Position numbers and translations under genes: made by a program
IMG/VR virus record: IMGVR_UViG_3300044716_000631
Length of the DNA stretch: 20,012 bases
Direction: 5' to 3' (one strand)
Source of the DNA: a virus
Taxonomy: Duplodnaviria; Heunggongvirae; Uroviricota; Caudoviricetes
The notes under the pieces: model-generated
Told to the model about the DNA's origin: nothing
The model's database searches: none
Seen by the model: only the letters and a program-made list of their open reading frames with translations
Part shown: positions 1 to 20,012 of the stretch, one piece after another
Numbering within the stretch: position 1 is the first letter of the stretch
Layout: every line of letters begins with the position of its first letter

Positions 1-769
1 CAGTGGTACCGAAGCGATACTGGCAACTAGTAAGACTGCTAAGAATTTGTATGAGAGAGGTTGCTTTTGCACCATGCGCTTCATCTCCAAAAACTACTCC
101 AAATTGTTGATACCATGGCTTGAGCATTTTGCTCTTACCATTGTTGAGTGATTGCCATGTTGTAATGACTAGATCAGCTGGAATGTCGTTTGATCTATTT
201 ATTCCTTGAGTAGAACAATGGATCGTACCAGTGTATCCATAGTCTCTAAAATCACTTTCCATTTGGTTTACTAGACCGATGGTAGGAACTATGATAAGAC
301 CTTTATGGCCAAACTGCTGGTACCATCTCATCAGAACATAGATCATAAAAGATTTACCAGAAGATGTAGGACTGACAAGAGTTCTACGAGTAGATCTTAA
401 ACACTTAAGAATCGAGTCGAACTGGTAATCTCTTTGCTGATACTTTTCCGGAATATTGAGTGATGCAATAAATTCTGTAAGTTCATGCTCAGATACATTC
501 TCGTAAAGTAGCTCATCATCAAATGAGAAGCTATAACCACGAGCATCACAAAACTTCTTAATTCGTTGAGCAAGTCCTGCATAACATGTTCCGGCCAGAT
601 TATTAATAAGCCGAATCTTACCATCCCATACTCTTGCACGATACTTGGGATTAAACTTATAGCCTTCAGCAAAGAAAGTAAATTGATCCGACAATTCCAT
701 GATTGTCGAAGGTTCGGCAACTACTTTTACATGAACTCTATCTATGAACTTTAGATGTACATCACTCAT
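1..769 (-). CDS. uvsW: UvsW SF2 DNA helicase, 5' part (runs off the window start; absent from the ORF track)
   Basis: Manual translation from the ATG at 769 (TAATG overlap with the uvsY stop) is open to the window edge: MSDVHLKFIDRVHVKV...YKFNPKYRARVWDGKIRL...RDYQ (Q motif)...SPTSSGKS (Walker A)...IIVPT...TTWQSL...GDEAH (Walker B)...RFGTT. Confidence 0.96.
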   Translation of the reverse strand, partial: MSDVHLKFIDRVHVKVVAEPSTIMELSDQFTFFAEGYKFNPKYRARVWDGKIRLINNLAGTCYAGLAQRIKKFCDARGYSFSFDDELLYENVSEHELTEFIASLNIPEKYQQRDYQFDSILKCLRSTRRTLVSPTSSGKSFMIYVLMRWYQQFGHKGLIIVPTIGLVNQMESDFRDYGYTGTIHCSTQGINRSNDIPADLVITTWQSLNNGKSKMLKPWYQQFGVVFGDEAHGAKATSLIQILSSLTSCQYRFGTT

Positions 770-1203
770 TAAATACCAACTTTAAATTTCTCCCAGTCTA
801 TCGCAGACTTAATATTGAATCCGCGGTTTGTGAAAGATTTGATAATGGACTCAAGAAGCTCTAGCTTCTCCTGCTGAATGCCAATCTTCAATGTAAGGTT
901 TACAACTTCATTATCGGCTTCAATGTAGTTATTCACGTCCGAACGAATGATCTTGCCTTGAGGTGGTAGTTGCCAACCCTTAGCATGAGTCTCTTCAGTC
1001 GGGCCCATAGTAAAGAACTCGTGTTTGGCCAGCTTCAATTGCTTAAGCTCGGCTTCGTACTTACGAAGAATCAATCGTTCATTCGTAAAGATTTTGAAAT
1101 ATTTGTGGTGGAGTTTCGGAATACGTAGAACCTCGTCGCCCAACTCGGAGCGATCAATACGAGAGTCCTGGTCCCATTCGGTAAAGATATCGTCTAGTTT
1201 CAT
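769..1203 (-). CDS. uvsY: UvsY recombination mediator protein
   Basis: 144 aa with IPKLHHKY and C-terminal RGFNIKSAIDWEKF, typical of UvsY; lies directly upstream of uvsW. Confidence 0.92.
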   Translation of the reverse strand: MKLDDIFTEWDQDSRIDRSELGDEVLRIPKLHHKYFKIFTNERLILRKYEAELKQLKLAKHEFFTMGPTEETHAKGWQLPPQGKIIRSDVNNYIEADNEVVNLTLKIGIQQEKLELLESIIKSFTNRGFNIKSAIDWEKFKVGI

Positions 1204-1209
1204 AATATA

Positions 1210-1238
1210 ACTCTATCACATGTTACGAAAAATGTCAA
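1210..1238 (-). promoter_or_regulatory. sigma70-type (early/middle) promoter for uvsY-uvsW
   Basis: Minus strand: TTGACA (1238-1233), 17 nt, TAGAGT (1215-1210), preceded by TG (extended -10). The -35 overlaps the gp3 TGA stop. Confidence 0.7.
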
Positions 1239-1753
1239 CCAATAAGTTCGATATTATACTTCAAAAATCTAAAGTCTGCTGTGCACTGAATGTAGTTGAC
1301 ATCTGTATCAGTTGTGTTAAATTGTAAATCACCGAGTGAGATAGGAAATGCGTCTTCAAAAGTAACTTTGATATTTGGTCTCATCGAACTATTCATAATA
1401 AGCAAAGTGATATCAGAATAGATTGTACGAGGATTTCCTGGTTCTGCATCTTTTAAAGCTTTATACTGTTCAAAGCTTTCTGGAGCACCTAGACCTACCA
1501 TCCAGTCATGAATTTCCAAGTAGTCATCCATGTCTTCACCAACTCTAAAAGAAATAGAGAGTGGATTGTAAGTAAGACCGTCCGAGTTTGGAATACGTAG
1601 AAATGGCGTTGGTGTGCTTACTTCGTTAAGTTGCAATCCTGGAATACGCGCTTCCTGTACATTAAAGCTTAAGTTAGGAGCACGACCAAGGGTTAACTTA
1701 AATCCAAGCGGAGATAGAAAGTTCTTATTTGCAGGAACGTTGATAGCAGACAT
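1235..1753 (-). CDS. gp3: Tail completion / tail tube terminator protein (T4 gp3-like, gp19 fold)
   Basis: NFLSPLGF...IPGLQL...DYLEIHDWM...SDITLLIMNS...F.DAFPISLGDLQF...F.FLKY; AAGGA RBS; gp23-gp3-uvsY-uvsW synteny. Confidence 0.88.
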   Translation of the reverse strand: MSAINVPANKNFLSPLGFKLTLGRAPNLSFNVQEARIPGLQLNEVSTPTPFLRIPNSDGLTYNPLSISFRVGEDMDDYLEIHDWMVGLGAPESFEQYKALKDAEPGNPRTIYSDITLLIMNSSMRPNIKVTFEDAFPISLGDLQFNTTDTDVNYIQCTADFRFLKYNIELIG

Positions 1754-1777
1754 AGTATTCCTTAAAGGCTTAATCTC

Positions 1778-1805
1778 ATTATACCATATCTATTTATAAT
1801 GTCAA
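1778..1805 (-). promoter_or_regulatory. sigma70-type promoter upstream of gp3
   Basis: Minus strand: TTGACA (1805-1800), 16 nt, TATAAT (1783-1778), with TG extended -10; intergenic, just after the gp23 terminator. Confidence 0.75.
1791..1798 (-). promoter_or_regulatory. T4-type late promoter (TATAAATA) for gp3
   Basis: Exact T4 gp55 consensus TATAAATA, 38 nt upstream of the gp3 ATG. Confidence 0.75.
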
Positions 1806-1810
1806 CAGAT

Positions 1811-1850
1811 AAAAAGAAAAAAAGAAGGGAGACCTTTCGATCCCCCTTCT
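1811..1850 (-). terminator. Rho-independent terminator after gp23
   Basis: 12-bp stem AGAAGGGGGAUC/GGUCUCCCUUCU (2 G-U pairs) with GAAA tetraloop, followed by a U-rich tract (1822-1811). Confidence 0.9.
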
Positions 1851-1881
1851 AGTTTTTGGTTGGTTATCCCAACTCTTATGA

Positions 1882-3237
1882 TTACATAAGGTTCGAGATA
1901 AGAACGCGACGGTAGTACTTGTTCGAATCCTGCTCAAGAGTAGCTGTTGAATCAGCAGCTGTAGTACCCTTAGCGAATGGATTTGGAGCCATGCCGTAGC
2001 GAGTCTTGAAACCGATCTTTGGCTGGAATGAACCTGGATCAACTGCACGAACCATTTGTAGTGGAACGTATGGGCAGTAGAAGAGACCAGCGTCATATGG
2101 GTTTGAACCCTTATAACCAACTACAAGGTAGTTAGTGCCAGCATATGGATCGATGTAAACCTTGATGCGACCATTGATAACACCAGCAAATGTATTGCCT
2201 GTGTCGTCGATGTTCAGCGAGTTTGTGTTAAGTGCTGGAGCATAGTCCAGAACACCAGCCATCTGAAGTGCAGAAGCTACGTCTGACGAACAGATGATGA
2301 TGTTACCCTTACCACGACGAGTTTGCTTAGCAATCTGGTTGCATTCACGCTCGATTTGGAATAGGAGACCCTTGAACTTTTCAACCATCCAACGACCGTT
2401 TGAGTCGGTGTCAAGATCGAAGAAACCAGCTGTTGTTGTGCCGTCAGCAGCACCGCGCTCAGCAGTGATGATGATTGAGCGAACAACTTCGCGGTTGATT
2501 TCTGCAAGAATTTCAGCTGACAGAATGTTTGAAAGTTCTGTTTCAGCGTCAAGGCCGTGAATTGCCTTAAGATCTTGTGCAAGCTCAAGAGTGTATTCAG
2601 CCTTGAGAGCGCGTGTCTTAGCAGCAACAGTTACCTTCTCGATTGAGAAGCCCATTTCTGGGAATACGTAAGTGCTGTTTGCACCAAGAAGTTCGCCCGA
2701 ACCAAGCAGAAGACCCATTGTGTAGTTATAGGTCGAGTTGCCTGCGTTGTTCGAAGAACCAGGAGCTGTACCAACAGTGTTAGCACCAACAGCAGTTGCT
2801 GAACCAGCACCTGTGTTAGCAGCATTAACGCCAGCGCCTAGACGCGAAGCGTGGCCTGTGTTTGCTTCGCCGTAGAATGCTTCATCACCAAGAGCGGTTG
2901 AGTTGGCATACTTCGAACGCATTGCAAAGATAAGACCTGTTGGGCCTGACATTGGCTGAACGCCGCAGATGTCATAAGCGATCAGGTTTGGCATCGAACG
3001 ACGAACCAGCGAGATAAGCACTGGGTCGAAGTTTGCAGCGTTGCCTGCAGTGTTTACGTGTGTAGCTTCACCAAGAAGGTGCTGCTGTCCACCCTGAGAT
3101 GCTGACTCACGAAGAGCAGCTTCAGTGTTTTCTAGAATTTGTGCGGTTACATAACGCTTGTGTGCGCTACCGATCTCTGGGAGGTCAGTGTGCTCAAGCA
3201 CTGGCTTCCACTTGTTTTGTAGTTCCTCAGCTAACAT
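1882..3237 (-). CDS. gp23: Major capsid protein (T4 gp23 family)
   Basis: 451 aa: KWKPVL, FDPVLISLVRRSMPNLIAYDICGVQPMSGPTGLIFAMRS, EMGFSIEKVTV.AKTRALKAEYTLELAQDLKAIHGLDAE, YCPYVPLQM, FQPKIGFKTRYG. Probable gp21 cleavage at LLGE|A. Confidence 0.99.
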   Translation of the reverse strand: MLAEELQNKWKPVLEHTDLPEIGSAHKRYVTAQILENTEAALRESASQGGQQHLLGEATHVNTAGNAANFDPVLISLVRRSMPNLIAYDICGVQPMSGPTGLIFAMRSKYANSTALGDEAFYGEANTGHASRLGAGVNAANTGAGSATAVGANTVGTAPGSSNNAGNSTYNYTMGLLLGSGELLGANSTYVFPEMGFSIEKVTVAAKTRALKAEYTLELAQDLKAIHGLDAETELSNILSAEILAEINREVVRSIIITAERGAADGTTTAGFFDLDTDSNGRWMVEKFKGLLFQIERECNQIAKQTRRGKGNIIICSSDVASALQMAGVLDYAPALNTNSLNIDDTGNTFAGVINGRIKVYIDPYAGTNYLVVGYKGSNPYDAGLFYCPYVPLQMVRAVDPGSFQPKIGFKTRYGMAPNPFAKGTTAADSTATLEQDSNKYYRRVLISNLM

Positions 3238-3275
3238 TTTATTCTCCCTTTACCTTTCTGGGCATTTGGTATTTT

Positions 3276-3283
3276 TATTTATT
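3276..3283 (-). promoter_or_regulatory. Late promoter-like AATAAATA upstream of gp23
   Basis: One mismatch to TATAAATA; overlaps the gp22 TAA stop; same motif recurs before other late genes. Confidence 0.6.
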
Positions 3284-4262
3284 ACTTTGCGTTTCTTGAA
3301 ATTGATGCTACATAGTGGGCCATATGAGCTGGTACTTCTACCGGCTGATCTACACCATTTTCAGCTTCTTCAGTAACGACACCAGTTGAGACTTCCTTCT
3401 TTTCAGAGAAGTACTTGTCCTTGATGATGTTTAGCTTCTTTGCATATGTTTCAGCAGAGCTGAAGTCAATGCCTTCTGCTAGAGTGCGAAGCTTTTCAAC
3501 CTGAGTGGCTGCAAGTCCTTCACTTACTTCGTCGAATGTTGCTTCCTTGGTTGCTTCATCAAGAATTGCTTGAAGCTCAAGTTGCTTATTCACGGATTCG
3601 TCGAGCTTTTCTTCTAGCTCGTCGACTTGTGCCTGAAGCTCTCCGAGAACGTCGAGCTTTTCGTCAGGTACATTAATGTAGCTTTCTGCAAATAGGTTAC
3701 GTAGACCTTCCATGAAGTCTTCGGTAACATTTGTGCGGATTGAAGCTTCGATCGCAAGTTTGTTTTCTTCGATCCACTGCTCCACTACGTAATCAAGATA
3801 TTGATCGACCTTTTCGGTCATCTCTTCTTGAATGGCAACTACAGCTTCATCAAGCTTAGTTGCAAACTCTTCTTCTAGGCGAACGGTTTCAAGGTTCGAG
3901 CGAGCCGAAATAGCTGCTTCGAAGATTGTTGAAACTCTTTCTTTGAACTCTTCAGAAAGATCTTCGCCGCTGAACATTTCAGCAACGTCTTCCTTCATAG
4001 CGCCAAGTGTCGCTGCTGGCATCTGGCCAAGAGCCGGACCGCCACCAGGAGCTGTTGCCGAAGGAACGTTCTCAACGCCCAGTTTCTTGATCGAATCGTT
4101 AAAGAAGTGAGATAGATCCTCACCCTTTAGCTGAGCTAGCAACGAAGTAAATGTGGCTAGCATCTCTGTACGAGTTGGATTTGGCTTCAGTGTTTCTGAA
4201 GCTGCCGATTCATCGAGATTGTTTTCATTCTCAACGATATCAGTTAGTTCCTTATCTGACAT
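3282..4262 (-). CDS. gp22: Prohead core scaffolding protein (T4 gp22 family)
   Basis: 326 aa acidic coiled-coil: LSEEFKERVSTIFEAA, VDQYLDYVVEQW, F.EGLRNLFAE.YI.VP, EKLRTLAE; lies between gp21 and gp23; TAAGGAG RBS. Confidence 0.93.
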   Translation of the reverse strand: MSDKELTDIVENENNLDESAASETLKPNPTRTEMLATFTSLLAQLKGEDLSHFFNDSIKKLGVENVPSATAPGGGPALGQMPAATLGAMKEDVAEMFSGEDLSEEFKERVSTIFEAAISARSNLETVRLEEEFATKLDEAVVAIQEEMTEKVDQYLDYVVEQWIEENKLAIEASIRTNVTEDFMEGLRNLFAESYINVPDEKLDVLGELQAQVDELEEKLDESVNKQLELQAILDEATKEATFDEVSEGLAATQVEKLRTLAEGIDFSSAETYAKKLNIIKDKYFSEKKEVSTGVVTEEAENGVDQPVEVPAHMAHYVASISRNAK

Positions 4263-4287
4263 TTTACACTCCTTAGTGAATTTAATT

Positions 4288-4295
4288 TATTTATT
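4288..4295 (-). promoter_or_regulatory. Late promoter-like AATAAATA upstream of gp22
   Basis: Intergenic, 4 nt after the gp21 stop and upstream of the gp22 RBS. Confidence 0.6.
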
Positions 4296-4299
4296 TGAT

Positions 4300-4971
4300 T
4301 CAGAATTTCGAAATTTCGTTGAGAAAATTCTCAAAGATCTTAAATTTCTTGGCTTCCAGGTCTCTAGAAGATACGGCTTTTTCAATTGTCTGAACAGTTT
4401 GCTCAGCAACTTGAGTTTTCTTGGCAATCAGCAATTCATTTTCCCAGATCCACTCTACGCCTTCCATGATACCATTTACAAAGGCATCAGGAGCAGAAGG
4501 ATCCGCTACAATGTCAGCAGCTGTTGCTAGATAGAAATCGTCTTGTACTTCGTTGATTCCTTCTTTGTTGAGCTTTAGTGAGCCCATACCACGAGAAGAA
4601 ACACCGAGCTTTACGCCTTCAGAAACAAGACCCTTGGCAATGTTACCAAATGGAGTATCCATTATCTTGGCACGACCAATGAAATTTGTACCTTCTTGAC
4701 GAAGATTTGTAATCAGGTGAGAAACACGATCTAGATTAATCTGTGGACCTTCTGGGTGACCGAGTTCACCGAGTGCTCTACCTGACTTCACGTATGATTC
4801 GTTGTAGCGTTCTACTTCCTTGGCAAGAGTCTCAACTGGATACATACGTCCGTTGCGATTCTTGATGCCACCTTGAAGGAACACACCTTCGATGAATACG
4901 TTCTTCTTACCGTCTTCACGAGCTTCGGTAATCGTTCTTAGGTCTTCAAAGACTTCTGTAATGAGTTTCAT
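4300..4971 (-). CDS. gp21: Prohead maturation protease (T4 gp21 family)
   Basis: MKLITE, IEGVFLQ...NRNGRMYP, ALGELGHP (His), LGVSSRGMGS (Ser), DIVADPSAPDAFV. Confidence 0.97.
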   Translation of the reverse strand: MKLITEVFEDLRTITEAREDGKKNVFIEGVFLQGGIKNRNGRMYPVETLAKEVERYNESYVKSGRALGELGHPEGPQINLDRVSHLITNLRQEGTNFIGRAKIMDTPFGNIAKGLVSEGVKLGVSSRGMGSLKLNKEGINEVQDDFYLATAADIVADPSAPDAFVNGIMEGVEWIWENELLIAKKTQVAEQTVQTIEKAVSSRDLEAKKFKIFENFLNEISKF

Positions 4972-4980
4972 CTTTTTACC

Positions 4981-5379
4981 TTAACTATTATTGTATTCTG
5001 AAACGAATGTACCGACCTTCTGAACTTCAAGAAGGACGTAACCATTTGCCGTACCAACAAACTCTACAGTGAGGTTTGCAGTTTGACCAACAGTCAGAGC
5101 CATACCGCAACCGGCATAATCCTTATAACCGGTTGAGTCATAGATAGCAACTGGAGTTGTTCCACGCTTAATGACTGCGTAACCAGCTGGATCGATACCC
5201 CAGAATGCCTGTGCAATATAAGCACCTGACAGTGTTTCATCACTTACAGCAAGACATGCAGATGTAGCATCTACGTTTGTAGTTGTGCTATTGCCAGATA
5301 CCTTGATGGTTGTATTCGCAACCGAAACATGAATAGTAGCAGCAGTGTTTTTCTTATTTGATACGAATGATACGGCCAT
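4981..5379 (-). CDS. Hypothetical 132-aa beta-rich protein in the head cluster
   Basis: TAATG-coupled to the upstream head gene, GAGGTG RBS, alternating beta-strand pattern; function not recognised. Confidence 0.75.
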   Translation of the reverse strand: MAVSFVSNKKNTAATIHVSVANTTIKVSGNSTTTNVDATSACLAVSDETLSGAYIAQAFWGIDPAGYAVIKRGTTPVAIYDSTGYKDYAGCGMALTVGQTANLTVEFVGTANGYVLLEVQKVGTFVSEYNNS

Positions 5380-6791
5380 TATTCACCTCTATGACTAATT
5401 GAGAAGTCGAGCATTGATTCAACACCTTCTGGTGTTTCACATGCTTCTAGAAACTTCTTTTGGTTGCCTTCATTTAATTTATCAAAAACAGAAAGCATGG
5501 TACGACGATGTGTTTCTGTCAGATCACCAAGAAGATCAGCAAGCTTTTCTTCCTTGCGAAGTGGCTTACCACCACGTTCTGCAGTTAGCTTAGCAGCAAT
5601 CGCCATAGCACGACGCTTGTCTTGTGACTTACCTTTGAATTGTGGAGCATCAGACTTTTGGAAATCCTTGACTACGGTTCCCATTGAAGCCGTATCCATG
5701 TTTAGCTTTTCTTCAATCGCTTCAACTTCTTCTTTAGTAAGCTTATCAGTAGCTCTTTTGATACCTGTTTCGCGGTTCTTACGAAGACGCTCTGCTTTAT
5801 CATAAGTATGTTGGTTAAATCTTTTACCGAAGTAACCGGTTTCACTGTCACCTTGGTATGCAGCGATTTTTGTCAGTGGAACATTCTTTGGTGACATTAC
5901 ATTCTTTGGTTGCTCAGCACCAGATGCTTTCTTGATATAAGAACCCATAGTTTTCTTTGAGAGTTCGTCGATCTGCTCAGCTTCTTCGTTAGCAATCTTA
6001 CGAACGGTATTCTTGCGATTGTAATACTTGCGAGCATCATCGGCAGTTTCACCGCTCTTCTTGAAAAGACCAGGAAGTTGCTTTACTGCTTTTTTAGCAT
6101 AAGAATCTTTTGTAGTCGCGGAGATCTCATCGATCTGTTCTTCATCAAGCATATTCTTACCAAGCTTGGTACGAACTGCCTTGGCAAGCTTTGATACATC
6201 AACGCCAAAATCTTTAGCAGCAGAACTAACATGGCTCTTGCGAATGTTATCACCATAACGCTTTTGCAGATGAGCAACAATCTTTGCAGTCTCATCGATC
6301 TGCTCAGCTTCTTCACCGTACATCTTATTAAGTGCACGGTTAACACCAACTGTGCGATTCTGCATCTTCTTGAGTTGCCCGTCATAACCCATCTTTGGCT
6401 TACGCGCACTAAAGTCTGCAGCGGCTTTCTTTGTATATGCACCCATTGTGCTCTTTGAAAGCTCATCTAGCTCTTCAGCTTCCTCAGCAACCTTTTTCTT
6501 CTTACGCAGAAGGTGGAAGTCATGAGCATCTACCTTGCCATTCTTATTGGCATCGATCTTGTGCTGACTACCCTTGAGTTCTTCGTAGACCTTTTCGTCT
6601 TCACCTGGGTTGTAACCATGGCGATCCTTACGGCGATCAGCCATCTTTACCTTGGAACCCTTAAAGACTTCGTCGTCATTGCCATTGCGATCTGCATGCT
6701 TGGCAACAACGTGCTTATCCACGAACTTTTGTTCGTCAGGATTCTTAACTTTCAGGTAACCTTCTAGGAATTGATTAAGCGTCTTCGCCAT
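5379..6791 (-). CDS. Prohead core / internal head polyprotein at the gene-68 position, made of repeated basic modules
   Basis: 470 aa; N-terminus MAKTLNQFLE resembles a capsid-targeting sequence; acidic linkers EEAEELDE/EEAEQIDE/DEEQIDE/EEAEQIDE/EEVEAIEE separate Lys/Arg-rich blocks. The gp68 link is positional only. Confidence 0.75.
   Translation of the reverse strand: MAKTLNQFLEGYLKVKNPDEQKFVDKHVVAKHADRNGNDDEVFKGSKVKMADRRKDRHGYNPGEDEKVYEELKGSQHKIDANKNGKVDAHDFHLLRKKKKVAEEAEELDELSKSTMGAYTKKAAADFSARKPKMGYDGQLKKMQNRTVGVNRALNKMYGEEAEQIDETAKIVAHLQKRYGDNIRKSHVSSAAKDFGVDVSKLAKAVRTKLGKNMLDEEQIDEISATTKDSYAKKAVKQLPGLFKKSGETADDARKYYNRKNTVRKIANEEAEQIDELSKKTMGSYIKKASGAEQPKNVMSPKNVPLTKIAAYQGDSETGYFGKRFNQHTYDKAERLRKNRETGIKRATDKLTKEEVEAIEEKLNMDTASMGTVVKDFQKSDAPQFKGKSQDKRRAMAIAAKLTAERGGKPLRKEEKLADLLGDLTETHRRTMLSVFDKLNEGNQKKFLEACETPEGVESMLDFSISHRGE
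5968..6314. repeat. Exact 20-nt direct repeat TCGATCTGCTCAGCTTCTTC (5968-5987 and 6295-6314) encoding the EEAEQID linker
   Basis: Both copies read directly; degenerate copies near 6128-6144 and 6463-6488. Confidence 0.85.
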
Positions 6792-7104
6792 CGTCTTCGA
6801 ATCCTTCTAAATCTTCGTCTTCTAATTCTTCTTCTTCGTCGTCTTCCCAGTCGATGTCTTCAAGATCTTCTTCATCGATTTCTAAATCTTCGTCATCGAG
6901 ATCTAGATCTTTGTCGTCAAGATCGAAATCATCTTCATCGTCGACAGTATCTTCTTCAGTTGCAAACATGCCTTGTGCGACAGAGATTCTCATGTCATCA
7001 ATAGCTGCACTTGCTTTCTGACCCATGATATCATCAAATGCAGAAGCGAACTTTGTCGGCTGCTGATTCATAGAAAAGTTGATAAGATCATCAATATCGG
7101 CCAT
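6775..7104 (-). CDS. gp67: Prohead core protein (T4 gp67-like)
   Basis: Start moved from 7137 to the ATG at 7104 (GGAGG RBS); 109 aa with helical N-half (FASAFDDIMGQKASAAID) and D/E-rich tail; directly downstream of the portal. Confidence 0.8.
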   Translation of the reverse strand: MADIDDLINFSMNQQPTKFASAFDDIMGQKASAAIDDMRISVAQGMFATEEDTVDDEDDFDLDDKDLDLDDEDLEIDEEDLEDIDWEDDEEEELEDEDLEGFEDDGEDA

Positions 7105-7124
7105 AGTTTCCTCCAAATTTTTAT

Positions 7125-7132
7125 TATTTATA
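7125..7132 (-). promoter_or_regulatory. T4-type late promoter TATAAATA for the gp67 operon
   Basis: Exact consensus, 1 nt after the portal TGA. Confidence 0.8.
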
Positions 7133-7133
7133 A

Positions 7134-8777
7134 TCACGCTGGTTTCTTAACTAGATCTGGAACCTTAGGAAGAGAAGGAACTTTTGCCGTCTTTCCTGTG
7201 TCTGGTCCTAGAGCTCCACTTGTATCTTCTGGTCCTGGAGCCTCCATTGGCTGGCCATCTGGTCCCATTTCAACCGGTGGATTATATTGTGGATTTTCTT
7301 GTTCTTCAACGATTTGCTCGTCAATTTCCTTCATGTCTTCTTCAGTCTGATACAGAACATTACGACGTACCCATTCGTGTGAGTAGTACTTGCCTGTATA
7401 GTCATCAATATCACGAAGCATTGAGATACGATCACGAAGAATTTCAGTATTTCTTAATTCAGCAAAGTGGTTATCTTCTGAATATTCATACTTAAAGTTA
7501 GTTCTAAATTCTTGCCAATCTTCACTGGTAATAACACCCTTGAGGATAAGTTGCTTCTCAAGAATCTTATTAAAGAGTTCTGAGAACTTACCACGAAGGC
7601 GAGTAATAAACTTAGCAAACTTAACTTCATCACGTGAAACTTCAGTAGCACGACCAAAGCTATAGTTTTGTTCTGGATCAAGACGAGTAATTGGAACGTT
7701 CAACGACTTATAAAGCTTACGTTGGAAGTAAACCACATCATCCATTTGGCCAAGGTTTTGACCACCAGGAAGAGTTGTAATTTCTGTACCTTTACCACCT
7801 TCACGACGTGGTAGCCAAAAATCTTCAAGCATTGTCATGTGCTTACGGTCGTCACGAATTTCACCAGTCTGAGCATCGTAAACTACGCGGTTCTTAAAGC
7901 GAGTCATAATATCACGAAGATATTGCTCAGCTTTCATCTTTGGTAGGTTACCAACATCAATGTAGAAAATACGACGTTCTGGAGCACGAGAAATACGATA
8001 GATAACCAGTGAGTCTTCCATAGACTTTAGCTGGTTGAGTGGCTTGATTGCCTTTTGCAGGTAACCAATCACCATATCACCACCGACATTTACTAGTCCA
8101 GATGATGTATTGACAACGGAATCTACAGCAATACGAATGCCCTGTGACGCAGGATCGTTATAAGTAGATCCTTGTGTAGGTGCTTTAGCGAATCCTTTAT
8201 CATTATAGATATAGAATTCTTCAGCAGTCTTATTGATAATTACGTTAGTATTCTTATTCGCCTTGACTCTCTTCTGAGTCTTAATCTTACGAATCTTACG
8301 CGGATCAACGTATCTTAATTCTTTGATACCTTCACGCGGTGCTTTTTCATCGATGATAGCATGATAGTAAAGTCTACCATCAACATACCATTTACGAAAG
8401 ATTTCATATGCGTGTTGGTTAAATTCAAGAAGTTCGAGAGTATTATCAAACTCTTCTAGAATCATCTTCTTGATATTTTCTGGTTGTTCTAGATCGTCAA
8501 GGTTCAGAGATACGATCTCTTTCTTGGGATCCATTACAATAGCTTCATTGACAATATCGTCAACTGCCATTTCAATATCTGGATGCATAGAGATTTCACG
8601 GTACTTGCTGACAAGTTCCGCTTCGTTTCTTACTGCACCTTCAAGATCTACGTATTGGCCGTATGCGCCACCTTCGGAAACGACAAGTGCACCATCTTCT
8701 TCCAGTTTTGGAGCAAAAGATGGTAACTCTTCTTGTGGTTTCTTACGAACAATTTCAAAACCAAATAACTCGGCCAT
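7134..8777 (-). CDS. gp20: Portal vertex protein (T4 gp20 family)
   Basis: Start moved to the ATG at 8777 (MAELFGFEI; AGGAG RBS). Motifs: FRKWYVDGRLYYH, YRISRAPERRIFYIDVGNLPKMKAEQYL, EDFWLPRREGGKGTEITTLPGGQNLG, ISRDE-like VSRDEVKF. Confidence 0.98.
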   Translation of the reverse strand: MAELFGFEIVRKKPQEELPSFAPKLEEDGALVVSEGGAYGQYVDLEGAVRNEAELVSKYREISMHPDIEMAVDDIVNEAIVMDPKKEIVSLNLDDLEQPENIKKMILEEFDNTLELLEFNQHAYEIFRKWYVDGRLYYHAIIDEKAPREGIKELRYVDPRKIRKIKTQKRVKANKNTNVIINKTAEEFYIYNDKGFAKAPTQGSTYNDPASQGIRIAVDSVVNTSSGLVNVGGDMVIGYLQKAIKPLNQLKSMEDSLVIYRISRAPERRIFYIDVGNLPKMKAEQYLRDIMTRFKNRVVYDAQTGEIRDDRKHMTMLEDFWLPRREGGKGTEITTLPGGQNLGQMDDVVYFQRKLYKSLNVPITRLDPEQNYSFGRATEVSRDEVKFAKFITRLRGKFSELFNKILEKQLILKGVITSEDWQEFRTNFKYEYSEDNHFAELRNTEILRDRISMLRDIDDYTGKYYSHEWVRRNVLYQTEEDMKEIDEQIVEEQENPQYNPPVEMGPDGQPMEAPGPEDTSGALGPDTGKTAKVPSLPKVPDLVKKPA

Positions 8778-8793
8778 TTGGACTCCTGTTAAC

Positions 8794-8824
8794 AAAAAAA
8801 GTAAGGGGAATGGTTACCCCTTAC
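8794..8824 (-). terminator. Rho-independent terminator after gp19
   Basis: 8-bp stem GUAAGGGG/CCCCUUAC, 8-nt loop, followed by U7. Confidence 0.85.
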
Positions 8825-8827
8825 TTA

Positions 8828-9364
8828 TTACTGACCACCAGCTCTATCGGTGGTGCCACCACTTACAGTCCAGTAATCGTACGAGAATGTTACCTGGAAC
8901 GATTCAATCTGATCTGTTGTACCCCAATCGAGTTCGATTGGAGAAATAACACTTGGGAAGACTCCATTGAATGTATATTCACGAAGCTTCGAACCGTCCT
9001 TAGCATACTGGATTACAGTAGCATTTGACTTATAACGATTGATATCGCGAACATTACGCTCAAGACGATTGATTCGGTTCGACCATTCTTCCATGGCGTT
9101 ACGAATCAGGAAGTCTTCATCATTGATAACTGTTACTGTCCAGTCACCGAATGTTCTATCTCCAGCCAACTTCATTTGGCGGCCGAAGTAAAACACAGGA
9201 ATGACACCCAGTTGAGATTCTGGAATCTGAGCAGCCTGAACCATGAAAGGTGTTTTCAGGTCGCCCGAAGCATTTGCAGGATTGTTAATACGCACCTGGA
9301 AAAGATTCTGACGTGCACCGCCGTAAACCAGTTGGCTTCTCATTTCATTGATATTAAAAGCCAT
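8828..9364 (-). CDS. gp19: Tail tube protein (T4 gp19 family)
   Basis: GGARQNLFQV, AAQIPES.LG.IPV.YFGRQMKLAGDRTFGDWTVTVINDEDF.IRNAMEEW, FP..ISPIELDW...IESFQVTFSYDYW. Confidence 0.97.
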   Translation of the reverse strand: MAFNINEMRSQLVYGGARQNLFQVRINNPANASGDLKTPFMVQAAQIPESQLGVIPVFYFGRQMKLAGDRTFGDWTVTVINDEDFLIRNAMEEWSNRINRLERNVRDINRYKSNATVIQYAKDGSKLREYTFNGVFPSVISPIELDWGTTDQIESFQVTFSYDYWTVSGGTTDRAGGQ

Positions 9365-9388
9365 TTCTTATTTCCTCCTAGTTTCTTT

Positions 9389-9396
9389 TATTTATT
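9389..9396 (-). promoter_or_regulatory. Late promoter-like AATAAATA upstream of gp19
   Basis: Overlaps the gp18 TAA stop; followed by a GGAGG RBS. Confidence 0.62.
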
Positions 9397-11830
9397 AGAA
9401 CTGGCCGACAACTTCGTTGAACTCTACGCCGGATCTTACAGCAACAAAGTTCAGTTGGATGAAGTTGATGCTCTTAGCTGGCTTAATGTAGATGTCACCA
9501 ACAAAGCGGTTTGTATCAACAACTTCTGGAGTATTGTTTGTTTCGTCGCAAACAACACGGAAGTCAATGATACCACGGCGGCCCTGGATATCACGGAGGA
9601 ATGGTTCAATCAGATTCAAGAATTGAGATCTTGTGAATTCATCATTGAACTCAAAGAGCATCTGATTAGCAGCTGTTGCAATTGTCTTTTCAAGGACAAT
9701 AAACAGACGACGTACGTTGATACGATCGAATGCGCTTGAACGACCAAGAGCGGTCTTGTCACCGAACAGAACTGTTCCTTGACCTGGCTGCGTGATTACT
9801 GGGTTGATGTCGTTCTTATAAAGAAGATCACGATCTGTCTTGTTAGGGCTATAAGCCAGCTTTACAAGGTTCTTGATTTGACCACGATTGTAACCAGCTG
9901 GTGAGAACCATGGATCACGTAGATCGTCCGAACGAGCTGTTAGACCAGCAATATCACCATTCAGTGGAACATAGCGATATACGTCGTTGTACTTGTCGTA
10001 CTGGTACTTATAACCAGAATCGATGAATGCATACGAGCTGTTACGCAGACTCTGACGGAATGTTACGATATTTGCAGCTTGTGAGCCTTCAACACCTGAA
10101 CCAACAACGTCTTCCTTCTGAGGTGATACGAATACCACACAGTCCTTACGAACATCGGCAATGTTATCGATCAGATAGTTAGCTAGCTGTGCACCGTTTG
10201 ATGCACCAACTGATTTACCAGTCATGAGCAGAGATACGTCAACCAAAGATGAATCAGCGAAGAGATCATAAGCTGTAGCTAGAGCAGCAACAGATGTCGA
10301 ACTTTCTGTTACACCATCGCGTCCACCGATAAACGATTTAGCATATGGAGCACTTGCTGTAGAATTTGTAAGACTTGCTGCAGCAGCTGTAGCAGCTTCT
10401 GAACGATCGTTCGTTGCCCATACATAGCGTGAGTTGTCATTTACAACTGTCTTATAGAAAGCAGTTGTGCCATCTTCGCCAATAGCGTCTGTAGCACGCG
10501 AAAGATTCTCGTAAACTTCAAGGACTGTTCCAGGTGTACCTGAGAACTTACCATCTTCGTCTACAACTACAACACTTACTTGGTCAACAGTTGTTAGGCC
10601 ACGATCTGCAAGATAGCTTGATGTGCCTGGAGCTGCTGGAACAGTATTGAAGAATTCCCACTTACGTGTGATTGTATTCGAACTGAAGTTCGAAGCACGA
10701 TTCCAAGTATCTTCAAATGTAATTGGGAAGTATGCTAAAGTTAGATCGTTGAACGTAATAGCTGTAGGAAGAGACTTAATCTTTAGAGTCTGAGTACCAA
10801 CAGTTGTGTTACCAAGTTCAATATAATCACCAACAGACAGAGACGATAGAAGTATTTCTGTAGCTGTTTTTGTTTCAGCGTATGTAAGGTTACCTTCACC
10901 AGCACCATTTCCGGCCCAAGTAAGAACAACGTTAGCAACATTTGAATTAACAGAAACGCTAATTGCTGCATTTGCAAGTTGATTTAGTTTAAAACCATCA
11001 TCTGCAGTAACAGTAGCAGGACCAGCAGCAGCACCACCAACACTGTTTCCGCTAAACATGTTGATTGTGCGTGTATATTGATTTGCTGAATCGCACATAG
11101 AAACACGAAGCGAGTTACCAAGATCACCTGGATAACGAGCTACAAACTGCGTGCTTGCAAAGGTAGCATTTGCTGGACCCTTGTCTTCGAAGTCATCCGC
11201 ATTCTTGACAATGCTATCTGCAAGTTCAATAACACCACTATTAGCAACTGCGTTCAGTGCAAGCGTTGGTGTGATGAAGTTAACATGTGTATCGGTGCTG
11301 TTTAGAGTGCCATTTGCAAATGTAACAACTTTATTTAAAGTATAAAGTGTGTGTGTTGCTGGAACACCAGCAGCATTTACAACACCTGTGCTATTAGCAG
11401 TTGTCAGAATGCTACCAATTGTAACACCTTCTGGGAAAGTTGCAGAATATACAATGTCGCCAACTGTAGCACCAGCTGGGTTTCCAGCGGTTGGAACCAG
11501 AATAGTAGAAACTTCTGTAGTGCTTGTCAGATTAGCTGAAGCAGCTGCAACTGTGTTTGAGAAACCAGTTGTTACAGCAGCACGGCTTACATATAGAGCA
11601 TTACCATATGCAAGGAAGTTAGCAGCTGTAAAGAAGGTTTCGAAATTGTCTGATGTTGGCTTGCCGTAACGTGCGGCAAGAGTATTTTCTGAATCTACTA
11701 GAATGAACTTTCCGATAGGACCCCAACGGAACACACCACCAATGGCACCAACAGTGGTTGCCAGCGATGGGATGGTAGTAGTTAGGTCGATCTCAGATAC
11801 ATTAATTCCAGGGCTGACTTGAAACGCCAT
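9395..11830 (-). CDS. gp18: Tail sheath protein (T4 gp18 family), 811 aa
   Basis: MAFQVSPGINVSEIDLT, GVFRWGP, ARYPGDLGN, DSGYKYQYDKYNDVYRYVPLNGDIAGL, PWFSPAGYNRG, FDRINVRRLF, YIKPAKSINFIQLNFVA. Confidence 0.98.
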   Translation of the reverse strand: MAFQVSPGINVSEIDLTTTIPSLATTVGAIGGVFRWGPIGKFILVDSENTLAARYGKPTSDNFETFFTAANFLAYGNALYVSRAAVTTGFSNTVAAASANLTSTTEVSTILVPTAGNPAGATVGDIVYSATFPEGVTIGSILTTANSTGVVNAAGVPATHTLYTLNKVVTFANGTLNSTDTHVNFITPTLALNAVANSGVIELADSIVKNADDFEDKGPANATFASTQFVARYPGDLGNSLRVSMCDSANQYTRTINMFSGNSVGGAAAGPATVTADDGFKLNQLANAAISVSVNSNVANVVLTWAGNGAGEGNLTYAETKTATEILLSSLSVGDYIELGNTTVGTQTLKIKSLPTAITFNDLTLAYFPITFEDTWNRASNFSSNTITRKWEFFNTVPAAPGTSSYLADRGLTTVDQVSVVVVDEDGKFSGTPGTVLEVYENLSRATDAIGEDGTTAFYKTVVNDNSRYVWATNDRSEAATAAAASLTNSTASAPYAKSFIGGRDGVTESSTSVAALATAYDLFADSSLVDVSLLMTGKSVGASNGAQLANYLIDNIADVRKDCVVFVSPQKEDVVGSGVEGSQAANIVTFRQSLRNSSYAFIDSGYKYQYDKYNDVYRYVPLNGDIAGLTARSDDLRDPWFSPAGYNRGQIKNLVKLAYSPNKTDRDLLYKNDINPVITQPGQGTVLFGDKTALGRSSAFDRINVRRLFIVLEKTIATAANQMLFEFNDEFTRSQFLNLIEPFLRDIQGRRGIIDFRVVCDETNNTPEVVDTNRFVGDIYIKPAKSINFIQLNFVAVRSGVEFNEVVGQF

Positions 11831-11873
11831 TGTTATCTCCCTTAGTCGAAGGTGTTATATACGAGTTTTGTTT

Positions 11874-11881
11874 TATTTATA
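11874..11881 (-). promoter_or_regulatory. T4-type late promoter TATAAATA for gp18
   Basis: Exact consensus overlapping the last codon and TAA of gp17. Confidence 0.8.
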
Positions 11882-13550
11882 AGTTAAGGAAATTGCGTTT
11901 TTGCTCTGCCCAGAACTCGTCTCGATAAGTATTATCATTTCCAATCAAAGATTCATTGCTTTGATCGTCATATTCGTCATCACCGGTACTCATTAATCCA
12001 AACGGAAGCATCTCTTCTTCAAACATTCTTTCGTTTTGTTCATAGATTTGCTTACGGATATCAAGGTCTGTAAGTTCTTTTAAATATGGTTGTGTAGTTA
12101 ACCAAGCAAAGAGAACGCAGCACATGGCCATATCGTCATGGCCTTCTTCTGCTTCGTATGATTGGTTACCTTTTAGACTATTCTTGAGTGAGAATCTTGT
12201 CAATTCATAAATTGTATCATAGTCTGAAATAATAAACTTGTCAGATTCTATAAGAGTCTTGAGTGTAGCACATCCAATTCTTTTTACCTGCTTGGTAGTT
12301 CTTACACCACGAGTCGTTGAAGTAGCAAAACCACCAGAAAGACTTTGGCCAGACCTACCATTATTGGCAGTTACAAAGATACCTTCATATTCTAGGTCGT
12401 AGTGAAGAATATCTGCAACCTGTTGGCCAATATCGTTTGTTTCTACAAGTACAACTGCATCATTATAGTGCTTTGCCACTTCGTAGATAATATTAGGATA
12501 CAATAGTGGACTCAATAGATTGTTTCTAAATGTGGCAACTTGTCTGTATGGTAGGTTATTTACATTCACTACAATAAAGGCTGAGTAGTCAGCACCGGCT
12601 CCTCGAGAAGTATCCACTACAATTGCATAGATGTTATCTTTAATTGGTTCTTCATAGACTTTCAGACCAGCTGGTGTCGTATGAATTGGATGCTTATAAA
12701 CCATATTACGAAGTTTATTTGGATTAATCAGCGTGTTCGAAGATCCAAGAAACTCACACTCGTATTCCTGTCTGAACTGGTCTTCAGAAGTATTGGAAAT
12801 TGTTTCTTCTTTCCATGCCTCATCACGACCTGGAATCTGTGACCAGTGAACGTCGACACGAGCATAAGCATTACGACCTTCTTCAGACTCTGTCCAGATA
12901 CGATAGAACATGTTCATACCGTTTGGTGTCGAAGTCACAAGAACCTTTGAACTCTGACCAGATGAAATGGTAGGATAAACCGATGCAAAGAACTCATCTT
13001 GAATGTTGGTCGGAACGAACGCAAACTCGTCGAGGTATACCATGTTCTGCGAAGTACCACGAATAGCAGAAGATGACGTAGCAGAAGCAAGGATTTCAGA
13101 TCCATTCTCCAGCTTAATGTTACCCTTGTTCCATTCGGTAACTCCCATCTGGAGCCACTTCGGAAGGTGTTCAAACATAAGCTGAATACGACCAAGAATT
13201 TCTCGAGCCTGTCTGTCTTTGTTGGCGAGAATAGCGATGGAATATTCTTCGTTAAAGAGAATCTTCCATAGCAGATAAGCAGCAACCGTAGTTGTCTTAC
13301 CAACCTGACGAGGCATCTTACAGATAACAAAACGATTGGCCTCAAAGGAAAGAATCATTTCCTTCTGGAATTCCCAGAGCGGGAACATAATAAGACCCTT
13401 GTCAATATTGACAATCTTACAATAAGTTAAGATAAAGTAGATTGGATCTTCAGAGCACTTGATATACTCAGCAACTTGCTCTGGAGTATACTCGACCTTT
13501 GTATCTGCTCTTTTAAGTCTAGGATTACCTAGATAATTTTCACTGCTCAT
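11877..13550 (-). CDS. gp17: Terminase large subunit (T4 gp17 family)
   Basis: YLGNPRLKR, MPRQVGKTT (Walker A), MVYLDEFAF (Walker B), TSTPNG, FRQEYECEF, nuclease VDTSRG..ADYS and HDDMAM. Confidence 0.98.
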   Translation of the reverse strand: MSSENYLGNPRLKRADTKVEYTPEQVAEYIKCSEDPIYFILTYCKIVNIDKGLIMFPLWEFQKEMILSFEANRFVICKMPRQVGKTTTVAAYLLWKILFNEEYSIAILANKDRQAREILGRIQLMFEHLPKWLQMGVTEWNKGNIKLENGSEILASATSSSAIRGTSQNMVYLDEFAFVPTNIQDEFFASVYPTISSGQSSKVLVTSTPNGMNMFYRIWTESEEGRNAYARVDVHWSQIPGRDEAWKEETISNTSEDQFRQEYECEFLGSSNTLINPNKLRNMVYKHPIHTTPAGLKVYEEPIKDNIYAIVVDTSRGAGADYSAFIVVNVNNLPYRQVATFRNNLLSPLLYPNIIYEVAKHYNDAVVLVETNDIGQQVADILHYDLEYEGIFVTANNGRSGQSLSGGFATSTTRGVRTTKQVKRIGCATLKTLIESDKFIISDYDTIYELTRFSLKNSLKGNQSYEAEEGHDDMAMCCVLFAWLTTQPYLKELTDLDIRKQIYEQNERMFEEEMLPFGLMSTGDDEYDDQSNESLIGNDNTYRDEFWAEQKRNFLNL

Positions 13551-13917
13551 CTTTGTTTTGCTTTAAGTACTTCTGTAACTCGGCAGTTGATCCGACGAAT
13601 AGATTATTCGTAACCTGTTGTGGTGTAGCTTCCGGATCATCTTCTAGGAGCTTTTTCTTTTTGGCTTGGAGATCAAGTAAATCTTTACTGGCTCCAACCA
13701 TAGTGTTCATCATAGTAGCAAGAACTTCGTATGCTCTTGGGTGTTGACTCTGGCGAGCTACATCCATTAGATCAAAGAGAGCTTCTTGTCCCTTATTGAT
13801 TACTTCCATCATGTTTTCACGAGCGTAATCAAAATCCGCTTCAACTTGTGGAATTGCTTTTCTTTCAATGACAGCAGGAAGACTTCCTCTGCCAGTATTT
13901 GTAATGTCATTACTCAT
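13540..13917 (-). CDS. gp16: Terminase small subunit (T4 gp16 family)
   Basis: DFDYARENM, HPRAYEV, VTNNLFVGSTAELQKYL; overlaps the gp17 start. Confidence 0.93.
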   Translation of the reverse strand: MSNDITNTGRGSLPAVIERKAIPQVEADFDYARENMMEVINKGQEALFDLMDVARQSQHPRAYEVLATMMNTMVGASKDLLDLQAKKKKLLEDDPEATPQQVTNNLFVGSTAELQKYLKQNKDEQ

Positions 13918-14747
13918 TAGATATTCTCTTCAAAGTCATTAATAAATCCATAGTTATCTGTTGATTTAATTTCAAGATAATCAATAGACGCAGCAGAATT
14001 ACTTGTCGGTAGGCCACCAACAGTAAGTCCTGGCTTGGCTGTTACGATTACTGTATTTGCTGTTGTTGAAGCATTTGCAGTTGTTGGTGAATCTGTAAGA
14101 CGCATATTGGCTGTAGCAAACTTAACAAGACCAGTCTTCTTGCTCGGACCAAAGATGTATCCTTTTAATGTAAATGTCAGATCCCAGATGATAGCTCTTC
14201 TTTCTTCAAAGCTGCCTTCATAACTATCTGATACGTTTACATCATTTAGAATAATTGGAACGTCGAATGTTGCTCCGATTTCTGGTACTAGATTTACTGT
14301 AGCAGTCCAGTCTGGAGTAAAGTATGGAAGAATCTGTTCAACAATTCTTGTGCCGTCTTCAGCATTCTTTACCATGATTGACATTTGGAATGTAATGTTA
14401 TATGGCACTGGCATATACTGATAAGAGATGCGATCATCAGTGCCATTATTTGTTGGCTGCTTATAGATTCGATTAAGTGTATTCAGTTTTCTATCAGGGT
14501 CATATGTAAATGACGTCATCTCGAAAGAAATACGTGGAAGTACTACACCAACTTTATTCTCTAGTGTTGGGTTACCTTCAAGTCTTGCCAGGAACTTTTC
14601 TTTCGGTCCATAAGAAAGTGGAACTTTGAGAGTCTGAATTGATTCGCCTGAAGCACTATCTCTTGTAATCCAGATATCATTAAAGATAGTTCCGAATAGA
14701 ATTACATATTTTCTAAGTGTATCGTGATGCCATGTACGACCGAACAT
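13917..14747 (-). CDS. gp15: Tail sheath stabilizer / completion protein (T4 gp15 family)
   Basis: LFGTIFNDI, KVPLSYGPKEKFLARL, LPRISFEM, VPYNI.F, EQILPYFTP, D.PIILN, WDLTFTLKGYIFGP. Confidence 0.94.
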   Translation of the reverse strand: MFGRTWHHDTLRKYVILFGTIFNDIWITRDSASGESIQTLKVPLSYGPKEKFLARLEGNPTLENKVGVVLPRISFEMTSFTYDPDRKLNTLNRIYKQPTNNGTDDRISYQYMPVPYNITFQMSIMVKNAEDGTRIVEQILPYFTPDWTATVNLVPEIGATFDVPIILNDVNVSDSYEGSFEERRAIIWDLTFTLKGYIFGPSKKTGLVKFATANMRLTDSPTTANASTTANTVIVTAKPGLTVGGLPTSNSAASIDYLEIKSTDNYGFINDFEENI

Positions 14748-15475
14748 TATGCGTTCCCTTCACTAAATGGATCGATTTGAGTCCAGTCTAGAATGCTATC
14801 ACCTTCAGTTTCAAACTCTGTATTATCTTCAAAAGGATCTCTTGCTTGTTCTTCAAAGTTATAACCACCTTGAACAATTTGATATCCATCTTGGCTGGTA
14901 ATAATAAAGTTATCTTGAGTTAGAATAGCATACTCTGATGCATCAAGTGAAAGATTGGTTTCAATACTATCAATTGCATCGATACCAGTATTGAATCTTT
15001 CTGAGCTATATTCAAACATTTCACAAACCAGATCATACATCTGGATTGCACCCATTTGATAGAATACTGGATTCTTGTTTACATACTTGATAACAAGCAA
15101 ACGATCGAGCATTGGAATATAAATGAGATCGCCTTCTTGTGGACGATCGATCATTTCAATATTACCAATTTCATTCATGAAGTTACGAACAGAGACTGTG
15201 AGAGTCATCTGATCACGAATTTCTAGATTAAACTTAGATAAGAAGTTACCATCACCTTCGTAGCTATCAAAGTTACGAATGTAAAGATCGATGTAATAAG
15301 CAGTCTTGTATTCTGAAATTGTATCTTCACCATAGATATCATCTTTGGCTACCAATGTTCTAGGACAATAGTACATGTCATGGCCATAGATTTTGATAGA
15401 CTCGAGTACGAGATCTTCAATCAAAACCTGTTCTTGGCTATTTGTAAAGTTATTGAAATAGAAATTGGTAGTCAA
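14747..15475 (-). CDS. gp14: Neck protein (T4 gp14 family), TTG start
   Basis: FNNFTNSQEQ.LIEDLV.ESIKIYG.D.YY.PR, FLSKF.LEIRD, RPQEGDLIYIP, FEYSSE, DW...DPFSE. Confidence 0.93.
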   Translation of the reverse strand: MTTNFYFNNFTNSQEQVLIEDLVLESIKIYGHDMYYCPRTLVAKDDIYGEDTISEYKTAYYIDLYIRNFDSYEGDGNFLSKFNLEIRDQMTLTVSVRNFMNEIGNIEMIDRPQEGDLIYIPMLDRLLVIKYVNKNPVFYQMGAIQMYDLVCEMFEYSSERFNTGIDAIDSIETNLSLDASEYAILTQDNFIITSQDGYQIVQGGYNFEEQARDPFEDNTEFETEGDSILDWTQIDPFSEGNA

Positions 15476-15479
15476 GATC

Positions 15480-16223
15480 TTATCCGATCATATCAAGAAC
15501 TGGAAGAGAATACGATGAGATCATCTCGTCTTCCATTCTTCTTAATTCTTCCGTAGCGTCGTCATAGATCTTTTCGCCATTGAACTGTACACCACCTGGT
15601 AAAGACATACCAGTAAACTTAGTCAGGTTAGAACCCCACTGTCTCTTGATCTGCGCAGTTGCATAATTCTGAAGCCAACGATCATTCCATGCATCTGTCC
15701 ATGTTTCAGGATTCACAACTTCGTATGCTTCGACAAGCAGGAACGTACCTGGTGGAACTGTATTCCAGTCCATATCGACATGGAGTCTGTCTTTATGGCG
15801 TTGGTAACGAATTGGTTGTTGGCCCACAAGAAGCTCTGTCACAAGCGCAAGATGTTCCATTACCATATAGTAAGGAACTAGCGAAACGTTTGTCAATGTA
15901 TAGAGGTCGTTCAGAGCGATCTGATAACGGATATTGAAAAGGTCGTCGGCACGAATCGATGGATCGCCAATTTGGAAAACTCGAACTGCGCCAATGATAT
16001 TCTCTGGAAGAGTGATGTACTTATTGGCTTTATCGTCAGCAGTCACTTGATGCTTGTAATAGATTCTATCCGAACCATCGAAGTGGTAGTCGTACCAATA
16101 ACGGATTGCTTCGTCGATACGATCATCTACCTGATCATCATCAACGTTAATCTCAATCACTGGCTTGCCTAGTTTACGTAAGCAATACTCTTTGAACTCA
16201 GCTTTAGTTGTTGGTGTAGCCAT
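15480..16223 (-). CDS. gp13: Neck / head-completion protein (T4 gp13 family)
   Basis: EFKEYCLRKLGKPVIEINVDDDQVDDRIDEA, WLQNYATAQIKRQWGSNLTKF.G..LPGGV.FNG; AGGA RBS. Confidence 0.95.
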   Translation of the reverse strand: MATPTTKAEFKEYCLRKLGKPVIEINVDDDQVDDRIDEAIRYWYDYHFDGSDRIYYKHQVTADDKANKYITLPENIIGAVRVFQIGDPSIRADDLFNIRYQIALNDLYTLTNVSLVPYYMVMEHLALVTELLVGQQPIRYQRHKDRLHVDMDWNTVPPGTFLLVEAYEVVNPETWTDAWNDRWLQNYATAQIKRQWGSNLTKFTGMSLPGGVQFNGEKIYDDATEELRRMEDEMISSYSLPVLDMIG

Positions 16224-16243
16224 CTCGACATCCTGTTTTTGTT

Positions 16244-16251
16244 TATTTATT
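16244..16251 (-). promoter_or_regulatory. Late promoter-like AATAAATA upstream of gp13
   Basis: Intergenic, 20 nt upstream of the gp13 ATG; same motif as other late genes. Confidence 0.6.
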
Positions 16252-16270
16252 TAAACCGGATACTTATCTT

Positions 16271-16423
16271 TTAGGCCGGAATCATAAGATATAACAAATA
16301 AAGACCAACAACAATTCTAAATATCCAACGTATAATAACAAACCCGACAAATATTTGAAACCATCTTTTGGTTTTTAAATAATTAAATTTGTGTAGCAGC
16401 CACGCTTTGGAGTTCTTTAGCAT
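16271..16423 (-). CDS. Small putative membrane protein, 50 aa
   Basis: MLKNSKAWLLHKFNYLKTKRWFQIFVGFVIIRWIFRIVVGLYLLYLMIPA: basic N-half, hydrophobic C-half; fills an otherwise empty gap. Start is uncertain (track starts at 16534); overlaps the Coq4-like gene by 41 nt; no clear RBS. Confidence 0.5.
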   Translation of the reverse strand: MLKNSKAWLLHKFNYLKTKRWFQIFVGFVIIRWIFRIVVGLYLLYLMIPA

Positions 16424-17219
16424 TTGGACCAACACAGACTTCATATTGTTTTTTCGCGACATCATCATATTCCGCTTTAAATAAATCCACGTGTTCAGTT
16501 CTATATCTTTGCTGGATCTCTCTATAGTTTTCAATATCCTGTTCAGATATATTTAGATGTTTTCTGACATCTTCAAGTGGCCATGCCATCATTGATTCCC
16601 AATCAACTGTTGGCAGCCAAGGAATCTTTTTTCCAACTTCTCTTGCTTCGTCGATAGATTTCTTGAACATGAGAGTTGTCTTGAGATTCTTTGTCGTTCT
16701 CAGTACCTTTAGATAACCAACCTTGATAAGAGCCTTAAATGAGTTACTATCGTTTTGTTCACGAACCGAGTGGAAAGCCGCAGCATGCGCTTCACCAAGA
16801 ATCATTCGGTTCCAGCCAATCACAAGGTGAGTGAAGTCATGGCATGCAAACATTCTTGATGAGAAGCGCTTTTTCTCTTCTGTATCAAGATGATCTTCCC
16901 ACTCTTTCTTATATCCCTCATAGAGATAACCAGCATAGAAGTCAAGGTTTTCATCCATAAACTCGAGGAACTCGCGGCCGAGCGATCCAGCAGGCAAACT
17001 AGCTAGGTATTCTCTATCACATTGAACGTCAATCAGTTCTCTTGGTTGTGAGAATACTTGGTGAGCAATCTCAGTATTGCAAAACTCTTTGAACTTACGA
17101 TCAAATGCAGTTTCATTAAACAGACGCTCTGCTTTATAGACGTTGCGCATTGGCTTGTCTTGAGGCGGCGCCTTTTGAAACTCTCTGAGTAACTTCATTG
17201 CTTTCAAATATCTAATCAT
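16383..17219 (-). CDS. Coq4-family metal-binding protein (ubiquinone biosynthesis COQ4-like)
   Basis: DREYLASLPAGSLGREFLEFM, HDFTH-x11-E (16791-16841, matching the COQ4 HDxxH-x11-E metal motif) and C-terminal DWESMMAWPLEDVRKHLNI, all characteristic of Coq4. ATGA-coupled to the upstream gene. Confidence 0.85.
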   Translation of the reverse strand: MIRYLKAMKLLREFQKAPPQDKPMRNVYKAERLFNETAFDRKFKEFCNTEIAHQVFSQPRELIDVQCDREYLASLPAGSLGREFLEFMDENLDFYAGYLYEGYKKEWEDHLDTEEKKRFSSRMFACHDFTHLVIGWNRMILGEAHAAAFHSVREQNDSNSFKALIKVGYLKVLRTTKNLKTTLMFKKSIDEAREVGKKIPWLPTVDWESMMAWPLEDVRKHLNISEQDIENYREIQQRYRTEHVDLFKAEYDDVAKKQYEVCVGPNAKELQSVAATQI

Positions 17220-17914
17220 TTGTAGTACCTCAGTATTCTGATTCTGTCAGACTGGTTATTTGTAATCTCTAATGATTCACTAGTAACTTTATATAGCTTC
17301 TTACTTAAGAGAACCTGTGTGCCTTTAAGAACATGATTTGAAAACATGAAATAACAGGTGTCGCACTCCGGTCTTGTAAGTGTAAGTGTTTCACCTGGCT
17401 CAATTGTTCTTTGTTCAAATGTGTAATTCGCATATGATCCGTTAAGTCTCGATACGCATACAAACTCTGATTCATCAGAAGTGGCAGTTAACTTAGCAAC
17501 TGGAGCTTTAGGATGCCATGGCATTGGCTGCCCAATCCAGTCAGCTATCTCGAAGTTAGCGTCAGCTAGAGTTAATGTAACTTTATCTGTACCTTTAGTA
17601 GCCACAAATGGAGTTGATACAGGCAGGTTAGCTATAAGATCAAGATAGTCATCAATCTCTTGTTCTGTTACATCGCCTTCTGGCCATTCCCACTCGAATG
17701 TGAATGAACCATTTAAAAATACGTGGCCGTTTGTGTTTTTGATGACGTTAGTTAGTGTAGGATGATCTTCTGGAACTCCACCAGAGTGGTGGACATTCTC
17801 AAGCGAGTCTCTGCCTAATACTTTGCCGTTATTATTTGGCCGAAAATGAGATACGTATAACTCATTGTCATATACACCAATGATTACAGGATTGTAATTA
17901 GAGAAGAAAGCCAT
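17216..17914 (-). CDS. Hypothetical 232-aa beta-rich protein, possibly a tandem cupin/jelly-roll fold
   Basis: Coupled at both ends (TAATG, ATGA). GHVFLNGSFTFEW and YTFEQRTIEPGETLTL...CYFMF...KLYKVTSESLEITN resemble cupin strands. The fold call is an inference. Confidence 0.7.
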   Translation of the reverse strand: MAFFSNYNPVIIGVYDNELYVSHFRPNNNGKVLGRDSLENVHHSGGVPEDHPTLTNVIKNTNGHVFLNGSFTFEWEWPEGDVTEQEIDDYLDLIANLPVSTPFVATKGTDKVTLTLADANFEIADWIGQPMPWHPKAPVAKLTATSDESEFVCVSRLNGSYANYTFEQRTIEPGETLTLTRPECDTCYFMFSNHVLKGTQVLLSKKLYKVTSESLEITNNQSDRIRILRYYK

Positions 17915-18039
17915 TAGATTTCCTCTGCCTCGGTTTCTGGCGTTGGAACATTAGGGTTGATAGTTTGAAGCATTATAACAGCCTCAGACGGCTGGGATGT
18001 TTCATCTTCTGCTTCCCAAGTTCTAATATCATCTTCCAT
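17914..18039 (-). CDS. Small acidic peptide, 41 aa (not in the ORF track)
   Basis: MEDDIRTWEAEDETSQPSEAVIMLQTINPNVPTPETEAEEI; AAGGA 7 nt before the ATG; its TAA overlaps the next ATG (TAATG); fills the gap exactly. Confidence 0.7.
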   Translation of the reverse strand: MEDDIRTWEAEDETSQPSEAVIMLQTINPNVPTPETEAEEI

Positions 18040-18049
18040 AAAAGTTTCC

Positions 18050-18595
18050 TTAGAACTTGACTAGACAGTGAATAGTTCCAGACGTAGGCATATCATAGGA
18101 TACCGATACGTAACTCATAGAAGCGTTTGCTTCTGTTATACTTTGCGAAGTATTAGCAAGCACAACTCGCGAGATGTTTGTACTTCTAAAGCCTGCAGTA
18201 ATTGCATCATTATTGGCGAGGATAACCGTATTGTCTTCGGCTAGACTCAGTGAAGTAGTGCCAGCGGGCCCATAAAGATTATCCTGTACTACACTAAACA
18301 AATAACTATTAGCAGCAAATTGAATTCTTCCAGCGCTTTCATCTGGACTAATAGTCCCATAATTGGTGATGCCATCAGCCCAACCATCTGTGTTTTGTGA
18401 TATTTTACCATCAGCGTAATAGCGAACTGGATCGATAGTAAATCCTTCAGCATTACGAAGATCGCTGAAAGAGATAGCGCCGGAACCCCCGTACCTGGTG
18501 CGCATCTCAGACATAGAGATAGAACTCGAGGTAGCCCGATTGATGTTCGTTCTCATGTCATTCATTGAAATCGCGCCAGATCCGGGGGTTGGCAT
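18050..18595 (-). CDS. Putative tail fibre tip / adhesin protein (gp38-like N-terminal attachment motif)
   Basis: N-terminus MPTPGSGAISMNDMRTNINR...SISMSEMR..YGGSGAISFSDL resembles the 'MxLPxSGxISxSD' motif of proteins encoded after fibre genes; beta-rich C-half; AGGA RBS. Confidence 0.6.
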   Translation of the reverse strand: MPTPGSGAISMNDMRTNINRATSSSISMSEMRTRYGGSGAISFSDLRNAEGFTIDPVRYYADGKISQNTDGWADGITNYGTISPDESAGRIQFAANSYLFSVVQDNLYGPAGTTSLSLAEDNTVILANNDAITAGFRSTNISRVVLANTSQSITEANASMSYVSVSYDMPTSGTIHCLVKF

Positions 18596-18598
18596 TGG

Positions 18599-18808
18599 TT
18601 ATCCTTGCGGTTGGCCCAGCTGTGCTTGAGCCTGCTGGAAGAGTTTTTTCAGGATAGGATCGACCACGCGGTGTGGAAGTTCCTGCAGTCCACCCATAAT
18701 AACATTCAATTCATTGACGTCTACAGTGAGTGTTACAGTAGGTGCCTGTTGAACCTGAGCCTGTTGGTTTTCAGCAAGCATTGGATCGAGTTCTGGATTA
18801 GTAGCCAT
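18599..18808 (-). CDS. Small tail-fibre-associated protein, 69 aa
   Basis: VTLTVDVNELNVIMGGLQELPHRVVDPILKKL resembles small helical proteins often encoded after phage fibre genes; AAGGAG RBS. Confidence 0.7.
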   Translation of the reverse strand: MATNPELDPMLAENQQAQVQQAPTVTLTVDVNELNVIMGGLQELPHRVVDPILKKLFQQAQAQLGQPQG

Positions 18809-18825
18809 GATATATTCTCCTTGAA

Positions 18826-19257
18826 TTATGTATTGGCAGTTGGGGTTGTGTTAGATGAAACAGTATTAGATACTGGTGTTGGAGTTGGTACAGTGTTTGA
18901 ACCTGGAGGTGCCCAAGGTAGAGCATCTGCATTGACTTCAACCATCGGACGAACGATAGCATCAATCTGCTTTTGGATTTGCTCATCGATGTGAGCTTTA
19001 TAACCAGGGTTACCATTTACCACATCCTGAATCCAACCAAGAACCTGAGCTTCAGTTAGATTTTCATATGTGGTAAAATTATCAGCGTCGACCTGATCTG
19101 GGTCAAATGGAGTTGCACCGTTGAACGTACCCGAATTATCGTCTTCGTCAGTTCCTGTGCATTCCCAATATGTTTGGACGATGATGTCATTAAGTTCTGC
19201 AGAAGGATCGTCCTGCTTCTTCAGACTCTTAATCTTCCAAGTATAAGTAAGTGCCAT
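18826..19257 (-). CDS. Tail-fibre-associated protein, possible assembly factor, 143 aa
   Basis: MALTYTWKI...VQTYWECTGTD...FTTYENLTEAQVLGW...LPW then a P/T/S/N-rich tail; GAGGA RBS; immediately after the fibre gene. Confidence 0.7.
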   Translation of the reverse strand: MALTYTWKIKSLKKQDDPSAELNDIIVQTYWECTGTDEDDNSGTFNGATPFDPDQVDADNFTTYENLTEAQVLGWIQDVVNGNPGYKAHIDEQIQKQIDAIVRPMVEVNADALPWAPPGSNTVPTPTPVSNTVSSNTTPTANT

Positions 19258-19259
19258 TT

Positions 19260-20012
19260 TTATTTATCCTCTTTGAGTGAGTTAATTTGTTGTTCTAGTC
19301 TATTTATATGTGTTTGTTGTTCCTTAATTGCTTCAATTAAGAGACCAACCATGTTGCCATAAGCTACGCTATAGTTGGTTTCTTCTGAACCAAGCACAAC
19401 TTCAGGAATTACTTCTATTACTTCCTGAGCGATTACACCCATCTGTCTTGTATTAGTATCTATACGTGTATATGTATAACCGTTTAATCTGCTTACCTTT
19501 TCAACAGCGTTGTCGATCTTGACAATATCTTTTTTCAAACGAGCATCTGAATACGCTGTGATGTTGTTAAGCATCGTCAGGTTACCAGACATATCCATTT
19601 GAAGTAGGTTAGCTGAAGCTGACCAACCACCAATTCTGAATACGTTGTCTGAATCAAGTCCCATATTAACAGCATATACACCGGCTCTATGGAATGCCAT
19701 TGTAGCGCCGGCAGATCCGCTTGAATACACTTGCAGCGGTGCATTCGTATCTGTAGTATTTCTATTAGCCTGGAAATACTGAACACCGGTCCATGTCGCA
19801 TTAAGGCCTACTAATGAATTCAATACGTGCTGAACCGAAGACTTTCTATAATAACCATCAAGACTACTATTAACAGTAATGAACTGCCCAATAGTCGGAT
19901 TTTCATTATTGCCAGTATTACTATTAATATAGTTCAGGAAAGTATAACCGTTTTCCTGTCGTGTTACAATTGTATTTGCACCAACTCCATTTGATGCCTG
20001 AAAACCATCAAG
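19260..20012 (-). CDS. Tail fibre protein C-terminus with peptidase S74 intramolecular chaperone (runs off the window end)
   Basis: The frame stays open from the track's TTG at 19823 to 20012 (LDGFQASNGVGANTIVTRQENGYTFLNYINSN...). Contains AY|SDARLKK (Ser at 19548-19550, Lys at +5), GVIAQEV..V.PEVV, SVAYGNMVGLLIEAIKE and a coiled coil. Confidence 0.93.
   Translation of the reverse strand, partial: LDGFQASNGVGANTIVTRQENGYTFLNYINSNTGNNENPTIGQFITVNSSLDGYYRKSSVQHVLNSLVGLNATWTGVQYFQANRNTTDTNAPLQVYSSGSAGATMAFHRAGVYAVNMGLDSDNVFRIGGWSASANLLQMDMSGNLTMLNNITAYSDARLKKDIVKIDNAVEKVSRLNGYTYTRIDTNTRQMGVIAQEVIEVIPEVVLGSEETNYSVAYGNMVGLLIEAIKEQQTHINRLEQQINSLKEDK

Follow-up and report, generated by a model that had tools for sequence, protein, structure and literature searches.

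A candidate prohead-core polyprotein at the gp68 position of an uncultured aquatic T4-like phage

Introduction

The internal proteins of bacteriophage T4 are the textbook case of proteins that are packed into the capsid and injected with the DNA, and among them IPI* inhibits a host restriction enzyme. They are thought of as separate small genes with a common 10-residue address. The locus studied here raises the question of whether one gene can load several such proteins at once. It lies in a 20,012-nucleotide stretch of DNA from an IMG/VR virus record, called the window below. A first-pass annotation of this DNA, made from the sequence, had read one gene as a head polyprotein in which basic modules are separated by prohead-protease sites. 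We put the probability at about 0.6 that the gene encodes a late-expressed prohead-core polyprotein that is cut at its junctions into small basic proteins.

Results

A late gene of the head operon

The gene and the neighbours that bear on its reading are as follows.

5379..6791, minus strand: whole gene, 470 aa (P0001), with leader, five putative cargo modules and trailer; ORF list and translation, ATG start
6775..7104, minus strand: acidic protein at the T4 gp67 position, with a helical N-part and a poly-Asp/Glu tail; ORF list; overlaps the start of the polyprotein gene
7125..7132, minus strand: T4-type late promoter motif TATAAATA, preceding both the acidic and the polyprotein genes
4300..4971, minus strand: prohead protease gp21 (Peptidase_S77), the presumed processing enzyme; Pfam PF03420 E=6.7e-33, phrog_207 E=3.2e-83
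3067..3075, minus strand: L-G-E57/A in the major capsid protein; site list; aligned with the T4 gp23 maturation-site region L-T-E65/A

Translation of 5379..6791 on the plus strand meets many stops, and the coding strand is minus. Minus-strand genes in the window run in the order terminase, sheath, tube, portal, acidic protein, polyprotein gene, 132-aa ORF, S77 protease gp21, scaffold gp22 and capsid gp23; the T4 head order is 20-67-68-21-22-23. By this gene-order comparison, the polyprotein gene occupies the T4 gp68 position, between the gp67-position gene and gp21. It sits between the portal and protease genes, start and stop codons overlap, and the S77 protease gene lies 0.4 kb downstream. 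The gp21 of this phage is 38.6% identical to T4 gp21 over 153 aa. The late promoter motif of the TATAAATA type occurs four times in the window, always on the minus strand, where 0.85 occurrences were expected; four were reached in 0 of 100 shuffles. The placement of the gene in the head-morphogenesis operon of a T4-like phage, near an S77 prohead protease and behind a T4-type late promoter, is thus supported. The first-pass annotation had described it as a polyprotein version of the T4 internal-protein locus, and that part falls: the gene is the positional counterpart of gp68, a prohead-core gene, and not of the internal-protein locus.

Two neighbours need comment. The acidic protein has only weak PHROG matches, and BLAST against T4 gp67 gave no alignment, so it is likened to gp67 by position and architecture only. 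The propeptide of T4 gp23 has 65 residues (PMC9026906), and our alignment confirmed E65 as the E of FLTE/AE. In the window and in the nearest 46-kb record (G001), the polyprotein gene is the only ORF found that begins with a CTS-like sequence or contains two or more linkers. A sister polyprotein family fills the same genomic slot in another lineage.

These results bear on whether the product belongs to the virion. A late protein that acts in the infected cell, for example as a nucleoid- or DNA-coating factor, and that resembles capsid-targeted proteins only in composition and short motifs, could well be basic and helical with an HTH-like module. We consider this very improbable, given the embedding of the gene between portal and protease, the occupation of the same slot by the sister family, and a product that combines a tag of the T4-CTS-like family with protease-type junctions.

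Modules and protease-type junctions

The protein divides into the following parts.

6576..6791, minus strand: constant leader module, residues 1-72, with tag, P-D-E-Q-K-F-V-D-K-H motif, DRNGNDD loop and GEDEKVYE end; many invariant columns
6762..6791, minus strand: degenerate T4-CTS-like tag, residues 1-10 MAKTLNQFLE, ending F-L-E; K3, L5 and F8 invariant in 77 relatives
6462..6575, minus strand: EF-hand-like module (DANKNGKVDAHD loop) and linker EEAEELDE, residues 73-110; sub-threshold Pfam matches to EF-hand_1, EF-hand_7 and Dockerin_1
6291..6461, minus strand: basic module type C (LSKSTMGAYTKKA...), residues 111-167, linker EEAEQIDE; module clustering
6126..6290, minus strand: basic module type G (HTH-like helices), residues 168-222, double site LDE217/IDE222; pLDDT 81-86, Cro match E=0.16
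5964..6125, minus strand: basic module type A (ISATTKDSYAKKA...), residues 223-276, linker EEAEQIDE; module clustering
5709..5963, minus strand: long type C module (LSKKTMGSYIKKA...KLTKEE), residues 277-361, linker EEVEAIEE; representative clusters and an indel
5562..5708, minus strand: module D1 (MGTVVKDFQKSDAPQFKGKS...MAIAAKL), residues 362-410; similarity to cyanophage proteins
5382..5561, minus strand: constant trailer, residues 411-470, with LTE426 and LNE441 conserved and the end MLDFSISHRGE; family alignment (A2)
5699-5732, 5954-5987, 6116-6149, 6281-6314 and 6452-6485, minus strand: five copies of a junction repeat of about 34 nt; repeat search (family D1), 62-100% identity to the reference copy

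The (L/I)-x-E sites listed by the first-pass annotation are all present, at E110 (LDE), E167 (IDE), E222 (IDE), E276 (IDE) and E361 (IEE), spaced 57, 55, 54 and 85 aa apart. Each closes an acidic octamer (EEAEELDE, EEAEQIDE, LDEEQIDE, EEAEQIDE and EEVEAIEE, in order), the blocks between sites are basic (pI 10.1-10.5, net charge +8 to +11 without the acidic tail), and three blocks have the common start motif S..T...Y..KA that had been quoted. Three further sites had gone unnoticed: LDE217, a second site in the third linker, and the conserved C-terminal pair LTE426 and LNE441. The whole protein has 8 (L/I)-x-E sites where chance would give 4.1, only a modest excess (P=0.04). The weight of the observation lies in the placement of the sites, the repeated octamer and the conservation in relatives rather than in the raw motif count. 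At the DNA level, the junction repeats start 171, 165, 162 and 255 nt apart, and the linkers at E167 and E276 have 22 of 30 nt in common.

Conservation of the junctions points to a protease. The cleavage rule of gp21 is L/I-x-E (PMC9026906). When the junctions of the family were aligned with the module start, not the linker, as anchor, P1 was Glu and P3 was Ile or Leu in 110/110 unique junctions. In distant clusters, P1 was Glu in 197/197 junctions and P3 was Leu, Ile, Val or Met in 197/197, with at least seven different residues at P2; the sequences behind both counts are related, so the junctions are not independent events. P2 and P4-P8 vary in the distant families while P1 and P3 stay fixed, the pair that the published gp21 motif specifies. 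The same two residues stand before each of the mutually unrelated module types (S..T...Y..KA, D1, G and EF-hand-like). The earlier reading of the linkers as prohead-protease sites therefore stands at the sequence level.

The module bodies add a second signal. A single protein is powerless for a depletion test (0-0.4 sites expected per module), so the test was moved to the family. There, (L/I)-x-E was absent from the bodies of type A (0 against 12.1 expected) and type C (0 against 9.1), and occurred 15 times in the leader against 36.9 expected.

The junctions could also be read without any cleavage. The product would then be an elongated, mostly helical, modular DNA-binding or core protein, and its junctions would be kept for structure, continuing helices and masking the basic modules, and as recombination joints in the DNA. 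Junction conservation does exceed a three-residue protease motif: it takes in eight acidic residues and a Leu-Ser after the predicted cut and spans 8-10 residues, beyond what gp21 needs. AlphaFold2, run on a 77-sequence alignment, models the whole protein as a string of helices (pLDDT 59, pTM 0.20) and draws the junctions as helix, unbroken in the prediction; pLDDT is below 50 at or beside four of the five junctions, and E276 lies within a stretch of 58-68. The hydrophobic residues at P3 and P1' could merely extend the amphipathic helix of a module. The repeat of about 34 nt, together with module-sized indels, shows that the junction is a recombination joint whatever its other role, and it could be conserved purely as such. 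Against this reading, P1 Glu and P3 Ile/Leu are invariant whereas the distant families differ at P2 and P4-P8, unrelated modules have these two residues before them, (L/I)-x-E is absent from module bodies where 9-12 were expected, and D1 can come after a linker or after an N-terminal tag, the Glu being equally distant in both. We regard an uncleaved product as improbable. If cleavage does occur after the junction Glu, each module would keep an acidic tail that lowers its net charge to +3 to +6.

The leader and its tag

The T4 CTS is a sequence of about 10 residues of the MKTYQEFIAE type, in which residues 4 and 7 serve targeting and residues 8 and 10 (I/L and E) serve processing; an Asp at position 10 stops processing in T4. 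T4 ipI starts MKTFKEF, and ipII and ipIII start MKTYQEFIAE. With its extra Ala set aside, MAKTLNQFLE has L4 and F7 and ends F-L-E, which lacks one residue for L-x-E: the F-L before E10 makes P3 a Phe and places the tag of this gene outside (L/I)-x-E. Among 132 relatives, the tag ends in FLE in about 75 and in FLNE in about 50, and the latter matches the rule. The same leader of about 70 aa stands at the head of distant polyproteins of 450-950 aa that start MKTF..[LI][LI]SE. The capsid-targeting-like N-terminus proposed earlier thus stays a candidate: the tag belongs to a leader family whose distant members have starts nearly identical to those of IPI, IPII and IPIII, but its own F-L-E does not fit the rule. 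The cut proposed after E10 is doubtful because the site reads F-L-E. The capsid address is probably the conserved leader of about 70 aa together with the conserved C-terminal trailer, not the 10 residues alone. The leader has low pLDDT in the AlphaFold2 model, and in one relative it is fused to a Dps-like ferritin domain. The trailer (pLDDT 77-83) is found in forms from 186 to 996 aa.

A large family with exchangeable interiors

Metagenomic relatives number at least 2979 of 258-823 aa, with 883 shorter ones and longer ones of 846-996 aa. They keep the leader and trailer constant and shuffle the modules between them, with 62 architectures in the best 120 relatives; minimal forms consist of leader and trailer only (186-226 aa). 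Close relatives that are 84-85% identical differ by indels of exactly one module. The type C module at residues 111-167 is such a 57-aa indel, missing in P0006 and P0007, and type G is one of 55 aa, missing in P0008; the long type C module (C2) is an 86-aa indel in P0025, a 61% relative. The first-pass annotation had named an invariant module number among relatives as an argument against itself; this argument is removed, since the number ranges over 62 architectures, lengths of 186-996 aa and single-module indels.

Several modules travel beyond this gene. Type A is the most frequent type in the family (150 copies in 120 proteins). The long type C module occurs in 116 representative clusters, often in multiple copies, in proteins of 92-1379 aa, and also in proteins of cyanophages P-TIM68 and S-SKS1. 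D1 matches parts of cyanophage proteins with 72-82% identity, and one of these proteins is annotated as DUF6321 domain-containing. The cyanophage proteins with these modules are large and basic, and their genes lie outside the head operon. Cyanophage Sf-CH8, like P-TIM68 and S-SKS1, has related modular proteins. Modules are also held in common with the second polyprotein family in the same genomic slot, which starts MKTYKQLQE. In its members P0162-P0176, D1 directly follows this tag, whose L-Q-E is as far from D1 as the linker Glu is in the polyprotein gene. The EF-hand-like piece counts as a separate module because it is missing in minimal forms and elsewhere placed in other proteins. Its DANKNGKVDAHD loop matches D-x-(D/N)-x-(D/N)-G-x-(I/L/V)-x-x-x-(E/D) by eye, with Pfam scores below threshold (EF-hand_1 15.8 bits against a cut-off of 25.4, EF-hand_7 17.1 against 30) and pLDDT of about 45-58. 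Type G is the best-modelled interior module (pLDDT 81-86), and its Cro match is weak. By tblastn against 50,697 phage records, neither leader nor trailer was found in phage isolates; D1 and the long type C module (residues 277-361) were the only parts with matches there, in five cyanophages (seven records).

Homology searches gave little else. Pfam and PHROGs, run on the whole protein and on each module, returned only the sub-threshold EF-hand, Dockerin and Cro matches and one unnamed PHROG, and no internal-protein family matched. Foldseek against the PDB found nothing with E<2 (best E=2.4), and an ESM Atlas look-up of residues 362-470 found only unnamed viral clusters with scores below 0.8; neither these searches nor the AlphaFold2 model yielded a fold assignment. 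Neither Pfam nor Foldseek detected MuF, ART, peptidase or ParB-like effector domains. Homology to T4 IPI, IPII or IPIII in the mature part was rejected (BLASTP best E 0.1-8, with relatives matching only over the first 6-17 residues), as was homology to T4 gp67, gp68 and gp21-23 (nothing significant by BLASTP; gp68 E=1.2). The trailer was likewise rejected as a homologue of T4 gp68 or of the same-position small proteins of Pelagibacter phages Mosig and HTVC008M (hhalign probabilities 0.1-0.3%). Literature searches found no published account of this kind of protein, and nothing relevant on the motifs, DUF6321, CTS in cyanophages or the virion proteomes of P-TIM68 and S-SKS1.

Discussion

The gene context, late promoter motif, module architecture, junction conservation, module-sized indels and leader kinship are direct results. 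Since every joint carries a T4-type head-protease motif, the gene probably serves to bring several small proteins into the capsid. We infer the remaining steps, from targeting through cleavage, retention and ejection to the function of the modules, as follows. The constant leader of about 70 aa, with its degenerate T4-type targeting tag, would bring the protein into the scaffolding core, probably helped by the trailer of about 60 aa. A gp21-type serine protease would then cut after the Glu of each E-E-(A/V)-E-(Q/E)-(I/L)-(D/E)-E junction, and possibly after LTE426 and LNE441. The products would be the EF-hand-like piece and about five small helical proteins, rich in Lys and 6-12 kDa in mass. 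Because they are basic, they should remain associated with the packaged DNA, like the T4 internal proteins, and may exit with it at infection. The repeated junction doubles as a recombination joint, by which modules are acquired, lost and traded among phages and genes.

The T4 counterpart of this gene suggests a different fate for the pieces. The protein could be a disposable core or scaffold component, a functional gp68 counterpart that is cut by gp21 and leaves the head before or during packaging, its modules serving as filler or size-setting mass. The gene is exactly at the gp68 position, after the acidic protein at that of gp67; the C-terminal half of T4 gp68 is also very basic; and a constant leader and trailer suggest an assembly role. 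T4 core proteins gp67 and 'gp6' (as printed; presumably gp68) are cut by gp21 into multiple fragments, and the many core fragments mostly leave the head (PMC9026906). The module bodies, however, are free of cut sites and so would survive as folded basic proteins of 6-12 kDa, not as small peptides, and such proteins would be expected to bind DNA as it enters. Large basic cyanophage proteins from outside the head operon contain the same modules, one leader is joined to a Dps-like ferritin domain, the fast turnover of modules is unexpected for plain filler, and there is no sequence similarity to gp68. We therefore judge disposal of the pieces unlikely, though less so than an uncleaved product, and favour a polyprotein whose pieces are retained.

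Such a polyprotein would be like known systems in part. The wider leader family has the M-K-T-(F/Y)-x-x-(F/L)-(I/L)-x-E tag of T4 IPI, IPII, IPIII and Alt, and the likeness to T4 internal proteins extends to small basic products (here predicted), a T4-type S77 protease and junctions that fit L/I-x-E. Alt has processed parts at both ends, as predicted for the polyprotein. T4 internal proteins are, however, separate genes elsewhere in the genome with an address of 10-19 residues, whereas here the modules are strung in one head-operon gene, with equimolar release predicted, between a conserved leader of about 70 aa and a conserved trailer. Their mature parts have no sequence similarity to the polyprotein, and its own tag ends F-L-E. 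T4 gp67 and gp68 hold the same slot between portal gene 20 and protease gene 21, and in gp68 the C-terminal half is basic and L/I-x-E sites are numerous; the polyprotein is three times longer than gp68, has no detectable sequence similarity to it, and has an interior of shuffled cassettes that are also found in other genes.

Polyvalent proteins (Iyer et al. 2017, PMC5512222) are multidomain products of late or virion genes, for which packaging and delivery together with the DNA are predicted, with highly variable domains and sometimes proteolytic processing. The polyprotein resembles them in its multi-module build and late-gene context. They carry two to fifteen recognisable enzymatic or anti-restriction domains (MuF, ART, MPTase metallopeptidase, ParB-like), with peptidase domains of their own where processing is known or predicted (PMC5512222), whereas the modules here are tiny, Lys-rich and helical, belong to no Pfam family, and are joined by a prohead-protease motif. 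In phages phiKZ, 201phi2-1 and SPN3US, many head-internal proteins are cut after Glu at short motifs by a gp21-related prohead protease (PMC9026906). There, propeptides are removed from individual proteins, in contrast to the chain of modules here, and the literature searched held no chain of interchangeable cargo modules with one standard linker in these giant phages.

A broader model is tempting, and we offer it tentatively. The gp68 slot of aquatic T4-like phages may be a plug-in cargo bay, in which a fixed leader and trailer and a dual-use junction, for cutting and for recombination, would allow injected effectors (DNA-coating, ion-binding or anti-defence) to be swapped within one essential head gene and between genes. 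A core protein at the gp68 position is a possible ancestral carrier.

If the polyprotein reading is true, very abundant uncultured aquatic T4-like phages deliver internal proteins of the T4 kind as a head-operon polyprotein, made of interchangeable cassettes with a single cut-and-recombine joint. It would explain thousands of unannotated Lys-rich phage proteins, and it would yield a sequence rule by which capsid cargo and the ends of mature proteins could be predicted in metagenomes. The leader and linker would also be a natural design for loading foreign proteins into T4-type heads.

Proposed role of the polyprotein

The 470-aa product of the gene at 5379..6791 is best read as a prohead-core polyprotein (probability about 0.6): the leader (residues 1-72), and probably the trailer (411-470) too, would bring it into the core, a gp21-type protease would cleave it at the junctions between modules, and the basic modules would remain with the DNA as internal proteins. 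We further infer that the modules may be ejected and may have a function. The sequence data themselves show gene context, the late promoter motif, module architecture, conserved junctions, module turnover and tag kinship.

Gene context and late-promoter motifs

The gene is one ORF with an ATG start, and translation finds the plus-strand frame at 5379..6791 closed. All genes around it lie on the minus strand, in this order, with the EF-hand-like module and the promoter motif listed alongside:

11877-13550, minus, large terminase
9395-11830, minus, tail sheath
8828-9364, minus, tail tube
7134-8795, minus, portal gp20
6775-7104/7137, minus, acidic protein with poly-Asp/Glu tail
5379..6791, minus, polyprotein gene
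6462-6575, minus, EF-hand-like module of the polyprotein (residues 73-110, 38 aa)
4981-5379, minus, 132-aa ORF, directly upstream of the protease
4300-4971, minus, prohead protease (Peptidase_S77, E=6.7e-33)
3282-4262, minus, scaffold gp22
1882-3237, minus, major capsid protein gp23
1791-1798, 7125-7132, 11874-11881 and 19301-19308, minus, copies of the T4 late-promoter motif TATAAATA

UvsY-like and UvsW genes come next after gp23. Given the T4 order 20-67-68-21-22-23, the polyprotein gene occupies the gp68 position. The gene overlaps both neighbours, the end of the acidic gene with its start codon and the start of the 132-aa ORF with its stop. The gp23 protein shares ~60% identity with its counterparts in Stenotrophomonas phage DLP_6, the pelagimyophages Mosig and HTVC008M, and Melnitz, and also in Sinorhizobium phiM12-like phages and cyanomyophages, which makes the phage an uncultured T4-like myovirus from an aquatic lineage.

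Exact TATAAATA occurs four times in the window against 0.85 expected by chance, always on the coding strand and upstream of late structural genes; the copy at 7125-7132 lies just upstream of the probable ATG of the acidic gene. By its motifs, T4-type late-promoter logic appears conserved in this phage. That the product is a late protein outside the virion is very improbable; the gene sits between those for portal and protease.

The GTG start listed for the acidic gene (7137) is upstream of the promoter motif, which makes the ATG at 7104 (MADIDD...) the probable true start. In position and in design, with a helical N-part and a poly-acidic tail, the acidic protein is like T4 gp67; BLAST shows no similarity between the two. 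The 132-aa ORF is Thr/Ser/Val-rich and has no match in Pfam or PHROG; ORFs of 125-130 aa occupy its position in Mosig, HTVC008M and a further locus, L009, the similarity to the Mosig counterpart being marginal (BLAST E=0.016). A 127-aa Arg/Leu-rich ORF in another frame within the polyprotein gene (6083-6466, minus) most likely just reflects the Lys/Glu-rich coding frame.

Junctions and putative protease sites

T4 gp21 cuts after Glu in L/I-x-E (PMC9026906). The first-pass annotation had placed such Glu residues at 110, 167, 222, 276 and 361 (57/55/54/85 residues apart), in acidic linkers flanking basic blocks, three of which share a start. All of this is present: the octamers EEAEELDE, EEAEQIDE, LDEEQIDE, EEAEQIDE and EEVEAIEE precede the five Glu, and S..T...Y..KA opens each of the three blocks. 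The site list was incomplete, as the third linker is double (LDE217 and IDE222) and two further conserved sites in the C-terminal part, LTE426 and LNE441, had been missed. Five copies of a ~34-nt DNA repeat have a spacing matching the junctions. Cutting after every junction Glu would give products of 54-109 residues, with a predicted pI of 9.3-9.6 for the four interior modules (10.1-10.5 without acidic tails).

To avoid circularity, junctions were anchored at the module start S..T...Y..KA and residues taken upstream, counted back from the presumed cut point (P1, P2 and so on). In the family (110 unique junctions), P1 is Glu and P3 Ile or Leu in 110/110, with Asp or Glu at P2 and E-E-(A/V)-E-(Q/E) over P8-P4. 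A distant set of 197 unique junctions, from clusters found by querying with one module, has Glu at P1 and Leu, Ile, Val or Met at P3 in 197/197, with at least seven different residues at P2 and looser P4-P8. D1 (MGxVVxDF; residues 362-410), a different module, likewise has a Glu at a fixed distance before it. In gp23 of this phage, L-G-E57/A (slash, presumed cut) stands in the region of the T4 maturation site L-T-E65/A.

Junction invariance alone is no proof of cleavage, because conservation extends far beyond the three-residue motif and the junction clearly doubles as a recombination joint. This extended conservation is the main weakness of the core-polyprotein reading. It would suit a modular protein that stays uncut, with junctions kept for helix structure and recombination, a reading we consider quite unlikely. 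Beside it stands the distribution of (L/I)-x-E in pooled family sequences, compared with shuffles: module bodies hold none (type A 0 vs 12.1 expected, type C 0 vs 9.1), the leader is depleted (15 vs 36.9) and the C-terminal part, owing to its two conserved sites, is enriched (113 vs 66), counts that are not independent since the sequences are related.

AlphaFold2 (77 sequences) predicts a series of helices with no defined arrangement relative to one another (mean pLDDT 59, pTM 0.20), confident only at residues ~168-212 and 365-470. Four of the five junctions have stretches of pLDDT below 50 at or next to them (102-117, 157-162, 212-232, 355-363), and the E276 junction lies inside a stretch of 58-68. 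Structure searches found no fold match.

Relatives and module turnover

At least 2979 relatives have 258-823 aa, 883 are shorter and a few have 846-996 aa. All are metagenomic, with no telling name and no Pfam family; the few that are named in their sources are called hypothetical protein or bear stray labels, glutaredoxin 2 for example. All share the N-terminus MAKTL[NK][QD]FL... and C-terminus ...MLDF[SA]I..RGE, and invariant columns are many in residues 1-72 and 362-470. When the best 120 matches were split at the junction motif and the pieces clustered, 62 architectures of 2-8 segments emerged, with leader and C-terminal part constant and interior module types varying in number and order. 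In minimal forms (186-226 aa) the C-terminal part comes straight after the leader; because the EF-hand-like piece is missing from some of these, it is a separate, mobile module. Long forms retain just the leader and the final ~60 residues, the trailer.

Relatives 84-85% identical to the polyprotein miss exactly 57 or 55 residues, one module, and a 61% identical relative misses 86 at the long type C module C2 (277-361), with breakpoints inside the repeated linker. Module number is thus not invariant. The first-pass annotation had counted invariance, coupled with expulsion of all fragments, against its own reading. A disposable gp68-like core protein with expelled pieces, which the gene's position would suit, seems unlikely to us.

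In the nearest 46-kb record (G001:C1, 10735-12139), the gene carries a 56-nt deletion at codons ~67-85 relative to the window; the resulting frameshift leaves two ORFs, of 68 aa and 410 aa, and may reflect either faulty assembly or a genuine disruption.

Putative targeting tag and leader

In T4, ipII and ipIII begin with MKTYQEFIAE and ipI with MKTFKEF...ITE; targeting by this tag depends on residues 4 and 7, processing on 8 and 10 (PMC9026906). The polyprotein begins MAKTLNQFLE, as first described. E10, after which that description expected a new N-terminus, is no (L/I)-x-E site, since Phe-Leu precedes it; F-L-N-E, which fits, occurs in ~50/132 close relatives. Among 92 proteins sharing modules with the polyprotein, 20 start M-K-(T/S)-(F/Y)-x-x-(L/I/F)-(I/L/V)-x-E (for example MKTFKQMISE, MKTFKELLE, MKSYKEFKE), and in alignment these T4-like tags precede the same ~70-aa leader (P-K-S-x-D-E-x-x-F-x-D-K-H, terminal G-E-D-E-x-V-Y-E). 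With its extra Ala2, Leu for the aromatic residue and F-L-E, the polyprotein's own tag is, judged by sequence, a degenerate form of the T4-like tag.

After ITE, mature T4 ipI (locus L015, 13592-13879) begins ATLTSEVIKA, a sequence weakly like the module start after IDE, LSKKTLGSYVKKA (BLAST E 0.4-8); the likeness may be chance.

The loop DANKNGKVDAHD of the EF-hand-like module matches the EF-hand pattern and scores under Pfam thresholds. The leader has a second loop of this kind, invariant and rich in Asp, Asn and Gly (DRNGNDDEVF, residues 34-43); together the two hint at divalent-cation binding. In a relative of 257 aa (P0207), leader and EF-hand-like module are fused to a Dps/ferritin-like domain (PF00210), which suggests that the leader can carry folded DNA-binding cargo; the short 1.2-kb contig leaves room for a chimera.

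The same modules in other proteins

A sister family starting MKTYKQLQE has the same modules in another order and the same slot in a different T4-like lineage (portal and an 85-aa gene before, a 125-aa gene and the protease after). There D1 directly follows the tag, whose Glu stands at the linker-Glu distance of the polyprotein. Cyanophage isolates carry the long type C and D1 within large basic proteins outside the head operon (P-TIM68, 1006 aa; S-SKS1, 682 aa; Sf-CH8, 402 aa, annotated DUF6321), the module copies likewise preceded by acidic (L/I/V)-x-E joints.

The capsid targeting sequence, gp21 specificity and internal proteins are textbook components (PMC3012670; PMC9026906), and polyvalent packaged proteins are already described (PMC5512222); those, unlike the polyprotein, contain enzymatic domains and bring peptidases of their own. 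Our literature search found no paper on these motifs, on DUF6321, or on the capsid targeting sequence outside T-even-type phages. Specific to this gene are the gp68 slot and a variable cargo region flanked by a fixed leader and a fixed trailer.

Follow-up and report, generated by a model that had tools for sequence, protein, structure and literature searches.

An accessory gene cassette confined to phages at the tail-fibre tip locus of uncultured T4-like phages, with a bicupin-fold protein and a Coq4-family protein

Analysis of a 20,012-nt window, the whole stretch of DNA studied here, from an uncultured T4-like phage revealed five consecutive genes that are inherited and exchanged as one unit: p181 (a fibre-tip-like protein), p41 (an acidic peptide), p232 (a bicupin-fold protein), p278 (a Coq4-family protein) and p50 (a membrane peptide). 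We regard this five-gene unit as an accessory cassette that belongs to the tail-fibre tip locus and is confined to phages. An earlier note on this DNA had described a cassette of the four minus-strand genes at 16271-18039, encoding products of 41, 232, 278 and 50 aa directly behind the tail-fibre tip gene; the four are indeed linked, but the upstream 181-aa tip-like gene travels and swaps with them. As for function, which is probably connected with the host-recognition fibre, we tentatively read the cassette as a module that assembles or matures the fibre tip and to which certain lineages would have added a Coq4-type enzyme held at the membrane; we regard this reading as a serious possibility and not yet as a probable conclusion.

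All five genes lie on the minus strand and are tightly chained. The stop codon of p181 (18050..18595) is overlapped by an AAGGA sequence and followed, after 10 nt, by the ATG of p41 at 18039; p41 (17914..18039) and p232 (17216..17914) meet in a TAATG in which base 17914 is common to both; p232 and p278 (16383..17219) share the four nucleotides ATGA at 17216-17219; and p278 and p50 (16271..16423) overlap by 41 nt at 16383-16423. Each junction is of the kind given in the earlier note. The peptide/bicupin junction reads T[AG]ATG in 13 of 13 loci, and therefore the chaining is conserved and not a product of chance. We thus show translational coupling of the last four genes (p41, p232, p278 and p50). 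Upstream on the same strand, p69 (18599..18808) is a small conserved flank gene that is 98.6 % identical in the nearest relative, G001, and p143 (18826..19257) encodes a DUF7936 protein (Pfam PF25590, 67 bits). This gene is 99 % identical in G001, which is without the cassette, and in L012, L013, L105 and the P0062 contig it again stands 5' of the cassette; it is a conserved flank gene of the fibre locus outside the swapped cassette.

The T4-type late promoter word ATAAATA is absent from the minus strand between 16250 and 19261. On the far side of p143, late-promoter-like words (TATAAATA at 19301-19308 and ATAAATA at 19261-19267, minus strand) occur 5' of the gene, and together they (19261..19308) likely mark the start of a transcription unit running through the cassette. 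The window has four exact matches to TATAAATA where 0.85 would be expected, and all four are on the minus strand. At the other end, a minus-strand ATAAATA at 16244..16250, 21 nt 5' of the gp13 start and within the conserved flank, marks the end of the cassette, as had been claimed. Terminator-like sites were no commoner than in shuffled sequence and none fell between cassette genes; the claimed absence of a promoter or terminator separating the cassette from the fibre-tip genes was thereby borne out. The genes from p181 to p50 therefore lie, together with fibre genes, in a stretch bounded by late promoters.

The gene order tip, peptide, bicupin, Coq4-like protein and membrane peptide is repeated in 13 uncultured T4-like lineages, with bicupin identity as low as ~43 %. 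A random moron pile-up of inserted genes, expected to leave the genes occurring independently in related phages, was rejected because of this conserved linkage. The proposal of a single late module agrees with what we found, namely a conserved, co-oriented, translationally coupled late unit whose linkage recurs across lineages. Comparison of the DNA flanks with G001 delimited the unit: identity is 96 % over 15400-16253 and 98 % over 18593-19300, and between those flanks (16254..18592 in the window) G001 carries ~5.8 kb of other genes, with another tip and other enzymes, that replace exactly p181 to p50. The precision of this swap therefore identifies a five-gene unit belonging to the fibre-tip locus. 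In L013, gp13 is 98 % identical to that of the window, p181 50 %, p232 59 % and the Coq4-like protein 18 %, and the cassette appears to be hypervariable in the manner of a host-range region. On the T4-like P0062/L113 contig it lies between fibre/DUF7936 genes and the gp25/gp6 baseplate genes and not beside gp13; its association would thus seem to be with fibre genes and not with gp13. Members of other morphotypes keep parts of the arrangement. The SU10-like podovirus L104 has the tip gene and those for peptide, bicupin and Coq4-like protein behind a Peptidase_S74 tail fibre, and the siphovirus L103 keeps tip, peptide and bicupin after a 1588-aa tail fibre (PHROG E 1e-88), with a membrane protein after the bicupin as a different fourth gene. 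The same three genes sit between two collagen-like fibre genes in the T4-like L117, where the fourth encodes a cupin-like protein with weak, below-cut-off Pfam cupin matches. We infer that tip, peptide and bicupin probably form the constant core, to which the Coq4-like protein and membrane peptide would be lineage-specific fourth and fifth elements.

Searches among cultured phages returned no counterpart. Queried with p278, p232, p50 and the bicupins of L103 and L104, a tblastn search of 50,697 phage records gave no meaningful match, the four-gene set was absent from the cultured phages in the collection searched, and no paper describing such a set was found, so the earlier remark that no characterised system has this make-up stands for the records and literature searched. 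The closest isolate by gp13, Stenotrophomonas phage DLP_6 (68 %), has three unrelated hypothetical genes 5' of gp13. A comparison with P-HM2 was likewise set aside, as it gave a weak p232 look-alike in BFVD (TM 0.55) and nothing comparable 5' of P-HM2 gp13.

The structure model of p232 (pLDDT 92) consists of two double-stranded beta-helix barrels. Its best structural match was the pirin YhhW (Z 9.0, rmsd 4.0, 157 residues), human pirin matched the model at Z 8.4, and Foldseek retrieved bicupins at E 5e-5 to 1e-3; its description as cupin-like therefore holds at the level of the fold. The two-domain beta-helix is common to p232 and to the pirin-type bicupins (E. coli YhhW, human pirin), AerE and BacB, at Z 8-9 over ~155-165 residues. 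However, p232 shares 7-11 % identity with the pirin-type bicupins, has no Pfam cupin match, and differs from them in that the canonical cupin His/Glu motifs are unrecognisable and no metal ligands are conserved family-wide. Exhaustive profile searching gathered a p232 family of 109 clusters at 50 % identity, nearly all full-length matches of ~220-250 aa, and no Pfam or PHROG family matched p232. In 69 members of the family, C153 and G69 alone are (nearly) invariant, and no metal triad is conserved. Within the close clade of p232, H42, H43, H51, H64 and E74 are conserved with non-canonical spacing, and the bicupin may have an enzymatic role in this clade, where four His and one Glu are kept. 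Because the histidine cluster is kept only among close relatives, p232 is not proven to be a metalloenzyme; of the two candidate metalloenzymes proposed earlier, only p278 has a metal site conserved throughout its family. Complex prediction for p41 and p278 with p232 as partner scored 0.47, and a control in which p278 was replaced scored 0.57, so the prediction was weighed neither for nor against an interaction. A Protein Atlas feature search with p232 and p181 gave nothing usable.

These properties bear on the suggestion that p232, together with the peptide, makes up a distal structural subunit or adhesin of the fibre, or acts as a classical assembly chaperone in the manner of T4 gp38 or lambda Tfa, and that the Coq4-like protein and p50 are unrelated co-residents. 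Such a part would suit a gene that is always second after the tip gene, that lacks family-wide catalytic residues and that is followed by an exchangeable fourth gene; jelly-roll/cupin-like domains are also known in viral receptor-binding proteins, and p232 has a weak structural match to the PM2 spike P1 (Z 7.0). We nevertheless consider it quite unlikely. In 13 lineages, and even where the allele changes to one of 18 % identity, the bicupin and Coq4-like genes remain coupled through ATGA and the Coq4-like gene still overlaps p50, which argues for one functional unit; moreover, p232 has no similarity to any PHROG tail family. The cassette resembles gp38 and Tfa in lying directly after a fibre/tip gene, in late expression and in co-variation with the tip, but it has no sequence or profile similarity to them and contains extra enzyme and membrane components.

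By its sequence, p278 is assigned to the Coq4 family with an intact HDxxH-x11-E site. It matches Pfam PF05019 at 53.8 bits against a cut-off of 22.9 (E 2e-14), and a profile search retrieved PDB entries 3MSQ (E 1.3e-12) and 6E12 (E 1.6e-12) with ~200 residues covered, in accord with its initial naming as Coq4-like; divergent Coq4-like alleles of the cassette score 15.7-24.2 bits. The motif (H127-D128-x-x-H131-x11-E143 in p278) is invariant in 26 sequences, including alleles at 18 % identity. Homology, length class and metal motif are shared with human and yeast COQ4, Nostoc Alr8543 (6E12) and 3MSQ. Unlike known Coq4 proteins, p278 is phage-encoded, adjoins fibre and neck genes and no ubi/coq gene, and carries a ~50-residue C-terminal extension; the closest homologues found outside the cassette, which are probably cellular, are only ~30 % identical to it. 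It also has coupled partners (bicupin, acidic peptide and membrane peptide) that are missing from 80 bacterial Coq4 loci: crude gene calls, which recovered 36 of the 80 Coq4 genes, revealed neither a tip, peptide or bicupin homologue nor a strongly conserved neighbour at these loci. Longer proteins included no fused form of p278, which is weak evidence, and a Coq4 alignment scan of IMG/VR found only close relatives.

COQ4 is a decarboxylase (PMC7615680), and in E. coli the eukaryotic protein can take over the function of UbiD/UbiH (10.1101/2023.11.13.566839). Together with genuine family membership and an intact metal motif, these reports would accommodate p278 as an auxiliary metabolic gene that supplies Coq4-type C1 decarboxylation of ubiquinone precursors, sustaining or redirecting host respiration. 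We judge this highly improbable, since the Coq4-like gene is confined to fibre loci of two morphotypes (T4-like myoviruses and the SU10-like podovirus), is swapped together with the tip gene, differs to 18 % identity between phages with 98 % identical gp13, gives way to unrelated genes in other lineages and lies within a late transcription unit, and the bacterial loci described above show no tip, peptide or bicupin homologue beside Coq4. Of the four roles suggested in the earlier note, action on the quinone pool fits the comparative data least.

The acidic peptide p41 has 12 D/E and one K/R and contains no Cys. Its conserved residues are W8, D12-E13-T14 and a C-terminus of P-E-T-x-A-E-E-I/L, and it belongs to no Pfam or PHROG family, including the known tail-fibre assembly chaperone/adhesin families. 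Its last seven codons show 191 synonymous versus 85 non-synonymous codon differences across 13 loci. However, the EE codons (GAGGAA) double as the Shine-Dalgarno sequence of p232, and the conservation of the tail is explained in part by this overlapping ribosome-binding site. A peptide-tailoring role, RiPP- or cofactor-like, in which p41 is a precursor, the bicupin processes its invariant C-terminus and the Coq4-like enzyme decarboxylates that end or modifies it in some other way, would draw on the purifying selection on this tail, on the position of the peptide gene directly 5' of two larger protein genes, on the tail-like endings that persist in L100 and L103, where the peptide forms part of a larger protein, and on the decarboxylase activity of COQ4 (PMC7615680). 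It appears improbable to us: the cassette has no Pfam/PHROG match to radical SAM, YcaO, lanthipeptide, RRE or protease families, the L104 peptide is basic and without the conserved tail, L105 has no peptide between tip and bicupin, and the ribosome-binding site offers its own account of the EE codons.

In p50 a basic N-terminus precedes one hydrophobic segment with a Kyte-Doolittle 19-residue mean of up to 2.1, features that uphold the view of it as a membrane peptide. Gene callers missed p50 in all metagenome loci examined; its start (ATG 16423) agrees with the start position in eight of ten relatives. The conserved core reads K-T-K-R-W-F-Q-I-F-L/V-G ... R-W-x-F-R-I, and its 24 codons carry 483 synonymous versus 217 non-synonymous codon differences across 10 loci, indicating that p50 is under strong purifying selection. 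Both small ORFs, p41 and p50, are thus real genes under purifying selection. A lipobox/signal-peptide check found no Cys in p50 and no N-terminal hydrophobic signal in p232 or p278.

T5 Llp is a receptor-blocking lipoprotein encoded beside the T5 receptor-binding protein. Llp resembles the cassette in being an accessory gene linked to, and exchanged with, a receptor-binding gene; the cassette differs in having no lipoprotein signal and in being multi-gene, late and probably cytoplasmic or inner-membrane. A comparable receptor or envelope module, in which the membrane-held Coq4-like enzyme and the bicupin alter a polyprenyl-linked or other lipid precursor of the tip's receptor, would curb renewed adsorption to infected cells or debris, or would keep superinfecting phages out. 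We think both the module and this effect rather unlikely. The joint swap of tip and enzymes in G001, a cassette as hypervariable as the tip, the cytoplasmic-face membrane location that p50 would provide and the membrane protein that follows the bicupin in L103 are all consistent with it. However, late promoters leave little time for envelope remodelling, there is no signal peptide or lipobox, the conserved core includes no glycosyl- or acyl-transferase, and the peptide and bicupin appear cytoplasmic.

The N-terminus of p181 contains three repeats of the SGAIS-x-D/E-hydrophobic-R type, and p181 homologues precede the peptide gene in 12 T4-like lineages. The alternative tips of G001, L103, L104 and L117 have an N-terminus of this type as well, and the alternative tip of G001 matches PHROG tail-fibre families. 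The structure model of p181, the first gene of the swappable cassette, is poor (pLDDT 44), and its identity as a tip protein is therefore putative. The tip of one lineage has a poly-Gly tract followed by a Hint autoprocessing domain; therefore C-terminal tip processing exists in this gene family. Islands near cassettes encode P4H-like 2OG oxygenases, a GT25/PLOD-like glycosyltransferase, methyltransferases and sulfotransferase-like proteins beside collagen-like fibres, genes that belong to protein- or glycan-tailoring families.

Under the assembly or maturation reading, tip, peptide and bicupin would work together on the fibre tip. Because no catalytic residues are kept family-wide, the bicupin, perhaps in partnership with the peptide, would most likely be a subunit that serves in binding, as a chaperone or as an adaptor. 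In the T4-like lineage this core would be extended by the Coq4-type metal enzyme with its intact motif. With its basic N-terminus in the cytoplasm, tail-anchored p50 would tether that enzyme to the inner membrane on the cytoplasmic side. There the enzyme would act in the manner of a decarboxylase or hydrolase on a hydrophobic substrate of prenyl- or lipid-like type, and its product would be used to mature or modify the tip, or a ligand carried by the tip, while fibres are being assembled. For tip maturation we counted the recurring linkage, the fibre-gene association, the G001 swap, the hypervariability, the missing bicupin metal triad, the invariant Coq4 motif, the selection on p50, the tailoring-family neighbours and the Hint-bearing tip. 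Counted against it were the unmodellable p181, the partial explanation of p41 tail conservation by a ribosome-binding site, the four His and one Glu of the bicupin close clade, and the lipid nature of characterised Coq4 substrates. T4 fibre assembly is not known to need a membrane anchor, which was also counted against it. All characterised Coq4 proteins act on a prenylated benzoate lipid and not on protein (10.1101/2023.11.13.566839; PMC7615680). A broader version, which we consider unlikely, is a hitherto undescribed tip-maturation system shared by phages of several morphotypes, in which peptide and bicupin couple the tip to exchangeable tailoring enzymes and the tip is chemically modified, possibly with a lipid or prenyl-derived group. 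The enzymes would be a membrane-tethered Coq4-type decarboxylase here and, elsewhere, cupins, Hint domains or 2OG oxygenases, a division that we hold to be equally speculative.

Because fibre tips decide host range, accessory genes that travel with them likely influence adsorption, host range or exclusion. Many uncultured aquatic phages, belonging to at least three morphotypes, carry the cassette in conserved form, and three of its gene families are without any annotation. Moreover, the cassette places a Coq4-family enzyme, previously known only from quinone biosynthesis, in a virion-assembly context. Once worked out, its chemistry could reveal a new type of virion or receptor modification, could give a first function for a Coq4 homologue of the prokaryote world, and could explain the recurrent, puzzling enzyme islands (2OG oxygenases, glycosyl-, methyl- and sulfotransferases) in the fibre loci of marine and freshwater T4-like phages.

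Every gene of the region lies on the minus strand. In transcription order, the list starts with a fibre gene that ends at 19260 and is open at 20012, followed by p143 (DUF7936; 18826-19257), p69 (18599-18808), the tip-like p181 (18050-18595), the acidic peptide p41 (17914-18039), the bicupin p232 (17216-17914), the Coq4-family protein p278 (16383-17219) and the membrane peptide p50 (ATG at 16423 to 16271), after which come the neck genes gp13 (15480-16223), gp14 and gp15. The earlier note had described p41 to p50 as chained without slack, and the junctions, when re-read, were identical: a 10-nt spacer between the p181 stop, which is spanned by AAGGA, and the p41 ATG, then TAATG (p41/p232), ATGA (p232/p278) and a 41-nt overlap (p278/p50). 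Its further observations, that neither promoter nor terminator splits these four genes from the tip gene and that they end just before the gp13 late promoter, also held. T4-type late-promoter words were found on the minus strand at 19301-19308 and 19261-19267, upstream of p143, and at 16244-16250, upstream of gp13, with none on that strand between the two sides, while terminator-like sites in the region were as frequent as by chance and never intergenic. A single stretch, flanked by late-promoter words, thus holds the four genes along with p143, p69 and p181. The exact late-promoter word TATAAATA occurs four times in the window (0.85 expected by chance), at 1791-1798, 7125-7132, 11874-11881 and 19301-19308, always on the minus (coding) strand.

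The label 'Coq4-like' was borne out for p278, which scored 53.8 bits against Pfam PF05019 (cut-off 22.9), matched the solved homologues 3MSQ and 6E12 in a profile search (E about 1e-12), and carries a metal motif, H127-D128-x-x-H131-x11-E143, that did not vary among 26 aligned relatives. Judged by its sequence, p278 is a genuine member of the Coq4 family, and a new, very divergent one. The sequence of p232 found no match in Pfam, PHROG or the PDB. Its confident structure model (pLDDT 92) resembles in fold the pirin-type bicupins E. coli YhhW, the best match (Z 9.0 over 157 residues), and human pirin (Z 8.4), as well as AerE and BacB (about Z 8); Foldseek returned bicupins at E 5e-5 to 1e-3. 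An exhaustive profile search yielded 109 clusters at 50 % identity, with full-length matches nearly all of about 220-250 aa, and p232 represents a new bicupin family. Residues H42, H43, H51, H64 and E74 are kept in close relatives, yet an alignment of 69 family members retains only C153 and G69. Therefore, of the two candidate metalloenzymes proposed earlier, p278 remains a candidate on its Coq4 metal motif, whereas for p232 'cupin-like' is right and 'metalloenzyme' is not established.

The membrane peptide was likewise upheld: the N-terminus of p50 is basic (8 K/R, no D/E), a single hydrophobic segment follows, and the core of the peptide, K-T-K-R-W-F-Q-I-F-L/V-G ... R-W-x-F-R-I, is invariant even where the Coq4-like proteins share just 18 % identity. 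With 483 synonymous and 217 non-synonymous codon differences in this core, p50 is evidently a real gene. In the acidic p41 (12 D/E), a Trp, a D-E-T motif and the end P-E-T-x-A-E-E-I/L are conserved, and the tail showed 191 synonymous and 85 non-synonymous differences. The peptide/bicupin junction reads T[AG]ATG in 13/13 loci, across which GAGGAA (17917-17926, minus) is nearly invariant at the nucleotide level; as it both encodes Glu-Glu in the p41 tail and serves as the Shine-Dalgarno site of p232, these bases are under a double constraint, which is a caveat on the conservation of the tail. Tails of this type also end larger proteins, of 148 aa at L100:217-663 (+; P-D-T-I-A-E-E-I) and 73 aa at L103:5780-6001 (+; P-E-D-V-G-E-I), so the peptide can form a domain of a bigger protein. 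Peptide tailoring as the purpose of the cassette seems to us distinctly improbable.

Contigs of uncultured phages were collected through p232 and p278 homologues and screened with profiles for all five cassette proteins. Co-occurrence in order, for which the earlier note had proposed a neighbourhood search, was found: tip, peptide, bicupin, Coq4-like protein and membrane peptide recur in the same order and with the same overlaps in 13 T4-like lineages (the window with L001/L002; L003-L005; L006; L009/L010; L011; L012; L013; L014; L100/L101; L102; L110/L111; L112; L113), L006 being only partly seen as its stretch starts within the bicupin gene, leaving tip and peptide outside view. L100/L101 have another fibre-end gene in place of the tip and the peptide tail fused to the 148-aa protein. 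The interval between cassette and gp13 often holds inserted variable genes (2OG-Fe(II) oxygenases, sulfotransferase-like genes). In L012 the cassette is followed by a gene (3817-4680, +) whose 288-aa product matched the alanine-zipper domain PF11839 (Lpp-like outer-membrane lipoprotein) at 29.1 bits. In contig P0062 (L113), a giant fibre gene and DUF7936 genes precede the cassette and gp25/gp6 baseplate genes, not gp13, follow it, which ties the cassette to fibre rather than neck genes.

Related arrangements also occur beyond the T4-like phages, and alternatives to the fourth gene were seen in a sample of loci among the 109 bicupin clusters. In the SU10-like podovirus L104, with capsid and adaptor families of SU10, a Peptidase_S74 tail fibre is followed by a 203-aa tip, 35-aa peptide, bicupin and Coq4-like gene with 4-nt overlaps; in the marine siphovirus L103, a tail fibre of 1588 aa (PHROG E 1e-88) precedes a 217-aa tip, 73-aa protein and bicupin, then an 89-aa membrane protein in place of Coq4. 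In the T4-like lineage L114-L120, what comes after tip, peptide and bicupin is a protein of 232 aa with an HxH stretch of cupin type (Pfam cupin matches weak, below cut-off), all between two collagen-like fibre genes, and L105 has tip, bicupin and Coq4-like genes but lacks p50 and an intervening peptide. These loci leave tip, peptide and bicupin as the constant core, of which the Coq4-like gene and p50 are the usual extension in T4-like phages. We hold it unlikely that the bicupin serves as a classical chaperone or as a structural subunit while Coq4 and p50 are an unrelated pair.

The nearest relative, G001, matches the window at 15400-16253 (96 %) and 18593-19300 (98 % identity), with about 5.8 kb of different genes between. 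Its alternative cassette (L017, G001:C1:19500-29500, about 2345-7750, minus strand) occupies the same site and encodes a Gly-rich 257-aa tip with an N-terminus of the same kind and PHROG tail-fibre matches, a CoA-binding/succinyl-CoA-ligase-like 419-aa protein, a 2OG-Fe(II) oxygenase, a SAM methyltransferase, a sulfotransferase-like 300-aa protein and two proteins of unknown function (153 and 169 aa). None of the five cassette profiles matched this block, and the exchanged segment is exactly p181 to p50. L013 is the opposite case: gp13 is 98 % identical to that of the window, while p181 (50 %), p232 (59 %) and the Coq4-like protein (18 %) have diverged. In these comparisons the cassette shows the evolutionary pattern of a host-range region, with p50 staying conserved. 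Modification of a receptor or envelope molecule matched to the tip is a reading that we consider somewhat unlikely.

A cyanobacterial COQ4 homologue has a hydrophobic tunnel beside its metal site. COQ4 removes the C1 carboxyl of prenylated precursors, by Zn-dependent decarboxylation (PMC7615680) or oxidative decarboxylation (10.1101/2023.11.13.566839), which would favour p278 as a quinone auxiliary gene. However, the cassette was absent from the 50,697 isolate phage records searched, and our literature search found no paper linking Coq4 with phages. Coq4 homologues are common in bacteria, with 361 stretches in species-representative genomes, but beside the best 80 of these, at 26-35 % identity, no tip, peptide or bicupin homologue was found. 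Taken with the predicted late expression of p278, its place in fibre loci of two morphotypes (T4-like and SU10-like) and the unrelated genes that replace it elsewhere, these findings make a plain quinone-biosynthesis role very unlikely.

The motif S/T-G-x-I-S/T-hydrophobic-x-D/N-hydrophobic-R/Y-G is repeated at the N-termini of p181 and the tips of L103, L104, L105, L117 and G001. These tips, from myo-, podo- and siphoviruses, are otherwise unrelated; the repeat, for which no Pfam family was found, looks like a common attachment module. The L117 tip (3842-4861, +) joins an N-terminal SGQIS-repeat domain to a 10-Gly run and, beyond Cys-Cys-Phe, to a domain of the Hint autoprocessing type (PF01079, which at 31.7 bits exceeds its cut-off), resembling in sequence the Gly|Cys-Phe cleavage/ligation site of Hedgehog. 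L105:1-1485 and genes upstream in L009/L011 encode a GT25/PLOD-like glycosyltransferase, P4H-like 2OG-Fe(II) oxygenases and GT2-methyltransferase fusions. Such collagen-type enzymes adjoin collagen-like (GPQ-repeat) fibre genes, which suggests that phage fibres are hydroxylated or glycosylated; with the poly-Gly-Hint tip, this context speaks for fibre proteins being tailored in these islands.

No counterpart was found for the combination of tip, acidic peptide, bicupin, Coq4-type enzyme and membrane peptide, in agreement with the earlier statement that no characterised system has this make-up. Our best reading, held tentatively, is a fibre-tip module of tip, peptide and bicupin with a p50-held Coq4-type enzyme that serves the tip. 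The five proteins would be made together, late and in coupled amounts. Tip protein, peptide and a probably non-catalytic bicupin would act jointly on the fibre tip, whether in its assembly, by serving as an adaptor or by forming a distal subunit, while p50 would hold the Coq4-type enzyme on the cytoplasmic side of the inner membrane, where it may carry out metal-dependent chemistry on a hydrophobic substrate for the tip or a tip-carried ligand.
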